Shown here: positions 1 through 64,000 of the stretch, one piece after another | Numbering within the stretch: the stretch's first letter is position 1 | Layout of the letters: each line of letters begins with the position of its first letter | Source of the DNA: a virus | Lineage: Duplodnaviria > Caudoviricetes | Virus record (IMG/VR): IMGVR_UViG_3300037471_001740 | Span: 18,940 to 82,939 of that record | Reading direction: 5' to 3' (one strand) | Length of the DNA: 64,000 bases | Notes under the pieces: generated by a model | What the model was told of the DNA's origin: nothing | Databases searched by the model: none | Seen by the model: only the letters and a program-made list of their open reading frames with translations | Made by a program: the position numbers and the translations under genes

Positions 1-810
1 GACGATATTGCCTGCAACGGTTCCGTGCGTGATCGTCAGGGAATCCACGATCGCGTCCTTCGCCGACGACCACCAGTCGTGATCCGTCACGCCGGCGAGC
101 TGCATCGTGATCTTCCCGGTCGGCTTGCGGTCGTTGATTTCCGCGCCCTCGTAACCGATCAGTTCGGCCCACGACAACGTATTGGCCATGTCGAGCGACA
201 GCGCCTGAAGGGGGCCCGTATAGCCGTGCATCGCCCACGTCGTATACGCGGTACTCGCCAGCTTGGGCTGCAGGAACTTCGAGAAGTCCGTGCCCGCCGG
301 CAGCGGCGAATCGACGACCGGGTTGTACACGCCCATGAAGTGAAACTTCATTTTCGGGATCTGCTTGACCGTGAAGTCAAACGACACCGTACCCTTCGCG
401 TCCGTCAGCTTATGCAGCAGACCATCGAGGTAGTAGTACATGGTGAGCGGCGTCTGCACGACAGAGCTGACCGGCGTGTACTTGACGTCGGTTCCAGCCG
501 TAACCGTCTCAGCGAAGTTGCACGCGACGAGCAGACGTCCCCATGCAGGCGCGGTGCCGGCCACCCCGGAGCCCGCGATTTCCACCTCGAAATCGAGTTC
601 GGCGTGGCACCCAGCTGCGAGCTGATCGCTATTGCCGAAGTACGGGCGAATGAGGTCGCGCGCGACATAGTCAGCTGCGACCGGTTTGGCACTGATGTTG
701 CCAACCAGCATCGCGTCATCCGCACCGGTCGGCACCGCCACCGTGCCAATTGCTGCTTGCAGCTTGGCAAGGATGACGGAATTTCGTGTTGATTTGGCTG
801 TCGCCACCAT
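1..810 (-). CDS. Major tail tube protein (runs off left edge)
   Basis: Hand translation from ATG 810 with AGGAG RBS: MVATAKSTRNSVILAKLQ...YFGNSDQL...; open to position 1; follows tail-completion gene. Confidence 0.75.
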   Translation of the reverse strand, partial: MVATAKSTRNSVILAKLQAAIGTVAVPTGADDAMLVGNISAKPVAADYVARDLIRPYFGNSDQLAAGCHAELDFEVEIAGSGVAGTAPAWGRLLVACNFAETVTAGTDVKYTPVSSVVQTPLTMYYYLDGLLHKLTDAKGTVSFDFTVKQIPKMKFHFMGVYNPVVDSPLPAGTDFSKFLQPKLASTAYTTWAMHGYTGPLQALSLDMANTLSWAELIGYEGAEINDRKPTGKITMQLAGVTDHDWWSSAKDAIVDSLTITHGTVAGNIV

Positions 811-849
811 ACTGACTCCTTCAATGTGCGCGGAAACGAGCCGCATTGT

Positions 850-1275
850 TCAAGCGAGGCTTTGCGGCGACGTTTGATACTGAATCGTGTAACGCATCGT
901 CACGATGCCGACGCCGCCATCGATATCGGCGGTTTCGGGCTCGTCGGTCGTCACCTCTTCGATGCCCACGATGTCCTGTGCATCGAATGCCATCACGAGC
1001 GGATGCGAACGCTCGAAGATCGCGTCCGCAGCACGGTCGGGCGCTGGATCACGAACGACCGCCGAGACGAGCAGATCGCACTGACGCGTGGTCCGCCCGA
1101 TCGTCGACGCCAGCACAATGTCGCGGCCCCGACTCACGACAACCACCTTCGGCTCTTCACTGTTCACCGCCTCGTAGATCGAGCGTTCGACCACCACGCC
1201 GTCCGTCTGCAGCTGATCGTCAGCTTTGAGCGCATCCATGATCGAAGACACGAAGCCCTCACGGATCGTCGTCAT
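850..1275 (-). CDS. Tail terminator/completion protein
   Basis: 141 aa, position between head-tail joining gene and tail tube. Confidence 0.6.
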   Translation of the reverse strand: MTTIREGFVSSIMDALKADDQLQTDGVVVERSIYEAVNSEEPKVVVVSRGRDIVLASTIGRTTRQCDLLVSAVVRDPAPDRAADAIFERSHPLVMAFDAQDIVGIEEVTTDEPETADIDGGVGIVTMRYTIQYQTSPQSLA

Positions 1276-1577
1276 ACCGCCTTCTCCAGATCTGCGACGC
1301 TAAAGTAGCCGTCATCTTTCTTCCGAGGCGGGTGACGGACTCTGTACCGCGTACCATCGATCTCCAGCACGGAGCCGCGAGCAAGCTCCGGGAGATCAGC
1401 TGTCTGATATTCGATGCGATAGTCCGTGGTCGTCACCCGCCCACCGAGGTCCAGCATATCGGGCGTTTCGAAGCCGACCTGCACAGGCCGAGCTGAGCCA
1501 TCGCCCAGCTCGAACTGCGCAGATCTGAGCATCCCTGTCGCCGCGAACGCCGACCAGAACACGCCGAGGTTAAGCAA
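1272..1577 (-). CDS. Head-tail joining protein (FII-like)
   Basis: 101 aa beta-rich, IDGTRYRV motif, synteny. Confidence 0.65.
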   Translation of the reverse strand: MLNLGVFWSAFAATGMLRSAQFELGDGSARPVQVGFETPDMLDLGGRVTTTDYRIEYQTADLPELARGSVLEIDGTRYRVRHPPRKKDDGYFSVADLEKAV

Positions 1578-1914
1578 GATCAGACGGCGAGCAGAGAAGC
1601 ACTCGCGCCGTTACGTCGTTCGCCACTTTCGGCGCGGCGTAGAGACCGGCCTTCGCATTCGCCCCCGCCGTCGACGTCACGACACCATTGGCCGCATCCC
1701 AATAGGCGAAGTCACCGACCGCACCAGCAGACGGCGCATCCGCCGGCAGCTCGAATACGCCGACGAGGCGATATTCACCGGGCGCATTCGCCGCGAAATC
1801 GCCCGTTGCGACGGCGGGCAGCTTGGCGTTGCCCAGCTGGACGAACTGGCCGGATACGACGGCAGCGGCCAGCGTTGCAGTCAGCGTTTTGCCGCTCTGG
1901 ATAAAGTTCTTCAT
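1570..1914 (-). CDS. Capsid cement/decoration protein (DUF2190-like)
   Basis: MKNFIQSG..VSG..V..G signature, directly after capsid gene. Confidence 0.75.
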   Translation of the reverse strand: MKNFIQSGKTLTATLAAAVVSGQFVQLGNAKLPAVATGDFAANAPGEYRLVGVFELPADAPSAGAVGDFAYWDAANGVVTSTAGANAKAGLYAAPKVANDVTARVLLCSPSDLA

Positions 1915-1943
1915 GAGAATTTCCTGTGCAGATGTGTTGAATG

Positions 1944-1969
1944 AAAAACGGGCGCGACTATCGCGCCCG
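1944..1969 (-). terminator. Rho-independent terminator after capsid gene
   Basis: CGGGCGCG/CGCGCCCG stem with U tract on minus strand. Confidence 0.65.
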
Positions 1970-1995
1970 CCTCACGACGCCACCGCGCGCGTCCG

Positions 1996-4089
1996 TTACT
2001 GACCCGGGTTCTGATACAGACCGCGGAAGTCCGTCGCCTTCGCCGCGAAATCGAGTCGCGCCTTGACCTTCAGGCCGTCGACATCGAAGTCGAGCGATTG
2101 CTCGGTGTACAGCCCCTGCTCGCCTTCGAGGTAGCAGTATTCGACCGTGTCGATCATTGCGGGATCGGCGGCCAGATACCAAGCCTTGGTGCTCTTGGCA
2201 TCGAGGCGGGGCTCGACGATCGGGGTCAGCGTGCCGATGAACGGGTTTTGCTGCGTGGCCTGCGTCGGCGTGTACTGGTTGCTCGTGTACTGATACGCGA
2301 CCGTCTCCAGCGCAGCCGGCACCAGCAGATACGTCGGCGTCAGGTTCAGCGGCGTGGCATCGCCCGGCGCTGCCTGCGTGCGCATCGCCGCGCGGGCCGT
2401 CGAAAGAGCATCGACGCTGATCGCAGCACCCGCTGCCGCCAGATTCTTGTGGGCCGCATGGAACAGCGCCTTGCCGTCGCTCATCACGGGGTTGCCCGTC
2501 AGCGCCGAATACACGAGATCCGATTCGAGATTCGCAGCCGCGCGACCGAAAAACTGCGGCACGCGTTCGAGCGCCGACAGGTCGTCGTTGATGATCATCT
2601 GACGCGTGAACGCGACGACCTTGCCGTAGGTGCCGAGCTGGATGGTTTCACCCGAATCGACGAGCGTGCCATATTTGTACTCACCCGACTCGTTGACCTT
2701 TTCGAGCTTGATCGCGCCGTCGACCATCACACGCGTCGCCGCGCGGAAGTCGGTGAGCACGCCCTGCCGTGCCCAGGACTGGAAGCTGCGCGGCGCTCCC
2801 GCGTACGCGTCGCGCAACGTGCGATTGATCACGTTGCCGAATACGACGGGCAGATCCGACGTCGAGCTGTACCCGCCTCGCTGCTGCAGGCCGAGCGCGA
2901 TACCGGCCATCGATCGCAAGTCCATACCACGGACGTCAATGCCGGCAGCATCGAGGCCGACGCGGCAGATCTCCCGCAGCGTCAGACCGCGATACTGACG
3001 CGCGGCATCGTTGAGCTCGTGACGCGGGTTGATACGATGCAACAGCGCATCGGTCATCGCCGAGCGGCGCGTTTCCGTCTCGTCGTTCACCGTCCGGATG
3101 TCAGCAGCACCGCGTTGCGTGTTTGCTTCGGAACGCTCTGCCTGCAGGCGGAGGATTTCCGCGCGGGCTGCATCAACCGTCACGCCGCGCTCGATGAAGC
3201 CATCGATCAGTTGCTGCTGGTTGTCCAGCACGCTCGCACGTACGGCAGTGCGAATGTCGATCATGCGCTGGCGCTCCGACGTAACCGCTTCAGCTCGTGC
3301 GGCTTCGGTTGCGTCGGTCGACGCTGCAGCCGGTTGTGCCGCCGGCGTGGTTTGAACGGGCGCGGTGCGGGCGGCGGTCGTCGGTTGGTTGTTTTCATCT
3401 CCGGGCATTACGGCTCCTTGGTCAGTTTGTGCGGCGCGTACGCCGGCGGAAGAACCCCCTGCACTGCGATCAGTGAAGGTGCAGGGGAAGAATCGTTGCT
3501 GATGCTCTGCGACGGCGTGACCGCCCTCGCCTCGCACGGTTGCGTTCGGATCAGCCGGTATCGATACGAGCGAAATCTCGTACGGCTCCCAGTCGGTCGC
3601 GCGGTAGATCCACGTGTCGTTACCCTCCTGCCCCGGCGGGATCATGTCGATCGCGTACACGCGGTACCCGAACGAAATGTTTCGCAGGATCTTGTCGACG
3701 ACGTCCTGAAAGTACGGTTGCACGTCATCGCGCGCGGAGAACCGGCACATCGCGTCACCCGTGCCCGTCGCCGGATCTAGTGAAGCGCTGTCGACTACGC
3801 CGAGAACGGAATCAATGCCGTCCCACGTGTCGTGGTCGCGCAGGAAAGGCGCAGAGCCAGATTGCAGACGCCCCATCCGAACGGCGGAGGGGTCCGGGCT
3901 CAACTCTTCGAGGTAGCTGCGCTCTCGCCACCAGTCGTAACGCTGCACCTGCGCGCCGGTCGTCCACGTCACCGCGATGGATCGGCTGTCCGCATTCACC
4001 GAGGACACAGGCTGCAGACGGGTGAAAAGCGGCATCGAATCAGCGGTCGCCCCAGCGCCGCCTCGATGCCCTTGTGCTGGAACGGGCAT
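1996..4089 (-). CDS. Prohead protease-major capsid fusion protein
   Basis: 697 aa; N-terminal HK97-type protease-like domain, Ala/Thr/Gln linker, C-terminal capsid domain; GGAG RBS. Confidence 0.85.
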   Translation of the reverse strand: MPVPAQGHRGGAGATADSMPLFTRLQPVSSVNADSRSIAVTWTTGAQVQRYDWWRERSYLEELSPDPSAVRMGRLQSGSAPFLRDHDTWDGIDSVLGVVDSASLDPATGTGDAMCRFSARDDVQPYFQDVVDKILRNISFGYRVYAIDMIPPGQEGNDTWIYRATDWEPYEISLVSIPADPNATVRGEGGHAVAEHQQRFFPCTFTDRSAGGSSAGVRAAQTDQGAVMPGDENNQPTTAARTAPVQTTPAAQPAAASTDATEAARAEAVTSERQRMIDIRTAVRASVLDNQQQLIDGFIERGVTVDAARAEILRLQAERSEANTQRGAADIRTVNDETETRRSAMTDALLHRINPRHELNDAARQYRGLTLREICRVGLDAAGIDVRGMDLRSMAGIALGLQQRGGYSSTSDLPVVFGNVINRTLRDAYAGAPRSFQSWARQGVLTDFRAATRVMVDGAIKLEKVNESGEYKYGTLVDSGETIQLGTYGKVVAFTRQMIINDDLSALERVPQFFGRAAANLESDLVYSALTGNPVMSDGKALFHAAHKNLAAAGAAISVDALSTARAAMRTQAAPGDATPLNLTPTYLLVPAALETVAYQYTSNQYTPTQATQQNPFIGTLTPIVEPRLDAKSTKAWYLAADPAMIDTVEYCYLEGEQGLYTEQSLDFDVDGLKVKARLDFAAKATDFRGLYQNPGQ

Positions 4090-4155
4090 TGTTCAACTCC
4101 AAATGGAAACGCCCGCGCGAGGCGGGCGTTATATGGTCAAAGTCACTTTGTCCGG

Positions 4156-5637
4156 CTACGGCTCGGCCGACATCACCAGAGCCTCCAGGCGGCGCAACCG
4201 TGCTATCAGACGCTCGTACGCCCGACCTGAGTCGGCACTGCCTGCAGGTTCAGGTTCTGGCGTGTTCAATGGGTCAGCGTTGATCTCCGCGTCGGTTTCT
4301 TCGGGGTCGTCACCCAGATCGCGAATAATCTGATGTCGACTCTTCAGTCGCGCCTCAATCAGCGCAATCAGGCCGTTCGATTCCCGGAGCGGATCGATCA
4401 TCTCGATACGGTTCGGTGACCAGCTCACGTCATAGTCGGGAGACGACGTCAGACCAGCGAGATACGCGGTCGCGGCAAACTGGCCTGCAATCGCTTCGCA
4501 GAACATCGGGATGAAGATCAGCCACAGCTCCTGCAGGAGCATCCGGTTGAACTCCATCTTGCCCATCCGCCCACTGGTGAAATTGACCTGCGAGTAATCG
4601 CCCGTCAGCTGCTCGTACGTCGTGTCGGTGCCAGCCGCAATCGCGCGCAGATCAATTCGCACACCCGCCTCGTAACCATCGTTCGTCGCCGGGGCGGCGA
4701 ACTGCACATCCTCATCGGTTCGCAGGTATTCGATCATGCCTGGCGAAAGAGACTCGACACGCCGTTCGTCTCCGGGACTGGACACGCCAGGAGTGCCTGC
4801 GCGGAACCCGTCGTCGTTAGACTTTACGAACACTGCGAAGCACGCCTCGATTTTTTTGCGAATGCGCTCCGCGTCCTGATATTCATCGAGATCACGTGCA
4901 GCCCAGATGGCCGACGCCAGCCATGGGAAGCCGCGCACCGAATTCGGCCTGTCGATCGCGTCAAAGATATGCAGCACCTCGCTAGCCGGCACGAATCGAC
5001 TCATCATGTTCTTCGGCACCTGCGCGACTTCTCCGGGATGCTGATCGAAGAGCCAGTAACCAGTGCGCTGCCCGATCAGATTGAACTGCACACCAGCCAG
5101 AATGAACCCGCCGTTGACCTCTCCGACCTTCAGCGAGTCGAGATAGTCAATTTCGAGAATCTGGATCTGCAGCGGCACCTCGTAACCATCGCCCGGTCGC
5201 CGACGGCGATACCGGATCAGCACCTCGCCCGATAGCTTCATCGCGCGATAAGCCTTGGCCTGCAGGCCGAAGAAATCAAGCAGGCCGTCAGCGTCGCAGT
5301 ACTTCACCCAACGCTTGAACAGCTTCTGCTGTCGCTTCGATTGGAACTTCGCCTGAATGCCCGTGCCGATGGCATTGGCGACCATGACACGCAACGCACG
5401 CCGGAGGTGCGAATTGTTGACGACAAGATCGCGTGCGCGGTTGCGCAGTGTTGCGAGCGAGGGCATCAGATTCGCCAGCGAGCTGGCACCCGATGTCCGC
5501 CAACCTGCCGCTCGCGGCCCCCGCTTCGCGCCATCGAATCCCCGCACCGCCGCGAGCGTCATACGAGCCCGCATGCGCGCGGCACCGTGGCGAGGCGCGA
5601 TCCATTCGATCGCGCGGTCGAGAAGGTTTGCTTTCAT
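4156..5637 (-). CDS. Portal protein, lambda family
   Basis: LRNRARDLVVNN, SQVNFTSGR motifs; 493 aa. Confidence 0.92.
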   Translation of the reverse strand: MKANLLDRAIEWIAPRHGAARMRARMTLAAVRGFDGAKRGPRAAGWRTSGASSLANLMPSLATLRNRARDLVVNNSHLRRALRVMVANAIGTGIQAKFQSKRQQKLFKRWVKYCDADGLLDFFGLQAKAYRAMKLSGEVLIRYRRRRPGDGYEVPLQIQILEIDYLDSLKVGEVNGGFILAGVQFNLIGQRTGYWLFDQHPGEVAQVPKNMMSRFVPASEVLHIFDAIDRPNSVRGFPWLASAIWAARDLDEYQDAERIRKKIEACFAVFVKSNDDGFRAGTPGVSSPGDERRVESLSPGMIEYLRTDEDVQFAAPATNDGYEAGVRIDLRAIAAGTDTTYEQLTGDYSQVNFTSGRMGKMEFNRMLLQELWLIFIPMFCEAIAGQFAATAYLAGLTSSPDYDVSWSPNRIEMIDPLRESNGLIALIEARLKSRHQIIRDLGDDPEETDAEINADPLNTPEPEPAGSADSGRAYERLIARLRRLEALVMSAEP

Positions 5638-5638
5638 G

Positions 5639-5842
5639 TCAGTACCGCCTATAAGTGCCGACGCTTGAGCGGGAGCCGCCCACGCCCGACCGGTTTTCGA
5701 GATCGGACTTGATCATGTTGCGTACGCGAATCAGATCGGCAGTCGACTGATAGGTGATCCGCTTGCCGTTGTACTCGACCGTCAACGTACCGGACGAGAT
5801 CGCTGCCTCGATCGCGTCAAGGTTCTGCTGCGTGAATGCCAT
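5639..5842 (-). CDS. Head-to-tail joining protein gpW-like
   Basis: 67 aa, VEYNGKRITYQS motif, between terL and portal. Confidence 0.85.
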   Translation of the reverse strand: MAFTQQNLDAIEAAISSGTLTVEYNGKRITYQSTADLIRVRNMIKSDLENRSGVGGSRSSVGTYRRY

Positions 5843-5844
5843 AT

Positions 5845-7956
5845 CTATCGCCTCAACCAGTTATCGCGCCGTGGAATCCATCCACCCGACGACGCCACCG
5901 GCTCAGAAACAACAGGCGCCGGCGCAGCGCGTAGAGGATCTTCGGCGGGCTTGTTCGCCAGTTCCATCAATACGTCATGCTTCGGATGATCCGGTCCGAG
6001 GCGCTCTGCGACGTCGCGCAGAATTCCCTTCGCCAGATCGCTACGTGCCGCGCCAGCCGGTTCCGCCGCTTCGGCTGACTCAGCCGGGACAGCAGCGAAG
6101 AGGTCCCCCACACGTGGCTCGATGACCGCCTCCAGCGCCGCCCAGTCCGCCTCGGAATAAGTGTTGAGACGCAGGCGCGGGTGATAGGCACAGGCGAAGT
6201 TATAGACCTTCAGATCGAGCGCTTCGTTACGCTTGCGCAGGACGTCCCACCGGTCTTTCGATGGGTTGTACGCTTCCGCCGTGAGCTGCTCGAAATACTC
6301 GTCATCGAGATCCGTCGAAAAATGGATCAGACGTTCGACGACTTCGCGTTCATCGTCAGCAACCAGTGCACCGAAGATCCGGCTCTTCGCGGTGTCGGTG
6401 CCGACCGGCCACAGCTTCACACCGTTCTTATAGGTCTTACCCTTCACCGTTACATCCTGATCGGTGGGACGCCCGATGATCGGCTTGTGCTTATCCTTCG
6501 CACCTTTCAATGCGAACACGCCGCGGTGTCGACGGAGCCGGCAGTAGTCGTACACGTCCTGCGTACGGCTACCACCCGAGTCCACACCGCACAGCTCGAT
6601 CCGCATCGGCACGCCAAAGGCGTTTGTGATCGGCGTATCGAGCAGCTTGTCGAGCTTCTCCCACACATCGGGCAAGGCAGGATCGCCGCGCAGCACAACG
6701 TGATCAATCGTCCAGTTGCGCAGGCCGCGCCCCCAGCCCGAGATCTCGACTTCCAGACGATCGTTCTGCGTGTCGACCGCGCACGTCAGGATCAGACAGC
6801 CGAGAGGGATGGTGCGCAGTTTGTACGGCTCTGCGCGGCGTTTGATCGTCTCCCACTTCATCTCCGCGCTCTTGTCTTCCCAGCACTCGGCGAGAGCGTT
6901 GTTGACGAACGCGATCATTTTTTCGATGTCGCCCTGCGCGGCCTCGAAATCGTCCATCAGCTCGGACCACGGACGCCACCCGAGCGGTGCGTACAACGCG
7001 CTAAGGTGGAAGCTTGCCGTCTTCCCGTCACCGGCCGCCGTCGGCATCCAGTACGCGCTCTCATAGCCGCGCGTCTTCCACAAGCTCTCTGGATTTCCAG
7101 CGCCGCATCCGGTCTGGCAGTAGTACAGAACCACACCGGGATCCGCCGGCGAGCGACGCATGCCTTTATGCCAGTCGAAAAACTGCGGAGATCCGCAATC
7201 GGGACACCGCACGAAGTAGCGGCGCTGATCGCCGCGCTGATACAGCTTCTCGATCTGCGAACGGCGCTTGATCGTCGGCGTGCTGTTCGCAAAGATCTTC
7301 GCGCGACGGCCAAAGTTGCTTGTCCGGTTCGCAGCGAGGTCCATCGGATTGCCCTGCCCGTCGACGTTCAACAGGTACTCGTCGATCTCCTCCAGCAACA
7401 CATAGCGTACCGTCGTCGACTTCAGCCGGCCTGCGCGATTCGCGCTAACCAGATTCATGAAGCCGCCGGGAAATTTCTTTCGAAGCTTCGTGTTTTCGCT
7501 GCCCTTCTTGTTGCTGTCGCGCACTCGCCGACGCAGTTCCGGCGTCGACGTGCGCATCGGCTCGAAACGATCCAGCTCCCACTTCTCGGCGTCGTCCAGC
7601 GTTGCGAACACTGCGAGGATATTGCCCGCCGCCGTCGTGATCGCACGACCAATGAAGTTTTCGCCCAGTGCCGAGCCGCCGAGCTGGTGACCCTTCATCA
7701 GACCAACGGTGATAACCCGGCTGTTGTCGAATAGCCTGTCGTCATCGTGCGCGTAACGCGTGACCGCGCTGGCCTGTCCGGACAACGCATCCATGATGCC
7801 GACGAGATACGGCGTGCGCTCGTTACGCCATTTACCGGGCTCTGGACTGCTCTCTGGCAGGATGCGATGCAGTTCGGACCACTCGGCGATGCCAATCCGC
7901 TTATCGGGCCGTATGGCCTCTTCAATCGTCCTCAGGAATGCTTCGGTCGCTCCCAT
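5845..7956 (-). CDS. terL: Terminase large subunit, gpA family
   Basis: RTPYL, LLEEIDEY, STPT, VDTQ..RLE motifs. Confidence 0.93.
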   Translation of the reverse strand: MGATEAFLRTIEEAIRPDKRIGIAEWSELHRILPESSPEPGKWRNERTPYLVGIMDALSGQASAVTRYAHDDDRLFDNSRVITVGLMKGHQLGGSALGENFIGRAITTAAGNILAVFATLDDAEKWELDRFEPMRTSTPELRRRVRDSNKKGSENTKLRKKFPGGFMNLVSANRAGRLKSTTVRYVLLEEIDEYLLNVDGQGNPMDLAANRTSNFGRRAKIFANSTPTIKRRSQIEKLYQRGDQRRYFVRCPDCGSPQFFDWHKGMRRSPADPGVVLYYCQTGCGAGNPESLWKTRGYESAYWMPTAAGDGKTASFHLSALYAPLGWRPWSELMDDFEAAQGDIEKMIAFVNNALAECWEDKSAEMKWETIKRRAEPYKLRTIPLGCLILTCAVDTQNDRLEVEISGWGRGLRNWTIDHVVLRGDPALPDVWEKLDKLLDTPITNAFGVPMRIELCGVDSGGSRTQDVYDYCRLRRHRGVFALKGAKDKHKPIIGRPTDQDVTVKGKTYKNGVKLWPVGTDTAKSRIFGALVADDEREVVERLIHFSTDLDDEYFEQLTAEAYNPSKDRWDVLRKRNEALDLKVYNFACAYHPRLRLNTYSEADWAALEAVIEPRVGDLFAAVPAESAEAAEPAGAARSDLAKGILRDVAERLGPDHPKHDVLMELANKPAEDPLRAAPAPVVSEPVASSGGWIPRRDNWLRR

Positions 7957-8551
7957 CGGCGTCGTCCGTTTCGTTTTCGCTCAGCAACGCTTTTGCGTCG
8001 ACGGATGCGAGCGCTCGCGCCAGCTCCGCATCGAGCATCGATTCGATCCGTATGGGATCCGTTTCCGCCGCGAGCGCGTCCTTCATGCGCACCGGAATGT
8101 TCATCACGTTGTCTCGCACCGTGCGAAACGCCGTGAATGCAATTCGCTGTGCCTCCGAGAGCGCCAGCGTTGTTCCGCGCTCGCGCTCCAGATCCATGCG
8201 CTCGCGCTCAAGCCTCGTCTGCTCTCTCGCCGCACGCGCAGCGCGATAAGCGGCCATATGCGGGTCTTCGCTGTTGCTTGCGGCAGCAGGAAGGTCGTCG
8301 TCGTCTGAATCAGCCGGGGGAAAGGCGGGCTGCGACGAAGTATTAGCAAGCGACTGACGCGAAAGGTCTGCGAACGAACGACGTGACTCGTCGGTGTTCC
8401 GACGCCAGGCACGCTCAGCCTGCTGCTGATCGATCTTGCCGCTAGCCGTCAGCTGGATGCGTCCGGACTTGATGGCCTTTTGCACAGCGTTGAGCGCGAC
8501 GCCCATGTGACGCGCAAACGCGCGCATGCTGACTTCAGCCATGTTGACCAC
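7922..8551 (-). CDS. terS: Terminase small subunit (Nu1-like)
   Basis: N-terminal wHTH (FARHMGVALNAVQKAIKSGRI) and coiled coil, upstream of gpA. Confidence 0.8.
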   Translation of the reverse strand: MVNMAEVSMRAFARHMGVALNAVQKAIKSGRIQLTASGKIDQQQAERAWRRNTDESRRSFADLSRQSLANTSSQPAFPPADSDDDDLPAAASNSEDPHMAAYRAARAAREQTRLERERMDLERERGTTLALSEAQRIAFTAFRTVRDNVMNIPVRMKDALAAETDPIRIESMLDAELARALASVDAKALLSENETDDADGSDRSIPEDD

Positions 8552-8670
8552 CTATGACCACCAGAAAGTGACCACCTGACCACCCAGTGACCACCCTGAA
8601 AAGTTGCTTTGACCACGCGACCGATGGGGCTCGAATTACCCTCATTTCGGCCGTTTGTGGAAGGACCCTA
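8545..8670 (-). repeat. Putative cos/packaging region with six TGACCAC(C) repeats
   Basis: TGACCAC at 8545, 8555, 8569, 8577, 8588, 8610; GGGTCCTTCC...GGGTAATTCGAGCCCC on minus strand upstream of terS. Confidence 0.6.
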
Positions 8671-8950
8671 GGCGGGTCTTATCGATCACCGCCGGCACGC
8701 GCGTGCGGACCAGCGGATCGGTGGAAAGCCGATCGATCAGCGCTAACCGCACTTCCCATAGCTGCTGCAGCATGTCGCAGGCACTCTCCACGGCGGAGAG
8801 CGAATCCATGGCGATTAGCCGTTGTTGCGCAGACAGCAAAGGATTTTCGGTATGCCGTCGGACATGCTCCATTCGTCTGTATGAATCGGCCAATCGCACG
8901 CGCAGCGCTAACTCCAGTTCAATCTCGAGTTCCAGCAGGTCCTTCATCAC
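8642..8950 (-). CDS. Hypothetical protein
   Basis: 102 aa helical ORF in late-operon orientation. Confidence 0.4.
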   Translation of the reverse strand: MMKDLLELEIELELALRVRLADSYRRMEHVRRHTENPLLSAQQRLIAMDSLSAVESACDMLQQLWEVRLALIDRLSTDPLVRTRVPAVIDKTRLGSFHKRPK

Positions 8951-8996
8951 GCCTCCGGTCGCGGTTATTCTCTTTCACTATAGTGCGCAAAACCGG

Positions 8997-9788
8997 TCAT
9001 CGTTGACTTTGCATAGCCAGTGCGAATGCTGCAGCCATATTCGCGGTCAGGTTCTCCTCGACCGTCGAATTGACGATGTCGTCGAACGGGAAACGCTTCG
9101 GATACCGAGGCGTATTGACGAAGATGAATACCGGCTTCGCCGCACCGTGTGCCAGATGCGCGATGCGCGGATCGCTGCCGTAGTGCTGACGAAGGTAGAT
9201 GCCAGGCAACAGCTTGCCTTGGCGGCGAACCAGCACGAAGTAACTGTATCCACGCACGCCCTTGATGCCCCGAGCCAACCGGTCGCGGCGCTTCGAGGTC
9301 ATGTTCGCCCGATAGCCCTGCTCACCGAATGCTTGCAGGTACGCAAGCACTTCGACGATCTGGCCACGCGACACGTTGCCGTACTGATCGAGTTTCGCTG
9401 CCGATCCCGGCACGAGGTACATACCTGAAGGTAGCAGGCCAACTCGACGCAGGCTTTCTTCCATGCGCTTTGCGTTACGGTCTCCGCCCTCAACTTCCGG
9501 CAGCAGGTACTTCGTTGCCGGCGTGCCCTTGAACGACTCGTCCTTATAGCCGACCGTCGCCACCAGATTCGCCTTGGTTGCGTACGTGATCCGAACCGAG
9601 TTCATCGTGTACGGCGTGGGCCTGTCAAAGTACTGCGGCATGGCAGTGCGCAACGCGGCACGTCCGTCCTTCGCAGTGTTGTTCAACGCCGTCACAATGA
9701 TGAACGGCAGCTGACGATTGACGTTCGCATCGATCGCAGAATCGAGTTGCGACTTGTCCAGCGTCATCGAAAACGAGTTACGTGCCAT
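8997..9788 (-). CDS. Phage late protein, possibly gpZ-like neck/tail protein
   Basis: ALNNTAK..FDRPTPYT motifs, first gene of late operon. Confidence 0.6.
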   Translation of the reverse strand: MARNSFSMTLDKSQLDSAIDANVNRQLPFIIVTALNNTAKDGRAALRTAMPQYFDRPTPYTMNSVRITYATKANLVATVGYKDESFKGTPATKYLLPEVEGGDRNAKRMEESLRRVGLLPSGMYLVPGSAAKLDQYGNVSRGQIVEVLAYLQAFGEQGYRANMTSKRRDRLARGIKGVRGYSYFVLVRRQGKLLPGIYLRQHYGSDPRIAHLAHGAAKPVFIFVNTPRYPKRFPFDDIVNSTVEENLTANMAAAFALAMQSQR

Positions 9789-9802
9789 CGGACGCCCAAT
9801 GC

Positions 9803-9835
9803 AAAAAGCCCCGAGGCTTTCGCACTCAGGGCTTT
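9803..9835 (-). terminator. tR'-like terminator before late genes
   Basis: AAAGCCCTGAG..CTCGGGGCTTTTT stem plus U tract. Confidence 0.7.
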
Positions 9836-10000
9836 GATGTTCACGGTTCGTCAGGGCGAACGCCCTCCGAACGATTCCCGACTGGCTTTGGGTCTTATTG
9901 GTTGCGCCGCTCGCGCAATGCAGTACGACAGCCGGGACAGGGTTGCGCCACCTTTGCGCGGGCGCTGCGTTTATCCAGTGACTCAGTAAAGGATGCGCGA

Positions 10001-10029
10001 AATATATTCGATTGGATCTTGGTTTGCAA
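10001..10029 (-). promoter_or_regulatory. Late promoter pR'-like
   Basis: TTGCAA-17 bp-TATATT immediately downstream of the Q-like gene. Confidence 0.7.
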
Positions 10030-10034
10030 GATTT

Positions 10035-10823
10035 TCATCGTTGCACCTGTCGCCGCACGGTGTCGGTTGCACGACCATCGATCGCATCGAGCGATGCAAG
10101 TAACCCTCGAAAGTGCTGCGCCCAATGCGTTCGGTAGGTCCCAAGTGATACGCCGAGTGCGAGCGCGCGCGCCGGCTCGTCGACTGCGTGCCGTCCAGTG
10201 CCTCCACATGCATCGCAGATCTGTCGACTGTCGCGCGGAGACTTTTGTTCGATACGCCTTGCACCCAAACCGTTGCAGGTATCGCATCGTTGGTAATCTC
10301 GAAAGACAAGCGGACCGCGCCCATCGGGATTGTGAGCAAATGGGATCCGCTCCTCGTCCACCACCATGAATTTCGTTCCGTGGCACGCCTCGCATTCGAC
10401 CGTCACGACAAGCGGTGCACGCTGTTGATGCGCTCTACCCTTTACGCCGATTCCGTTGCACGCAGGACAGAGATCCGCCACCCACTCGACGATGACCCGC
10501 CGCGCAAAGCGCTCGACGATGTCCGCGAGTGCGCGCTCGACTTTCTTCCCCGCACGACGCAGACGCGTTTCCTCGTGATCGAGACCAGTGAATTTCTTTC
10601 GCGCATATTTACCGGACCATCGAATGCGACTCGCGAGGAGCAATGTGGCGCGATGCAGCCCGGCACGCTTCACATCCTGCCCGTACTTCATTCGCCACAA
10701 CAATCGCCCGAGGTCATCGGCAAACGCGAGTGCGCCCAAAGTTACTTGGGGATCCGCAATCGGGTCGGAAAACTGACCCTGCACATTCATCGCTATCCCG
10801 GCTTGTTCTTTTAGATCGATCAT
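10035..10823 (-). CDS. Q-like late antiterminator with four CxxCxG zinc-binding repeats
   Basis: CPACNG, CEACHG, CDTCNG, CDACGG; position just upstream of late promoter. Confidence 0.65.
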   Translation of the reverse strand: MIDLKEQAGIAMNVQGQFSDPIADPQVTLGALAFADDLGRLLWRMKYGQDVKRAGLHRATLLLASRIRWSGKYARKKFTGLDHEETRLRRAGKKVERALADIVERFARRVIVEWVADLCPACNGIGVKGRAHQQRAPLVVTVECEACHGTKFMVVDEERIPFAHNPDGRGPLVFRDYQRCDTCNGLGARRIEQKSPRDSRQICDACGGTGRHAVDEPARALALGVSLGTYRTHWAQHFRGLLASLDAIDGRATDTVRRQVQR

Positions 10824-11048
10824 CGAAACCCCCTTTATTGTCCCAATGTCCTAATGTCCCAAGGAAAAAGGGTCGTGGGTGTGTGCGCGCGTGCGACATG
10901 CGCACACCTCCGCACGTCGCGCATGTCGCGCACACGCACACTCACGCGAGGGACGCGCTTGGGACGTCGGGACATGGGCCGATAGCGGCGCGCCAAAGCT
11001 GGCGCAATGGCGCGACGAATGCACGCGTGCGGCGCGCTAACGATGCCA

Positions 11049-13748
11049 TCAAAGCGCGCTGTCATCATCGCCTCCAGCATGCACAACCGGAAGCGCAACC
11101 GGCGGCTGCACATCCTCTTCCCGCACATAGAACCAGCCGCGCTTTCCGGTCGATTCCCGCTTGCGCACCCACCCGAGTGACTTCAGCGCCTTGCCGACGC
11201 GGCGTTGTTCGGGCAACGTCCATTTCGATGTATCGAGCTTCAAAACGTCGCCGAGAATTTCCTCCATGGTGACACGGCCACGCGTTTCGAGATCGCGCGC
11301 AATTTTATCTTCATACACGTCGCCTTCATACCTTTCCGTCTGCTCAGTTTCAAACAGAGGCCGCTCGCTTTCCGTCACGTGCCATACGACACCCTCGCGA
11401 TACAGCTGCACCGCCTCAGCCCAAAGCTGGTCACGATCGCGACGCAAGCCTTCGATATCGATCGGGCCACCGACGCGAAGTGGCCAATAGCGGCGGTTGC
11501 CCGACTCGTCCTTCAGATACGTGTCGAAGTTCACCGAGCCCGCGAAGACACCCTGTCGGTGCACGTCCGTTGCACGCTTGCCATAGAAGTTACGGAAGCG
11601 ATCCGTCTCAGTCGCGAAGAAGCTCTTTGCCGCCGACGAGTCGCTCTTGTTGAGGGAGTCCAGTTCGGCCAACTCGACGATCCACTTGCCCGCCATCACG
11701 GCGTATGAGTCCTTGTCGCCGATCCGGATCGGCGAGTTCGTGTACCACTGCTTTCCAGCGAGGATTTCGAGCGCCGTCGACTTACCCCATCCCTGCTTGC
11801 CTTCCAGAATCAGCACGTTGTCCGCTTTGCAGCCGGGACGCATCACGCGGGCCACGGCGGCGATCATCCACTTCATGCCGGCCAGTCGCACGTATTCGCT
11901 GTCGCTGACTTGCAGGTAACTTTGCGCCCATTGTTGCAAGCGAGACTTGCCGTCCCATTGCAAGCCTTCGAGGTACTCGCGCACGTCGTGGTAGTGCCAC
12001 TGGTCTGCAACGAGCAGTACAGCGCTCATCACGATGTCCTGTCGCACTGCGATGCTGTATTTCTGCGACAACCACAGCACGCATCGAATGTCATCCATAT
12101 CGGACCATTCGCCCAACTCTGCCTGCTGGAAGGGAGGAAGCTTTCGCTTGACGACGCGGCCTGCGAAATCATCCTGTGCGATGACGCCCTGCCACTTGTG
12201 ATGGTTCGACAAGATCAGGTGCACATTGCCGAGCGTCGGCAACAGCTTGCCTTTCTCCGAGTACGCGAGGTCTCGCTCCCACGTATGCGCACCGTTTTCG
12301 ACCGCATGGGGCGACGGTTCCTCGCCCGCAGCGCCAGCGGTAGAGGGGGCTATCGTCCCGTCCGAGCCGATCACGTCACGCGTGCCGTTTGGATGCTCAG
12401 CCGACACAATGCCGGTCGCTTCCATACATTCGAGAAGTCGCGCTGCGCGGTTGTACCCGATGCGCAGCTCGCGCTGGAGAAGCGTTACGGACGGGCGACG
12501 CGAGTTACGTACGATCAGCACCGCTTGCGGATACAGGTGATCCGTCGACTCGTCCAAGACAGCCGCGTGCGGCTCTCCGTGCGACAGCACGGCGTCAGGC
12601 GCCGGGGCCAACGCGGAGAGCAGCGCTGACTGGACCTGCGCAGCCACCGCATCGAGCCCTTCCTCACAGTGCAGATCATTGAAATCCGTCAGCTTCCGGT
12701 CGCCGCGATCCGCAAATCGCGGAAACACGACGCTCGCATTGCCGACATCGGCGACGGCCTCGTACGCGCGCTTGAGACCGGCATTCTCGAAGCGCTTCCG
12801 ACGCTCCGGCATAACGTCGTTGCCGTACATCAGCTCGACGTAGCCAACGCCGTGCGCATCACGCACGAATGCAGCACGCGCGCTGTACCAAGTACCTTTG
12901 CCTTCGATACGGACCGCGTCCGCGCCAATAGTGAACTCGCCGGTGTAGCCGAGATCGGCGGACAGGAAGTCTTGCAACCGCTGCTCGACCTTCCAGTCAT
13001 CATCAGCGCAGATCAACAGATGGAGATGCGGATAGGCGTTGCGCAGATATCGAGCAGCCGACAGGATGTTGCCAGCATCGAAGCACACGCAAAGTGGTAT
13101 CGCATCGCCTGTCGCCATACGCACGGATCGACCAGTCGCGTAGCCTTCAGCAAGCATCGCCACCTTGTCATCAGCACCAATGTCGCCGAGCAGATACGCC
13201 GCGCCCTTCTTCTCCATATTCTTGTTAAAGCGCTTCGCGCCATCGGGCGCAATCTTCTGCAGGCCGACGAGCTGGATGGTGTCCGCGTACCGAAACATCG
13301 GAACCAGCGTCGTACCTTCGTCGTCAAAGCGCACACCTTCGGGCGTGATCTGTTTGCGATCGAGATACGCAGACGTGCCGTCCGAGTGTGCCTTCTGCCA
13401 CTGATCGCGCGCCCGGTTTGCTGCAAGCTTGGCAGCGTGTGCGCGCTTCTGCTCTTGTTCACGCTCCATCGCAGCCTGCCGCGCCTTGGTCGCCGCCATG
13501 TCTTCTGCCGAGATCGAGCCGCCTTGCCACGCGAACGACTGTGCCCCGTTATCGTCTCCGGACCAGCAGCCGAACGCGCCCACGTGACCGACAACCAGCC
13601 CATCCTTCTCCACCTCATGCAGCGAATACCAGTGCTTTCGCTTCGGGCCGTACCGGTGGGGTTTCCCATCAGCAATGGGGTGACCATCCGGAAGCCGAGG
13701 ATGGTCGGCAGCAACCAGTTGCTGCACGATCTGATCCAAGGTTGACAA
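11049..13748 (-). CDS. Primase-helicase: Toprim + FtsK-gamma + VirE/VapE ATPase
   Basis: AEGYATG, CADDD, TDFNDL (Toprim); SVTLLQRELRIGYNRAARLLE (FtsK gamma); ILEGKQGWGKST Walker A. Confidence 0.88.
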   Translation of the reverse strand: MSTLDQIVQQLVAADHPRLPDGHPIADGKPHRYGPKRKHWYSLHEVEKDGLVVGHVGAFGCWSGDDNGAQSFAWQGGSISAEDMAATKARQAAMEREQEQKRAHAAKLAANRARDQWQKAHSDGTSAYLDRKQITPEGVRFDDEGTTLVPMFRYADTIQLVGLQKIAPDGAKRFNKNMEKKGAAYLLGDIGADDKVAMLAEGYATGRSVRMATGDAIPLCVCFDAGNILSAARYLRNAYPHLHLLICADDDWKVEQRLQDFLSADLGYTGEFTIGADAVRIEGKGTWYSARAAFVRDAHGVGYVELMYGNDVMPERRKRFENAGLKRAYEAVADVGNASVVFPRFADRGDRKLTDFNDLHCEEGLDAVAAQVQSALLSALAPAPDAVLSHGEPHAAVLDESTDHLYPQAVLIVRNSRRPSVTLLQRELRIGYNRAARLLECMEATGIVSAEHPNGTRDVIGSDGTIAPSTAGAAGEEPSPHAVENGAHTWERDLAYSEKGKLLPTLGNVHLILSNHHKWQGVIAQDDFAGRVVKRKLPPFQQAELGEWSDMDDIRCVLWLSQKYSIAVRQDIVMSAVLLVADQWHYHDVREYLEGLQWDGKSRLQQWAQSYLQVSDSEYVRLAGMKWMIAAVARVMRPGCKADNVLILEGKQGWGKSTALEILAGKQWYTNSPIRIGDKDSYAVMAGKWIVELAELDSLNKSDSSAAKSFFATETDRFRNFYGKRATDVHRQGVFAGSVNFDTYLKDESGNRRYWPLRVGGPIDIEGLRRDRDQLWAEAVQLYREGVVWHVTESERPLFETEQTERYEGDVYEDKIARDLETRGRVTMEEILGDVLKLDTSKWTLPEQRRVGKALKSLGWVRKRESTGKRGWFYVREEDVQPPVALPVVHAGGDDDSAL

Positions 13749-13818
13749 TGCAGTTCTCCTTTAAACTTGGCGGCACCGCTTCGCGGGCGGCACCCTCCAC
13801 ACACCACGAGAGCACAAA

Positions 13819-14097
13819 ATGAAATCCTTCCCGTTCCTGCAATCCGACGAGGCACAACAGGTTGCCGAAGGCCTGTGCCAGTTTTCGACCGGGGTTATCT
13901 GCGCACTGGTGAAGCAGGGCGCGATCGACTTACCGACCTTCGTCAACGACCTCGAGCGGTGGCACGAACTCAAGAAGGATCAGCCGGAAGATCTGCACTA
14001 TCTGAATCCCGTTGCGAACGAACTGTTCGACCGGATCCTGATTCAGATGCGTGACGTTCTGATTGACGCAGTCCGAAGAACAGCAGTGCCGCGTTAA
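13819..14097 (+). CDS. Hypothetical protein, antisense to early operon
   Basis: 92 aa, protein-like composition, GAGAG RBS. Confidence 0.5.
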   Translation: MKSFPFLQSDEAQQVAEGLCQFSTGVICALVKQGAIDLPTFVNDLERWHELKKDQPEDLHYLNPVANELFDRILIQMRDVLIDAVRRTAVPR

Positions 14098-14215
14098 TTT
14101 CCGAGCGGTTGAGCGCATCCGAGCCGGCATGGCGCAGTCGCCATGCGTCGATGTGATGATGGGCACGTCGCAGCCGGTTCTGGTGCGTGCGGTTCAATGA
14201 GCGTTTCAAAGTCAC
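13970..14215 (-). CDS. Hypothetical protein
   Basis: GTG start with AAGGAG RBS, 81 aa. Confidence 0.45.
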   Translation of the reverse strand: MTLKRSLNRTHQNRLRRAHHHIDAWRLRHAGSDALNRSEINAALLFFGLRQSERHASESGSGRTVRSQRDSDSADLPADPS

Positions 14216-14228
14216 TTTGTTGATCTCC

Positions 14229-14612
14229 TTATTTTTTGCCGCGCAGACGCTTCCACTCGGCGGTCATTAGGTCATCAAAGCGCTGCAGGTCTGCAGCGCT
14301 CAGCCCCGTTGAAAATTGAGCCCGATATTCGTGCCGCTCCGTCTTGGTTCCGAGCGCAGCGCATTCCAGCGCCGCACGCTCGATGAACATCGACAGTAGG
14401 CGAGCGCGAACACATGCGTCTCTCACGAGAGCAAGGTTCTGCGGGAAGGCACGAATAAGGGATACGAGAATGCGAAGAGCGCCGTCGGGCGCGTGCTCGG
14501 AAGTCCAGAGCAGCGCCGAGACGGCACATGCGATTTGCTGATTCAGGTCGCAGGCGAGCCCGATCCGCTCGCGGTGCGGATTGCAGCACGACATATCAGG
14601 GCGGAACTGCAT
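14229..14612 (-). CDS. Hypothetical phage protein
   Basis: 127 aa ORF in early-right operon. Confidence 0.55.
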   Translation of the reverse strand: MQFRPDMSCCNPHRERIGLACDLNQQIACAVSALLWTSEHAPDGALRILVSLIRAFPQNLALVRDACVRARLLSMFIERAALECAALGTKTERHEYRAQFSTGLSAADLQRFDDLMTAEWKRLRGKK

Positions 14613-14618
14613 GATGCG

Positions 14619-15122
14619 TTACGGCTCGCGCCTGCTGACGATACGTACGGTGCGCAGCAGCCTGTCGATCATGCGTTGCTGCGTACGTCCAGCGACGGCG
14701 ATCGCGTCGGCCTCACCGGGATTGATCCGTCGGTCGCTGAGCGCTTCGCTGACCTCTTTTGCGAGAATGCCGGTCTGCTGCGCGATCGCCAGCGTGTCGA
14801 TCGCGACGCTGTCGGCGGACGCATCATCGGCTTCGTCGGCTGGAACGGCCCGAAGCCCAAACCGCTCGTTGAGAGCATGGATGGCGTCCAGGTAGTGCGC
14901 CTGACGCTTTTCTTCCATCCACTCAACGAGCAGCTCGAACATTTCCATCGAGAGCCGGTTGTCGCCTTCGCCGCGCAAACGGAGACGCAACGATTCGGCT
15001 CCGATGCTCTTTCCACGGCGGTTGGTCAGAAACGCCGCCGCATCTGCTACGCCCCCCGGCGTATTACGGACTGACGTGTACAACACGTCGAGCCACTCTG
15101 TGCCGCTATATCTGCAGGTCAT
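14619..15122 (-). CDS. CII-like phage regulatory protein
   Basis: MTCRYSGTEWLDVLY..., follows cro; start reassigned to ATG 15122. Confidence 0.65.
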   Translation of the reverse strand: MTCRYSGTEWLDVLYTSVRNTPGGVADAAAFLTNRRGKSIGAESLRLRLRGEGDNRLSMEMFELLVEWMEEKRQAHYLDAIHALNERFGLRAVPADEADDASADSVAIDTLAIAQQTGILAKEVSEALSDRRINPGEADAIAVAGRTQQRMIDRLLRTVRIVSRREP

Positions 15123-15213
15123 CTGATCCCCAGCTGGTCTTTGTAGACACCGCTTTTCATTCTGTTTACTGCGCCGACCCGTCTGTACGATGCGAGTTCG
15201 GTCGCGGGCACAG

Positions 15214-15432
15214 CTACGACGAGCGCTCGACCGTCTCGGCCGCCACGGGATTCGCAACGAAGTAATCGAAGAGCGACTGGACCGTAGACACGCGCGGGTC
15301 CCCGACGATGCCGAGCGCAATCTTCGTCAACGTTTGATACGGAACCCCGCTCTTTTCGGAGACCTCCGGCCAGCGACCTCTGGTTGCGTCAAGGTTTCGC
15401 AACACTGATCCCAACATTGTTTCGGTTGTCAT
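15214..15432 (-). CDS. Cro-like repressor
   Basis: HTH (SEKSGVPYQTLTKIA), divergent from cI. Confidence 0.75.
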   Translation of the reverse strand: MTTETMLGSVLRNLDATRGRWPEVSEKSGVPYQTLTKIALGIVGDPRVSTVQSLFDYFVANPVAAETVERSS

Positions 15433-15465
15433 TTCCAACCTCACAGTTATGCAATTGTGCGCATC

Positions 15466-15527
15466 ATATCCTTTCGGGGATATTTCCTCAAGTGGACATG
15501 ACGGAGAAACTATCCCTCAAAGGTTAT
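15466..15527. promoter_or_regulatory. OR operators of prophage 1
   Basis: ATATCCTTTCGGGGATAT (15466-83) and TATCCCTCAAAGGTTAT (15511-27); same motif recurs at 16475, 16547, 16572. Confidence 0.75.
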
Positions 15528-15550
15528 CCATATTCGGCAATATCAGCCGC

Positions 15551-16048
15551 ATGAAAAGGAAACCTCTACGGGAAGTGCTTGCGGCCAATGTACGGGCTTA
15601 CATGGGCCGTCTGCCGGCCATCGATACCCAAGTAAAACTCGCAAAGAAAGCAGGAATTTCGCAGAGCTCTGTGGCGCGAGTGCTCGCGGGGAATGTAGAC
15701 ACCCAAATCGGCATCGTGGACGCGCTGGCCATTGCGATCGGCGTGTCCCCAGGCACGCTCCTCGAAGCCGATGCAGAATCGGAGTTGCACATCGACAGAG
15801 AGCGGTTCGCAAGCCTTCCGGCGATCGAACGCGCGAAAATCCAAAGCTACATCGACTTCGTGATGACTACGTCAGCATCAGAGGACCATGCGCTTTCCGT
15901 TTCCCAGACTCTGAACCAGAGCAAAGATCAACAAGATCGCGCTCGCCGAGCCGCTCAACGTCCAACTTCAGATCAAACGTTGAGCATCGATGAAAACAAA
16001 GAAGAGAGCAGTACGGGGTTCCGAGGCGGCACCAAGCACAAGCGGTAA
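15551..16048 (+). CDS. cI-like XRE repressor (no evident S24 peptidase domain)
   Basis: QVKLAKKAGISQSSVARV HTH. Confidence 0.8.
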   Translation: MKRKPLREVLAANVRAYMGRLPAIDTQVKLAKKAGISQSSVARVLAGNVDTQIGIVDALAIAIGVSPGTLLEADAESELHIDRERFASLPAIERAKIQSYIDFVMTTSASEDHALSVSQTLNQSKDQQDRARRAAQRPTSDQTLSIDENKEESSTGFRGGTKHKR

Positions 16049-16472
16049 GGTCCTGAAGTTTCCCTCGTCGGAGACAGCCCAAAACGCACTGAACATGCTT
16101 TCCCGCCAGCGCACAGTGCGCGCAAGACTCAATGACATCGTCTGCGCGCACGATGACAAGGCCCCCGTGGCCATCGCGTTGGTTTCGGTACTGCCAGATG
16201 GGTCGGTCGAGTACTCGACGACAGGCATTGAGCGCGACTTCGCGCAACCTGTCGCGGACTCCCTAGACCGACTATCACACATCGTGCGGATGCATTCCGC
16301 CACACCCCGCCGCCGCACCACACAGCACGGCTACAGCGCGCTTCCAACCGCCATATCGTTGGCATTCATGGCCGCGACCTACGTCAATCAAATTGCCTGG
16401 GTCGATTCGCTACTCATGCTCGCAAGTCATTTCATCGTCGATTGGATCGCGAAACGACGAACGCGTAGCTAG
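15990..16472 (+). CDS. Hypothetical protein with hydrophobic C-terminus, downstream of cI
   Basis: 160 aa, overlaps cI end. Confidence 0.55.
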   Translation: MKTKKRAVRGSEAAPSTSGKVLKFPSSETAQNALNMLSRQRTVRARLNDIVCAHDDKAPVAIALVSVLPDGSVEYSTTGIERDFAQPVADSLDRLSHIVRMHSATPRRRTTQHGYSALPTAISLAFMAATYVNQIAWVDSLLMLASHFIVDWIAKRRTRS

Positions 16473-16474
16473 TC

Positions 16475-16589
16475 CATCCCCGAAAGGTTATTTCGCCCCG
16501 ACGCTCGGCTTCCTAGCGGGCGGGGATGAACATTTCCGCGACAGGATATCCCCAAAAGGATTGACATTAAATATCCCGATAGGGATACT
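16475..16589 (+). promoter_or_regulatory. OL operators and pL promoter of prophage 1
   Basis: Three TATCCC-N-AAGGnTAT-like dyads; TTGACA (16561)-17 bp-GATACT (16584). Confidence 0.8.
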
Positions 16590-16636
16590 ACGCCTCGTCA
16601 CGCGCCATCCCTGCGCGTGCTGAGACGGAGACCAAC

Positions 16637-16867
16637 ATGAAATCCACACATGACCTTGCCGGCAAAGCACGCCGCGCATGGCTCAAACGGGGCGCGAAAG
16701 GCGCGTTGACGATCGAATCCCGGCCTGAGCCGCAAAGTGACTTTGAGAAGGCGTTTGCGTACCGACTGACGTTTGTGGTTGCCGCTGTCGTGATCGCGCT
16801 GAATCTGTTCAGCCCGGAGCCGAACGCGACCCCGCAGGCAAATGGCCACACAGCTGCGCAGGTGTGA
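16637..16867 (+). CDS. Small membrane protein
   Basis: 76 aa, one TM segment, GGAG RBS, first pL gene. Confidence 0.6.
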   Translation: MKSTHDLAGKARRAWLKRGAKGALTIESRPEPQSDFEKAFAYRLTFVVAAVVIALNLFSPEPNATPQANGHTAAQV

Positions 16868-16868
16868 C

Positions 16869-17021
16869 ATGTCGAAGCGCCGCAAACACCAATCCCCCGC
16901 AAAGCTCCCCGCTCCTATCGCCGGTCTGATCATCGTCGCTGTACTTCTCGGCACGGTTGTCCGATCGGAAATCAAGGTGCTGAACCACTTCGCCGACGCC
17001 GACGTCACCCACCGGGCCTAG
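16869..17021 (+). CDS. Small membrane protein (50 aa, below ORF-track cutoff)
   Basis: Hand translation MSKRRKHQ...IAGLIIVAVLLGTVV. Confidence 0.5.
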   Translation: MSKRRKHQSPAKLPAPIAGLIIVAVLLGTVVRSEIKVLNHFADADVTHRA

Positions 17022-17029
17022 CTAGCGCC

Positions 17030-17233
17030 ATGACGAACCGGACTTCCATCACCGATGCGGACATCGCCAAGGAACACCGCCTTCGTCGTATCGCTGGCTC
17101 GCCCGTCGACGCCATCACCAACCCCGCTCTGCGCATCTGCCTCGCGAACTGCGCCGAGCTTCGCAAAAAGCAGCACCCTTCCGACCAACCTTCGCCCGAC
17201 GGCAAGCGTCTCGCCGCTGGCGACATCGAATAA
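17030..17233 (+). CDS. Hypothetical phage protein
   Basis: 67 aa in pL operon. Confidence 0.55.
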   Translation: MTNRTSITDADIAKEHRLRRIAGSPVDAITNPALRICLANCAELRKKQHPSDQPSPDGKRLAAGDIE

Positions 17234-17240
17234 CGCCAAC

Positions 17241-17573
17241 ATGCCGAAGAACATTTTTAACCAGGAATCCACGCGCAAGGACACGATCGGCCTGCGCACG
17301 GCGTTTCACTACGACCCGATGGCACCGCGCCCCACAACGCCGATCATGGTCGGCAAGTACGTTGTGGCGCGTCGCCCCCTCCTCGGAAGCATCTACACCC
17401 TGTACATGCTGATGGACGGCACACACATCGTCGCGTCGTGGATCTCGCACCCCAGCGAGGACGACTGCGCGTCGGCGATGCGCCGCCTGAGCGCGAAACG
17501 CATCGCCGACGCTGCCATCACCAACGCCAAGATCGGCAAGGCGAAGTCCCGCCGCGCGAAGGAGGCGGCATGA
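17241..17573 (+). CDS. Hypothetical phage protein
   Basis: Start reassigned to ATG 17241; ATGA overlap with next gene. Confidence 0.55.
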   Translation: MPKNIFNQESTRKDTIGLRTAFHYDPMAPRPTTPIMVGKYVVARRPLLGSIYTLYMLMDGTHIVASWISHPSEDDCASAMRRLSAKRIADAAITNAKIGKAKSRRAKEAA

Positions 17574-18031
17574 CCCGCCGACGCCTCGCACCCACCGAGT
17601 ACAAGCATCCCACGACGTACGACGCGATCGTCAAGGAGCATCAACTGGCGCACGCACGACGCCTCGCTCAGCTGAAAGCGGCCTCGAAGCTGATCATCGC
17701 CATCGAGCCCGATCTGGCCGCGTTGGCCGCGCAAAGGATCTACTACGGCTACGACCGCTACACGATGTGCATCGTCCCTTGGCTTCCTGCCACGGGTCAC
17801 ATTGACAAGAAAGCGCTTCATCTTGGCTTCAGCATTATGAGCGACGGCGGTGATCGCGCCGTTGCGGCTCTGATCGCGCGTGGATGGGTCGTCGAAGACA
17901 CCAAACTCGACGGCAAGTTGAGCAAAGCGCTGCTGCGAAAGCCCAAGACTCGGGTTCGCGTGGTCGTGGAGTGCAGCGACGCGGTCGCAAAAACGTTGGC
18001 TCCCCAGCCCGACACGGAGGCCGCGCAATGA
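17570..18031 (+). CDS. Hypothetical phage protein
   Basis: GGAGG RBS, coupled overlaps. Confidence 0.6.
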   Translation: MTRRRLAPTEYKHPTTYDAIVKEHQLAHARRLAQLKAASKLIIAIEPDLAALAAQRIYYGYDRYTMCIVPWLPATGHIDKKALHLGFSIMSDGGDRAVAALIARGWVVEDTKLDGKLSKALLRKPKTRVRVVVECSDAVAKTLAPQPDTEAAQ

Positions 18032-18273
18032 TTTTCGCCCTCTTGATCGCGATCTTCACTTGCGCCGCCGCGTGGTTCCTCACGGGCCGGAGCGAGCGGC
18101 GCTACATCGGCGCACTCTTCGGCTTTGCCGACTCCGTTCTTTGGCTGGCCGCTGGTGTGACCGCCGGCAAAGTGGCCGTTGCTCTCGTCGCCGCGTTCTG
18201 CAGCTTCTGTTTCGCACGCCCGTTGCTCGCGCGTCGCATGTTGAGCATCTCCGGGAGGCGTCATGCCCAATGA
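18028..18273 (+). CDS. Small multi-TM membrane protein
   Basis: MIFALLIAIF..., three hydrophobic segments. Confidence 0.55.
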   Translation: MIFALLIAIFTCAAAWFLTGRSERRYIGALFGFADSVLWLAAGVTAGKVAVALVAAFCSFCFARPLLARRMLSISGRRHAQ

Positions 18274-18556
18274 TCTCTCCGCGATCTGCAAGGCACTGAT
18301 CTCGCTCTTCGCGAGCGAGGCTACGCCGCGCACGATCGACGACATCCAAGCCGCGCTGCCCGACGCAGATCGCACCGCGCTTCGCGAAGACCTGCAGATG
18401 CTGGTTCGAGCCGACGTCGTTCGTCAGGCTGTTCGCTACGCCGATGAGCGCCTCGTCTACTGGCTGGCAGGCGCTCCTATCGCCACGTTTCACGGAACCC
18501 GTCTCGTCTACCCCGACGCAACCTTCGCTGACGTTGGAGAAATCCATCATGGCTAA
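18263..18556 (+). CDS. Hypothetical (winged-helix-like) protein
   Basis: 97 aa, GGAGG RBS. Confidence 0.55.
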   Translation: MPNDLSAICKALISLFASEATPRTIDDIQAALPDADRTALREDLQMLVRADVVRQAVRYADERLVYWLAGAPIATFHGTRLVYPDATFADVGEIHHG

Positions 18557-19910
18557 AACCCACCCGCTTGTCCTCGACGCGATGATCGTCACGGGCAACA
18601 CCAAAGCCGCGATCAAAGCCGCCGGCGGCGGTTCGTCCGACCTCTGGACCGTTCCGCCCGATCAGATCCATTACGACCCTCGAGACAATGTTCGTCCGCT
18701 CGATCCCACCCGCGTGCGCAAGGTCGCCGATTCGATCAAAGCCAACGGCTATGACCGCAAGAAGCCGCTCGGATGCTTTGTCCGCAAGGTGGGCGGCGAA
18801 GATCGTATCTTCGTCTATGAAGGCCAGCATCGTTATCACGGGGCACTGCTCGCGATCAGCGAAGGCAAGGAAATCGACCGCCTGCCCTGCATCATCGACG
18901 AGGCAAAGTCGGTCACGCGCACCAACCTCATTTACGCCGGCATCGTCAACAACGACGGCGAGAAGCTGACGCCCCTTCAGTTGGCCGAGAAGATCGTCGA
19001 GCTGCAGGCACTCGGCGAAGACAATGCGACCATCTGCTCGCGCCTGACCATCACCGATCAGACGATCCGTGACTGCCTGCTGCTGGCGAACGCGCCTGTA
19101 GGGGTTCATAAGCTCGTGCGTGACGGTGCCGTCGCATCCACGCTCGCTATCGAGGAAATCCGCGCACACGGCGGTGAGAAAGCCCTTGAACGACTCCAGA
19201 AGGGTCTCGTCGACGCAAAGGCAGCAGGTAAGACCAAGGTCACAAAGAAACATCTCAGCAAGCCGGCGGCACCCACGGCACCGAAGAAGATCACTGAAGT
19301 GCAGGCAAAGCAACTTTTGCAGGCGCTGCAATCGGTTCTGCATGACCCGCTGTTCGGCAAGCTATCCCCCGGCACGATCGCGGGCGTGCACGCGGCCCTC
19401 ACACCCCTCACGGATCTGCTCGACACCATCCCGTCGAAAGCGGGACGCGCAGGACGCCAAAAGATCGCGACACCCAATGAACACGGCGTGTACACGCGTC
19501 ACGAGACGATCAAAGCGCCGCTCTTCAAGCGCACTGGCAAGAACCCGTACGAGATCCACATTGCACATGTCGCGGAAGGCCAGTGGATCTACAGCACGTC
19601 GTATTCGATCGGCACGGGATCCGGATCGAGCCCCTGCACGCTTCGGGAAGGCGAGCCGACATATCCGACGCGTGGTCAGGCCATTCGCGCAGCCGTCCAG
19701 CACATCACGCGCGAGATGAACGACCCCCGCAAACGCGATTCGAAAGAGGCACCCGGCATTCACTCGTGGTTGATTAAGCTCTGGCAAGCGCCGGATCCTG
19801 ACTGGAACGAAGCGATAGCGGATGCGCTGCGAGAAGCGACGGACAAATCGCGCAACGTCGCGTGGCCGTTCCCGTCTGGAGCGATGGCTGCAGGAGGCAA
19901 GCGTGACTGA
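18549..19910 (+). CDS. ParB-N-like domain protein
   Basis: DNVRP..SIKANG..YEGQHRYHG, then HTH; extra C-terminal domain. Confidence 0.7.
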   Translation: MAKTHPLVLDAMIVTGNTKAAIKAAGGGSSDLWTVPPDQIHYDPRDNVRPLDPTRVRKVADSIKANGYDRKKPLGCFVRKVGGEDRIFVYEGQHRYHGALLAISEGKEIDRLPCIIDEAKSVTRTNLIYAGIVNNDGEKLTPLQLAEKIVELQALGEDNATICSRLTITDQTIRDCLLLANAPVGVHKLVRDGAVASTLAIEEIRAHGGEKALERLQKGLVDAKAAGKTKVTKKHLSKPAAPTAPKKITEVQAKQLLQALQSVLHDPLFGKLSPGTIAGVHAALTPLTDLLDTIPSKAGRAGRQKIATPNEHGVYTRHETIKAPLFKRTGKNPYEIHIAHVAEGQWIYSTSYSIGTGSGSSPCTLREGEPTYPTRGQAIRAAVQHITREMNDPRKRDSKEAPGIHSWLIKLWQAPDPDWNEAIADALREATDKSRNVAWPFPSGAMAAGGKRD

Positions 19911-20370
19911 TCAACCGGCACTTTTCGCCTGCCCTCCGGCTGCTTCTACCCCACTCCCGCTGCCGCGCGAGCGGGAACCCAAAACCAAACGCCCAAGGCT
20001 CGCGCTGGCGGCTAGCGCAGAGCTTCACATCGAAGGCGAAGGCAGCGGGCTCGCGCCCGCCAAAGCGATCCAGACGAACGAAGCGACGCGTGCGCGTCGC
20101 AACCCTATCCAGTTGAACGAAGACCAGTCGGATCCCCGACTGGTCACACTCGCGCGCATCGAGCGCGTTCGCATCGAGATCCGCGAGCTGGTCGACGTCG
20201 TCGTGCTTGGTGCGGACATCGAGCTACTCGACCTCATGCGCGACGAGACAGGCAGCTATAGCCGGCACAAGGCTGCGCAGGAGGCTCGCAAATGGGCCGA
20301 CGCTGCCGGCATTCAGATCGAAACGGGATTAATGATGCTAGACCGCGCGCTGCGGTCGGCAGGGAAATGA
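19903..20370 (+). CDS. Hypothetical phage protein
   Basis: GTG start with GGAGG RBS. Confidence 0.5.
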   Translation: MTDQPALFACPPAASTPLPLPREREPKTKRPRLALAASAELHIEGEGSGLAPAKAIQTNEATRARRNPIQLNEDQSDPRLVTLARIERVRIEIRELVDVVVLGADIELLDLMRDETGSYSRHKAAQEARKWADAAGIQIETGLMMLDRALRSAGK

Positions 20371-20380
20371 CGGTGTCGCG

Positions 20381-21103
20381 ATGATGAAAAGCTCACGTTC
20401 CTATATCGCCACTGCCCACGATTACGACATCAATGCTGGGGTTCCGACGACAAACAGCGAATGCGGCACTACGGATTCGCTCAATGTTCACGAGGAAGAT
20501 AGCCCGTGGGTCATCGTCGCCATCCAACAGCGCGAGCGCAGTCCCTGTTATTCGACCAGAGCGTTCACGGCTCCCGTCGAGGATCGTAAAGGACAGGTAA
20601 TCGCCGGTCGTGGGGGTAACCGGGGCGGAAATCTGAAAACTGTCGTCCATCACATCGCTCCGGAGAATATGGAGCCAAATCCTAGCACGCAGACACCTAT
20701 CTGTAAGGTCCAGACGCGGCAACGCGGCATTAGACCATTCGCAGGCAATGAAGGTCGCTACGCAGCCGTCGAAGGCGGTGTACGACGTCTCTGGATCCGC
20801 GACCAAGTAACTTTGCAGGCCGACATTGTTGCGCTCCTGCGCAGCGACGGTCATATGCCCAAGAAGCGCATCATCACTGGCCTAGGAGCGGCGCTGGCCG
20901 CAATCGACACCGGGCTGACGACGCTGCGCGATGCGCAACTCATCGAGTGCTACAAAGCCCGCAGCCGACGCGGCCGGATAGATGAACATTGGTGCCTCTT
21001 TGGCGAATCACCTGCCCGTCCCACTGCTTTCAAATTTTCAGCTGCTGCAACGCTAGCCGCTATGCAGATGCATGCAACACAGCTTTACGGAGCAATGAAA
21101 TGA
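20381..21103 (+). CDS. Hypothetical protein with C-terminal wHTH-like segment
   Basis: 240 aa ORF, ATGA overlap with xis-like gene. Confidence 0.45.
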   Translation: MMKSSRSYIATAHDYDINAGVPTTNSECGTTDSLNVHEEDSPWVIVAIQQRERSPCYSTRAFTAPVEDRKGQVIAGRGGNRGGNLKTVVHHIAPENMEPNPSTQTPICKVQTRQRGIRPFAGNEGRYAAVEGGVRRLWIRDQVTLQADIVALLRSDGHMPKKRIITGLGAALAAIDTGLTTLRDAQLIECYKARSRRGRIDEHWCLFGESPARPTAFKFSAAATLAAMQMHATQLYGAMK

Positions 21104-21333
21104 GCCTGCTCACCCGCGCGTACATTCTCGAAAAATTCGGTCCACGCCTGACAATGGGCCAGCTTGCAATTCTGCTGGCCATGTCCGAAGGCACCATCCG
21201 GAATCAGGTAAGCGCCGAGACGTTCCCTATTCCGACGTACAAGGAAGGCGCGGCACGTTACGCCTCGTACGATTCCGTGGCCGATTATCTTGACGACATG
21301 TCGGAAAAAGCAAAAGCTCGTGCGGCACAGTGA
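21100..21333 (+). CDS. Excisionase-like DNA-binding protein
   Basis: LTMGQLAILLAMSEGTIRN HTH, last early-left gene near int. Confidence 0.65.
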   Translation: MSLLTRAYILEKFGPRLTMGQLAILLAMSEGTIRNQVSAETFPIPTYKEGAARYASYDSVADYLDDMSEKAKARAAQ

Positions 21334-21344
21334 CTAGCCTACGG

Positions 21345-21377
21345 GGCGTGCGCTCCAATTCGCGAGGCGCACACCCT
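21345..21377. terminator. Hairpin between convergent xis-like and moron genes
   Basis: GGGCGTGCGC...GCGCACACCC stem. Confidence 0.5.
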
Positions 21378-21390
21378 CCTACCATTCGAC

Positions 21391-22230
21391 TCAATCCTGA
21401 GAAGCGTATCTTTCTCGTACAGTTCCGATAACGCCGCATCGCTTCAGGTAGCTACAAAGCAAGCCTTGGTTTTCCTTATGGCGATGAGAAGAATTTATGG
21501 CTGCAATATTCGACCATTGAAAAAACTCGACACCATCGGAGCGCGTGCGCACTAACACGCCCTTATCAAAATATCGAATCACGAAGACTGGCTGGACCGC
21601 GCTCTGGCCGGCCAGCGTTATTTCAGTATTTGGCGTCGCAAAATTGGCGTAAAGCCCAAAGTTGTATCCTATCCCCCACAGCGAAAATGCGGCAGATGGT
21701 GCGAACATCATCACGAATACGATCTCGACGGACCATCGGGTGATCACGCTTGGATGCATGAGCATCCACATAATCACCGAGACCCAAATCAATGAAAACC
21801 CAAAAATTGCTAGAGGAAACAGCACGTCACCGAACAACACATATGCGAGAGCCGCACCCACCGCAAGCAACCCGCCAAACGACAGCGCTACACGCGCAAT
21901 AAATGTCAACCGCGGCTCCACGGCACGGAAGTCTTTTATTTCCAAAACGGTTCGAGGACGAGGCCGATTCAGAATGGTGTTTGCGGTGAATCGCACCAAG
22001 AATATGTGAAATGCCATCCATCCGCATGCGACGAAGAGTGCAAGCGGAAACCAATAGACAGCAGACTTCGCGTGATCGATGAGTGACGATGGCACCTCTC
22101 GCATCGGGATATTCAACGCTTGAAAATATCCCCAATCGAAAATGACGGATGCTGGAAGACTAAGCGAAGCGGCCAAGGTCGCGATCTTTCCGACACTCTC
22201 AATTCCCAGTTTCTTTTCGTTATCGGGCAT
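21391..22230 (-). CDS. Multi-TM membrane protein (moron)
   Basis: At least five hydrophobic segments, visibly AT-richer, directly downstream of int. Confidence 0.7.
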   Translation of the reverse strand: MPDNEKKLGIESVGKIATLAASLSLPASVIFDWGYFQALNIPMREVPSSLIDHAKSAVYWFPLALFVACGWMAFHIFLVRFTANTILNRPRPRTVLEIKDFRAVEPRLTFIARVALSFGGLLAVGAALAYVLFGDVLFPLAIFGFSLIWVSVIMWMLMHPSVITRWSVEIVFVMMFAPSAAFSLWGIGYNFGLYANFATPNTEITLAGQSAVQPVFVIRYFDKGVLVRTRSDGVEFFQWSNIAAINSSHRHKENQGLLCSYLKRCGVIGTVRERYASQD

Positions 22231-22266
22231 ATCACCAACTTGTTGGGAAACAATCATTTTTCGGAT

Positions 22267-23364
22267 TTAAGCGGACTGAACAAGTTTCAACCGCCCTTTT
22301 TTTGCGACCTGCGCCGGATCAAGGTTGGTGTAGCGCTTCAGGTTTCGCCAATCCTTGTGGCCGGTCACCGTTGCCACCTCGGGAATTTCCCATCCCGCCT
22401 CGAAGAGTGCGCTCGTCGCCTCATGCCGCAGATCGTGTAGATGCAAGTCAACAATGCCCTTCGAATCGCACGCTTCCTTGAAATACTTGCTGGCCGTGCT
22501 GGGCGAAAAGCGAAAAATATACTCGTTTTTGTGCGGAAGCAATGAGGGGTCGGCCAAACGCTTTTCGGCATAGCCTTCGGGAACGGGATAGCGCGGCTGA
22601 CGCTGGATGACCTCGAACGAGTCACCGATAAGCGGAATCCATTCGTTGTTGCCAAGTTTCTGGCGCGGATGCTTGCGGTCACGCACAAGCGCCAGGTGCC
22701 GCTCGACGTCGACATCTTCCCACCGAAGCCGGAACAGTTCGCCACGCCGAAAGGCGCACTGCATCGCCACGCGCAACAGATCCGGCATCGCTTGCTGCCG
22801 CTCCGGATGCTCGGCGAACCAGGCGAAGATCTTCTCTATTTCTTCCGTCGTTGGTCGACGGTCGCGTTTGATACCCGGTCCGATCAGATGCAGGTGATGC
22901 AGCGTGGGACGCGCAGCACCGATAACATCGGGCAACGTGATAGCCAGCAGCGACGCCATGTGCCGCATCACTGTGCCGAGCTTCGAGATATCCATGTCGA
23001 CGGTGTACTCGCCCGCGCCCGACTTGCGCCTGCCCTGAGCGAATTTGACGACATCCTGAGTCGAGAGCCGCGAGGCCAAGTTACTTTGAAACGCGTCGTT
23101 CAGCCGGGAGAGGATGTAGTCTTCATTCGACTTCGGCTTGACGGCACGCCCCGACTCGTCACGTGCCTCCCGGTACTTTCTAATGAGATCGCCGACCGTC
23201 ACCGTCTCGGCGCTGGCCGCGTTGCTGCCTTTCTCGATCTCGACTTCCTTCTCGCGCGCCCACGCTTCGGCGGCGCTTTTGGTCTTGAACGTTTTTGCTA
23301 TACTCTGCCCGCGCTTTCGCACTTGGGCACGCCAGCGCTTGCCCACAGGCAAGATGGAAGCCAT
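22267..23364 (-). CDS. int: Tyrosine integrase of prophage 1
   Basis: AFRRGEL, HDLRHE, GHKDW, LKRYT catalytic motifs. Confidence 0.95.
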   Translation of the reverse strand: MASILPVGKRWRAQVRKRGQSIAKTFKTKSAAEAWAREKEVEIEKGSNAASAETVTVGDLIRKYREARDESGRAVKPKSNEDYILSRLNDAFQSNLASRLSTQDVVKFAQGRRKSGAGEYTVDMDISKLGTVMRHMASLLAITLPDVIGAARPTLHHLHLIGPGIKRDRRPTTEEIEKIFAWFAEHPERQQAMPDLLRVAMQCAFRRGELFRLRWEDVDVERHLALVRDRKHPRQKLGNNEWIPLIGDSFEVIQRQPRYPVPEGYAEKRLADPSLLPHKNEYIFRFSPSTASKYFKEACDSKGIVDLHLHDLRHEATSALFEAGWEIPEVATVTGHKDWRNLKRYTNLDPAQVAKKGRLKLVQSA

Positions 23365-23385
23365 GATTTCCCCGTCTCGAAAAAC

Positions 23386-23446
23386 TGTAGCAGTGCCAGA
23401 TCAGTTTTCAGTGCTACAGCGCAAATTTGTAGCAGAAGTGTAGCAG
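23386..23446. repeat. Putative arm-type sites of integrase 1
   Basis: TGTAGCAG at 23386, 23428, 23439 and inverted TGCTACA at 23412. Confidence 0.6.
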
Positions 23447-23581
23447 GGACGGCGGTAAATTACGGTTCACAGGCTGTCACGGCGCTTCATTTAGGAAGAA
23501 GCTAAAATGCCGAAAACGCCCACGGAGTAAGGCCGAAGCCAATAGCAGCAAGGCTCCGATCCACCCCGTGAAAATGTTGCT

Positions 23582-23656
23582 CTCCCCGTAGTTCAATGGA
23601 TAGAACGAGTGCCTCCTAAGCGCTAGATACAGGTTCGATTCCTGTCGGGGGGACCA
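23582..23656 (+). tRNA. tRNA-Arg(CCT)
   Basis: Full cloverleaf, anticodon loop CTCCTAA, TTCGATT T loop, CCA end; 75 nt. Confidence 0.97.
23635..23656 (+). repeat. attL core of prophage 2 (22 bp)
   Basis: TCGATTCCTGTCGGGGGGACCA identical to 60925-60946. Confidence 0.95.
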
Positions 23657-23700
23657 AGACCAGGCCGGAATGCCTTATCTGACAAGGCTCCGCACTAAGT

Positions 23701-23729
23701 TTGGCGTAAATCTGGCGTAATTACGCCAA
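23701..23729. repeat. Putative arm-type sites of integrase 2 (attL side)
   Basis: TTGGCGTAAA TCTGGCGTAA plus inverted TTACGCCAA; same motif at 60771-60791. Confidence 0.75.
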
Positions 23730-23731
23730 CT

Positions 23732-24100
23732 TCAACGGTGTGCGCTTAGCGCGGCGATCAGCTCGCGCGCGAACTCAACTTCCTTCTTCAGCGCCGCAGC
23801 CTCTGTATCCGGCTTCACCTGGGCCATTGCGGACGCAACGTGCTCCAGTGTTACGTTGGCACGATCCAGTGCGCCCCAGAGGGCGGCAATCTGCTTTCTC
23901 AAGCCATCAATGATGGCTGTATCTCTCGCCTCAATCTGCGCGAGGATCGCCGGACCGCTCTCTGCTCGAGGGTCATGCTTCAGTCGGTAGACCACCTCGC
24001 CATTCACCGTCAATCCCGCCTGTTCAGCAGCACGCTCGACCTCGGCGTGAACGCTGCGAGGGATTCGGAATGATGTCTTCAGGATCGGATCGTCGGCCAT
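23732..24100 (-). CDS. Arc-family ribbon-helix-helix protein
   Basis: KTSFRIPRSVHAEVERAA..TVNGEVVYRL. Confidence 0.8.
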   Translation of the reverse strand: MADDPILKTSFRIPRSVHAEVERAAEQAGLTVNGEVVYRLKHDPRAESGPAILAQIEARDTAIIDGLRKQIAALWGALDRANVTLEHVASAMAQVKPDTEAAALKKEVEFARELIAALSAHR

Positions 24101-24241
24101 GCCGGCGATTCTATTCGGGCGGCAAATGGGGCGCTACCATCGCCATTAAAGCCGTACAATTGCCACCTCAAAAGCCCTTTCTTCGCCGGATTGTTAAATC
24201 GTCATCGCCTCTAGAATGCCAACACTTACTGGAGGTGTGGC

Positions 24242-24475
24242 GTGAAAATGGACTGTGACGAAGCATCTATGGAAACTGCAGGCACCGCCTTGCGGACGGT
24301 GGCGGACGCGGTGGACGCGATCACCGTAAAGGCGATACAACTGGAGGGGCTGCTTGTGGCAATGAGCCACGCGGCGAAGTCAGACGACATGCCGCCGGCA
24401 TTCATGGAGGCGTCGTTGTGGCTAGCCTGCGACGTCGTGCGCGAAATCAGGTGCGCCGTGGGCGACTTAAGCTAG
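24242..24475 (+). CDS. Hypothetical helical protein
   Basis: 77 aa, GGAGG RBS, divergent from Arc-like gene. Confidence 0.55.
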   Translation: MKMDCDEASMETAGTALRTVADAVDAITVKAIQLEGLLVAMSHAAKSDDMPPAFMEASLWLACDVVREIRCAVGDLS

Positions 24476-24484
24476 ACTCGCCGC

Positions 24485-25543
24485 ATGAAAAATCTTACGA
24501 ATAATTTCGACGGTTTGCGGATCATTGCGGCCACGATGGTTCTCGTGAGCCACCAGTTTGCGCTGCTGCAGCTGCCGCAGCCGGAGATCTATCCGGGCAT
24601 GACAATCGGCACGGTTGCCGTCTTCATGTTCTTTGTGATCAGCGGATATCTTGTTACAAAAAGCTGGGTAGATGATCCGAACATATCGCGCTTCGCCGCG
24701 CGGCGTTCTCTCAGGCTCATTCCCGGTCTCGTGGTGGCGATCGCACTATCCGTATTCGTGCTCGGCCCCATCGTTTCCACCCTGCGTCCGGCCGAATATT
24801 TCGGAACACACGACCCGCGCCAATACCTGTGGATTATTCGCTTCAGGCCACATTTCGGTATGCCCGGCGCATTCGAATCAAACCCGTTTCCAGAGGCGGC
24901 AAACGGCTCACTGTGGAGCATCCCTTATGAGATCGTGTGCTACGTTCTAATGGGAGCTGTCGGACTGGTCGGAATGATGCGCAGCCGCCGGATGTGCCTC
25001 GCAGCCGTTGCACTGTTGGCGCTGTACAGGTTTGGAATCAAACATTCAGAGCTAAATGCTGCACGCATCTGGATGCTCGACCTCGGTCTTTTCTTTAGCG
25101 CTGGCGCGCTAATCCAGATGTTCAAGAGCGTCTGGATATGGAGGTCGAAAACACTGCTGCTATGTGCTCTCATTTTTTCTGCCGTAACGGCTTGGAGAGG
25201 ACACTACTTCGTCGCACTTTGGCTGATGCTCCCCTCCCTCACCATCGTGTGCGGCGAAGCGTCCACGCCTGTGCTTCGTCGCTTCGGAAGGTTCGGCGAC
25301 ATCTCCTACGGCATCTACATCTACGCCTTCATCACTCAGCAAACGCTGATATTGGCGACGGGCGCGCGCTGGAGCGTCTATCAGTACATGCCGGTGTCAC
25401 TTGCGATCACCGTGTGCCTGGCGTTCGCGTCGTGGCACCTTATCGAGCGGCCGGCGCTTTCGCTCAAGCCGCGCCGTCGATCAGCGGCCCAGCGTCAGTC
25501 GGCTGGAAGCGGCGTATTGCCCGCCGCGAGCCAAGGCAGGTAG
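24485..25543 (+). CDS. Acyltransferase family 3 (Oac/OafA-like O-acetyltransferase)
   Basis: NNFDGLRIIAATMVLVSH, FFVISGYLV, NGSLWSIPYE, GDISYGIYIY; about ten TM segments. Confidence 0.88.
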   Translation: MKNLTNNFDGLRIIAATMVLVSHQFALLQLPQPEIYPGMTIGTVAVFMFFVISGYLVTKSWVDDPNISRFAARRSLRLIPGLVVAIALSVFVLGPIVSTLRPAEYFGTHDPRQYLWIIRFRPHFGMPGAFESNPFPEAANGSLWSIPYEIVCYVLMGAVGLVGMMRSRRMCLAAVALLALYRFGIKHSELNAARIWMLDLGLFFSAGALIQMFKSVWIWRSKTLLLCALIFSAVTAWRGHYFVALWLMLPSLTIVCGEASTPVLRRFGRFGDISYGIYIYAFITQQTLILATGARWSVYQYMPVSLAITVCLAFASWHLIERPALSLKPRRRSAAQRQSAGSGVLPAASQGR

Positions 25544-25674
25544 ATCTCGTTCCACTGCCACGAACCTTCGATGATGTTCCAGAGGTTTCCATCAGGATCC
25601 GTGTACCACATGCGCGTCGGATCGATTTCGCCGCTGAACGGGTTGCGGTACTGCTTGAACTGAATGTCGGCCAT
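25495..25674 (-). CDS. Small tail-fibre chaperone-like protein (59 aa)
   Basis: Hand translation ending YLPWLAAGNTPLPAD; directly after the fibre gene. Confidence 0.65.
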   Translation of the reverse strand: MADIQFKQYRNPFSGEIDPTRMWYTDPDGNLWNIIEGSWQWNEIYLPWLAAGNTPLPAD

Positions 25675-25685
25675 GATGGTTTGCC

Positions 25686-27344
25686 CTATAAGCGCGCATC
25701 GAGGAAAACACGCGCCCCAACTGCGGTGAAGGTGAAGTAGGAGGCTGCACCCGCCGTACCGCCGGAACCGCTTGATCCCAGATAGAAGGCCGTCGGTGAT
25801 GTACCGGTTACCGTGGCATTAGCCCACGAGCCAGCGCCGGCATATTGGGAATTGCCGCCCAGTATGGAGCACGTTGGAGTGACGCGAAGCGGCTTGCTCA
25901 AAACGTTGAAAGAGAACGCGTTTGTTGTGCCGGTGGTAACGCCATTGACAGTCGCGTTGGCAGTGAATGGCCCCCATACCTGCGCGTAAGGGCTCATGCG
26001 ATCGCGCTCCGCGACAGGGCCGCGATACTCGAAGACTGACGGTGCGCCGCCCGTTCCAGTCGTGTTCGCGCTGGACGTCGCAAGCGATTCTTCGATCTGC
26101 AGCTGGTCAGCAAAGAGTGTGAAGGTCGCGCCAGTTGCCAGCAGCAAATCGATGCGCAGACTGTCATCACCGTTCGAACCGAGCGTCTTTCCGCTGATCG
26201 ATGGAATATCCAATCGCGCACTGAATTTTTGCTCTGTCGTGGTGACGTTCCAGGTAACGGCTGTCGTCGCGGCCACCGATGCCGAAGGGCTTCCGCCTGT
26301 CCCGAAAGATTGCGTATAGCGAACACCGACGACGAGATTCGCGGCAGCCGCAGATTGCAGAGATGCTTGAACGGTGACGCTCTGCCCGTTGTACTTCTCG
26401 ACGCCTCCAATCTTCTGGCCGACTGTCGGGCTAGTGGAAGCACCCGTCGTCTGCTGGTGGGAGTAGCGATACTTCGAACCGCGCTTCATGTACGCCGGTT
26501 CGCTGCCGAGTGTTCGCGTATTTTGCGAGACGGTTGCCGCGCCGCCCGTGCCCGCGTTGGCAATCCACACGTTCGCGGTGTACATGTCCGCCGCGCCGAC
26601 GGAGAACGTGGTGCTCACGTCCCAAAAATCGAAGTTTCCGTCTATGAAACCGTTCAGGTGCGCAGCGGCGAAGTTCTGCTGAACAACGCCCGGGACCTTG
26701 ATATTGTTTGCAGCATCAAGTGTGATAGGAAGATTGGCCGCATCCCACGGCGTCTGGCCGTTGAAGGTCGGGCGCGTTGTGAACTGCTGCAGAAGCGCCC
26801 ATGTGTTTGCGGCGTTGAGCAGCGGAATGGCCCCGCCGCTGGTCCCTGTGTTCTGCGTGGCCGCCGAGCCGAGCCCGAGATTCGATCGCGCTGTCGCCGC
26901 GTTCGAAACGTCTGATAGGTTGTTCGCCTTCACCAGCGCATTGGCCAGCGTCGCCGCGGCGTTCGATGCACTCGTTGCGGCCGCCGTTGCGGAATTCGCA
27001 GCATTGGTTGCTGACGCCCCTGCGGCGGTCGCGCTATTCGCTGCGTTCGTGGCCTGCGTCGTCGCGGTCGCGGCGCTTCCGCTAGCAGACGTCGCACTGC
27101 CTGACGCTGCCGTAGCGCTCGCCCCCGCGTTTGTGGCGGACGTCGAAGCGCTGGCGGCGGATGCTGTTGCGCTGGTGGCGCTCGCGCCCGCATTGGTCTC
27201 CGATGTTGCTGCCGCTGCCGCGCTAGCCGCGGCTGCTGCAGCACTTGCCGCCGCTTCCGGCGCTGCTGTGGGAATGTACTGCCCGAGCTTGAGCTCGAGC
27301 GTCGACGTATCGTCGGCGCGAATGATGAATGTGAACTGGTTCAT
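25686..27344 (-). CDS. Tail fibre protein
   Basis: Ala/Ser/Thr repeats, ANNLSDV..ARSNLGLG motif, beta-rich C-terminus. Confidence 0.8.
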   Translation of the reverse strand: MNQFTFIIRADDTSTLELKLGQYIPTAAPEAAASAAAAAASAAAAATSETNAGASATSATASAASASTSATNAGASATAASGSATSASGSAATATTQATNAANSATAAGASATNAANSATAAATSASNAAATLANALVKANNLSDVSNAATARSNLGLGSAATQNTGTSGGAIPLLNAANTWALLQQFTTRPTFNGQTPWDAANLPITLDAANNIKVPGVVQQNFAAAHLNGFIDGNFDFWDVSTTFSVGAADMYTANVWIANAGTGGAATVSQNTRTLGSEPAYMKRGSKYRYSHQQTTGASTSPTVGQKIGGVEKYNGQSVTVQASLQSAAAANLVVGVRYTQSFGTGGSPSASVAATTAVTWNVTTTEQKFSARLDIPSISGKTLGSNGDDSLRIDLLLATGATFTLFADQLQIEESLATSSANTTGTGGAPSVFEYRGPVAERDRMSPYAQVWGPFTANATVNGVTTGTTNAFSFNVLSKPLRVTPTCSILGGNSQYAGAGSWANATVTGTSPTAFYLGSSGSGGTAGAASYFTFTAVGARVFLDARL

Positions 27345-27652
27345 ACGGGCAGTGGCGTGTCGATCACGCGAAAGAAGTCGGGTTGGCTGACGTACTGATT
27401 GCCAGACGGATCACGCACGGCCAGATCGATGCGCGCTTTCCCGACGGGCCACGACGACGAGTCACCGCCGGCGAGTTGCAAAAGGCCAGTCGTCGGATCG
27501 AGCCACGTTGGCGTGAGATTCGCGATCAGCGTCTTACCGGTGGAGTCGTGGATCTGCGCGACGACGGACCAATTCGTCATGTCCTGCGTGTCGCCATCAA
27601 GTTGGAAATTGCCGACCACCTGAAACGTTGAGCCTTGGACGAATTGCCACAT
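27341..27652 (-). CDS. Tail-fibre-associated hypothetical protein
   Basis: 103 aa beta-rich, ATGA overlap. Confidence 0.6.
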   Translation of the reverse strand: MWQFVQGSTFQVVGNFQLDGDTQDMTNWSVVAQIHDSTGKTLIANLTPTWLDPTTGLLQLAGGDSSSWPVGKARIDLAVRDPSGNQYVSQPDFFRVIDTPLPV

Positions 27653-27653
27653 A

Positions 27654-28472
27654 TCAGGCTCCGATCCCTGTGTATTCGATGATGCAACTCGCGTAGTACT
27701 TCGGGCGGATGTCGACTGCCGCGCCGGTCCCGGTATTCTGGAGCGTGATCCCGGTGGCTGCCGCCTGATTCGTCACGCCTGTGGCGGCTGATCCAATCGT
27801 GATGCCGATTCCCGCAGCTTGCGTCAGAGAAGTCTGAGACATAGCAGCGGGACCAGAGGCGCCTGACGCAAATCCCCCCGACGGCGGACTGACCCAGAAT
27901 CCGTTGCCCTGTGACGCATGAGCATGTCCCGGATCTGAATATCCATGAGAGTGCCCGGGATCGCTATGCGCATGGTTGTGAGTAGGGTCATTGACAACGT
28001 GACTGTGAGCCGGAAGCTGCGCGACGGAGAGCGTTACGGAATCGTTACCGCCGGTAGCGCCGGGCGCATAAGTCGTGCCGTCCGCACCGACGATAAACCG
28101 CAAGCGGCAATCAGCAGTGCCGTTCGTGCCGTCTGCGAGCTGCCATCCTGGTCCCCAGACACTCGCGATATTCGCAATCGCGCCGTGCCACATGCGCTGC
28201 TCGCCGACCTTGTAGGCAAGCGCGCGCACCTGCGCACCCGTCAGCACATCCTTGCTCGTGCTCGACGTGTCGCCGTTGGCGATATTCGTGATCTTCTGCG
28301 CGTTGAAATCGACCGTCGCCGTCGGCTTAACCGAGCCCGTATAGATCTGCTTGATAAACGCGCCGAGCGCCTGCAGATAGCCGTTCGCATTCGGGCCGAC
28401 GGTCTCCGAGCCTTGCGGAGAGTTGTTGTTTGGATTGACGTCGAGGTCGTTAATGCTGCTCGGGATCGGCAT
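27654..28472 (-). CDS. Short tail fibre/collar-domain protein
   Basis: GWQLADGTNGTADCRLRFIVG collar-like motif, repeated HxH motifs. Confidence 0.7.
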   Translation of the reverse strand: MPIPSSINDLDVNPNNNSPQGSETVGPNANGYLQALGAFIKQIYTGSVKPTATVDFNAQKITNIANGDTSSTSKDVLTGAQVRALAYKVGEQRMWHGAIANIASVWGPGWQLADGTNGTADCRLRFIVGADGTTYAPGATGGNDSVTLSVAQLPAHSHVVNDPTHNHAHSDPGHSHGYSDPGHAHASQGNGFWVSPPSGGFASGASGPAAMSQTSLTQAAGIGITIGSAATGVTNQAAATGITLQNTGTGAAVDIRPKYYASCIIEYTGIGA

Positions 28473-28482
28473 GTGATCACCC

Positions 28483-28509
28483 AATAAAAAAGCCACCCGA
28501 AGGTGGCTT
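28483..28509 (-). terminator. Terminator after lysis cassette
   Basis: AAGCCACC/GGTGGCTT stem plus U tract. Confidence 0.75.
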
Positions 28510-28531
28510 GTTGATGCTTATGAGTTCGGCG

Positions 28532-29104
28532 TTACTGCGTGCTGCAGTTGCCCTCAATCAGTCCGCGCTGCTGGAGGATGCAGACGTACCGCTGGAGGTA
28601 TTCGGCCTTTGCGCGGGCGTCGTTGTCGGCGTCGTCGACGATGGAGAAAAGAGCGAGTCCAAACGGTCGTGATAGCTCGGCTGTGCCACCGGCACCATCG
28701 CCCACGCTGCCGGCGCCGGGGCCGGTACCGGCTTCGTTGCCACTGGCTGGACGGAAGTTGGACACTGCGATGCGCAGCCGGCGAGTGCCGTCAGCGATAG
28801 CAGCACGATTGCGAGCGTTGTCGGCTTCATGAGCTTCTTTCTCCTGCGTCAGTTGCTGATCCATCGCGGCAATCTTCCCTTCCGCGACCGTGTGCGCATC
28901 GATAGCGCGTTGCTCCGCGTCGAGCGCGGCCTTCGAAATCGCATTGAGATCGTTGGCGTGCTGCTCGTCGTCATGCGCGCGCGCCGCCCGTTCGTTCGCA
29001 AGCTGCGCGCCGAGGATCTTTGCTTCGATCTCATAGCCAAGCGCGCCGCCGATGGCTGCTGCAAGCAGATACGGCCACGCCAGTTTCAGGAATGCGAGCA
29101 TCAT
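28532..29104 (-). CDS. Rz-like inner-membrane spanin
   Basis: N-terminal TM, coiled coil, GTRRLRIAV motif, follows endolysin. Confidence 0.85.
   Translation of the reverse strand: MMLAFLKLAWPYLLAAAIGGALGYEIEAKILGAQLANERAARAHDDEQHANDLNAISKAALDAEQRAIDAHTVAEGKIAAMDQQLTQEKEAHEADNARNRAAIADGTRRLRIAVSNFRPASGNEAGTGPGAGSVGDGAGGTAELSRPFGLALFSIVDDADNDARAKAEYLQRYVCILQQRGLIEGNCSTQ
28558..28830 (-). CDS. Rz1-like outer-membrane spanin embedded in Rz
   Basis: Lipobox LAGC, Pro-rich, different frame fully inside Rz. Confidence 0.8.
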   Translation of the reverse strand: MKPTTLAIVLLSLTALAGCASQCPTSVQPVATKPVPAPAPAAWAMVPVAQPSYHDRLDSLFSPSSTTPTTTPAQRPNTSSGTSASSSSAD

Positions 29105-29619
29105 CGTTCTCCCAGGCAAGTGGCGCGTTCGAGTTGGCGCCGCTTATAGATTCCGCCGCAGCGGTTGGATGCGATCGCGCAGTCGCGGCCGCCGGCGAAA
29201 CGCCAACGCAGGAACTGCTCGCACGCGAGCGGAAACTGGCGCCGCGCATACATTGCGCGCAGCGTCGAGCCCTTGTAGTTCGCAATGCCTGCGTTGTAGG
29301 CTAGATCGATCGCCGCGACCTTCTGGCCATCAGTCAGACCGTCGAACCCGGGCGTCGCGTCGCGTACGGCCTGCGCATAGCCTGCGAGGCTTCCGGCCAA
29401 CATCTCTTTGCACTCAGGAAGCGTGTAGGCGCGCATGTCCGCGTTGGTGTCGCCAAAGCAGACGGTCTCGACGTTCCCAGCGAGCCGATCGCTATACGGA
29501 GTGAGCGAAACGCCCTCCTGCCCCGACGTCAGACTGATCAGCGCCGCGGCTGCAGTCGCACCGATCGACGCGATAAGCGCGGCACGACCGCGCGGCCTAC
29601 TGTTTTGCGGCGTCGGCAT
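29101..29619 (-). CDS. Lysozyme-type (GH24) SAR endolysin
   Basis: Gly/Ala-rich N-terminal anchor then E-X8-D..T; AYNAG; RRQLER. Confidence 0.88.
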   Translation of the reverse strand: MPTPQNSRPRGRAALIASIGATAAAALISLTSGQEGVSLTPYSDRLAGNVETVCFGDTNADMRAYTLPECKEMLAGSLAGYAQAVRDATPGFDGLTDGQKVAAIDLAYNAGIANYKGSTLRAMYARRQFPLACEQFLRWRFAGGRDCAIASNRCGGIYKRRQLERATCLGER

Positions 29620-29863
29620 TCGTCGTCTCGCTTGTCGGCGCGGCAGTCGTCACATGGCGGGCCGCGATGATTGCCGCGAAGATGATCACGAGCGGCATCG
29701 CGGCACCAAGCTTTGCCGGCAGCATGCTCTTCAGCGTGTCTGGCACGACGTTCCATGCGTCCAGTGCCGGGCCTGCCGTTGCAATCGCAGCGCCAATTGC
29801 GGCGAGCCGCGTCGAACTGTATTTCCAGACGTTCTTCCAGTCGTCGACGAGTCTGATACTCAC
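29597..29863 (-). CDS. Holin
   Basis: GTG start (GTGA overlap), two TM segments, precedes endolysin. Confidence 0.7.
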   Translation of the reverse strand: MSIRLVDDWKNVWKYSSTRLAAIGAAIATAGPALDAWNVVPDTLKSMLPAKLGAAMPLVIIFAAIIAARHVTTAAPTSETTNADAAKQ

Positions 29864-30189
29864 GATGTCACCTTTGTCTTGATGGCCTGCCAACTGGCCC
29901 ATGCGAGAAAAACAATCAGCGCCCATGCGCCGCCCTTGATCAGATGTCCGCTGAGATCGCGGTAGAACTGCGCGCGTGCCTCCATGCGCCTGATTACCGC
30001 CTCGTGATAGCGCCGGTGCCCGTCCCAGTCCCCATCAGGAAATGCCCTCCTGAGGTCATCGACGCCGCGGAGCAGTTCGACGACCTTTGCGTCTGTAACT
30101 GCCTGCGCCGTGATGTTTTCGCCGTGCCGCTGATCAAGATCGGACTTCAGCCCGTTGATCGCGGCGATTACCTGTTGATGGGCGTCCAT
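29860..30189 (-). CDS. Membrane protein of lysis cassette (holin-like or accessory)
   Basis: Coiled coil plus C-terminal TM. Confidence 0.55.
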   Translation of the reverse strand: MDAHQQVIAAINGLKSDLDQRHGENITAQAVTDAKVVELLRGVDDLRRAFPDGDWDGHRRYHEAVIRRMEARAQFYRDLSGHLIKGGAWALIVFLAWASWQAIKTKVTS

Positions 30190-30200
30190 CGGTTCCCCGG

Positions 30201-30229
30201 AAAATAAAAAAGCCGCTCGATGGCGGCTT
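30201..30229 (-). terminator. Terminator after ejection genes
   Basis: AAGCCGC/GCGGCTT stem plus U tract. Confidence 0.7.
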
Positions 30230-30273
30230 GGTCTGATTCGGCTACAATCCCCGCACTAACCCGGGGTCTGCTC

Positions 30274-30474
30274 ATGTACGAACAGATTATTCAGCTTGGA
30301 TTGATAAAACTTGGTGTCGCAATTTTCCTAGGGCTGTGCGCCGGAATTTACGACCTGACCAAGAAGCCCACCCAACACGGCTGGACGGCCATAGTTAAGG
30401 AGCCCTTGTACGAGAGGGCCTGGAAGCGCCTGACCGGCCGGCGCGGCAGCACGAGCATCGAGGTACGGGAGTAG
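30274..30474 (+). CDS. Small membrane protein (antisense moron)
   Basis: 66 aa, one TM segment, AT-richer 5' end. Confidence 0.45.
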   Translation: MYEQIIQLGLIKLGVAIFLGLCAGIYDLTKKPTQHGWTAIVKEPLYERAWKRLTGRRGSTSIEVRE

Positions 30475-32415
30475 CGTATCCGGATTGAGCAGGTAATCGC
30501 CCAGGCGCTGTTGCAACCTGTCTCCGACCATCTGCCCGACCTTTTTGCCGCCAGCGAAGATGCCGCCCGCCGCAAGAGGGTGTCCAGCGAGTAGCGCAGC
30601 AGCGGCAGCGCCCGTTTTGCCTATCCCAGTCGCCCCGCTGAAGTCAGGCCCGAAAAGGTTTCGCGCGAGCCACCCCTGAGCAGCGAGGTTGTAGCCCGTA
30701 TCCGATCCAGGCGAGCGCATCGAGTTCGAAATCGTCGCTCGCTGCAGATCACGTCCGATATTCTCCAGCCCCTGTTGTGCGCCTGGCTCAATGCCGAATT
30801 CCTGACTCCGCAGCGCACGCGCCAATGCCGGCGCATACGATTGAGCCGTAAGGATTGGCTGCTGATTGACGTTCGCCGAACGACCCAGACCCGACATCTG
30901 CTCCGAAAGCTGCTGCGCTGCCTGCATCGAATTGATTGGAGGCGAATTCGCGGCGTAAGCCTGCCTGGCATGCGCGTAATCTGGCGAAGCGTTATCAAGC
31001 CAGTTCAAGAAATCGGTTTGCGCCGTGTTAATGGCGTTGCGCTCGGAAGGTCCAAGCCGCGTGTTTTCGCGCGCACTCTGCTGCAGATCGTCGAGTCCGA
31101 GCTTCAGATAATGCAGGACATCGCCCGACACCTGCGCCGGCTGCCCGGGCATAGCCGGCCGAATCTGGACCTGCTGGAAAAGCGGCTGTCCGTTGAAACC
31201 GATGCCGCCTGTCTGAACGTTCGCATGCTGCGCCGGTTGAGCCTGCACGGCAGGAATGATCCCCTGATTTCCCTCGTTGCGTGCGATAGTCAAGCCGCGG
31301 TTCAGCGCGTCCTGCATGGCCGGCCGATTCATCAACGCTTCGATCGTGGGGTCGACCGTGTAATTCTGGGCTCGAGCGGTCTGATACGCAGGACCGGCAG
31401 CAGCCTCTCGGGCCGCAACCGCCGCATCCAGATCGGCAGGAGTACGGGCAATCGCGTTCAGCGCGGCCCACCGAGCATTGTTGTTATCCAGCCCACGCTG
31501 CTCGAAGGCACCGCGGATCGACGGCACATTTGCTGCAGCCTTTTCGGTTTGCAGAAGCAATGGGCTGCCCGCGACTTGCGCAGTGGTCGGCAGCGAGTCC
31601 TGGACGTATTGCGGCGCATTCCGAATATTAGCGGCCGCTGCTGCTGCGTCTTGAGGGGAAAGCGCATCGCCGATCCCTTGACCGACGAACCGGCCGGGTC
31701 GCAGGACCGGATTCAGCACGCCGCCTAACGAGTTGAGGCCAGCACGGGCGCCAGCGAACCCGGCTGGCAGCGCACCACCTAGCGCTGTCCCGATTCCCGT
31801 TTGGAGCATCTTTTGCTGTGCATACGACAGGTCTGAGTTGCCAGTGGTCGGCATCATGGCCGCGCCCAGCCCTCCTTGTGCCGCGCCGATACCGATCTTT
31901 GCCGGGAGCGAAGCAGCCGCGAACTCAGGCCCGATCATCATAGCTGGGGCGGTACCCACAGCATTTCCGGCGATGCGCGCCCAATCGATTCCGGGGGCAG
32001 CCTTTTGCCCAGTGATCAGGCCAGAGAGGTTTTGCGGTTGCCGAGCCGCCCTGGCCTGTTCGTATGACGCATTCTGCTGGTCGATAGCCTGCTGCATCTG
32101 CGGCAACGCCGCGCGGGCGTCCTTCGCGAATTGAGAGTCAGGCGCGACCTTGTCTGCGAGCCACGACAGACCATGCACGATACCCTGAGTCGTGCCCTTT
32201 GCTACGTCGCCCACGCCCATCAGAAATCCATTGACCGGCGCCGGTTGGTTGGACGACGTAGGGGCGGCACCGGGTGCCGCTGCAGGCGCGGCAGCGACAG
32301 GCGCTGACGCCGCTGGTTGCGTGCCAGCACCGAGCCATGCGTCCACGGGATCAACGGTCGTCGTCTTCGACGGCGTACCCATGCCGGTTCCGAGCCAATC
32401 ATCAACAGCCGTCAT
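30328..32415 (-). CDS. Internal virion/DNA ejection protein
   Basis: Gly/Ala-rich, ~695 aa, ATGA overlap sets start at 32415. Confidence 0.75.
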   Translation of the reverse strand: MTAVDDWLGTGMGTPSKTTTVDPVDAWLGAGTQPAASAPVAAAPAAAPGAAPTSSNQPAPVNGFLMGVGDVAKGTTQGIVHGLSWLADKVAPDSQFAKDARAALPQMQQAIDQQNASYEQARAARQPQNLSGLITGQKAAPGIDWARIAGNAVGTAPAMMIGPEFAAASLPAKIGIGAAQGGLGAAMMPTTGNSDLSYAQQKMLQTGIGTALGGALPAGFAGARAGLNSLGGVLNPVLRPGRFVGQGIGDALSPQDAAAAAANIRNAPQYVQDSLPTTAQVAGSPLLLQTEKAAANVPSIRGAFEQRGLDNNNARWAALNAIARTPADLDAAVAAREAAAGPAYQTARAQNYTVDPTIEALMNRPAMQDALNRGLTIARNEGNQGIIPAVQAQPAQHANVQTGGIGFNGQPLFQQVQIRPAMPGQPAQVSGDVLHYLKLGLDDLQQSARENTRLGPSERNAINTAQTDFLNWLDNASPDYAHARQAYAANSPPINSMQAAQQLSEQMSGLGRSANVNQQPILTAQSYAPALARALRSQEFGIEPGAQQGLENIGRDLQRATISNSMRSPGSDTGYNLAAQGWLARNLFGPDFSGATGIGKTGAAAAALLAGHPLAAGGIFAGGKKVGQMVGDRLQQRLGDYLLNPDTLLPYLDARAAAPAGQALPGPLVQGLLNYGRPAVLGGLLGQVVNSGAQP

Positions 32416-34481
32416 TGCACCCATCCATTCTGAAGAGCGGTCGCGGTCTTCGCGCGCAGCGCTGACGCATCCGGCTGTTGCTTGAGAAACGCTTGACGAT
32501 CGGTCGGCGACATCTGCTGCATCTGATAGACGCGTGGATCGTAGTTCTGGCGCCACATGCTTTCGAACTTGTTGAAGCCAGCCGGGTTGTTGCCGTTCTG
32601 CGCCAGCCATTGATCAGCAGCGTTCGTCTTCGCCTGCAGCGCGAGTTCCTGCGCCTTCAGCTTCGGAATCACTTCGACCATCGCCTTATTGAGCATGTCC
32701 GGGTTAGGCGTGCCCTTGAGGACCGTCGCCAATTGCGCATCCGTGCCCGTGCCGCCGAGCGCCTTCTGATACTGCTGCGCGAGGTTCGACATGTACTTTT
32801 GCAGGATCTGCGCGTTGGCCGTGTCATCCCCGCCGAGCTGCATACCGGGCGGCAGGAAACTGTTCAGATTCGCGATGCGGTCCAGGCGTTGATCCCAGCC
32901 AGGGCCGAATTTCGTTGTGCCCTGCGCGAGCGCCATCATATTGTCGAGTGTGTTGAGGCGGTCTCCCGATGTCGACGCGAGGTTACGAAGGTTGCTGTAC
33001 GCCGCGGCGTTATCCTTCGCCATACCTTCAGCGCCCTGCGCGTATCCCGGAGGCGCAGCGGCAGCCATCGGACCGCCTTGCGGAGCCGTGGCTTGTGGAG
33101 CAGGTGACTGCTGCTGACCACGACCGTTCATCGCCGTGAGAAGCGAAACTTTGCCGAGGTAGTTGCGCGTTTCCTGCGGAAGAGTTTCAAACTGGCCGCC
33201 GCTCTGTAGCCAGTTGTCCGTAGCACCCGGGCCCATGTTGTACGCAACCGAGGCAAGCGTGGGATTGCCGTAGCGCTGCAACATCGCGCCGTAGTAATCG
33301 CGCCCGACACGATCGAGCTCCGCACGCGAATTGTTCGCCGCCGGTTGAACGCCGAAGCCCGGATTCATCTGCGTGTTAGGCATCACCTGCCAAGCACCTT
33401 GGGCGCCCCTCGGCGACACTGCGTTGGGATTGCCGTTGCTCTCCGTCTGCACAATCGCGCGCTGGTCCGGCGTCGTCGCACCAGCCACGCCGCCCTCAGC
33501 GGCTGCGGCGATATTCGTCGTGGGCTGATACTCCATCTGGCCGGTTTGCGGGTTCCAAACCTCTTTCAGGTTGAATCCCGCCGGGCCGGATGCCTGAGCG
33601 CGGGATTGCGCTGCCGTCACGCCTGCAGCGCCGGCCATCGGCGCAACGCCCACGAAATTCCCCTGCGCATCGGTGACAGGAACGGCGCCCTTCGGCACGT
33701 CCGGATTCCATGTGCGCGTGCCGTCCGGGCTGATCGTCCAGCCACCCGGGCGGCCTTCCGTCGGCGCGATGTAACCGGCTTTCTTAATGACGCTATTCAG
33801 CGCAGCGGTGTATTCGGGCGAACCTTGCTTATATCCTGCAGCGATGAGTTGCTTCTGGATGTCGGTCGGCGCGTACTGCGACATCGCGTTTTCGAGGAGC
33901 TTGTTCGGATCGCGCAGCAGCCCGAGTCCAATCAGGCCATCCGGCAGGTTGCCGAAGATCGGATCAGGCGCGCGCGGGCCGGTTTGCGGCGTCATTTGCG
34001 GCTGTTGGCTTGCCGTCGGCGCGCCTTGCTGGAAGGTCGCGGGCTGAGCCATTTGCGGCGCGGCACCCCCCATTGGGACTGGATACGACTGTACGCCCGC
34101 CCCGGATGCATCAGAGCCGGACGCCACACCACCCGCATCCGTTGCACCAGCGGGCGCCTGCGGAACAGACCCGACACCCTGCGGACCGACGCCAGCGCGA
34201 TTCAAGTAGTTCTTTGCCGCGTCGAAGAACAGCTTGTTGTTCTGCAGCTGATAGCCAAGCTGCTGCAACTGCGCGTTCTGAAGTTGCTGTTGCATCTGCA
34301 ACTGCTTCGATTGCTGGTATTGCGCAAGGCCATCCAAGCCGCCCTGACCGACAGCCGCGAGCCCCGAATTCAGTCCGCGATTGCGCGCCAGAATGCCAAG
34401 CCCAGCGGCAAGCAGACCATCTGCGGCAGGTTGAGCCTGCGGCGTTTGCGCCCACTGCGTGAAATTATCCAGGAGACCCAT
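32412..34481 (-). CDS. Ejection protein with lytic transglycosylase (SLT) domain
   Basis: IVQTESNGNPNAVSPRGAQGAWQVMP...AYNMGPG. Confidence 0.85.
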   Translation of the reverse strand: MGLLDNFTQWAQTPQAQPAADGLLAAGLGILARNRGLNSGLAAVGQGGLDGLAQYQQSKQLQMQQQLQNAQLQQLGYQLQNNKLFFDAAKNYLNRAGVGPQGVGSVPQAPAGATDAGGVASGSDASGAGVQSYPVPMGGAAPQMAQPATFQQGAPTASQQPQMTPQTGPRAPDPIFGNLPDGLIGLGLLRDPNKLLENAMSQYAPTDIQKQLIAAGYKQGSPEYTAALNSVIKKAGYIAPTEGRPGGWTISPDGTRTWNPDVPKGAVPVTDAQGNFVGVAPMAGAAGVTAAQSRAQASGPAGFNLKEVWNPQTGQMEYQPTTNIAAAAEGGVAGATTPDQRAIVQTESNGNPNAVSPRGAQGAWQVMPNTQMNPGFGVQPAANNSRAELDRVGRDYYGAMLQRYGNPTLASVAYNMGPGATDNWLQSGGQFETLPQETRNYLGKVSLLTAMNGRGQQQSPAPQATAPQGGPMAAAAPPGYAQGAEGMAKDNAAAYSNLRNLASTSGDRLNTLDNMMALAQGTTKFGPGWDQRLDRIANLNSFLPPGMQLGGDDTANAQILQKYMSNLAQQYQKALGGTGTDAQLATVLKGTPNPDMLNKAMVEVIPKLKAQELALQAKTNAADQWLAQNGNNPAGFNKFESMWRQNYDPRVYQMQQMSPTDRQAFLKQQPDASALRAKTATALQNGWVQ

Positions 34482-34483
34482 GT

Positions 34484-35512
34484 TTAACCTTGATTGAAGC
34501 CCGACGGGTTCGACTGAGCGGCTTTGATGATCTGCTGAAGAAGCGAATCAGCGCTGCCACTGCTGAGCGTGTACGGAAGCGTGATGCCAGATTGAGGAAC
34601 GAAGCTGACGTTGCCGGCGCGGTACGGTGCGCGCGCGCCATTCTGCGGCTGCCAGCCCGTGTTCTGACGCTGCTGGCCGTTCTGTTGCTGTTGCAACTGT
34701 TGTTGCCCTTGGCTGAGCAGATTCTGGAGCATGCTTCCGTAACCGCCCATCGATGCGCCGCCGATATTCGAAAGCCCTGCCGTCTCACCGGACAAGCCGC
34801 CGCCCAACGCGCCGCTTGACGTGCCAGTCATGCCGCCGCCGGGAAGCAGCCCGCTAAAGAGGCCAGTCGGCGAAGAACCGAGCGCGCCGCCGAGATCGCC
34901 ACCCATCGCAGTGCCTAGCCCGGAACCGCCGGCAGATACAGTGCCCGTCAGGCCAGCATCGCCGAATGCAGCGGGACCGCCGAGAAAGCCAGACACGCCT
35001 GTCGCGCCAGCGCCACCGAGTCCGCCCGCGCCAGCGCCAGCAGCATCCGCGCCGCCGATTCCGAACAGGCTAGACAGACCACCACCAGCGCCACCAGCTG
35101 CGCCCGCAGCATCAGCAGCGCCGAGACCTGCGCCCGCGCCAGCACCCGCACCGCCAGCGGCCCCGCCCTCCGCGCCACCCAATGCACCGCCGAGCGCGCC
35201 GCCCGTGAATGCCGAGCCGATCGCAAGTCCGATCGCATCGCCAGGTTTCGCAGCAGCGAGATTGCCGATGTTGTTCACGATCGGGATCTTGCGGAGGGGA
35301 TTCACCTGCTGATCAAACGTGTTCAGAGGTTTAGCTATCGGCTCGAGAACCTGATTCGTCGCCTTCGGGATGTCTTTCGACGTCCAGTCCGCCCACTTTC
35401 CGCCAGTGATCCACGAAAGCGGGTCCGTCCATTTCTGGATCGGCTCCGCGATCTTGCCGACGGGCGAATCCTGGTTGTCTGTGCTGAGAGCGCCGCCAAA
35501 TGCACCTGACAT
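34484..35512 (-). CDS. Gly-rich internal virion protein
   Basis: Long Gly/Ala tract, synteny. Confidence 0.65.
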   Translation of the reverse strand: MSGAFGGALSTDNQDSPVGKIAEPIQKWTDPLSWITGGKWADWTSKDIPKATNQVLEPIAKPLNTFDQQVNPLRKIPIVNNIGNLAAAKPGDAIGLAIGSAFTGGALGGALGGAEGGAAGGAGAGAGAGLGAADAAGAAGGAGGGLSSLFGIGGADAAGAGAGGLGGAGATGVSGFLGGPAAFGDAGLTGTVSAGGSGLGTAMGGDLGGALGSSPTGLFSGLLPGGGMTGTSSGALGGGLSGETAGLSNIGGASMGGYGSMLQNLLSQGQQQLQQQQNGQQRQNTGWQPQNGARAPYRAGNVSFVPQSGITLPYTLSSGSADSLLQQIIKAAQSNPSGFNQG

Positions 35513-35521
35513 CGCGCCTCC

Positions 35522-36514
35522 TTAGCCGAACATCTTCAGCAAGCCACCGCCAAGCGCCAACCCGCCGCCGAGCAGCCCTGCGGCATTCGATCCGCCGCTT
35601 TGCGTCGACGTCGTGATGCCCTGCGAGCCGTTGCCAAGAGCACCCTGAAGCGCACTTTGCAGCACGCCCAATTGCTGGTACGGCGAATACGCCTGGTTGT
35701 ACCACTGCTGATAGGCGCCGCTCAGCTGATTCTGGTCCGTCTGCTGCTGCGTCTGGCCTGCGCCGAGCTGCTGCTGATAGCCGTAGTAGCCAGCCTGATT
35801 CAGGCCCGGCGCGAGGCTCGCCGCGTTCAGTGCATTTCCCTGCGCATTCTGGTAGTTCTGGCTATTCAGCGCGTTCTGCGCTTGCGTCGCGTTCAGGTTG
35901 TTCGACTGGTTCGCGAGGTTCGTCTGCGTGTTGAGCGCAGCCTGTTGACCAGCCGCCTGCTGCGTGTTCGCGTACGCGTTGCCACGCAGTTGCGACTCGA
36001 CATTCGTCAGGTCGTTAGCGAGATTCGTGTTCTGCTGATCCTGATACTGCTGCATCGCCGAGCCGCCGAACGCGCCAGCATTGCGGAACTGCGCCATCGT
36101 CTGAGCCGCAGTGCCGTTCTTATACTGGTTCGTCAGATCCGTTTGCGCCTTGTTGACCTGCGCGTCGAGATACGGATTCTCCATCGTCGCATATGGATTC
36201 TGCGACGCCTGCACATTCTGGCCGATGTACTGGTTCGACGTTTGATATGGGGTGCTTGCGTTATTCACCGCGCCCTGCACGGCAGAATTCGCAGCGTTCA
36301 ACGTCGGATTCTGCTGGCCTGCGAGATTGTTGATTCCGTTGATCGCGCTTTGCTGGCCACCAGTGAGCCCGGCGACGAGCTGACCGCCGTATTGCGGCAT
36401 CTGCTGGTTGGAAAGATCGGCACCACGCGTCAGGATCTGCTGCGCATAAGGCTGTGCGTATCCCGGGAGTTCTGTGGTCTGAGTTTGCGAACCACCGCCG
36501 CCGCCACCGCTCAT
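35522..36514 (-). CDS. Gln/Asn-rich ejection protein
   Basis: MSGGGGGGSQTQTT start (ATGA overlap), Q/N-rich, C-terminal GLLGGGL. Confidence 0.7.
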   Translation of the reverse strand: MSGGGGGGSQTQTTELPGYAQPYAQQILTRGADLSNQQMPQYGGQLVAGLTGGQQSAINGINNLAGQQNPTLNAANSAVQGAVNNASTPYQTSNQYIGQNVQASQNPYATMENPYLDAQVNKAQTDLTNQYKNGTAAQTMAQFRNAGAFGGSAMQQYQDQQNTNLANDLTNVESQLRGNAYANTQQAAGQQAALNTQTNLANQSNNLNATQAQNALNSQNYQNAQGNALNAASLAPGLNQAGYYGYQQQLGAGQTQQQTDQNQLSGAYQQWYNQAYSPYQQLGVLQSALQGALGNGSQGITTSTQSGGSNAAGLLGGGLALGGGLLKMFG

Positions 36515-36927
36515 GATTTGATTTTCCTTTGATAGACAGTTTCGCGAACGGAGAAGCTGTATTTCGGAGCGGTCTTGGACCAACCGCGCCGCGTTGTGCT
36601 GAAGGTGACGGTTCGGGCGTTGATGATGCGTGCGATGTTGTCGAGTTCGTCGCTGAACTCGGCCATTACGTCGACATCCGATCGCGCGTGAAGCAGCCAG
36701 ATATGCAGCCGCGTGCCGTCGAAGTCGTTAATCTGTCTGAGCACGACGAAGCCAACCTCTTCGTCATCGATCACGACGAGATAGAGCGTCGCGCCGCCCT
36801 GCCTGAGCGTGCAGTACACGTCCTCGACAATCCAGCCGTCGGGCGATTCGATCGACGCCATGCCGGCGCGCAGGCGCGGCCATACCGCGCCGACTTCCAT
36901 CGGCGCTACGGGTTTGAGTGCTCGCAT
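36511..36927 (-). CDS. GNAT-like virion morphogenesis protein
   Basis: 138 aa; position typical of P22-like tail modules. Confidence 0.55.
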   Translation of the reverse strand: MRALKPVAPMEVGAVWPRLRAGMASIESPDGWIVEDVYCTLRQGGATLYLVVIDDEEVGFVVLRQINDFDGTRLHIWLLHARSDVDVMAEFSDELDNIARIINARTVTFSTTRRGWSKTAPKYSFSVRETVYQRKIKS

Positions 36928-36930
36928 TGA

Positions 36931-37251
36931 TCAGTTACCGGTGAGAGATCGGCATTGAACCCACGTCCCCGGCGTTCCCGCCGCGACGCATATCCAGCCT
37001 GTGATGACGTATTTCGAGCCAGCCGAACCCAGTTCGGTGACTGCGCTGTTGCGGATGAAATCGCTCTGCTGATAAGTGCCAGCCGTTGGGGCACCAGTAC
37101 TCGCGTTCGTTGTCGCAGACACGTGGCCTTCGCTCAGGTTGTTGAGCTGATCGGCGATGTTTCCCAGGATCTGCTTGACCTTGAAAACGAGATCGGAGCC
37201 GAACCTGTCATTAGTTGGCGCTTGAGGTAGCTGTGGTTTCTGGATCCTCAT
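36931..37251 (-). CDS. Hypothetical virion protein
   Basis: 106 aa, GWICVAAGTPGTW motif. Confidence 0.6.
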   Translation of the reverse strand: MRIQKPQLPQAPTNDRFGSDLVFKVKQILGNIADQLNNLSEGHVSATTNASTGAPTAGTYQQSDFIRNSAVTELGSAGSKYVITGWICVAAGTPGTWVQCRSLTGN

Positions 37252-38705
37252 GCCTGACCATCCGGAATGAGTTTTGGCGTGTAGCCGATCAGTTCGCAGT
37301 CGCCCTGGAACGTCATCAGCCCGCGGTGATAACGGTCGGATACGTCAACATCGAACTTTCCGTCGGCGTAGGTCGAACTCACGCCGGGCGTGAATGTGCC
37401 GCCGAGCGTGTCGCGATGTTGCGTGGTCATCGTCGCCGACGACGGGTCTTGAGCACACCGCAGCCGCACGTATTGCAGCAGCGAATATTCTTCGTCGTCG
37501 CCGAAATCGCCCGTCATCAGGCTCGATTGCCCCGCGGAGCCGGTCAGCGTCTGGATCGTGTGCGTGGTGTCGATGATCGACGGCTGCAGCGCGACGCTCG
37601 TCCAGAAAGGCGAATCCCACGGCACCTGTGGCAGGTCTTGCCATTCGTTCGCGAGAGAGCCGAGACCGGTCCACGTGATCTGGCCGTTGATGAAATCGAC
37701 CGCACACTCGATCGCACGGTTCGCGCGGCCCCAACGAGCCGTCTTGTAGTTGTAGACGACAGCGCTGTCGATCGCGCCATCGCTCTGATTGCTGACGTAG
37801 TACCAGTAGACAAGACTGTTGCTGCGATCGTGTACGCTGCGCACAACCTGCGTGTATTTCGGGTTCTGGTTGCGGAAGAACCAGTTTTTGATCTGATCTC
37901 CGATCGGCACCGGGCGCGTGCCGTCGAAGACATAAAAGTTGTCGTTGCCCAGGAACAGATGCGCGGTTCCGATGGAAACGACAGCCTCCTGACACGGTGC
38001 GCCGATCTGGTTCGAGATCACATTGAATGCCCAGATGATCGGCGGTCCCTGATACGTGCCGTAGTACATCGAGGTCTCTTTGTAGACAACGATGTCGGGC
38101 CCGAGCGCGCGGCCGGCGCGAATATCACCAGGCGTGTCGACGATACGGCCATTCGCACATTGCGTGGCCTCACTGGGCGTCCACACCGTATGATCGTAGA
38201 GACCGCTGTTCCACCATCCATCCGGGCGCACGCCATATGTCGGGTCGCTGGTATCGAACAGGAAAACGAAGCCGGCGACAACTTCGACGATGGCTGCTTT
38301 CGGCGCGCCTGCGATGTCAGCGAATACACCCGTCTGGCTCGCCTGCAACACATCAGCGTTGTTCGTCGCGAGCGTTTCGTTACCGAACTGCGCGAATCTC
38401 CATGTTCCACCAACCGGCGTCGTGTACGGCCCGCTCGCTCGCGTGACGTCGTTCCATGCGCCCGAGCCTTCCTCGTACAGCTTTGTCGTCGTGCCGACGA
38501 TGAGCCGCTTCGTGTTGTCGAGCTTTACGAGCGTCGATCCACCTAGCGCAGCGGACGAAAGAGCAGGCATGCCAGCACTCACTGGCGATGCAGCCGCGCG
38601 CATGCCGCGAATCGAAGGAATGAGCGCAGCGCAATCCAGAATGACGCCGGGCGTCGTGGGGTCCAGATCGGGCGCGAAGCCGATGAATGCCTGTCCGCCA
38701 GCCAT
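37248..38705 (-). CDS. Tail hub/DNA stabilization protein (P22 gp10-like)
   Basis: 485 aa beta-propeller-like, synteny. Confidence 0.7.
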   Translation of the reverse strand: MAGGQAFIGFAPDLDPTTPGVILDCAALIPSIRGMRAAASPVSAGMPALSSAALGGSTLVKLDNTKRLIVGTTTKLYEEGSGAWNDVTRASGPYTTPVGGTWRFAQFGNETLATNNADVLQASQTGVFADIAGAPKAAIVEVVAGFVFLFDTSDPTYGVRPDGWWNSGLYDHTVWTPSEATQCANGRIVDTPGDIRAGRALGPDIVVYKETSMYYGTYQGPPIIWAFNVISNQIGAPCQEAVVSIGTAHLFLGNDNFYVFDGTRPVPIGDQIKNWFFRNQNPKYTQVVRSVHDRSNSLVYWYYVSNQSDGAIDSAVVYNYKTARWGRANRAIECAVDFINGQITWTGLGSLANEWQDLPQVPWDSPFWTSVALQPSIIDTTHTIQTLTGSAGQSSLMTGDFGDDEEYSLLQYVRLRCAQDPSSATMTTQHRDTLGGTFTPGVSSTYADGKFDVDVSDRYHRGLMTFQGDCELIGYTPKLIPDGQA

Positions 38706-38706
38706 G

Positions 38707-39300
38707 TCAGCCGTTCTTCATCGTGAGCGCCGAGCCGGAATACTGGCTCGACTGGTCGTTGTCTTCGAGATCCTGCAGCGCCGTGGTAAGCGCAGCGGTC
38801 CAGACAGCAATGCGGTCATCGTTCTTGATATACGGCTCGGCCTCGAGCAGCGACGCATATAGATAGACGTCTGGAGCGTCTTCGAGCAGCCAGTTCGACG
38901 TGTTCGAATCGCTCAGCGCTTCGATCTGCTGGTAGTAGTGCAGCGTGAACTTCGTCACACTGTCGACAGCAGTAAGCAGCCAGATACGATTGCCGGCGAT
39001 CGTGTATTCGTTGCCGTACCCGCGATCTTCCATCCACTGCTCAGCGGAATCCTCCGAGCGGAAATCCAGCTTCTGATCGCCATACGTGAGGCGAATCGCT
39101 TCGTTATAGTCACCCGGCAGAGTGACGAACTGTTGCGTCGGCGTGACCGTGTACCAAGTGCGCATCTGTCGCACGCGGATCTTCCGGTTCAGACGCGCTT
39201 CGGCGAGCGCAATGAAATCGGGCGCTGCGTCGGACAGGTTGTTGCGCTTCAGCCAGCGCGCGACGGACGCTTGAAGGTCGGCATACGAAGAGAACGGCAT
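38707..39300 (-). CDS. Head-tail adaptor protein
   Basis: FIALAEARLNRKIR, NWLLEDAPDVYLYASL. Confidence 0.75.
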   Translation of the reverse strand: MPFSSYADLQASVARWLKRNNLSDAAPDFIALAEARLNRKIRVRQMRTWYTVTPTQQFVTLPGDYNEAIRLTYGDQKLDFRSEDSAEQWMEDRGYGNEYTIAGNRIWLLTAVDSVTKFTLHYYQQIEALSDSNTSNWLLEDAPDVYLYASLLEAEPYIKNDDRIAVWTAALTTALQDLEDNDQSSQYSGSALTMKNG

Positions 39301-39593
39301 TAGACGCGGCCCTCCCAGACACGGAACGCAGCCAGCGCAGAATCGTTAAGCATTGCCTTCGCGTGCTCGGGGTTCGACATCCACTCGTCGAACGTGATGC
39401 CCTTCTCGTTGCAGTAGCGTTCGACAACGACCATAGGGAAGCGGGCCGCATGCCGCATTTCCTTGTCGCCGTGCAGGCCTTCGTTACGCAACGCGGTCGC
39501 ATGGTCGACGAGCGAATCGCAATCCTGAACGCGCTCGACGATGGACGTGTCCGTGTCCTGCTGATAGTGGAAGCGCGTGAATACCCGGCTCAT
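39300..39593 (-). CDS. Hypothetical virion-module protein
   Basis: 97 aa from ATG 39593. Confidence 0.6.
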   Translation of the reverse strand: MSRVFTRFHYQQDTDTSIVERVQDCDSLVDHATALRNEGLHGDKEMRHAARFPMVVVERYCNEKGITFDEWMSNPEHAKAMLNDSALAAFRVWEGRV

Positions 39594-39594
39594 A

Positions 39595-39891
39595 TCAGCT
39601 GTCCTCAAGCGGGCTGACCTGAACAACACCGGCAGCGGCAACCTGAATCGCCGCGATCTTCGTGCAGCCAGCGACAGCGAGAATCACCGAGTCACCCGGC
39701 TGAACCATCAGATCACCTGCGGCAGCGACAGGCGTACCAGGCCCCACCTTCACGTAAGCGGCGACAGTCGCAGCGACGCGGACATATTTCGGCAGTGTGC
39801 CGTTCGACGTGTTCGGGATCGTTGCGTTGGCTGACGTCCCGCTGGTCGCGATCGTGATACCCGTCGCGAAAATCTGCATTGCCTTCGACAT
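39595..39891 (-). CDS. Small virion protein (possible decoration)
   Basis: 98 aa beta-rich, after capsid terminator. Confidence 0.6.
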   Translation of the reverse strand: MSKAMQIFATGITIATSGTSANATIPNTSNGTLPKYVRVAATVAAYVKVGPGTPVAAAGDLMVQPGDSVILAVAGCTKIAAIQVAAAGVVQVSPLEDS

Positions 39892-39904
39892 GGCTTCCCC
39901 AATG

Positions 39905-39932
39905 AAAAAGGGCGCTCCGAAGAGCGCCCTTT
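39905..39932 (-). terminator. Terminator after major capsid gene
   Basis: AAAGGGCGCTC/GAGCGCCCTTT stem. Confidence 0.8.
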
Positions 39933-39956
39933 GGCTACGCGGTTGCTACGTCGCGC

Positions 39957-40895
39957 TTACAGCAGATCGCGGATTGCGCCGCCCGACTTTTCCTGACCAG
40001 CCTCGAGCGTGTACTCGGTGATCAGCATGCGCTTTTCAGCGTCGCCGGTCTTCGCCAGCGGCACCGTGCGCATGGGGCGCAGGTACGACACCTTCCAGCG
40101 GCCCAGTTCGAGCACGAAGGCCGTGCGCGGACGCTGGAAGCGGTTCGGCACGGCCTTGATCGCGCCGAAGTCCGATTCGTACACGTCGATCGCTGCCGTC
40201 AGGTTGCGATCTTCGCCCTTGTCGAAACGGGTCGAGTTGCCGCTGAACGTCGAGAACGTCTGCTTCTGAGTGCCGCCAAGCATGATGACGTTCGGCTTGC
40301 CGCCCTGCGTCCACGCGAGCTGGATCACGTTCTTCAGCTGAGCTTCCGTGAAAGCGCGCTGCGTGCCGTCGGTCGGCGCGGTGTTCGTGTTGTAGTTCGG
40401 AGCAGCGCCGCCGGCGCCGAGGTCGTTGTTCGTCGCAACCCAGCCTTCGAGGCCGCGCAGCTGGCGAGCAACCGTCGACGAACCCGTAACCGTCGTCGTG
40501 TTCTGCGTCAACGCAAATTCCATGTCGCGCTTAAGCTCGAGGCCCTTCAGGCTGATCTGGTAGGCCAGTTCCTGCTTGCGACCCGCCGGGTCCATGCCGT
40601 CTTCCTGCGTGCCCGACACAATCACGGTCTTGCGTGAGATCTGCGTGCGGTTGTTCAGGCGGGCGGTAGGCGTAGTTGCGTCTGCGGTTGCGTCGTCGCC
40701 TTCGACCTGAGCGTTGTTGGCGGCAGCGGCGAGATCCTGCGTTTGCCACTCATGCAGGGTGCTCTTCGCCTTGTTCTTGCCGATGCCGCTCATAAACGGC
40801 ACGTCCGTCGGCGCGATCCGATAGATCACGTCGGTCAGATCTTCACGGTTGCCGACGGCTTGGTACGTCTGCAGGGTATTAGTCGGTGCGGACAT
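39957..40895 (-). CDS. Major capsid protein (DUF5309/SU10-like)
   Basis: GNREDLTDVI, HEWQTQDL, NRTQISRK, ELKRDME. Confidence 0.88.
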   Translation of the reverse strand: MSAPTNTLQTYQAVGNREDLTDVIYRIAPTDVPFMSGIGKNKAKSTLHEWQTQDLAAAANNAQVEGDDATADATTPTARLNNRTQISRKTVIVSGTQEDGMDPAGRKQELAYQISLKGLELKRDMEFALTQNTTTVTGSSTVARQLRGLEGWVATNNDLGAGGAAPNYNTNTAPTDGTQRAFTEAQLKNVIQLAWTQGGKPNVIMLGGTQKQTFSTFSGNSTRFDKGEDRNLTAAIDVYESDFGAIKAVPNRFQRPRTAFVLELGRWKVSYLRPMRTVPLAKTGDAEKRMLITEYTLEAGQEKSGGAIRDLL

Positions 40896-40909
40896 TTCGT
40901 ATTCCTATT

Positions 40910-41944
40910 TCAGAGGAATTGGAGGATTGCATCAGCCCCCGACTCCACCGTGCCAGTCTGAGCGTGGCGTTTGATCGCCGCCGTGCGGCCGTCGCCAGGC
41001 TGAACTCCGTTACCGGGTCGTTCAGTCTTCGGCGGCAGCTTCTGGACACGTTGTGTCACTTGGGACTGCTGCTGCATCATTCGGTCGTACAACATCGCCT
41101 TGCGAGCCACCAGAATCACGCGGTGGTCGACGATGCCGTTGCGCTCCTGATCGCCGAATCCCGCATCACGCAGGAAGGTGTCGATCGCGCCGGCTTCGTC
41201 TTTCGCCTTGGCGGCGTCTTTCCAATCCGGAAGAGCGCCGAGCAGCTTGCCCTGCTCTTCAGCCGCGTAGGTCTGTTGCCGCTGAGCGGCTTCGGCCTGT
41301 TGCTGCTGGCTCAAATGGTTCTGCACGGCCATTGCATGGTTGATCTGCGCGACGCGCTGATCCCACACATGCTTCTGGCGCACATACTCGGCCGGATCGG
41401 TTTGCAACAGGTGATCCCAGTTCGGCTGGTCCACCTGCAGGAGCTGCTGCAACTGCGGCACGAACACGTCGAGAACCTGCTTGAGCTGCGCTCGCTCCTG
41501 TTGGAGTGGAGTGCGCTCAGCTTCGGCCTGCTGCCGTGCCAGCGTCGCCTCCTTCAGGCGCGCTTCTGCCGCTTCGGCTTTCTGGACCGTCGCGATCATC
41601 TCGCTGCGCGTGAGGGTGCGCTCCTGACCATCAACCTTGATGACGTACGTTTCCTCGTTCGCCGGGTTCTGAGTTTGCGCGTCGGGATGGACATTGGTGT
41701 CGTCCGTCGGCGTCTCTTCACCGGTAGATTGAGAACCGTCGACCAGCTCGGTCAAATGGCTCATTACTTCATCGTCTTGCCCTGCGTCTTCGCCGCTGTT
41801 GGCAAAATCACCGCCGCCAGCACCGGAGCCATCTTCAACTGCGCGGAACATGAATGCGCCGAAGTATCGGGCGAGCAACTTGAAAATATTCACTTCCATC
41901 TCCTGCACAGAGTCGTCGCCCCGTAGGGTGGAGTCGTCCGGCAA
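40910..41944 (-). CDS. Scaffolding protein
   Basis: Acidic N-terminus, YVIKVDGQE, coiled coil, precedes capsid. Confidence 0.8.
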   Translation of the reverse strand: MPDDSTLRGDDSVQEMEVNIFKLLARYFGAFMFRAVEDGSGAGGGDFANSGEDAGQDDEVMSHLTELVDGSQSTGEETPTDDTNVHPDAQTQNPANEETYVIKVDGQERTLTRSEMIATVQKAEAAEARLKEATLARQQAEAERTPLQQERAQLKQVLDVFVPQLQQLLQVDQPNWDHLLQTDPAEYVRQKHVWDQRVAQINHAMAVQNHLSQQQQAEAAQRQQTYAAEEQGKLLGALPDWKDAAKAKDEAGAIDTFLRDAGFGDQERNGIVDHRVILVARKAMLYDRMMQQQSQVTQRVQKLPPKTERPGNGVQPGDGRTAAIKRHAQTGTVESGADAILQFL

Positions 41945-41954
41945 CGGTTAATAG

Positions 41955-41984
41955 AAAAGCCCGCGGGATCGCTCCACGCGGGCT
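41955..41984 (-). terminator. Terminator upstream of scaffold gene
   Basis: AGCCCGCG/CGCGGGCT stem plus U tract. Confidence 0.6.
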
Positions 41985-42166
41985 GACAGCAAAACTTGAT
42001 ACGAACTATTCGGCGTCCAGTTCGATGACTTCGCCGTTGTTGAACTGGTAGGCATGCGAGCCTTCTTCGACAGGCGCGCAACCGAACTCGCCATGCCACA
42101 GATCAGCAGCAGCGTCCGGATGCCATACACGAACGATCCTGCGATGCTTCTGTTCTTTCTCGACGC

Positions 42167-42493
42167 TCAGGAGGTGAAGTGCGAAAGCACCCCACCCATC
42201 TTTTCCTTGAGCCGTTCCATCCGGGTCTGCTCGTCGATCTGCAGGCGAGCCAACTTGCCCGTCTGCAACACCTGCGTCAGGTGCGATTCGAACTTTCCTA
42301 CCAGCGCGTGCAGTTGCCATAGCTTTTCGCGCCCCTCAGAATCCCGTGCCGGGCTGTTGGCCCATGCTTCCTTGAATTCCGACCGGAGGGTTTCCATCGC
42401 CTCCAGCAGTAACGGGTGCTCCAACAGGTCCTGCGCCTGCCGGCCCCTGTCCGCTTCCAATAGCAGGTTGGGCTGCTCCAGTTCCTGTTCCAT
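42167..42493 (-). CDS. Hypothetical protein downstream of portal
   Basis: 108 aa helical. Confidence 0.65.
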   Translation of the reverse strand: MEQELEQPNLLLEADRGRQAQDLLEHPLLLEAMETLRSEFKEAWANSPARDSEGREKLWQLHALVGKFESHLTQVLQTGKLARLQIDEQTRMERLKEKMGGVLSHFTS

Positions 42494-44609
42494 CCAGCAC
42501 TCCGCTTGTCGATTGATAGGTGCGCACGAACGTCACGCCTTCGAGCGCCGGGTGAATCCCGTACTTGAACATCATTTCCTCACGCTGGAGGGCAATGTTC
42601 GCGTCGAGCTCTGCCTGCTTGCGCGCGGCTTCAGCGGCGTTTTGCGCCAACGTGTTCTGCTGCTTTTGCTGCAATTCCTGCATGTCGTACTGGTGCTGCA
42701 TCTGGATCTTCACCAGTTCTGGGTCCGGCTTCGGCTGTTGAGGCGTCGCCGTCTTCGGGTCCGTAAAGAACTCGTCGGCGTTCTTGTAGCCGAGCGCGCC
42801 CGGGATCTTCTTCAGCGTGTTGTAGATGTTCCCGGGCGTCGCGACGCCGATCTGCAGTGCCTGCTGCTGCGCCTGGCCGAGGAACGTCAGATGCTGAATT
42901 ACCTGCGATTTGTCACCGGTACCGAGGCCGACGTTCACAACCATGTCGTACTCGTTCTTCCACGCACGCGGATCGACGTCGACCCACTTCTCACGCAGCT
43001 TGAGCGTCATCGCGCGGTCCTGGTACATGCTGAGCAGCTTCTGGATCATCCGGAACAGATCCTTCATGCCCGTCTCAGCCATCACACGTGCGATCAGCTT
43101 CACGCGCATGTCCGCGCGATTCGTGATGTTTTCGAGGCCGCCCTTCGTTTTGTTCAACGTGTCGGCGTCCGAGCCCTGCGTGTACTTCGTGATGCCCGTG
43201 CGGTCCTGCTTCGCGGCATCCGCGGCTTCGAGCGCCTGATACGCGCTGGCCGAGTCGGACAGACCCTGTTGCAGCGGCTGCACGGCGTCCAGCGTGTCCA
43301 TGCGGACAATGCCTCCAGGGCGGTTCGTCAGCAAGTCATCGAGATTGACCTTGCCGTTGAGCACCTTCGTGCGCGCGTTCAGCTGGAAATAGATGTTGTC
43401 GAGGATGCCGCGCCAGATTGCCGTCTTCGTGCGCTGCGCTTCCATCGACAGATCGGCCAGCGACAGGCCGAACAGACGATGCGGCAAACGGATCGGCGTC
43501 CACGTCACGAACGGAGGACCGTCACATTCCACGTTGTCCAGCGTCGTGTTGCCGACGCGCGTCACCTTGCGCCATTCAGCAATGCCGTCACCGTCATAGT
43601 CGACCTGCACATACATCTCGTTGACCCACACCATGCGCTGCGTCGGGTCGAGATTGTCGTCGCTATCGTTGCCACTCCAGGCGTAGTCGTCATCCCACGA
43701 CATGCGCTGGATGCGCTCGCCATTCAGGTCGCCGTCGCTGTCCGATGACAGGTTTTCGACGTTCTCATAGCCGCGAGCCGTCAGGTCAGAAAGCGTCGTT
43801 AGCTTCCGATGCCCGCATGGGCTATCGCCGATACGCTTGCATCGACGCGAAACGATGAACTCTTCGGGCGGCACGTTTTCGATGCACACGTGACCGTTCT
43901 TGCGCGTCCGCTTAAGTGTGAAGGCGTGCAGCGTCGGAATCTGCGACATGTCGGGCTGCTGCGGAGGCGGAGCATTGAACGGCTGACCCGCTGCCTGCGC
44001 CTGCGCTGCGGCCTGCTGATACTGTGCAACCTGCAACTCGTATTGCGCCTGCACGGCCTGTATCGCGTTCATGTCCGGATACTCGGTGTGCTCGATCGGC
44101 TCGACTTCCGGATCCTGGAGAATCATCGACATCTGGATCAACGTCTGATCGCGGTATTCCTCGCGCGTCTCGTCGGTTTTCGCTTCCCACCAGACCTTCA
44201 GGAAACCGTTCTTTTGCAGCAAGCCGTCCTTGAGCCAGTCGTACAGGATCGCCCAGCCCGGGTTCTGCTGATAGAACACGTAGTTGCACACGTCCGTCGT
44301 CTGCTCGGCGGCTTCTTCCTGATCCTCGCGGCGTTCCTTGAACTCGACGACGTTATCACCAGCCGTGAAGATCTCCATCAGCGCCGGCAGAACCCATTCG
44401 ATCGTGTCGGACACGTCCGTCGACACCACACGCGAGCGGCCCGGAATGTTGGGCGGTGCGAGATCCTCAACCGGCTCGCCGAGGTAGTAGTACTCCGACT
44501 TCCGGCGCATCTCCGAGAGCTTGCTGCCCGCGTACGCGACGGACTGGCGAATCTCGTTGTCAACGAGCGCACCCAGTTCGTCATCGGTCATTTTGGTCTT
44601 CGTGGCCAT
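42336..44609 (-). CDS. Portal protein (podoviral type)
   Basis: 757 aa, GRSRVVSTDV, DGLLQKNG, ENVPPEEF; C-terminal helical barrel-like region. Confidence 0.88.
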   Translation of the reverse strand: MATKTKMTDDELGALVDNEIRQSVAYAGSKLSEMRRKSEYYYLGEPVEDLAPPNIPGRSRVVSTDVSDTIEWVLPALMEIFTAGDNVVEFKERREDQEEAAEQTTDVCNYVFYQQNPGWAILYDWLKDGLLQKNGFLKVWWEAKTDETREEYRDQTLIQMSMILQDPEVEPIEHTEYPDMNAIQAVQAQYELQVAQYQQAAAQAQAAGQPFNAPPPQQPDMSQIPTLHAFTLKRTRKNGHVCIENVPPEEFIVSRRCKRIGDSPCGHRKLTTLSDLTARGYENVENLSSDSDGDLNGERIQRMSWDDDYAWSGNDSDDNLDPTQRMVWVNEMYVQVDYDGDGIAEWRKVTRVGNTTLDNVECDGPPFVTWTPIRLPHRLFGLSLADLSMEAQRTKTAIWRGILDNIYFQLNARTKVLNGKVNLDDLLTNRPGGIVRMDTLDAVQPLQQGLSDSASAYQALEAADAAKQDRTGITKYTQGSDADTLNKTKGGLENITNRADMRVKLIARVMAETGMKDLFRMIQKLLSMYQDRAMTLKLREKWVDVDPRAWKNEYDMVVNVGLGTGDKSQVIQHLTFLGQAQQQALQIGVATPGNIYNTLKKIPGALGYKNADEFFTDPKTATPQQPKPDPELVKIQMQHQYDMQELQQKQQNTLAQNAAEAARKQAELDANIALQREEMMFKYGIHPALEGVTFVRTYQSTSGVLDGTGTGAAQPAIGSGQGPAGAGPVGAPVTAGGDGNPPVGIQGSMGQQPGTGF

Positions 44610-45919
44610 TACGCGTGGTTCATGTCCGGATAGTTGATGGGTGCATATGCTTTAGGCTCTTCCCAGATCACGCAGCCAAGGCCGAAAGCATCGGCGCCGT
44701 GGCTTGCCCAATCGTGTTCAGGACCGAGCCCGATGTCCCGGTCCTTGTCGCGCTTTTCGTGGTACCAGCCCAATGCATCGCGTCCTGCTTCCGTCGTCTC
44801 GGCGTTAAACCGGATCTGCGGAAACAGCACGCGCGCGCGTTCAACACGCTGCATCGCTGCGCCCTTGCCCTGATTGGGAACGACAGTCACCGTATAACCA
44901 GCCGCCTTGAGCGCTGACTCGTACGAGACGTCATAGACCTTGTCCTGAGTCGCGCCGTCGTGCGGCAGCCAGAACTGCGCGCGATCGGGCGTGAAGCCTT
45001 TCAGGCGGCACCATGCCAGGTGTGCGTCAACAGGCTGGCCCTGGCTTTCGTAGTAATCGACCACGCGAATCTCGCGGCCAATAAACTGCATCGCCCAGAT
45101 CACGAATGAATCGGCCCGTGCGCCAGTTCCACCAATGTCGACAATGAGGCGGATCGTCATTAGCGGATCGGCAGGGAAGAAACCAATCCGGCCTTCGTCC
45201 CTCGCCTTCTGCAGGTGCGTGGCGAAGTACGCACCCTCAAGGGCCGTCACGTACCCGCCTTCCCAGATGTGGTCGCACTGTTCGGGACGCTCGTCGAGGT
45301 CGCGCGCCCGGTCGCGCTGCAATTTCCGTGGAAACTTCGGGTTGTCCCGCCAGTTCAACTGGACAACCTTGACGCGCGGGTCTTTGCTGAAGCGGAAGCG
45401 CTTCTCTACCGCTGCGGTCTTTCGCTTCGGGTTCCACGTGACCCACAACTCAGCGTTCCAGTCGTCGCCTTCTTCGCGCAGCGTCGGAATCAGCGTCGTC
45501 CAGGCTACATCCGTTACTGGCTCTGCCTCGTCGACCCAGCACAGCAGAATCCGCCCCTTCGACTTGACCGACGCGATGTTGCGATCGAGGCCAGCGAACG
45601 CGAATGAAATCCTACCGTCGCGGCTTTTGATGTACTTCTCGCCGATCTCGTAATACGCGGACAGAAACGGCTCTTCTTCAATCGCCCGCTTGCATTCCTC
45701 CAGAGAGGAATCCTCAAGCGAGTTCATGAACTGGCGAGCGCAAAGCAGAATGCCCGTGATGCCCGCGCTGCCGTACCGATACCCTTCTATGGCGGCCATC
45801 TTCGCGAAGCTGCGCGTCTTTGCCGAGCCTCGACCGCCGTAAGCACCGCGTACGTCGGCTTCCCCGATGAATACCGGGATCAGCTTGCGCGGAAGCTCAA
45901 TGCGCGCTGTTTCCAGCAT
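44609..45919 (-). CDS. terL: Terminase large subunit
   Basis: YGGRGSAKT Walker A, WVDEAE Walker B, LPHDG, SHGADAF. Confidence 0.92.
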   Translation of the reverse strand: MLETARIELPRKLIPVFIGEADVRGAYGGRGSAKTRSFAKMAAIEGYRYGSAGITGILLCARQFMNSLEDSSLEECKRAIEEEPFLSAYYEIGEKYIKSRDGRISFAFAGLDRNIASVKSKGRILLCWVDEAEPVTDVAWTTLIPTLREEGDDWNAELWVTWNPKRKTAAVEKRFRFSKDPRVKVVQLNWRDNPKFPRKLQRDRARDLDERPEQCDHIWEGGYVTALEGAYFATHLQKARDEGRIGFFPADPLMTIRLIVDIGGTGARADSFVIWAMQFIGREIRVVDYYESQGQPVDAHLAWCRLKGFTPDRAQFWLPHDGATQDKVYDVSYESALKAAGYTVTVVPNQGKGAAMQRVERARVLFPQIRFNAETTEAGRDALGWYHEKRDKDRDIGLGPEHDWASHGADAFGLGCVIWEEPKAYAPINYPDMNHA

Positions 45920-46493
45920 CGTCCATGGCTACCAGTTCAACGCGCTTCGGAGCAGCCGCGTCCTTCGGCTTGTTCAGTTCCTTGACGGCTTCCTTGTTCG
46001 CGTTCAGCAGATTCAGCGCGATTTCGCTCGACTCATTCGCCATCTTCGTCAGAATGGAGATGTCCTTGAGCGTGAGAATGTTCTCAGGCAAAGGCGCGCT
46101 ATCGTCGATCTCCGCAACCTTCATGTGCGCGATGCCGGACAAGCGATGAGCCGTCGCGGCGCCGTACTCGGCAGCCGATGCCAGATGACCGCTGATGTTC
46201 ACAAGCTTCTGCGCGAGGTCCGTCACGATCTGCTGGCGAGCCATCGGAAGTGCGGATATTTCCGCGGATATTTCACGGACGGCGTTGTCGGCCTGGATCT
46301 TGGCGTCTGCCAGTTCCCGCAAGGACTTCGCGGATTTTTCGGCTGCGGACTTTTGCGGATTTATGCGCCGACGAATGGCCGCTTCATCGACGCCGTACTC
46401 CTTCGCGAGAGACCTAACCGAATCACCATCGACAAGATGACGACGTTCGATTTCTACCCACTCTTCGGGGGTCAAAGAAGACTTGCGCCCCAT
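45897..46493 (-). CDS. Terminase small subunit-like HTH protein
   Basis: VRSLAKEYGVDEAAIRRR HTH, upstream of terL. Confidence 0.7.
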   Translation of the reverse strand: MGRKSSLTPEEWVEIERRHLVDGDSVRSLAKEYGVDEAAIRRRINPQKSAAEKSAKSLRELADAKIQADNAVREISAEISALPMARQQIVTDLAQKLVNISGHLASAAEYGAATAHRLSGIAHMKVAEIDDSAPLPENILTLKDISILTKMANESSEIALNLLNANKEAVKELNKPKDAAAPKRVELVAMDDAGNSAH

Positions 46494-46495
46494 AA

Positions 46496-46993
46496 CTATG
46501 CAACCCTGTCCCGGAGTGGAGCGATGATCGTCTGAAACTCAGCATACGTCGGCAGATGTGCGAATTCGACACCAGCCAAACGGCATGCAGACATCATCGT
46601 CACGCTCGCGTCGGGCGAAAGGGGCGCAGCGAGCACGCGTCGGATATAGACAGGCACGAACGCTTTGCCGAGCGCATCCTGCAGAAGCGTCGCGTACACG
46701 CAAAGTTGTCCGATTCCAGCCGCTACGTCGGATAGGCCTCGATCCGCTTTGGCCTCGACAATGGTCACGCCACCGTCAGCGTGAAACAGAAGCAAATCGA
46801 TTCGCCCACCTTTGACGGGAAACTCGAAACGATGTCGATCGATTTTCGGCAGACTCCATGCGGTTTCGAGATCCCCGAACTGGAGCATCAGCCGGACCAT
46901 TTCGATAGCCGCAGCCTCGCTGTCTTTCACGACGAGCAGGCGCTTGCCGATCATCTCCCACTGAGCATCGGTTAGCTTCGACGGGCGTCCCAT
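46496..46993 (-). CDS. PD-(D/E)xK nuclease-like protein
   Basis: RIDLLLFHADGGVTIVEAK...GIGQL..Y motif. Confidence 0.6.
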   Translation of the reverse strand: MGRPSKLTDAQWEMIGKRLLVVKDSEAAAIEMVRLMLQFGDLETAWSLPKIDRHRFEFPVKGGRIDLLLFHADGGVTIVEAKADRGLSDVAAGIGQLCVYATLLQDALGKAFVPVYIRRVLAAPLSPDASVTMMSACRLAGVEFAHLPTYAEFQTIIAPLRDRVA

Positions 46994-47011
46994 GGTGAGA
47001 ATATTCGGGAG

Positions 47012-47593
47012 TTACAGTACTGACTTGATCTGCGCGACGAGCTTCCTCACTTCGGTCGCGATCTTCACCAGCAGCGAGTCTGCCGAACCTTCGAGGCTCG
47101 CGACGTGTCCGGCGATCTGGTCGGCAAGACCGTGTGCGGGATGCGAGGCGCCATCGGTCACGAGGACAGTCGGCAGCGTCGCAGTAGCGAATTCAGCCTG
47201 CGCTTGCGAGTAACCCTTGTCGAGCAGCCATTGGCGAGCCGTAGCTTCCGATTCCGGTCCGTTCGTCGCGATTCCCAATGCGCTCAGATCGCTCGGCGTC
47301 GGCGCTTCGTTACCAGCCATATCAGCCGGGATCAGTGAAACGTCGACGCTCTGCAAAGAGGCGCTGGCCGACGGCGCATCCACAGATGTCGTAGCCGCGG
47401 TGGACGTGGCTGCTTCGGTAGTAGCCAACATCCCCACAGCGTCCGCATTGGATGCCGACGGCGAGGATTCCGAAGCCGGATTCGTCGACTCCCCCAACGC
47501 GGGCGTGCCAACCTCCGCCTTCAGCGCCGCCGGGGCTTCTGTGCCTTGCTGCGTGCCGTTGTCAGGCAGGATGCTTGCATTGATGTCCGACAT
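47012..47593 (-). CDS. Low-complexity Ala/Ser/Thr-rich hypothetical protein
   Basis: 193 aa, GGAG RBS. Confidence 0.55.
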   Translation of the reverse strand: MSDINASILPDNGTQQGTEAPAALKAEVGTPALGESTNPASESSPSASNADAVGMLATTEAATSTAATTSVDAPSASASLQSVDVSLIPADMAGNEAPTPSDLSALGIATNGPESEATARQWLLDKGYSQAQAEFATATLPTVLVTDGASHPAHGLADQIAGHVASLEGSADSLLVKIATEVRKLVAQIKSVL

Positions 47594-47723
47594 GATCTAC
47601 TCCGATTGAGTTGAGAAGGTGCTACCGCCGGCGCCGCTCGAGTTCCGGCTTCCCGGCGGAGGTCGCGGCTTCCATGACCCCGGTAGCTGACGCGGTTAGC
47701 GCACTCACGCCTTGCGGAAAAAG

Positions 47724-47745
47724 AAAAAGCCCGGCTGGCGGGCTT
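47724..47745 (-). terminator. Terminator downstream of phage tRNAs
   Basis: AAGCCCG/CGGGCTT stem plus U tract. Confidence 0.7.
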
Positions 47746-47789
47746 GATTTGTTGCTCTCTGCGACCTAGGCTCGAAGAGCCTGGCCAAC

Positions 47790-47865
47790 TGGCAACCGGA
47801 GCGAGACTCGAACTCACAACCAACGGGATCAAAACCCGCTGCTCTACCAATTGAGCTACCCGGCA
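47790..47865 (-). tRNA. tRNA-Gln(TTG), phage-encoded
   Basis: Cloverleaf, GCGGG-TTTTGAT-CCCGT anticodon arm, TTCGAGT T loop, CCA; 76 nt. Confidence 0.9.
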
Positions 47866-47871
47866 ATTGTT

Positions 47872-47950
47872 TGGCTCCGCATCTGAGGATCGAACTCAGC
47901 TAGCCACTGATTAACAGTCAGGCCCATGCACCTTGCTCGGGTTCTGCGGA
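47872..47950 (-). tRNA. tRNA-Asn(GTT), phage-encoded, irregular D arm
   Basis: CTGA-CTGTTAA-TCAG anticodon arm, CTGAG-TTCGATC-CTCAG T arm, CCA; 79 nt. Confidence 0.75.
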
Positions 47951-47971
47951 ATTGATTGTTTGATCGCGGGC

Positions 47972-48127
47972 CTATGCGGCCGGCTTCAGATCGCCACCGA
48001 GGATCTGTCGCAGTTCGTCAATCCGATTGATCAACGACGCTTTCAGCGCGGCATCGATCACGCGCAGGTTCGTGAAGTCACGCTCAAGCGAATCGAGAAT
48101 GCGCAGACCGTCTGGAGAGCTATCCAT
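47972..48127 (-). CDS. Small hypothetical protein (51 aa)
   Basis: Hand translation MDSSPDGLRILDSLERDF... Confidence 0.4.
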   Translation of the reverse strand: MDSSPDGLRILDSLERDFTNLRVIDAALKASLINRIDELRQILGGDLKPAA

Positions 48128-48149
48128 GTTAAATCCGAGGACGAAAAGC

Positions 48150-48183
48150 AAAAAGCCCGCTCGGCTCTCACCTGGCGGGCTTT
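48150..48183 (-). terminator. Terminator ahead of late region
   Basis: AAAGCCCGC/GCGGGCTTT stem plus U tract. Confidence 0.7.
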
Positions 48184-48234
48184 CGAGACAGTTATCGAGA
48201 CTGCCTATTAAGCACCGATTTTAATGCAGAGTGT

Positions 48235-48660
48235 TCAATCAACGCACGAACTATTTTGCTCAACGTTTCTTGAACACTCCGCACTCATCGACTCGTGTGC
48301 TTTCCTTAGCGCCTTGCTCATCCGGATGGCGTCCTGAGCGAACTTCCGGGCCCGGTTATACACCGTCCCGCGCGCACACTTCAGTTCCGCCGCAACCTGC
48401 TTGATCCTAACGTCAAGCCAGAAAACAGCGAGGAAGCATGCGCCGTCATCTTCTCGCCCCGGCTCTTCCAGCATGCCATGCAGCGCCGAGTTGAAGTAAG
48501 GCATCTCTGGATCGAGGCGAGCGTCCGTCTCGCGTACCGCCGAACGGCGCGGCTGAAGTCGAGCAAGGATGTTCAGTTTCCCCGATGGAACGTACAGACG
48601 GCGCGTCTGAGTCCACAGCAGCCAACGATCGCAGTACTTGTCGATTTCAAAATCGTTCAT
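48235..48660 (-). CDS. Q-like late regulator with C-terminal sigma4-like HTH
   Basis: IKQVAAELKCARGTVYNR; last gene before terminators and tRNAs. Confidence 0.6.
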   Translation of the reverse strand: MNDFEIDKYCDRWLLWTQTRRLYVPSGKLNILARLQPRRSAVRETDARLDPEMPYFNSALHGMLEEPGREDDGACFLAVFWLDVRIKQVAAELKCARGTVYNRARKFAQDAIRMSKALRKAHESMSAECSRNVEQNSSCVD

Positions 48661-48998
48661 TCGCTTCCTTTCATCCCAAGTTTGTGAAACGCGATTGCGC
48701 GCATGTCGGCAAGGTGTCGCTCGGTCGACGCCAACTGGCCGGCGCTTCCCGCTCCTTCGGTTGGCCTCAGGCCAGTGCGCCAAAGTTCATCGATCAGCAT
48801 CTGTGCGGTGTCGTGACCGAGCACAAGGGCCGGCTCGACGTATTCGCCTTCAGCAGCCTCGACGAACTCAACCTGCCGGGCGGCTGCCGGCTTGTTTCCA
48901 GGCAGCAGACTGCACATCATGCGGATCTCGACCGAACCCCAATGTGTGCGCTGGGCATAGACGTGCATGGTGCCTGCCGCGAAATTGAGGCTCTTCAT
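48657..48998 (-). CDS. Hypothetical phage protein
   Basis: Start reassigned to ATG 48998 (TGATG overlap). Confidence 0.6.
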   Translation of the reverse strand: MKSLNFAAGTMHVYAQRTHWGSVEIRMMCSLLPGNKPAAARQVEFVEAAEGEYVEPALVLGHDTAQMLIDELWRTGLRPTEGAGSAGQLASTERHLADMRAIAFHKLGMKGSE

Positions 48999-49483
48999 CA
49001 GCCGTCCCACCCTTCGCCGACCGGCGCTTCGATGCTCGCATTCAGAGCCGTGGCGATCCGCTCCGCGGTCTCCATATCGAAACACTCGCAGACGATCCCG
49101 AAGGAAATGAAGTTTCCGTCGGCACCCCGAATCTCATCCTTGCGGTCATAGACCGACCCATCGAAGCAGCAATGATTCGAGCCGGAGCCCTTTACCGCGA
49201 AATATCGCGCCCCGCCCAGAAACTCCCTCGGCGGAATGCGCTCTCTACTCACGTCGCCTGCCTCATCGAGCCAGACTCGTTCGATTGCCACGCCATGTAC
49301 TGCGGCGTCGGTTGCTACTGCTTCGAGGTCGGATTTACCGCGCGGACGAATAATCGCGGCAGCGATGCGCTCGGCCGTCTTCATATCGTTTTCTGACAAT
49401 GTTCTTTCGACGATGCCGCGCGCCTCATCCCACAGCTTCGTGCCGATGCTAAGAGCATCTTCGAAGTCAGATTTCCGAGTCAT
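48998..49483 (-). CDS. Hypothetical phage protein
   Basis: MTRKSDFEDAL...; coupled to neighbours. Confidence 0.5.
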   Translation of the reverse strand: MTRKSDFEDALSIGTKLWDEARGIVERTLSENDMKTAERIAAAIIRPRGKSDLEAVATDAAVHGVAIERVWLDEAGDVSRERIPPREFLGGARYFAVKGSGSNHCCFDGSVYDRKDEIRGADGNFISFGIVCECFDMETAERIATALNASIEAPVGEGWDG

Positions 49484-49493
49484 GATCAACCCC

Positions 49494-50096
49494 CTACCGA
49501 ACGGTAACGTCAGGCACGATCGACTCGGGCTTGAACGTGACCGCATAGTGATAAACGCTCACGCTCGACGGCTCGATCTGCTCGACGAAGTACGTCACGT
49601 TGTCCGAGAGGCCGAGGAAATGCTTCTTGTAGCTGTTCGGGCCCGTCTTGCATGTCACTGAAAGCTCGCGGCTCTTATCCGCGTTGCCAAGCGAACACAG
49701 GCCTTCGATCGTCATCAGGTAGCGATCCGTGATTCCATTCACGAAGATAATGCGTCGCTCGATCTGGAAATTGTCGGCAGCCTGCGACAGATTGTGCGAC
49801 GCGACGTCGGCGTCGTTGTTGCAAGCGGCCAAGGGAAGCGCACAAGCCAGCGCCAAAAGCATCTTTCTCATCTGTTGCTTCTCCGGTTTGGCGATCGACC
49901 GAATCACCGCCATGAAGCCCTGCTGCAGGTTCGTCTTGCCTATCGCGAGCCAGCGCTTGTCGACATCAGGAAGCGACTCCAGCGCCTCGAGTTCGACGCG
50001 GATGTCCTCGGCCATGTCCTTGATCGTGTTCATCGACGAAATCTCTTCCGGCGACAGGTCGCGATAGCCTTTGATGTGCTTGTGTTGGTTTTCCAT
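49494..50096 (-). CDS. acb2: Acb2-like cyclic-nucleotide sponge fused in frame to a phage lipoprotein (lipoprotein ATG at 49871)
   Basis: MENQHKHIKGYRDLS..MNTIK..RWLAIGKT..QGFMAVIRSIAKP, then MRKMLLALACALPLAAC lipobox. Confidence 0.8.
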   Translation of the reverse strand: MENQHKHIKGYRDLSPEEISSMNTIKDMAEDIRVELEALESLPDVDKRWLAIGKTNLQQGFMAVIRSIAKPEKQQMRKMLLALACALPLAACNNDADVASHNLSQAADNFQIERRIIFVNGITDRYLMTIEGLCSLGNADKSRELSVTCKTGPNSYKKHFLGLSDNVTYFVEQIEPSSVSVYHYAVTFKPESIVPDVTVR

Positions 50097-50119
50097 GCTT
50101 TCTCCTGTGTGTAGATGGA

Positions 50120-50503
50120 TCACAGTGCGAGACGGTGACGGGCCGCCGCGATCCGACTCGTCAAGCTGTCGACAAGGCGACGTGCTCGACGAACTTCCGC
50201 CAGTGCAGGCGGCAGGACTGCCTCGCCCATTGCGTTCTGCTCGCCGCCGATGGGTGCCGGCGAATCCGATACCGAATGCAGGGAGTCCTCCAGCGAGGCG
50301 ACCTCCTTTTCGAGGACGGCCAGGCTGTCGTGCAGGACATGCAGCTCGGCGCCCAGCGAGTCGCGCGGAACTGCCTGCAGAGGCGTCCCCTGCACTACTT
50401 GTCGTTGCGCACGGTACGCATCGAAAGTCGCCTTGTGGTCATTCAAATATTCCATTTGCTCTCCAATGTCCCCATGTGGGGTGAAAACTTGCCGATCATC
50501 CAT
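50120..50503 (-). CDS. Hypothetical coiled-coil protein
   Basis: 127 aa, AGGA RBS. Confidence 0.55.
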   Translation of the reverse strand: MDDRQVFTPHGDIGEQMEYLNDHKATFDAYRAQRQVVQGTPLQAVPRDSLGAELHVLHDSLAVLEKEVASLEDSLHSVSDSPAPIGGEQNAMGEAVLPPALAEVRRARRLVDSLTSRIAAARHRLAL

Positions 50504-50504
50504 C

Positions 50505-51665
50505 TTGGGAAATTCCTAAGATGGCCCTCTCAAAACCCATGGGTTTCCGCTGGGTTATCCAGTGGGTTACCCGTGGGTTTCCCGAATCCTCGCGAACATT
50601 CGCGAGCCCTCCTGCGTTGCACCGCGTCCCCGTGCGTTGCGCCGCGTTGCAGATAAGCGTGCAACGCTGCACCCTTTTCGCTAGCACCCTGCTTGCACAG
50701 TGCTAGCACCTGTCTAGCAAGTGCTTAGCACCTGCTCGCATCTGCTAGTCCCGATCCGGGACACCCTGTCCCGACTTGGGACTAGTCCCGATTAAGGACT
50801 ACTAACGCCTTAACCGTTACCGCACCGTTACCCAACCGTTATCGCCGTGATATCAGCCTGATATCAAGCCTTCACCGAAGGTTTCACCCAAGGTTGGCCC
50901 GAAGGTTATCCTTAAGGCTTCCCCTAACCCTTCACCGAAGGCTTCACCAAAGACATCCTTCGGTGCGGTCGCCGGCGGGAACCGCAGCATGCTTCGGGCA
51001 ATGCTTGGAGCAATGCTCCGAGCATCCGTCACGCTCCCGCCGTGACACCTGTCACGCGTCCGTCCCGTGTCTGTCCCATGGTTGTCCCGCGGGACACGAC
51101 CGGGACATCCGCCGGACACGCCAGCCCTGTCTCTGTGACAGCCGGCGCTTTCTTTACGCCCGCGCTCTGTCTCACGCTCTGTCACAGAACCAGTTACTGA
51201 TTCAGTAACGGTTACTGTTTTGGTAACCGCACAGACTCTGTGCGTAGACGGTGTTGTAGACGCCGGACCGTCTATGCGGCCGTCTCGCTGAAAAAACTGC
51301 TCCCGGGAGCAGTTTTGGTCGACAGGACTTGCTACCAAGGTCGAAAGTCCTTCAGCCTTTGGCCATCCAAGGTGCTTCGAAGGGGCTTCCAAGGCCCTCC
51401 AATGGGGTTGTTGAAATGACAACGGTTGTTGATTCGACAACGGTTGTCGGAATGACAACCCGAGCGGTGCGCTCTGACGGCTGACGCCTCTACCCGGCCA
51501 GGTCTGTTTACCGACGCGTGTCCGCAACGGAGAGGCGTCATGCGTCAGAGGGGTTGCTGAATGAGCAACGGGGGTTGCCGAATCGGCAATTGCTGAATCA
51601 GCAACCCGGCACCGGGTGCCGCCCGCGTGTAATTCGATTACGGGCACGTGGAATCGGATTCCAGC
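50505..51665. repeat. Array of about 25 different iteron-like repeat/dyad cassettes
   Basis: Consecutive distinct motifs phased at 10-12 or 18 bp (see findings). Confidence 0.85.
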
Positions 51666-51667
51666 GT

Positions 51668-51985
51668 TCATCGCGTGATCCAGCGTTCGAAGCGGCCGAT
51701 GCCGAGGCCTTTGCGCACGACCCATTGGCCGCTCACCTTCTCTGCTCCGAGCGCTCTGGCGGTCGCCTGATCCTTCTTCGGTACCGTGAGGGGAATCAAG
51801 TCGGACGCACCGCTCCAAGCTGGCAGCGCGGCTTTGGGCGCTCTCTCGGAGTATTCCTTCTTCGCCAGCCAGTCACGAATAGCGAGATTCGAGTCGTCGG
51901 CAAACCATTGCTTGCGCGTGCGGTCCCAGCGCAGGTTGTATCGCTGCGCAACTTGAACCGTCACCTCGCCTTTTCTCAGCCACAT
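51668..51985 (-). CDS. DUF5710-like protein (two related half-domains)
   Basis: RYNLRWDRTRKQWF and LTVPKKDQATARALGA..QWVV. Confidence 0.55.
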   Translation of the reverse strand: MWLRKGEVTVQVAQRYNLRWDRTRKQWFADDSNLAIRDWLAKKEYSERAPKAALPAWSGASDLIPLTVPKKDQATARALGAEKVSGQWVVRKGLGIGRFERWITR

Positions 51986-51997
51986 CGACCCTTCTCC

Positions 51998-52321
51998 TCA
52001 AATGCGGCGCCCGGCCGCTTTATCCGTCACGTACAGCGCCCGCAATTCATCGGTGATGGCCTTTGCATGGGCTCTGGCGATCGTGTGTGCCGCCAGGTTC
52101 TCAGCGAGCAGCGCGCGGTACTCCTCCATCAGATCCCGGCCTTCCACTTCTGCCTGAGCCTGCGTGGACGTCGCCGGTTTCCGCCTGCCATCCAGGAATG
52201 CGCTGTACACGTTCACCGCGTGTTTCGATCCGCCAGCCACGGACCAGAGATCGCTGCGCCGTTTCTCCAGACTCCGGATTCGCAGCTTCCGATCAATCAC
52301 CCATTCCTTCGTCTCAGACAT
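51998..52321 (-). CDS. Hypothetical protein
   Basis: 107 aa, AGGGGAG RBS. Confidence 0.6.
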   Translation of the reverse strand: MSETKEWVIDRKLRIRSLEKRRSDLWSVAGGSKHAVNVYSAFLDGRRKPATSTQAQAEVEGRDLMEEYRALLAENLAAHTIARAHAKAITDELRALYVTDKAAGRRI

Positions 52322-52880
52322 GGCTCCCCTCTGCTGTTTGCGCTGTAGGTATGGCAGAACATAGATACTGACCGTGTGGCGGTCTAGGCGAGTCTGCGTT
52401 TTCTACCTCCATACGACCGTGTGGCGGTCTAGCAGACTGACCCTCTAGACCGTGTGACGGTCGTATTTTTTTGCTCTCTAGACCGTCCTGCGGGGGTCTA
52501 ACTTCAATTTTTCTAGCGCCTAAAGTGACGTAAGCACGCGGGTTGATGTCGATACCTTCTTTCACATCGAGCTGGCGCCAACTCACGGCATACCATGAAG
52601 CCTTGTTCGGCTTCGCTCCCGCTCTCGTCTCGACGAGCAGACCGAGGTCGATGAGTTCCTTCTTCGCCTTCGTCAGGCCATCACGGCTGTTCCAACCCAG
52701 CGGCTTCAAGGCTTTGTCACAGACGACGAGCGAGCCGTTATTCCGGCCGTTGTACTGAAGGAGAACGTCAAACAGGAGGGCGCGCGCCCTATGAGAGGCT
52801 TCGCGGAAGGAAGGATGATTCATTACCCAGAAGGGGATGCCGACAAAGCGTTCGGTGGTCTTGGTCTTCCTCTCCTTCAT
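52314..52880 (-). CDS. wHTH replication initiator-like protein
   Basis: FVGIPFWVMNHPSF..ARALLFDV..YNGRNNG..AKKELIDLGLL; iterons inside 3' half. Confidence 0.7.
   Translation of the reverse strand: MKERKTKTTERFVGIPFWVMNHPSFREASHRARALLFDVLLQYNGRNNGSLVVCDKALKPLGWNSRDGLTKAKKELIDLGLLVETRAGAKPNKASWYAVSWRQLDVKEGIDINPRAYVTLGARKIEVRPPQDGLESKKIRPSHGLEGQSARPPHGRMEVENADSPRPPHGQYLCSAIPTAQTAEGSHV
52370..52500. repeat. Cognate origin iterons inside initiator gene
   Basis: GACCGTGTGGCGGTCTAG-like dyads at 52370, 52415, 52448, 52481. Confidence 0.7.
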
Positions 52881-53095
52881 TCGACGCCGCCCTTGATGGA
52901 ATCGCGGAATCGCTCGAGCAACACCTCATCTCGAAGCTTTTCGAGTGCCATCACCGTTTCGTATGGCATGCGCTTACCCTTGCGGCCAGTCTTCAGCGCG
53001 GAGATGACCGATTGCCCGATGCGCGATCTCCGCTCGATTTCTGTCTGTGTGAGACCGAGCAAAAAAAGCTCGTGGACTAGTAGATTTGCCCTCAT
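52877..53095 (-). CDS. Cro-like repressor
   Basis: LTQTEIERRSRIGQSVISAL HTH, divergent from cI. Confidence 0.8.
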   Translation of the reverse strand: MRANLLVHELFLLGLTQTEIERRSRIGQSVISALKTGRKGKRMPYETVMALEKLRDEVLLERFRDSIKGGVE

Positions 53096-53136
53096 TATTG
53101 CCCTATTATTGCGTTCGTAATCGACCTATGTCTAAA

Positions 53137-53180
53137 GCACTATGAACAGTCTAGTGCATATGCTATAGACGATCAAGTGC
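53137..53180. promoter_or_regulatory. OR operators of prophage 2
   Basis: GCACT-N11-AGTGC at 53137-57 plus degenerate copy to 53180; same dyad at 53948-68. Confidence 0.65.
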
Positions 53181-53198
53181 ATAAACTATTGAGCAGCC

Positions 53199-53927
53199 AT
53201 GACAACTCTTGCAGACAGACTCCGCGAAGCTCGTTCGACAGCCGGCATGTCGCAAACGGAACTGGCAGATCGATCTGGCGTGTCGCAATCGACGATCGCG
53301 AACATCGAATCAGGAAGGAATGAGGGGAGTCGGCACATCGTGAAGATCGCAGAGGCGCTCAACACGAACGTCAACTGGCTTCTGTTTGGTCAGCTTCCCC
53401 GAATCGTCTACAACGTTCAAACGGTGTCAGAGGACGAACAGCGAGCCGATCCCAACATACGTCCGGATACTCTTAACGGGCCTATAGGCGTTCTTCCGTC
53501 CGCCCTGCCAGACATATGGATGGACCGCTCAGAGGTAAAGCCCACGGGCACTAAGGGCCAACTGGAATGGCGCAAGGCTGAAGGGCGCGCTCTATGTCTT
53601 AAGACTGCTGTTTTCCCTGCCCTTGACACCCACCCCAGTCGATGCCGCGTGATAGCGGTTCCGGACGACAGCATGAATCCGTTTGTGGGCATGCACGACC
53701 TGTTCGTGATCGACCTCACGCGAGCTGCTCCACGCGATGGTCGCGTCTTTGCGATTCTCTTCGAAGGGGACCTGCTGATCAGGCAGATATTCAAACAGCC
53801 TGGCGGCGCTCTCGTCCTGCATGCCTACAACGCGAACTTTCCGGACAAGTTCATTGCAGCCGACCAGATCCATGCACTTGAAATAATCGGGGAATACGTT
53901 TACCGCGCCGGGAGTGCTCGCGCATAA
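53199..53927 (+). CDS. cI repressor, XRE HTH plus S24 peptidase
   Basis: SQTELADRSGVSQSTIANIESG; DDSMNP; LLIRQI. Confidence 0.9.
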   Translation: MTTLADRLREARSTAGMSQTELADRSGVSQSTIANIESGRNEGSRHIVKIAEALNTNVNWLLFGQLPRIVYNVQTVSEDEQRADPNIRPDTLNGPIGVLPSALPDIWMDRSEVKPTGTKGQLEWRKAEGRALCLKTAVFPALDTHPSRCRVIAVPDDSMNPFVGMHDLFVIDLTRAAPRDGRVFAILFEGDLLIRQIFKQPGGALVLHAYNANFPDKFIAADQIHALEIIGEYVYRAGSARA

Positions 53928-53947
53928 GTAATAAAAATATCTCGAAA

Positions 53948-53980
53948 GCACTTGATCTTACTTAGTGCATTCGCCATAAT
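53948..53980 (+). promoter_or_regulatory. OL operator and pL promoter of prophage 2
   Basis: TTGATC-17 bp-CATAAT overlapped by GCACT-N11-AGTGC. Confidence 0.65.
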
Positions 53981-54010
53981 GAGTTCATATTACCGAACGC
54001 GAGATGGCAA

Positions 54011-54211
54011 ATGCAGACCGCAAACCTGATCCACTGGATCGACAACCACGACACAGCAGCGCCGACTTTCGAAAATGCTGACGGCACGTTGACCGTCTCG
54101 AGCTGGTGCGTTCAAACGAATCTTCCTGTTGGCCATCCCGACCGCGTCTTCATGGAGCGCGCCATCATTCCGGCGACCCTGAGCGCAGCTCGCGCACACC
54201 TCGGCTACTAA
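54011..54211 (+). CDS. Hypothetical phage protein
   Basis: 66 aa, first pL gene. Confidence 0.6.
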   Translation: MQTANLIHWIDNHDTAAPTFENADGTLTVSSWCVQTNLPVGHPDRVFMERAIIPATLSAARAHLGY

Positions 54212-54221
54212 GGAGCGCGAC

Positions 54222-54437
54222 ATGACCAAGATCATCAGCGCGACCGCACGACTTCTCGCACGAGTCCACTACGAACAGCAGCGCGCAGTCGCGCATGTCG
54301 CGGCGCCGTTCATGCGCTGGACCGGCTTCCGGTTCTCGAAGAAATCCAGAAGCAACCGTTTGCTGAATGCAGTTATCTGCCGCGTGAGCGCGAACCTGTT
54401 CGCCGACGGCATTACGCCGGGCCGGATGAAGTTCTAG
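54222..54437 (+). CDS. Hypothetical basic protein
   Basis: 71 aa, AAGGAG RBS. Confidence 0.55.
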   Translation: MTKIISATARLLARVHYEQQRAVAHVAAPFMRWTGFRFSKKSRSNRLLNAVICRVSANLFADGITPGRMKF

Positions 54438-54651
54438 ATCCGTCGTGTGGCTCAGGCGTCCCGATGCTGCGCGAACTTCAAAGCGCGAAGTTGCACGACG
54501 GCGGCCAAAAGCAATACGACGCGAACTAGAGCGCGACGGTGTAGATCGTATGCGAATTGCAAGACCGATCGCCAATAGACCTGTCTGAAGTTCGTCTTCT
54601 TTCTCGGAATGGAGATCGACAACGTCTCGGAAGTGCTGATAGCTGTCGTTC

Positions 54652-54664
54652 TAAGTCGTTGATT
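54652..54664 (-). promoter_or_regulatory. IHF consensus site
   Basis: AATCAACGACTTA matches WATCAANNNNTTR. Confidence 0.5.
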
Positions 54665-55217
54665 TTAAATAGATGCAACTAGTTTGTTTGCGCAACCCTC
54701 GACCACTATAGAAATTTTCGCGATTTTGTGTTGTAGCATCCCCGAAGTCGATGGCCAGAGCGCTGTGTTTTTTGCATGCTCAGGGTTTGTGACTTGCTGT
54801 AGTAAAGTTGTCGACGGTTTAGGCCCCAGTAATTAGCAGCCGGTTCTACTTTGCCTTACCATCACCGGACAGTTACTGCAGGGCCCCGCGTAAAGCAGAA
54901 TGATGCAAGTTGTGCGTGCAATCACAATTTCCATGATTCTGTTGTTTGCATCAGCTTCCCCGATGCTTAGAGTTTGATTTGTCACACACCGTAGCTAACC
55001 AACTAACAGGAGTGCATTAGCGAATAACGAACGACAGAACCCTTCGAACCGATGTGTCACCTTTTTGATTAGCATAACTAAGCTGATCTGGGTCAACTCA
55101 TGCCTACGGTTTGAACAATCAGAGTTTTTAGGGGGTTGCCAAGAACTGGCAGCTTGAAGTGACACGCGCATTGGTGCCAGCCAAGCGCGTGTCGGGATAC
55201 CGCAGAGGTAAATCAAA

Positions 55218-55616
55218 GTGATCAACGCGAATTCTATTGCAGCGCCGCAGGATGTCAAGGAAAACAACGCAACTAATGAGAGGAGCTATGGCCCCAACAC
55301 GCCCTCTCGCGTGCTCAGCTTCCTTTATGAGCGCGCCCAGAGCCTTGACGTATCTGAACTCAAGTTCCTCGCGCGGTCGGGCGAGACGGCGCGCTTCATG
55401 GCCGACCAACTCGCCACGTCTATCTCGAATATCGGCTGCCTGATCAGTGCGGACGGCATGCCCGGTCAAATGCGCGCCGGCAACTTCGAGAACAACGAGA
55501 ACGTGTCCCAGTTGCTGTTTTCCATCGCCGACCAGGTGAGCATCATCGCCGAATTGGCCCATATCGGTAGTGAGTGCGAGTTCTCGCTCCGTCAAATGGG
55601 GGTGAAAAGTGTCTAA
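55218..55616 (+). CDS. Hypothetical helical protein
   Basis: 132 aa, GAGGT RBS. Confidence 0.6.
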   Translation: MINANSIAAPQDVKENNATNERSYGPNTPSRVLSFLYERAQSLDVSELKFLARSGETARFMADQLATSISNIGCLISADGMPGQMRAGNFENNENVSQLLFSIADQVSIIAELAHIGSECEFSLRQMGVKSV

Positions 55617-56181
55617 CGCGTCAATGAATCAGATTGCTGAGATCCGGCGTGCGCTGAGCGTTTCGCAAGCCGATTTGTCTGCCGCTCTGGGCGTCGGTCA
55701 AAGCACCATTTCTCAGTACGAGAACGATGGATGCGCGCCGTCCATCGAGGTAGCCATGAAGTTGATGAGCTTTGCGGCCGCTCGCGGTATGACGGTTACT
55801 CTGGACCAGATCTATTCCGTCAAGGCGGATCGGACGGGAAACATCGACGCCGCAGATGAATTCTTCACCAGCCCTCACCCGTTGGTGACTGATACGTGGA
55901 CTGCCGATGACGATACGGAGCATTCCACTGTTCATACGCATCGAATCGCCGACACGACGCGCGCTGCGAACGGGATCAGGATCATCTCGCGCCTGATTCA
56001 TAACTCGTTGGGTCAACCCGACATGAGCGGCGCCCAACCGCTCGACGTCGGCTCGATGCAGCATCTGATGAACGCGATCGAATGCCTGGGAGACTACATT
56101 TTCGATCAGATGGAAGGCATGCGGGAGACGGCCTCCGACCATGCCGCGTACAAGAAGCAGCAGGGGGTGGCACATGGCTAA
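55609..56181 (+). CDS. XRE HTH protein with C-terminal helical domain
   Basis: SQADLSAALGVGQSTISQYE. Confidence 0.7.
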   Translation: MSNASMNQIAEIRRALSVSQADLSAALGVGQSTISQYENDGCAPSIEVAMKLMSFAAARGMTVTLDQIYSVKADRTGNIDAADEFFTSPHPLVTDTWTADDDTEHSTVHTHRIADTTRAANGIRIISRLIHNSLGQPDMSGAQPLDVGSMQHLMNAIECLGDYIFDQMEGMRETASDHAAYKKQQGVAHG

Positions 56182-56680
56182 GAAAGAACTGAGTTTGATC
56201 GGACAAGCCCGTCACCGAGCCCTTGCCAGCGCGGTAGCCGCTAGCGGGATGAGGCAAAAGGCGATTGCCCAGGAACTCCTTGGTGTGAAATCGCCTTCCC
56301 TGCTGAACCAGCATGTGAACGGGCACCGTGAGATTGGGAATGTTTGGGCGCGGCGCTATGAATCAGTGTTTAGGCTTCCAAGGGGCAGCTTCGACATTGG
56401 TGAGGGAATTGCCCCTGCGGAGCCCAGCCCTCCGCGTGTAAGCGGTGATGACGTCAAGGCAGTTGGCCTGCGCTGCGAACAATCATTTCACGCGATCACG
56501 GCTCTTCACGATCTTTGCCTGGAAACCATGGCCAACGTCTCACCGGAGATCGCCACCACGTTCAGCATCCTGCAGTTCGGGCTTCGAAGTCTGGCGCGCG
56601 ATATGGAGGTGTGCGCGGAGGTTTTGCAGAACGATCGCGGCGGCCTCGGGTTCTTCGCCAGTCACTTCGGGAGCGTGTGA
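56174..56680 (+). CDS. HTH protein with C-terminal helical domain
   Basis: MRQKAIAQELLGVKSPSLLNQ; start at ATG 56174. Confidence 0.6.
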   Translation: MAKKELSLIGQARHRALASAVAASGMRQKAIAQELLGVKSPSLLNQHVNGHREIGNVWARRYESVFRLPRGSFDIGEGIAPAEPSPPRVSGDDVKAVGLRCEQSFHAITALHDLCLETMANVSPEIATTFSILQFGLRSLARDMEVCAEVLQNDRGGLGFFASHFGSV

Positions 56681-56681
56681 G

Positions 56682-57317
56682 ATGAATTTCTTCAAGCGCT
56701 TGCCCAAGCGGCGCCCGATGAATCCGTTCGAGCCGGAGTCGTCCACGCTCTATCCGGACGCCGTGATCGTCTACAAGCGATACCGGACAAAGCGGGCTCT
56801 CCAGAGGGTCAGTCAAAAGAGTCATGTCGACATTGAAGTCCTGTTTGACATGACGCCGCTACCCCGTGTCGCGCAGATCGGCGACCGGGTGCTGAGTCGT
56901 GACACTCACATCCCGCAGTTGTGCGAGGAATGGCGCATCGAACGCTATCGCCTGAATCGTCGAGATACCTTCGGTGAGTTCAAGCTCTTGCCGGGTTGGC
57001 GTAGCGCGTTTTCCCTGAACGGGTTCACATCGGAACTGCTGGATGCCGATGGAAACACCCGTGCGCGGATCGTCACTCCAGAGTTCGATCGTGCCGTTCT
57101 GCTTATCCTGCCGCGCTTTCACGCGACCGTGGAACACGACGAAACGGAGCGCATGCGGGTGGTCGTCATTGACCGCGTTGGAATGCGGAAGATTCGCGCC
57201 GGACTCTGGCATTCATCGGGATCGAGCGTGCAGATTGACCTGGTCCGGTTCAATGGATGGCTGGATGAGACAAGCCCGGATCACCGCGATCCGTTCGCAT
57301 ACTGGAGCAAAGTATGA
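56682..57317 (+). CDS. Hypothetical protein
   Basis: Start reassigned to ATG 56682. Confidence 0.55.
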   Translation: MNFFKRLPKRRPMNPFEPESSTLYPDAVIVYKRYRTKRALQRVSQKSHVDIEVLFDMTPLPRVAQIGDRVLSRDTHIPQLCEEWRIERYRLNRRDTFGEFKLLPGWRSAFSLNGFTSELLDADGNTRARIVTPEFDRAVLLILPRFHATVEHDETERMRVVVIDRVGMRKIRAGLWHSSGSSVQIDLVRFNGWLDETSPDHRDPFAYWSKV

Positions 57318-58141
57318 AGACGCTGCGCGACAACGAAGCGCTCCGAGAACTGTTCACGCTGCCGCCTATCAAGGTATCGGCAAACACATCGCTCGCGGTT
57401 CCCGAAATGCCGAAAGAGTCGGATGTCACTGGTGACCGCGAGATCGACGCTGTGCTCTGGCTGCAAAGCATTGTCGATACCGGCCATCAGGAATACATCG
57501 ACAAGGCTCTGGAGGCAGTGAAACGGATCAAAACGCCGATGAAGGATCTTGAGAAGCGCTACATGGCGATGCTGCATAAGTCTGGAGCCCACGCATTTCA
57601 GGTCGTGTTTAGCACAATGGGCTTTGGCGATCTGGAATCAAAAGCGAAGGCCGCGATCGAGCGGGCGCGGAACAAGCATGAGGCACTCGCGCGTTTCGGC
57701 ACCGCTGATGTCCTGTTTTCCGATACCGATGCGGAGAAGGTGTGCAACAAGGCGCTCAGTCGACTCAAGGCAACAGACCTCGGTTTCTATGAGGATTGGC
57801 CAGCAGCGAAGCGGTTCGCAAGACGCCCAGAATTGGTACCGCACACGGTCAGCGACTGTCTGCATGTCCGTTCGTATTGGGCGCACCTGTATCGCCTTCG
57901 GCACGCGATCTATGGCAACGGTGATAGTTCTAGCGAGTGCTTCGCGCACGAATGCTATTGCCTGTCGATGCTATCCAAGATTCCTGCGCGGGATCAGGAA
58001 GAAGCGTTGGCGGCGTTCGATCATCTATATGAGAGCAATTCGACCGAGTCGGACGATGCACAAGCGATTCTGCGCAACCTGGTCATGAGTGGCTGGAGCG
58101 TCATCGATCAACAGGGTTTGCATGAGGAGCAACAGGCATGA
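57314..58141 (+). CDS. Hypothetical phage protein
   Basis: 275 aa, coupled overlaps. Confidence 0.65.
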   Translation: MKTLRDNEALRELFTLPPIKVSANTSLAVPEMPKESDVTGDREIDAVLWLQSIVDTGHQEYIDKALEAVKRIKTPMKDLEKRYMAMLHKSGAHAFQVVFSTMGFGDLESKAKAAIERARNKHEALARFGTADVLFSDTDAEKVCNKALSRLKATDLGFYEDWPAAKRFARRPELVPHTVSDCLHVRSYWAHLYRLRHAIYGNGDSSSECFAHECYCLSMLSKIPARDQEEALAAFDHLYESNSTESDDAQAILRNLVMSGWSVIDQQGLHEEQQA

Positions 58142-58452
58142 GCATCACCAGTGTGCAACAAGCCGAAGACGGCCAACACCAACTGATCGCGATCGCCCAA
58201 CGCGCGATTGAGTATCACGACGCCGACGCCGTCGTCCGTGCCGCCCGTAATGATCTTTTCGACGCCTGCGAGGTCAGCAAGGCGGAAATGGGCTTCAACG
58301 ATTACATCGAGCACGGCACCAAGGAGTGGGAAGAACTCGCCGAAAAGACGTCTGCCGAGCGCGTGGCACTTCAAAACGCCAAGCGCATCCGTTACAACGC
58401 CAGCCGGCGCTTGCAGAGCGCCATCCGCCGCCACCGCGCCAAGGGGGAATGA
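58138..58452 (+). CDS. Hypothetical helical protein
   Basis: 104 aa, GAGGAG RBS. Confidence 0.6.
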   Translation: MSITSVQQAEDGQHQLIAIAQRAIEYHDADAVVRAARNDLFDACEVSKAEMGFNDYIEHGTKEWEELAEKTSAERVALQNAKRIRYNASRRLQSAIRRHRAKGE

Positions 58453-59252
58453 TGAACGAAATCATCAACGTTCACGGCACTCAGTTGCCGGTTGTGGAGT
58501 TCAATGGGTGCCGCGTCGTCACGCTGGCAATGGTAGACAGCGTGCATCAGCGTCCGGAAGACACGGCTGGCAGGAATTTTCGCGCCAATCGCGAGCGTTT
58601 CGTTGAAGGCGAAGATTTCTTCGTGGCCAGTTCCGACGAAATTCGTCGGATCAACACTGACGCCATCCCGCAAGCGTTGCGTCGGCATGATGTGACGCTG
58701 CTAACCGAGGGCGGCTACCTCATGCTCGTCAAGTCCTTCACGGATGATCTGGCGTGGCAGGTACAGCGCGAACTGGTCAACAGCTACTTCCGAAAGAAGG
58801 AGGCAGCATCCCTCACCCCTGCCCAGATGTTCCTGCAAAGCGCTCAGGTGATGGCGGAGATCGAACGCCGCCAGCTCGAGCAGGCTGAAACTGTCGCGCG
58901 AATCGAATTGCGCATCGACGAGGTTGAGCAAAAGACGCAGGTGTTGCCCACGTGCCCTACCCACGCTGAGCCAATCACCAAGATCCGGCGCCGCATCAAC
59001 GAGAAGTACGGCCTGCCGAGCAGGATCATCGATGAGGTGATGAGGCAAAGTCCGTACTCGCCCAAGCCAGCTGGCACGGTTCGCAACTCCCGCGAGGAAG
59101 CGGACGGTGCCACATACGAAGTCTTCTGGATCAAAGACGTAAACCAGATCTTCAAGCGGTTCATGTCCGAGTGCGAAGCGGTCACCTCAACTCAGTGCGT
59201 CCATCCCTTCATTGAAGGCCGTTTTAAGGTAAGCCTGAGGGATGCCGCATGA
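58449..59252 (+). CDS. ORF6N-domain (antirepressor-like) protein
   Basis: RVVTLAMVDSVH..RNFRANRERFVEGEDFF..LTEGGYLMLVKSFTDDLAWQVQRELVNSYF. Confidence 0.85.
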   Translation: MMNEIINVHGTQLPVVEFNGCRVVTLAMVDSVHQRPEDTAGRNFRANRERFVEGEDFFVASSDEIRRINTDAIPQALRRHDVTLLTEGGYLMLVKSFTDDLAWQVQRELVNSYFRKKEAASLTPAQMFLQSAQVMAEIERRQLEQAETVARIELRIDEVEQKTQVLPTCPTHAEPITKIRRRINEKYGLPSRIIDEVMRQSPYSPKPAGTVRNSREEADGATYEVFWIKDVNQIFKRFMSECEAVTSTQCVHPFIEGRFKVSLRDAA

Positions 59253-59428
59253 CTATGTTACAGAAACACTACAGAGTCCATGAAGTGATGGAACTGCTTG
59301 GCGTCAGCCGCTGGACCGTCTACCGCTGGGGCAAGGAAGGCCGAATCAAACTGGTGAAGTACGGCAAGCGCGCGATGGGCGTGCCCGCCGATAGTCTGCG
59401 CGATCTGATGAAGGGAGAAGCAAAATGA
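59249..59428 (+). CDS. HTH_17/excisionase-like protein (59 aa)
   Basis: Hand translation YRVHEVMELLGVSRWTVYRWGKEG. Confidence 0.7.
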   Translation: MTMLQKHYRVHEVMELLGVSRWTVYRWGKEGRIKLVKYGKRAMGVPADSLRDLMKGEAK

Positions 59429-59736
59429 GTGATGTCACGATCGACGGCCCGTCGCTGCTGCAGCAGATCGAGCGGCTGGTTGCGGCGATGGAGCGCCCGG
59501 CGCGCCTCGATGAAACGCTGTGGAGTTCAGAACAAATCGGCCAGTGGCTGGGGCTGTCCAAGCAGACGGTGGAAATTCGCGTCGTGACCCGGCCCGGATT
59601 CCCGGCAGCACTTCGCCCGGTGGACTCAAAACAGGCGCAGCGCCGCTGGTTCGCGAATGAGGTACTGGAGTGGGCGCGCGCAAACAAGGGCGTGCTTCCG
59701 GCGCCGAAGCCTGGGCGGCGCAGAAAGGCCGTCTAA
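59425..59736 (+). CDS. AlpA/excisionase-like protein
   Basis: WSSEQIGQWLGLSKQTV..GFP..RRWFANEVLEW; converges on int. Confidence 0.75.
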   Translation: MSDVTIDGPSLLQQIERLVAAMERPARLDETLWSSEQIGQWLGLSKQTVEIRVVTRPGFPAALRPVDSKQAQRRWFANEVLEWARANKGVLPAPKPGRRRKAV

Positions 59737-59739
59737 TTC

Positions 59740-60759
59740 TCAATCGAGGCGTGCCGCCAGTTCGGCGGCCGTCTCGTCGTAGTAGATCATCAGCGACTGA
59801 ATGTCGCGATGACCGATCATTTTGGCCAACGCCAGCACATTTAGCTTTCGAGACAGTCGCGTTGTCGCCTCGTGGCGGGAATCGTGAAAATTCAAATCCG
59901 CGAACGCCGGCTTCTCCTTCGCTACCTTTGCTCTCACCTTTCGCCACAGTGCGTCCACGCTCGCCTGGGAGATCGGGAAGCACCGCGGCTCTTCTTTCAG
60001 TTGCGGCAGTCGTTCGAACAGCGCCATAGCGCGACCCGATAACGGGACATCGCGCGCATCCCCGTTCTTCGATTTCGGAATGTGTACATAGCGCTGAGAC
60101 AGGTGCAGATTCGCCCGCGTGGTTGCGACGATTTCCCCCTGTCGCATGCCCGTCTCAATGGCAATCAGGAACGCCATCGCGGTGTATTGCTGCGTCGTGC
60201 GGATTTCGCCGTCATCCGTCAGACCGAGCGCCGTTGTCATCACCCGCGCCTCGTCATCGGACACGCGACGCCTTCTTGGTGGTGGATCTTTCGGGCGCTT
60301 CACGTCATGCACCGGGTTTGTGTGGATCCACTTCCACTCGTTCCGCGCAGCTTCGAACACTGCAGAAAGTAGGTTCAGATCACGGTTGACGGTCGAATTC
60401 TTCACGACCTTCAGGCGAGCATCCTTCCAGCCGGCGATCTGCTCAGGCTTGATGTTGCGGACTAGATCGCCGATGAACCCGCCCATCTGGTCCGGCTCTT
60501 TGAAAAACGCGATGCGCGTTACATTCCAGTCGTGCTTCCCCATGCCCGGCGAAATCTTGTCGAGATATTCGTCCATGGCGTCACCCAAGGTCTTCTGCAC
60601 TTTCGAGTAGGGGCGACGCTGGCCAGCGTCGATTTCCGCCTCGATCTTGGTTGCCCACGCGACAGCTTCTGCCTTCGTGTCGAACGACGCAGATTCCCTG
60701 ATCCCGGCTTTCGCGACTTCCGCGCGCCATGTTGTGCCGCGCTTCCGATATGTGGCCAT
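59740..60759 (-). CDS. int: Tyrosine integrase of prophage 2
   Basis: GMRQGEI, SKNG, FHDSRHE, IGHRD, LMIYY. Confidence 0.95.
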   Translation of the reverse strand: MATYRKRGTTWRAEVAKAGIRESASFDTKAEAVAWATKIEAEIDAGQRRPYSKVQKTLGDAMDEYLDKISPGMGKHDWNVTRIAFFKEPDQMGGFIGDLVRNIKPEQIAGWKDARLKVVKNSTVNRDLNLLSAVFEAARNEWKWIHTNPVHDVKRPKDPPPRRRRVSDDEARVMTTALGLTDDGEIRTTQQYTAMAFLIAIETGMRQGEIVATTRANLHLSQRYVHIPKSKNGDARDVPLSGRAMALFERLPQLKEEPRCFPISQASVDALWRKVRAKVAKEKPAFADLNFHDSRHEATTRLSRKLNVLALAKMIGHRDIQSLMIYYDETAAELAARLD

Positions 60760-60770
60760 CCTTCCCCGCC

Positions 60771-60791
60771 TTGGCGTAAATTTGGCGTAAA
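60771..60791. repeat. Putative arm-type sites of integrase 2 (attR side)
   Basis: TTGGCGTAAA TTTGGCGTAAA. Confidence 0.75.
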
Positions 60792-60924
60792 GGATACATG
60801 AAAGATGATGGATTTTGGATGGCTATGGAATCGAACCCGTACCACGCAACCACCCTATGAAGCCCCGTAGATAAAGGCTTTGGTGGATTTTGACAAACGT
60901 TGATTTAGTTTTATACTTTCGCCG

Positions 60925-60946
60925 TCGATTCCTGTCGGGGGGACCA
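60925..60946 (+). repeat. attR core of prophage 2 (tRNA-Arg 3' 22 bp)
   Basis: Identical to 23635-23656. Confidence 0.95.
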
Positions 60947-60971
60947 CATCGGCGACGGACGACGCCAAATG

Positions 60972-61007
60972 AAAAACCCGCAACAGCTCGCGCTTTGCGG
61001 GTTTTTT
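60972..61007 (+). terminator. Displaced tRNA-Arg terminator
   Basis: AAAAACCCGCAA/TTGCGGGTTTTTT stem. Confidence 0.8.
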
Positions 61008-61009
61008 GT

Positions 61010-61029
61010 TTGCTACAGCTTGCTACAGC
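61010..61029. repeat. TTGCTACAGC tandem repeat (x2)
   Basis: Perfect 10-bp tandem, shares TGCTACAGC with 23412-23420. Confidence 0.8.
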
Positions 61030-61347
61030 GTCATCGGGATTCGACAGCCGATCAACGCCGGCGCACCACCTGAACCCTGGCCAGTCGCTGGTCCTGCTGA
61101 TCGAAGAATCGGGCGAGCGCGAACAGCGACGCGGCGGCAAACGGCCAAAGCACAAAGAAGGTAGCGAGCATGATCGACTCCAGAGCGAAACATTTGTAAC
61201 AAGTCTACCGGCTCGCTCCGCAAAGAAAACTATCGGAATTGCCAAAACACAGTTCCCTTTTTTGATAGTCAAAGCCGAACGGGCCCGCCTGGCGCCGCTC
61301 GACGGCAGATTCGCGCGTCGGCCGCGTCGCATCGAAGCCGCCCGCCC

Positions 61348-61674
61348 GTGACAAAATCACGCATTTCGCGTCCCACCAGCCAGTACATCGAAGGACATCT
61401 CATGGATATCAACAAGCAACTCGCCGCCCTCACCACTTCCGAACTGCAAACGGCAGGCGCCAGCCAGGCGACAGCCATCGCCGTCAGCGTACTGCTGCGT
61501 CACATCAACTCGCCGGAACTGTCGAAGCTGCTGACCTCCGCATTCGAAAACCACCAGGCCGTCATGCTGCAGACGCCGTGGCCCGACCAGATGCTGCAAT
61601 CGTTCGAAGCGACGCGCCGCTTTCTCGAAGGCGCCGCGCAGCCGACCAGCGCGAGTCCCGATCAGCCGGCGTGA
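61348..61674 (+). CDS. Hypothetical host protein (start may be ATG 61381)
   Basis: Helical protein with strong GC3 bias; AAGGA RBS before ATG 61381. Confidence 0.65.
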   Translation: MTKSRISRPTSQYIEGHLMDINKQLAALTTSELQTAGASQATAIAVSVLLRHINSPELSKLLTSAFENHQAVMLQTPWPDQMLQSFEATRRFLEGAAQPTSASPDQPA

Positions 61675-62074
61675 AGCGGCGCGTGCCGCCGCCACGCTGC
61701 TAAAAAGCCACACATGAGGACATCCCGCCACGCGCCGGACGTCCTCCGCACAAGACTTCCGCGTGAGCGCCGCGAGCCAGTGTGCGCTCTCCCACCTACT
61801 GCGGCATTTGTCTGAGGACGGGCAGCCGGCATCCTCTTATCATTGCGTCACTCCCTGGATACGTCAGGTCGACCGATGCCCTACCCGTACAACCTCGCAG
61901 TCGCCGCCGGCCTGATGATCGTCGTGCTGACCTGCAGCATCGCCCTCGCGCTGACGTGAATTGAGCCGTCATCGCGGCCGCCGCCGCGCGATATTCGCCG
62001 GATAAAGCGCAAGCCGCGCAAAAATATTTTCGGACCGACCCTAAAGTTTTCTCCGGGCCTGCCGTAGTGCGGGC

Positions 62075-62398
62075 ATGGACACTTACCTCACTTCGTCGGC
62101 GGGATCGTTCAAATCGACTCTGATCGATCAGGACATCGCGCACATTGCCCGCGTCATGCGGCCTTCGTTGCATGGCGACCTGGGTGGGGCGATTCTCCCC
62201 GCCGATTACTGGCGCCGGCGCCTCTTCGAACTGCTCGAAGCCGAGCATCTGACCAATTCCCAGCTCTGCGCACTCGACGACCTGCTGCTGCAGCTCGACG
62301 ACCTGTGCACGAAGGAACTGGCGCCGCTGCCCGTGCCGACCGCGCGGCCCGCAGCGTCGCGCGACGCGAATCGCCATCGCGTAGGCCGCAAGCGCTGA
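62075..62398 (+). CDS. Hypothetical host protein
   Basis: 107 aa, host-like codon usage. Confidence 0.65.
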   Translation: MDTYLTSSAGSFKSTLIDQDIAHIARVMRPSLHGDLGGAILPADYWRRRLFELLEAEHLTNSQLCALDDLLLQLDDLCTKELAPLPVPTARPAASRDANRHRVGRKR

Positions 62399-62698
62399 AA
62401 ACCGAGCCGGACGCGACAGCGGCGGACCATTCCGCCGCAGGTTCGCCGCGCCGTGTGCATTTAACATTCATTGACCCGACGCGCGTCCATCCACGAAGCT
62501 GCTGCCAGCAGCGCGAACACCCGGCGACACAGCGACAGTCTCATCTGGCGCGTCGCCGGGGCTGCCTTCCCATCTCTCCGCCGCGTATTCTCGTCAGCCC
62601 ATCCTTGCAGGAAAATTTGCCCTCAGAACACCTGACGATCGCAAATTGGGGACATTCGTAGGTCATAATGTCCGCAAAAATACCCAGCAAGGATTCCT

Positions 62699-64000
62699 GT
62701 GACCCAGGCTTCACCGCTTGAACTGCTGAAGCAGGCGCGCACCCGCTTCACACAAAAAGAAATCGCCGCGCATGTCGGCAAAGACATCAAGACGGTGCGC
62801 CGCTGGGAAAAGGGCGAAACGCCGTGCCCCGCCATGCTCGAACCGGCGCTGCACGCGTTGCTGCAGGCGTCGACGGCGCGCAACGGCAATCAGCGCGCGG
62901 GCAACGGTTCGCGCGTGAATTTCATCGATCTGTTCGCGGGCATCGGCGGCATCCGCATGGGCTTCGAGGCGCACGGCGGCCAATGCGTGTTCACCAGCGA
63001 GTGGAACGATTTCTCGCAGAAAACGTATCGGGAAAACTTCGGCGAGAATTTCGGCGAAAACTTTCGCGACGGCGCGCAACAGCACACGCTGATCGGCGAC
63101 ATCGTCACGTTTCCCGCCGATGCCGTTCCCGAACACGACATCCTGCTCGGCGGCTTTCCGTGCCAGCCGTTTTCGATCGCGGGCGTCAGCAAGAAGAACG
63201 CGCTCGGCCGTCCGCACGGTTTCGAATGCACGACGCAAGGCACGCTCTTCTTCGATGTGGCGCGCATCATCGCCACGCGCCGTCCCGCTGCATTTCTGCT
63301 CGAAAACGTGAAGAACCTGCTGTCGCACGACAAAGGGCGCACATTCGACGTGATCCTCCAGACCCTGCGCGACGAACTCGGCTACGAGGTGCATTACCGC
63401 GTGATCGACGGCGCGCATTTCACGCCGCAGCATCGCGAGCGGATCATCATCGTCGGCTTTCGCGGCAAGACGTCGTTTTCGTGGGACGACCTGCGTCTGC
63501 CCGAAAACGGCCCGAGGCTCGCGTCGATCCTGCACCGGACGGACGGCAGCGAACCCGAGCTTCCGTGGGACGGCGACCGTTTCTTCGATCACGCCGCGCG
63601 CCACGTGCAACCCAAATACACGCTGACGCCCAAGCTCTGGACCTACCTGCAGAACTACGCGGACAAGCATCGCGCGGCTGGCAACGGTTTCGGCTACGGG
63701 ATGGCGTATCCGCAGAGCGTGACGCGCACGCTGTCGGCGCGTTATCACAAGGACGGCAGCGAGATCCTCGTGTACCAGGGAGAGAAGCAGCGCCCGCGCC
63801 GCCTGACGCCGCGCGAATGCGCACGACTGATGGGCTTTCCTGACACATACCGCATTCCCGTCAGCGATACCCAGGCGTATCGCCAGTTCGGCAACAGCGT
63901 CGTCGTGCCCGTGATGCGCGAAGTCGCACGCATCATGCTGCCGCACGTGCTCGCGCTCACCCGCGCGGCGCATCAAGAAAGCGCCGAGCTGGCGGCCTGA
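62699..64000 (+). CDS. dcm: DNA (cytosine-5) methyltransferase with N-terminal XRE HTH
   Basis: [46 protein letters not shown]; TRD resembles E. coli Dcm. Confidence 0.92.

Follow-up and report, generated by a model that had tools for sequence, protein, structure and literature searches.

Can an immune-nucleotide sponge lead an exported lipoprotein within a single polypeptide? The question is raised by one gene in a 64,000-nt stretch of viral DNA (hereafter the window), in which an Acb2 sponge gene is joined in frame to a VG64-family lipoprotein gene within the early operon of a Paraburkholderia-type prophage. The overall account favoured here, to which a probability of about 0.6 is attached, is that the window copy is a recent, independent and imperfect case of a layout that recurs, with the cytoplasmic sponge serving as the N-terminal portion of the signal peptide of a lipoprotein.

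Organisation of the fusion gene

The gene lies on the minus strand, a point absent from the initial annotation, as do all the parts of the gene described in this section. It is a single open frame encoding 200 aa and two Pfam domains (P0001; 49494..50096, including the TAG at 49494-49496). The start codon, ATG 50096-50094, is preceded by a Shine-Dalgarno sequence, AGGAGA (50101..50106), with a 4-nt spacer (AAGC), and homologues share the MENQH start. Residues 1-72 (49881..50096) read as they were initially quoted and constitute an Acb2-family sponge domain (PF24729) without the terminal [ST]-F of the family. At the junction, as aligned to the unfused relative L004, P71 (CCG) is followed by E72-K73-Q74-Q75 (49872..49886), such that CCG GAG AAG CAA CAG ATG (49886-49869) continues in frame, and with no stop, into MRKMLLALACALPLAAC, just as had been described. 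Residues 76-91 (MRKMLLALACALPLAA; 49824..49871) form a lipoprotein signal peptide with an n-region MRK, an h-region and a lipobox L-A-A-C; within this segment lies the internal ATG (49869-49871) that is the lipoprotein's own start. Cys92 of the lipobox (TGC, 49821..49823) is the predicted site of lipidation and LspA cleavage, and residues 93-200 (49497..49820) comprise the mature, beta-rich lipoprotein domain of the VG64 family (PF25682).

The internal start has a candidate ribosome-binding site, GGAG (49881-49884), or GGAGAAG (49878-49884). The suggestion that this GGAG doubles as the RBS of the lipoprotein fits its position 9 nt ahead of ATG 49871, which is an appropriate RBS distance. With both the lipoprotein's own ATG and a correctly spaced GGAG retained, the two products originally envisaged, a free lipoprotein and the 200-aa fusion, are indeed both possible. 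The flanking genes are tightly packed, a 127-aa ORF ending 23 nt upstream and the next gene beginning 10 nt past the stop. As listed, that downstream ORF (182 aa, window 48998-49546) shares 53 nt with the end of the fusion gene; translation more probably begins at ATG 49483, which follows a GGGGG and lies 10 nt past the fusion stop, and this would give a 161-aa protein of PHROG 19733.

Identity of the two halves

The N-terminal half matches the whole of the Acb2_Tad1_hairpin profile (PF24729; profile 1-58/58, residues 10-70, 63.8 bits against a cut-off of 27, E 1.7e-17). It also matches the solved structures of PaMx33 Acb2 (8h2j_A, E 1.2e-14; 8ixz_A, E 4.4e-14), with residues 1-32 and 47-72 of the fusion aligning to residues 1-32 and 66-91 of the PaMx33 chain. 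The Acb2 identity proposed from the letters alone is thereby confirmed, both by the family profile and by the solved structures. Among the PHROGs, the Acb2 part belongs to family 717 and the lipoprotein part to family 478. Mutagenesis of PaMx33 Acb2 has established that Y11 and K26 bind cGAMP and that R67 and T74 bind cA3 (PMC10312549). These four residues correspond to Y11, K26, R48 and T55 of the fusion, where all are identical, and they are invariant across a 28-sequence alignment; the ligand-site positions that the initial annotation gave were therefore correct. So too was its statement that the known protein is longer in the middle, as PaMx33 Acb2 has approximately 19 more residues there.

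Acb2 of PaMx33 (p26; 8H2J, 8IXZ), JBD67 Acb2 and T4 Vs.4 (PF24729) have the same helical-hairpin sponge domain as the fusion. The activity that characterises Acb2 is that of a hexamer, which sequesters cGAMP and cA3 and blocks CBASS. Known Acb2 proteins and the fusion have in common the MxNQHxxIKGYRDL and RWLAIGKT motifs, the Y11/K26 and R/T pockets, and their status as early-region phage accessory genes. They are distinguished by their C-termini: known Acb2 proteins are free, soluble and 74-94 aa long, ending in P-x-[ST]-F, whereas the fusion lacks the last two residues and the stop and extends for 128 residues more. The constancy of this ending was assessed with 118 distinct relatives of the Acb2 part collected from IMG/VR, species genomes and metagenome contigs, of which 103 terminate no more than three residues from a P-x-[ST]-[FYL] motif. 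The same ending is found in 141 of the best 150 cluster representatives in a full-library profile search (2,945 hits), and the C-terminus of PaMx33 Acb2 is QPDSF. Hence members of the family stop two to three residues past the Pro, in line with the initial annotation, at a point where the fusion reads AKP-E and then K-Q-Q-M-R-K-M; it is not the small stand-alone protein typical of the family. E72 is itself a natural variant, with PETF, PESF and PDSF all found, and therefore only the final [ST]-F and the stop codon are missing from the Acb2 domain. Some variation in the ending exists, in that L038 and L039 finish in L, and the profile match of about 4% of representatives extends no further than position 72. 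A family search of the record revealed no second Acb2 copy in the provirus, so the fusion holds the single copy, and no Tad2 (PF11195) was found in the provirus.

The C-terminal half is a near-complete match to Phage_VG64 (PF25682; profile 5-126/127, residues 76-200, 184 bits against a cut-off of 27, E 7e-55), and is 88-91% identical to stand-alone lipoproteins of 125 aa. This 'beta-sandwich lipoprotein' family, that of mycobacteriophage L5 gp64 (PHROG 478), shares with the fusion the full profile, the lipobox Cys and all invariant core residues; its members normally stand alone at 124-138 aa, whereas the fusion's copy is joined to Acb2. The lipobox Cys is invariant in 36 VG64 homologues, and the LPAM_1 match to the lipoprotein signal is below threshold. 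The signal in the window reads MRKMLLALACALPLAA-C, and lipoboxes are likewise present in the homologues from actinobacterial and Bacillota phages. As VG64 proteins always have a lipobox signal, even in phages of Mycobacterium, Bacillus and Paenibacillus, the C-terminal part is predicted to be exported. An AlphaFold2 model of the VG64 domain has an all-beta core (pLDDT 68), for which Foldseek found no PDB match at E<=0.001. A resemblance to Hfq/Sm-like barrels was considered and rejected, the best VIA-align Z of 4.9 being within noise. There is no NCBIfam match for the domain, and a literature search found no paper naming PF25682.

The conservation of the VG64 mature domain is high for the range of hosts involved. 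Comparison of window positions 49497-49871 with records H1-H30 gives 65-70% identity between the Burkholderiales prophage and phages of Mycobacterium, Paenibacillus, Rhizobium, Acinetobacter and Erwinia, spanning Actinobacteria, Bacillota and Proteobacteria. The mycobacteriophage genes have approximately 69% nucleotide identity and are found even by blastn. The label attached to PHROG 478, 'recombination directionality factor' (RDF), seems unfounded for an exported lipoprotein.

Unfused relatives and the origin of the junction

The closest relative of the locus is a prophage of Paraburkholderia kirstenboschensis (L004/L006/L042) with two separate genes, a 74-aa Acb2 ending AKPTTF-TAA and, after a 41-nt spacer, a 125-aa lipoprotein. 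The respective protein identities to the fusion are 96% and 88%. Gene order and orientation are as in the window, and synteny extends over several kilobases of flanking early genes and an upstream 1-kb non-coding region; the pair differs in having a stop, the spacer and a separate lipoprotein start. Comparison with related prophages, a check that had been suggested at the outset, therefore finds a stop and intervening DNA in the closest of them, and the window lacks the [ST]-F end of Acb2, the stop and most of the spacer.

The P. kirstenboschensis spacer begins CTGCGGAGAA, with CGGAGAA located 5 nt past the stop. If 17 nt are removed from a hypothetical ancestor reading ...CCG ACG ACG TTT TAA CTGCGGAGAAGCAACAG ATG, the window junction is reproduced exactly, and the same deletion would bring the lipoprotein in frame with Acb2. 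For such a PTTF-type ancestor the break would fall at a repeat of CG (2 nt), and only for a PETF-type one would the repeat be CGGAGA (6 nt). Of the 'GGAG microhomology deletion' in the initial annotation, the loss of the stop and spacer is thus upheld by the separate genes of the closest relative; microhomology is consistent with the sequences rather than demonstrated by them. The remaining spacer is 7 nt in the window versus 31 nt in P. kirstenboschensis and differs in sequence, while dS between the two loci is 0.59 for the Acb2 half and about 1.4 for the lipoprotein half, which together imply that the P. kirstenboschensis pair is a cousin of the fusion and not its ancestor. The unequal dS also points to a mosaic history of the two halves. 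Omega against this relative is approximately 0.03 in both, a low value that mostly reflects their history before fusion.

The lipoprotein nearest to that of the window (91% identical), found in the L001 phage, is behind a different upstream gene and also has GGAGAAG, 5 nt before its ATG, indicating that the break sits at the ribosome-binding site of the lipoprotein module. The origin we infer is a recent, lineage-specific short deletion ending at this RBS, of 17 nt if the ancestral spacer resembled that of the relative; module recombination at the same spot could provide an alternative. In a tree of Acb2 domains, the window falls inside a clade with 100/99 support, the other members of which are unfused, and hence the fusion appears both recent and separate. 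No match to the exact junction was found in IMG/VR, and no window-type fusion was detected in any other record of the protein database, IMG/VR, species genomes, metagenome contigs or 401 Burkholderiaceae genomes.

This restriction of the junction to one record would be expected of an assembly or sequencing artefact, the real genome retaining a stop and spacer. Typical platform errors are single-base indels. The window would instead require a multi-base loss in sequence that is neither repetitive nor homopolymeric, one that happened to keep the reading frame clean, the RBS correctly spaced from the ATG and the genes on either side closely packed, making such an error very improbable.

Two further observations were made on the neighbourhood. 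At one related locus (L007, 2501-3655 = L045), the slot of the fusion is occupied by a 74-aa Acb2, a 169-aa Tad2-like DUF2829 protein, so called from a sequence motif, and a VG64 lipoprotein. The position of this putative Tad2-like gene between Acb2 and the lipoprotein suggests that the slot is an anti-defence and accessory islet. Upstream of the fusion, approximately 1 kb (window 50530-51610) is conserved at 73-75% nucleotide identity with two related prophages. It appears to be non-coding, as mismatches lack codon periodicity, indels are many, no ORF is shared and no gene is called there in L004. Repeats crowd the region: GGTTGTTGAAATGACAAC, an 18-nt hairpin unit, occurs three times in tandem, the palindrome TTGCTGAATCAGCAA four times and a 12-nt periodic unit, AAGGnTTCACCn, about eight times, alongside GTCCCG..CGGGAC palindromes, and neither a tRNA nor an Rfam match is present. 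It may serve a regulatory purpose or be an iteron-bearing origin of replication.

Recurrence of Acb2-lipobox fusions

Several unrelated phage lineages contain comparable fusions in which the Acb2 C-terminus is intact, a recurrence unforeseen by the initial annotation. Longer Acb2-domain proteins were searched and fetched loci were scanned, a fusion being classed as seamless where PxxF is followed by 9-13 hydrophobic residues and a lipobox. At least seven further Acb2 groups in metagenomic phages were found to run from an intact ...PxxF directly into a hydrophobic stretch, a lipobox Cys and an exported domain, with neither a stop nor a new Met between Acb2 and the hydrophobic residues. The lipobox in these proteins is [LVIMT]-[ASTG]-[GAS]-C. 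The groups are P0198/P0141/P0143/P0145/P0148 (222-223 aa, with mature parts 53-94% identical), P0282/P0144/P0203/P0299, P0128, P0133/P0147 (Group B, 53% identical), P0131/P0244, L093 and L104. Their mature domains are mutually unrelated between groups, and none has a Pfam or PHROG family.

All seamless fusions checked are in frame in the DNA, and although identity within groups ranges from 41 to 94%, every member is fused. P0282 is present on 14 contigs and P0203 on 19, in each case from several samples. Y11, K26, R and T are nearly all kept, the pocket exceptions being P0148, with H in place of Y11 and A in place of T, and P0198, with L in place of T, where T is the T55 position. Just two Acb2 ORFs from loci fetched regardless of fusion have long C-terminal extensions, L093 and L104, and each carries a lipobox; the other seven extended ORFs had been fetched as fusions. 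Mapping the fused state onto the Acb2 tree requires approximately eight changes (bootstrap range 7-9), at least two of which are forced by well-supported branches, although the short alignment means that the number of fusion origins is only roughly known. A search of the ESM Atlas with P0198 gave a best score of 0.76, which is uninformative.

The seamless fusions (among them P0198, P0282, P0299, P0128, P0133, P0244, L093 and L104) have the same predicted N-in/C-out topology as the window copy. They differ in their full PxxF end, in having no separate Met, n-region or RBS, and in mature domains that are unrelated to VG64. The window copy therefore falls outside the seamless class: it has no [ST]-F, a feature retained in every seamless fusion, and it contains an 8-residue linker, EKQQMRKM, that holds the lipoprotein's own start. 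It does conform to the broader pattern, having in a single ORF an Acb2 domain ahead of a lipobox signal and basic residues preceding the h-region. That the topology recurs and has been maintained in other lineages implies that such a precursor is viable and probably useful.

Cultured phages did not yield the layout when GenBank/INPHARED was searched by tblastn with a single query. Matches in Vibrio phage 1.204.O, Aeromonas phage 25 and Bacillus phage Thrax5 that seemed to run on beyond Acb2 were discarded as read-through artefacts of separate genes. One locus (L081, 380-1950) contains two paralogous Acb2-lipobox fusion genes, of 161 and 204 aa, almost in tandem, with one 144-aa gene between them. 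In P0133/P0147 (L077:494-1348), an in-frame N-terminal extension is observed, downstream of putative start codons, that consists of a TM-like helix and then basic residues; an extra TM helix would put the Acb2 domain of these proteins in a cytoplasmic loop between two membrane segments.

These data also bear on the possibility that the window junction is a recent neutral or damaging deletion, in which loss of [ST]-F and attachment of a hydrophobic export signal have inactivated the sponge, only the lipoprotein initiated at ATG 49871 is still of consequence, and youth of the prophage or weak selection explains the persistence of the fusion. Such an outcome would be in keeping with the uniqueness of the junction among the records searched, the unfused state of the closest relatives, the retention of the internal start and RBS, and a terminal [ST]-F that is near-universal in the family and kept in all seamless fusions. 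It is nevertheless considered somewhat unlikely. None of the four known ligand contacts has been lost and the hairpin profile is covered in full, the E at residue 72 occurs naturally (PETF/PESF/PDSF), a few Acb2 members have other ends (L038/L039 in L), and attachment of a lipoprotein signal to the Acb2 C-terminus is clearly tolerated elsewhere.

Predicted topology and processing

If the window copy is instead an imperfect instance of the recurrent layout, as favoured here, translation from ATG 50096 would generate a 200-aa precursor, in which the Acb2 hairpin would remain cytoplasmic and serve the lipoprotein signal peptide as an n-region of great length. Signals of lipoproteins insert with their N-terminus on the cytoplasmic side. 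A cytoplasmic location for the hairpin is predicted because the basic residues R66, K70, R77 and K78 precede the hydrophobic stretch, in accordance with the positive-inside rule; in the seamless fusions, the basic residues in this position are R66 and K70. Lipoprotein biogenesis proceeds through Sec, Lgt, LspA and Lnt, the Cys being lipidated and the chain cut immediately ahead of it. Sec export of the precursor, lipidation of Cys92 by Lgt and cleavage by LspA would free the mature lipoprotein in the periplasm, and would leave Acb2 at the inner surface of the membrane, bearing a tail of approximately 19 residues of which 12 are hydrophobic. This Acb2 fragment might remain tethered, or later be released by signal-peptide peptidases, and its capacity to bind signals of the cGAMP and cA3 types could be preserved. 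The lipoprotein could also be made alone, by initiation at ATG 49871.

The initial annotation had envisaged a different fate, with an uncleaved signal serving as a permanent TM anchor in a bitopic protein, the sponge inside and VG64 outside. The topology would be identical to that proposed above, and the extra N-terminal TM helix that P0133/P0147 seem to bear, given their putative starts, suggests that tethering itself may be wanted. However, the canonical lipobox with its invariant Cys predicts processing by Lgt and LspA, so that cleavage is more likely, and an h-region of 12 residues is short for a stable TM helix. A permanent anchor is consequently highly unlikely.

The odds that the window copy is still an active sponge are roughly even, as the absence of the terminal [ST]-F may have reduced its activity. 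It is put forward only tentatively that Acb2 acts as a cytoplasmic n-region such that one ORF produces an exported lipoprotein and a membrane-tethered or released sponge, that this arrangement has arisen several times, and that the window contains a fresh example in which the lipoprotein's own start and RBS persist.

Implications for anti-defence proteins

Descriptions of immune-nucleotide sponges portray small oligomers that are free in the cytoplasm, and the fusions known so far pair one sponge with a second, as in Tad2-Acb4 and the Sequestin fusions (bioRxiv 10.1101/2025.07.12.664507). These resemble the window in combining a sponge with a second module in one polypeptide, but both of their modules are cytoplasmic sponges, while the partner in the window is a PF25682 exported lipoprotein. 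No link of Acb2 to a lipoprotein, signal peptide or membrane was found in a literature search. Other combinations of Acb2 were encountered among the proteins collected: P0132 (176 aa, from a JGI metagenome) is composed of a Tad2-like domain (PF11195) and, after it, an Acb2 domain, and is therefore a sponge-sponge fusion, and the Acb2 of P0291 (155 aa) diverges after ...RPT into a Cys-rich, zinc-ribbon-like tail with a weak DUF5817 match, a fusion of non-lipoprotein type.

If the proposed reading is correct, phages would have a new means of locating or co-producing an anti-defence protein, by setting a sponge at the front of a lipoprotein export signal; the sponge could thereby be held at the inner membrane, the site of action of many CBASS and Thoeris effectors. 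The protein would likewise exemplify, for a bacterial virus, a functional signal-peptide domain. The window bears on the need for the conserved terminal [ST]-F in Acb2, and the unfused Paraburkholderia genes form with the fused gene a natural before-and-after pair. The recurrent layout is a more interesting result than the window copy alone.

Follow-up and report, generated by a model that had tools for sequence, protein, structure and literature searches.

Organization of the repeat array

The window, by which we mean the whole 64,000-nucleotide stretch of DNA that was analyzed, belonged to an 83-kb record of a temperate phage of soil bacteria. Its early operon, which was transcribed from the minus strand, contained a non-coding array of 1.16 kb (50505-51665) between a DUF5710 gene and a downstream gene encoding a 127-aa protein, for which a pattern scan of IMG/VR revealed no relatives. 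The array was composed of about 21 back-to-back cassettes (C1-C21) of short direct repeats or dyads. Locally recurring 6-mers (direct or inverted, within 45 nt) made up 72% of the array, compared with 21.7% in shuffled sequences (n=200, sd 3.7, maximum 33%) and 24% and 20% in equal lengths of the flanking coding DNA. The repeat pattern is far beyond chance. The earlier note had described a back-to-back library of about 25 different cassettes; the array itself was confirmed and all of the re-checked motifs and coordinates were present in the sequence, with the number of cassette types revised to about 21. None of the cassette motifs formed a second cluster when counted across the entire 83-kb record, and a sequence scan of the array showed no promoter-like site inside it. 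Prophage 1 contained a TGTCCC run with a spacing unlike that of the array.

A minus-strand frame that stayed open for 321 codons (50853-51818) extended through much of the array, and its translation contained peptides resembling initiator linkers (VTESVT, LSNQQP), as expected of a real protein gene with repeat-rich linkers. The frame had no Pfam or PHROG match, and the comparison with three related arrays revealed no trace of codon-level selection. The mismatches were distributed equally over the three codon positions (0.20/0.23/0.20, 0.24/0.24/0.27, and 0.35/0.33/0.33), and the alignment gaps were multiples of three in just 5 of 17, 6 of 14, and 5 of 19 cases. The longest open frame inside the arrays varied from 96 to 270 aa, so that the conserved and selected ORF named in the earlier note as a possible objection was not seen. 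The repeat periods of 10 and 11 bp did not fit a reading frame, and the ORF overlapped the DUF5710 gene in another frame. The protein-coding reading is almost certainly wrong and can be regarded as refuted as far as sequence allows. CRISPR-like, tRNA-anticodon-mimic, boxB/nut, integron attC, restriction-site-sink, R-loop (G-skew), and coding readings were also dropped because the 10-11 bp periods, invariant arms, variable loops, and ordinary strand skew did not fit them.

Related arrays and their conservation

Four further full arrays were found in Paraburkholderia-type prophages and soil viral contigs. The array-bearing prophages included that of Paraburkholderia bannensis NBRC 103871. Arrays of this kind were rare. 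Besides the five full ones, a metagenome contig had a near-copy of one of the four relatives, one genome had a truncated array, and a few more instances came from soil contigs. The flanking genes differed on both sides among the five arrays, which indicated that the array is a module of its own. Anti-defence genes (Acb2/Tad1-hairpin, DUF2829-like) often came after the array, which headed a set of accessory and anti-defence genes. The motif cores were kept better than the spacers (58% vs 38% in L003 and 77% vs 65% in G001). In the natural variants, single cassettes were swapped for others, and the spacers drifted.

Cassettes C1-C12 and their counterparts in initiator genes

C1 (50534-50579) contained five copies of TGGGTT (AACCCA on the minus strand) with a spacing of 11-12 bp, four of them at 50540/51/63/74 and an inverted one at 50534. 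A phrog_9474 “replication initiation protein” gene from a Burkholderiaceae genome (L038) also had an AACCCA run at 11 bp in the part that codes for the linker, and a purine-rich block came next there. C2 (50583-50605), read on the minus strand, was a TCGCGAA-NN-TTCGCGA dyad with a GGATTCG tail. The C2 pattern was present in 27 metagenome and 18 viral contigs, and in 26 of 42 newly fetched loci it fell inside an ORF with an ...HQKID... motif. All eight HQKID ORFs with C2 that were tested were phrog_1408/2149/16167 “replication initiation protein” genes, and in the HQKID initiator ORFs the dyad was followed by GGATCAAGGA repeats. C3 (50614-50667) consisted of four copies of GCGTTGC (GCAACG on the minus strand) at 10 bp and one inverted copy. 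In an IMG/VR scan for three GCAACG copies at 10 bp, replication initiators were the commonest named families over the matches (phrog_3729 in 11 ORFs, plus DnaD-like and O-like proteins), and AGAGAAGAG-type blocks often came next.

C4 (50680-50747) was formed by six to seven TGCTAGCA-like units at 10-11 bp and was kept in all arrays; similarity searches found no cognate initiator for it. The clearest counterpart in a cultured phage was that of C5 (50745-50801), which contained three GTCCC-N5-GGGAC dyads. C5 showed 87% identity over 46 nt to a run of six dyads inside the “replication protein O” gene of Burkholderia phage vB_BmuP_KL4. The inter-dyad spacers GGGACACCCTGTCCC and GGGACTAGTCCCGA were common to both, so C5 appeared to be a copy of a KL4-type origin segment instead of a look-alike. 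The KL4 dyad run continued with three copies of CAAAAGAAA, a block that the array did not contain. C6 (50812-50845) had three copies of ACCGTTA (GTAACG on the minus strand) at 11 bp, and the 39 ORFs overlapping three GTAACG copies at 11 bp in IMG/VR included 14 of phrog_9474, 13 of phrog_2509, and nine of the DnaD-like loader family.

C7 (50848-50866) consisted of two copies of TGATATCA at 11 bp and was kept in the other arrays; its sole outside match (L025) was not in an initiator gene but followed one for a NinI-like phosphatase. C8 (50866-50955) was formed by about seven 12-bp units of the CCTTCACCGAAGG type (AAGG units) and matched gene 70 of Gordonia phage Toast weakly (E=4), which is annotated as “replication initiation protein”. 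C9 (50986-51025) was formed by ATGCT/AGCAT units at 12 bp, and similarity searches found no cognate initiator for it. The region 51028-51190 (C10-C12) contained GTCACG/CGTGAC, three GTCCC followed by three GGGAC(A) at 11 bp, and CTGTCAC/GTGACAG units. The GTCCC part weakly matched (E=3) a “DNA replication protein” of Streptococcus satellite Javan462, and 33 nt of the GTGACAG block were identical in the L003 array. When the chunk 50960-51192 was searched against 401 genomes, the best two candidates per genome were mainly chance matches of G+C-rich spacer to host genes, and C9-C12 were therefore counted as cassettes without a cognate initiator gene.

Cassettes C13-C21

C13 (51193-51227) contained two GTTAC-N7-GTAAC dyads at 18 bp. 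Pfam Phage_rep_O genes (E 1e-26 to 1e-28) with six to ten copies of the same dyad were present in two Burkholderiaceae genomes (L018/L310 and L036/L309) and in L319, and the dyad also occurred in the O gene of Brevibacillus phage Jimmer. C14 (51229-51286) was a GCACAGA-C-TCTGTGC dyad followed by two GTAGACG copies and inverted CGTCTA/CGTCTC. Its TAGACGG was one base off the TAGACCG half-site of the iterons of the window phage itself, and similarity searches found no cognate initiator. C15 (51293-51316) was a perfect 24-bp palindrome flanked by A6 and T4. It appeared terminator-like because its minus-strand reading gave a G+C-rich hairpin followed by T6. The palindrome was not kept in the other arrays and was not listed by the sequence scan of the array, probably since the stem runs into the T run.

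C16 (51317-51355) was an AGGACTT-GCTACCAAGGTCGA-AAGTCCT element. Three genomes (L019-L021) had a 93% match to it in phrog_16167 “replication initiation protein” genes, where it came directly after the winged-helix domain. The 20-nt core of C16 was identical in three arrays. C17 (51361-51396), with CCAAGG/CGAAGG units at 11 bp, matched GAAGGGGCTTC repeats inside phrog_1701 “DnaD-like helicase loader” or initiator genes (L022 and L024); it was less sure as an iteron because those repeats fell in the part coding for the N-terminal domain, not the linker. C18 (51406-51459) contained three GGTTGT-N6-GACAAC dyads (GTTGT-N7-ACAAC) at exactly 18 bp. The scan of IMG/VR with this pattern recovered arrays and, in addition, three ORFs (L159, L160, and L163) with six to eight dyads coding LSNQQP repeats, which were likened to Phage_rep_O initiators by their N-terminal sequence (PQLENGYTRLANEL...). 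A GTTGTG variant of C18 was found in a Pfam-selected Phage_rep_O gene (L311).

C19 (51472-51550) was an inverted repeat with 20-nt arms (51472-51491 and 51531-51550) and a 39-nt centre. It was found in the arrays of the window, G001, and L110 and was missing from L003, L065, and one soil variant; its centre (51491-51531) recurred in other contexts in soil contigs. C20 (51553-51605) contained three (G)TTGC-N7-GCAA(C) dyads, and this dyad type (AGTTGCCAATTCGGCAACC and variants) formed the iterons of a Phage_rep_O gene in L320 and a two-dyad run in L034. C21 (51608-51662) was composed of three single dyads, GGCACC-G-GGTGCC, GTAAT-TCG-ATTAC, and GGAATC-G-GATTCC. The GTAAT dyad was found again in the L065 and L110 arrays, and similarity searches found no cognate initiator for C21.

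Range of initiator families represented

At least 10 of the about 21 cassettes matched repeat runs inside initiator genes of other phages or prophages, the matches being picked by sequence similarity alone. The matched genes spanned Pfam Phage_rep_O and at least five PHROG initiator families, and no cognate initiator gene was found for about half of the cassettes. The resemblance to the origin repeats of different phage initiator classes that the earlier note had proposed thus held, by sequence, for these 10 or more cassettes, and the motif search against initiator genes placed several of them in different families (Phage_rep_O, phrog_1701, phrog_16167, phrog_9474, and others). Blastn of the array against the phage collection gave no match at the default threshold. 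At E<=10 against 50,697 phage records, three of six distinct phage groups were matched inside replication-initiator genes (KL4 O, Jimmer O, and Toast gp70), compared with none of the 16 records matched by an equal-length control segment in the same collection; searching with chunks of the array added just one weak match. Among 401 Burkholderiaceae genomes, a set centred on a P. bannensis genome, cassette-like matches were found in Phage_rep_O, phrog_1701, phrog_16167, and phrog_9474 initiator genes. Pattern scans with four cassettes recovered initiator genes as the dominant class. An unbiased sample of Phage_rep_O genes (n=12) revealed six iteron specificities, of which GTTAC, GTTGT, and GTTGC were cassettes of this array and GTTCC was found in the array of a relative. 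The repeat runs in the PHROG-annotated genes, like that of KL4, are putative origins, identified as such by their likeness to lambda O, and the runs in the cassettes would be bound by the N-terminal winged-helix domain of the cognate initiator.

Sites for ribbon-helix-helix proteins, Xis/Cox, and repressors typically take the form of phased direct repeats or 17-18-bp dyads as well. The cassettes could accordingly serve repressors, partition, or excision proteins, or their transcript could act as a structured RNA or as an RNA sponge. The half or so of the cassettes for which no initiator gene was mapped and the location of the only outside match of TGATATCA fit such non-initiator sites, but all of the mapped cassettes mapped to initiator genes, and the motifs formed no clusters elsewhere in the 83-kb record. 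An RNA was further disfavored since no Rfam match was obtained at E<=1, and the comparison of the arrays showed invariant dyad arms, variable centres, and no compensatory changes, which is the pattern of a DNA site and not of an RNA helix. Both possibilities taken together seem very unlikely.

Absence of an unwinding block and of the phage's own iterons

In the real origins, the repeats were followed by three to four copies of CAAAAGACA or by AGAGAAGAG/GGATCAAGGA blocks, which are A/T- or purine-rich. The CAAAAGAC word did not occur in any of the five arrays, and AAAAGA words occurred zero times or once. No 40-nt window below 35% G+C was found in the five arrays, where the minimum 40-nt G+C content was 35-42%. 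Of the parts of a functional lambda-type origin, the array thus contained initiator-type repeat runs (sites predicted by sequence), without an A/T- or purine-rich unwinding element right after the repeats and without a cognate initiator in cis. Since every cassette was without the unwinding block of real origins, the sequence speaks more for sequestration than for a hitch-hiking origin that works.

The iterons of the window phage itself were located outside the array at 52370-52490 on the minus strand, as three to four copies of GACCG-N5-CGGTC / TAGACCG. They sat in the 3' half of a gene (52314-52880) for a 188-aa winged-helix initiator-like protein, which showed a weak DnaD-like match at its N-terminus. 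The L003 and L065 relatives likewise had an initiator-like gene with iterons of its own. The iteron motif of the window phage had zero copies in all five arrays, and the iterons of the L003 phage were missing from every array. The anatomy of the array, with repeats only and no unwinding block, would suit an incA/datA-type titration locus, but the sites in such a locus are for the replicon's own initiator and those of the array were heterologous. Overall, the array is very probably a non-coding library in which initiator-binding repeats (iterons) from the replication origins of many different phages are collected, each run being cut before the unwinding element.

Possible function as a multi-specific initiator sponge

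As judged from these sequence features, there is about an even chance that the array acts as a multi-specific initiator sponge, or incompatibility determinant, against rival phages. Superinfection, co-infection, or the co-induction of prophages in a polylysogen would bring a rival with a matching initiator into activity in the same cell. The cassettes would trap the scarce initiator of this rival in dead-end complexes or become handcuffed to it, and the origin of the rival would then fire poorly. The decoy dose would grow with each copy that the array-bearing phage makes of itself, and the initiator of the array phage would escape capture, since the array lacks the iteron type used by that phage. 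Lambda ori fragments on a plasmid of 20-40 copies arrest lambda replication, and binding of O alone is sufficient for the arrest because variants defective in the A/T-rich arm still arrest (PMC4488673). With two to seven sites per specificity, a single-copy prophage would probably have too few sites to titrate, given that the decoy effect published for lambda was obtained with 20-40 copies of a plasmid.

The cassettes, being real initiator-binding repeat types by sequence, could also work as a pirate origin, on which foreign initiators recruit helicase and start replication so that the phage or an unexcised prophage is copied by an active rival. Transcription helps lambda-type origins fire, and the array would be transcribed because of its location in the early operon. 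No initiator or helicase loader was recognisable in the G001 and L110 phages, and an RNase H gene was located directly upstream of the array; the missing initiator fits the pirate origin as well as the sponge. However, both origin parts, the repeats and the unwinding block, are needed for initiation in lambda (PMC4488673), and none of the cassettes kept the A/T- or purine-rich block seen after the repeats in every real origin examined. Together with the initiator-like genes and iterons of the window phage and its L003/L065 relatives, and with the fragility of a replication mode that relies on the presence of a rival, this makes a pirate origin unlikely. The same missing element argues against an invader sensor, in which a foreign initiator on the prophage array would trigger a response such as local in-situ replication, amplification of genes, escape of the prophage, or killing of the host. 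The match of the cassette types to initiator repeats and the adjoining accessory and anti-defence genes would suit such a sensor, but no output module was conserved beside the array, the flanks of the five arrays being different, and there was no promoter-like site within it. We consider a sensor to have only a slight chance of being correct.

Alternatively, repeated rounds of illegitimate recombination at replication modules may have deposited the origin fragments, in which case the array would be a neutral graveyard with no function of its own. The mosaic nature of lambdoid replication modules and the position of the array at their junctions agree with this, as does the finding that at least one cassette (C5) was a literal copy of a real origin segment. 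The fragments, however, came from at least five unrelated initiator families and were trimmed to the repeats, without flanking coding or unwinding sequence. Relative to local transcription, C1-C3 were oriented as in their source genes whereas C5 and C6 were inverted, and simple unequal crossing-over between collinear genomes therefore fails as an explanation. In addition, the motif cores outlasted the spacers across diverged arrays, and more than 1 kb of non-coding DNA was retained in five phages with different neighbours. A neutral origin is thus quite improbable.

Comparison with known systems

The sponge can be set against several known systems. The closest in sequence were the lambdoid origins inside initiator genes (lambda ori in O, Phage_rep_O, and KL4 O), which have the same repeat types and spacing as the array, namely 17-18-bp dyads or 6-7-bp direct repeats phased at 10-12 bp, and in the case of KL4 share the spacers too. 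The array differs from them in being outside any initiator gene, in combining about 21 specificities instead of one with two to seven repeats per type, and in having neither an unwinding block nor the repeat type of the resident phage. P1 incA and cloned plasmid iterons consist of clustered initiator sites, which have no origin activity themselves and reduce initiation at other places through titration or handcuffing. Loci of the P1 incA type bind the initiator of, and regulate, their own replicon, whereas the array excludes the self type, collects foreign types, and would act between replicons. The datA locus of E. coli, a non-coding locus of about 1 kb with initiator boxes, is a sink for DnaA titration or inactivation. 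It resembles the array in this layout, but it is chromosomal, self-regulating, and of a single specificity. Engineered ectopic lambda ori decoys (Valenzuela and Sharan 2015, PMC4488673) use the same mechanism as the one proposed for the array. They are man-made, carry one specificity, and reside on a plasmid of 20-40 copies, whereas the array is natural, multi-specific, and phage-borne. Mimicry of oriT by mobilisable plasmids and RNA anti-CRISPR repeat decoys of phages are further relatives in principle, since a mobile element carries a non-coding copy of the cis site of another to hijack or jam its protein. They are directed at relaxases or Cas proteins with other types of sites and one or two specificities, and do not form a library.

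No paper describing such a multi-cassette array was found in the literature, and the phage-against-phage and anti-defence functions known to us are proteins or small RNAs. If the sponge is real, a purely cis-acting DNA array that disables rivals by origin mimicry would constitute a new class, the concept of plasmid iteron incompatibility would extend to competition between viruses, and the conserved kilobase of non-coding DNA in these phages would be accounted for. With moderate confidence, we suggest that temperate phages carry a heritable, evolving, non-coding library that would jam the initiators of many rivals at once, as a multi-specific weapon between phages made of DNA alone, with a cassette content that records the rivals met. 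Given that its cassettes are short, specific, and modular, the array also serves as a naturally assembled catalogue of the initiator specificities of Burkholderiaceae phages, and it hints at a simple design principle for blocking chosen temperate phages. For a cultured phage, the array makes a concrete prediction in the pairing of KL4 with cassette C5.

Cassette structure and coding potential of the array

The array (window 50505-51665, 1.16 kb) belonged to a temperate phage recorded as an 83-kb IMG/VR provirus, and the whole stretch was present in only one public run, a rhizosphere metagenome. About 21 different cassettes followed one another along it, each built from a short motif repeated two to seven times at 10-12 bp or from a dyad of 17-18 bp recurring every 18 bp. 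Locally recurring 6-mers made up 72% of the array, compared with 21.7% (sd 3.7) in shuffles and 20-24% in the flanking genes. The back-to-back arrangement described in the earlier note, with a separate motif for each cassette, was borne out, although its count of about 25 was too high. The centre of the long inverted repeat (51491-51531, 41 nt) was also found with other flanks in unrelated contigs from two soil metagenomes and may have entered the array as a small repeated or mobile element.

The array lay in an early operon transcribed on the minus strand, whose sole promoter-like site was PR-like (53134-53105); none was found inside the array. Upstream in the direction of transcription were a Cro-like gene (52877-53095), a winged-helix initiator-like gene of 188 aa with a weak DnaD-like N-terminal match (52314-52880, minus strand), a 107-aa gene and a DUF5710 gene of 105 aa (51668-51985). 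Downstream were a 127-aa gene and a fusion of the Acb2/Tad1-hairpin and VG64 domains (49494-50123, minus strand). The 188-aa protein consisted of the winged-helix part and an iteron-coded RPPHG-type tail and lacked the C-terminal domain by which O-like proteins recruit the loader; no loader or helicase gene was evident near it.

According to the earlier note, evidence that the overlapping 321-aa ORF is a conserved, translated protein under codon-level selection would count against its reading. This ORF, on the minus strand, had no family match, substitutions relative to three related arrays were even across codon positions, and two thirds of the gaps in the array alignments broke the frame, so it was rejected as a gene. 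The longest open frames inside the arrays ranged from 96 to 270 aa. A known RNA was rejected as well, since Rfam gave no match for the array at E<=1 and the dyad arms were identical in all copies while their centres varied freely, orientation included, which is the behaviour of protein-binding DNA sites and not of RNA helices.

Cassettes match repeats in replication-initiator genes

By their sequences, the cassettes were shown to be foreign origin-repeat types. With matches picked by similarity alone, a search of the phage collection (E<=10) placed three of six distinct phage groups inside replication-initiator genes, namely "replication protein O" of Burkholderia phage vB_BmuP_KL4 (KL4; E 2e-5), "replication protein O" of Brevibacillus phage Jimmer and gp70 of Gordonia phage Toast, whereas a control segment of equal length from the window phage matched in such genes in 0 of 16 records. 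Cassette-like matches in 401 Burkholderiaceae genomes fell in initiator genes defined by Pfam and PHROGs: Phage_rep_O (loci L018 and L036), phrog_1701 (L022 and L024), phrog_16167 (L019-21) and phrog_9474 (L038). Pattern scans with GCAACG x3 at 10 bp, GTAACG x3 at 11 bp and GTTGT-N7-ACAAC x2 also pointed to initiator genes. The TCGCGAA dyad lay inside an initiator-like ORF in 26 of 42 newly fetched loci, and all eight ORFs tested were phrog_1408, phrog_2149 or phrog_16167.

Across 12 Phage_rep_O genes sampled without bias, the iterons were GGTTxx-N7-xxAACC dyads with six specificities. Three of these (GTTAC, GTTGT and GTTGC) were cassettes C13, C18 and C20 of the window array, and GTTCC occurred in the array of viral contig L110; GTTAT and a G-rich type were absent from all arrays. 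The match of C5 to a six-dyad run in the KL4 O gene included the spacers between dyads, indicating that C5 was copied from an origin segment of this kind. The proposal that the cassettes resemble origins of different initiator classes was thus well supported for 10 cassettes and weakly for two; for about nine no cognate was found.

Two further repeat runs lay outside initiator genes. In locus L025 (G132:C1, ~1495-1550), TGATATCA was repeated three to four times at 11 bp at the 3' end of a NinI-like phosphatase gene, and cassettes of this type may act for another protein. In the neighbouring prophage 1 (10830-10970), an intergenic region contained three TGTCCC/TGTCCT units with a spacing of 8 bp and, at a distance of about 100 bp, inverted GGGAC units; the half-site GTCCCAA resembled C5 variants, but the spacing differed.

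Turnover of cassettes in related arrays

The same kind of array was found in four other places with cassette order largely kept: a prophage of Paraburkholderia bannensis NBRC 103871 (L003/L007), IMG/VR proviruses 3300030516_000153 (G001) and 2681812994_000001 (L065), and viral contig 3300025941_000663 (L110), where the array was longer (~1.75 kb) and partly reordered. Metagenome contig L324 held a G001-like copy. Contigs from three more soil or rhizosphere studies covered parts of the array, and two of them had other letters in place of stretches of it, at 50617-50733 and 51235-51327. The comparison of related prophages proposed in the earlier note revealed turnover of cassette content: TGTAC replaced GTTAC in L003, GTGACGC was present only in G001, L065 and L110, and GGAACG, GGAATTCC and GTTAA were mainly or only in L110. 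Judged by the alignments, the array motifs were shown to be under selection; repeated-motif positions, set from the window sequence alone, were conserved at 58% versus 38% for the rest against L003 and at 77% versus 65% against G001.

Upstream, the arrays were flanked by either the winged-helix and DUF5710 module or cro and RNase H; downstream stood the 127-aa gene, a Bro-N antirepressor, Acb2, or a lipoprotein and a DUF2829-like gene. Since the flanking genes differed on both sides, the array is a mosaic module in its own right. The RNase H gene ended exactly at the array start in G001 (locus L156, 7187-7867) and L110 (2347-2781), and no recognisable O-like initiator, loader or helicase was found in their early operons.

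A truncated array in L016 (G120:C27, 1480-1800), with GATATC, GTAACG, GTCCC/GGGAC, GCAACG x5, ATGCTTG x3 and GCTAGCA, was probably a prophage remnant, lying between a group II intron reverse-transcriptase gene and a tRNA gene. In L017 (G048:C287, 540-1950), single cassettes, including GTTAC-N7-GTAAC x3 (725-780) and GTCCC/GGGAC dyads (1355-1411), were scattered between small ORFs (76 and 90 aa) and not packed; this could be a gene-invaded array, or cassettes used singly.

Missing elements and possible function

All of the real genes examined had, directly after the repeats, a block of three to four CAAAAGACA or runs of AGAGAAGAG or GGATCAAGGA, which correspond to the A/T-rich arm in lambda ori. 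None of the CAAAAGACA, AGAGAAGAG or GGATCAAGGA words and no A/T-rich window occurred in the arrays. Nor did any array contain the iterons that belong to the window phage itself (GACCG-N5-CGGTC, 52370-52490) or to the L003 phage. As far as these searches tell, the arrays were shown to lack both unwinding elements and the self type. Relative to local transcription, C1-C3 were oriented as in their source genes and C5 and C6 were inverted. This mixture counts against simple unequal crossing-over of collinear genomes as the source.

Foreign initiators would be expected to bind the cassettes, and the most economical consequence would be that those of rivals are sequestered or handcuffed there. This would create incompatibility against up to ~20 replicon types, with a decoy dose rising as the array phage replicates. 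Lambda replication is stopped by lambda ori on a 20-40-copy plasmid, and also by origin-defective ori variants that still bind O (PMC4488673). We consider the chances that sequestration is the function of the array to be about evenly balanced; its weak point is the few sites in a single-copy prophage. Chief among the alternatives is a pirate origin, by which the genome would be replicated by a co-infecting phage's initiator. G001 and L110, in which RNase H lies directly upstream and no initiator of their own is seen, fit such an origin, but the unwinding blocks are missing, and lambda initiation requires both iterons and the A/T-rich arm (PMC4488673). A sensor of invaders would be expected to have an output, and none was conserved, while a neutral scar fits poorly with the trimming, mixed orientation and selective conservation of the cassettes.

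Full-text literature searches found no natural array of iterons with many specificities, in agreement with the earlier note; the nearest published item was the engineered lambda decoy, which demonstrates the proposed principle artificially. The established part of the array's description is its sequence identity.

Counter-defence genes beside the arrays

By its gene context, the array module was shown to be mobile and to lie among accessory and anti-defence genes. A DUF2829-like protein (phrog_872) followed the array region beside Acb2 in G001 (L156, 9407-9916) and L110 (~4760-5155). DUF2829 is the fold family to which the anti-Thoeris sponge Tad2 belongs, so the arrays stand at the head of a counter-defence gene cluster. 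Acb2 (91 or 74 aa) and the lipoprotein were consecutive separate genes in G001 and L065; in the window, the Acb2/Tad1-hairpin and VG64-type lipoprotein domains shared one 209-aa ORF (49494-50123), which may have been fused by a small deletion.
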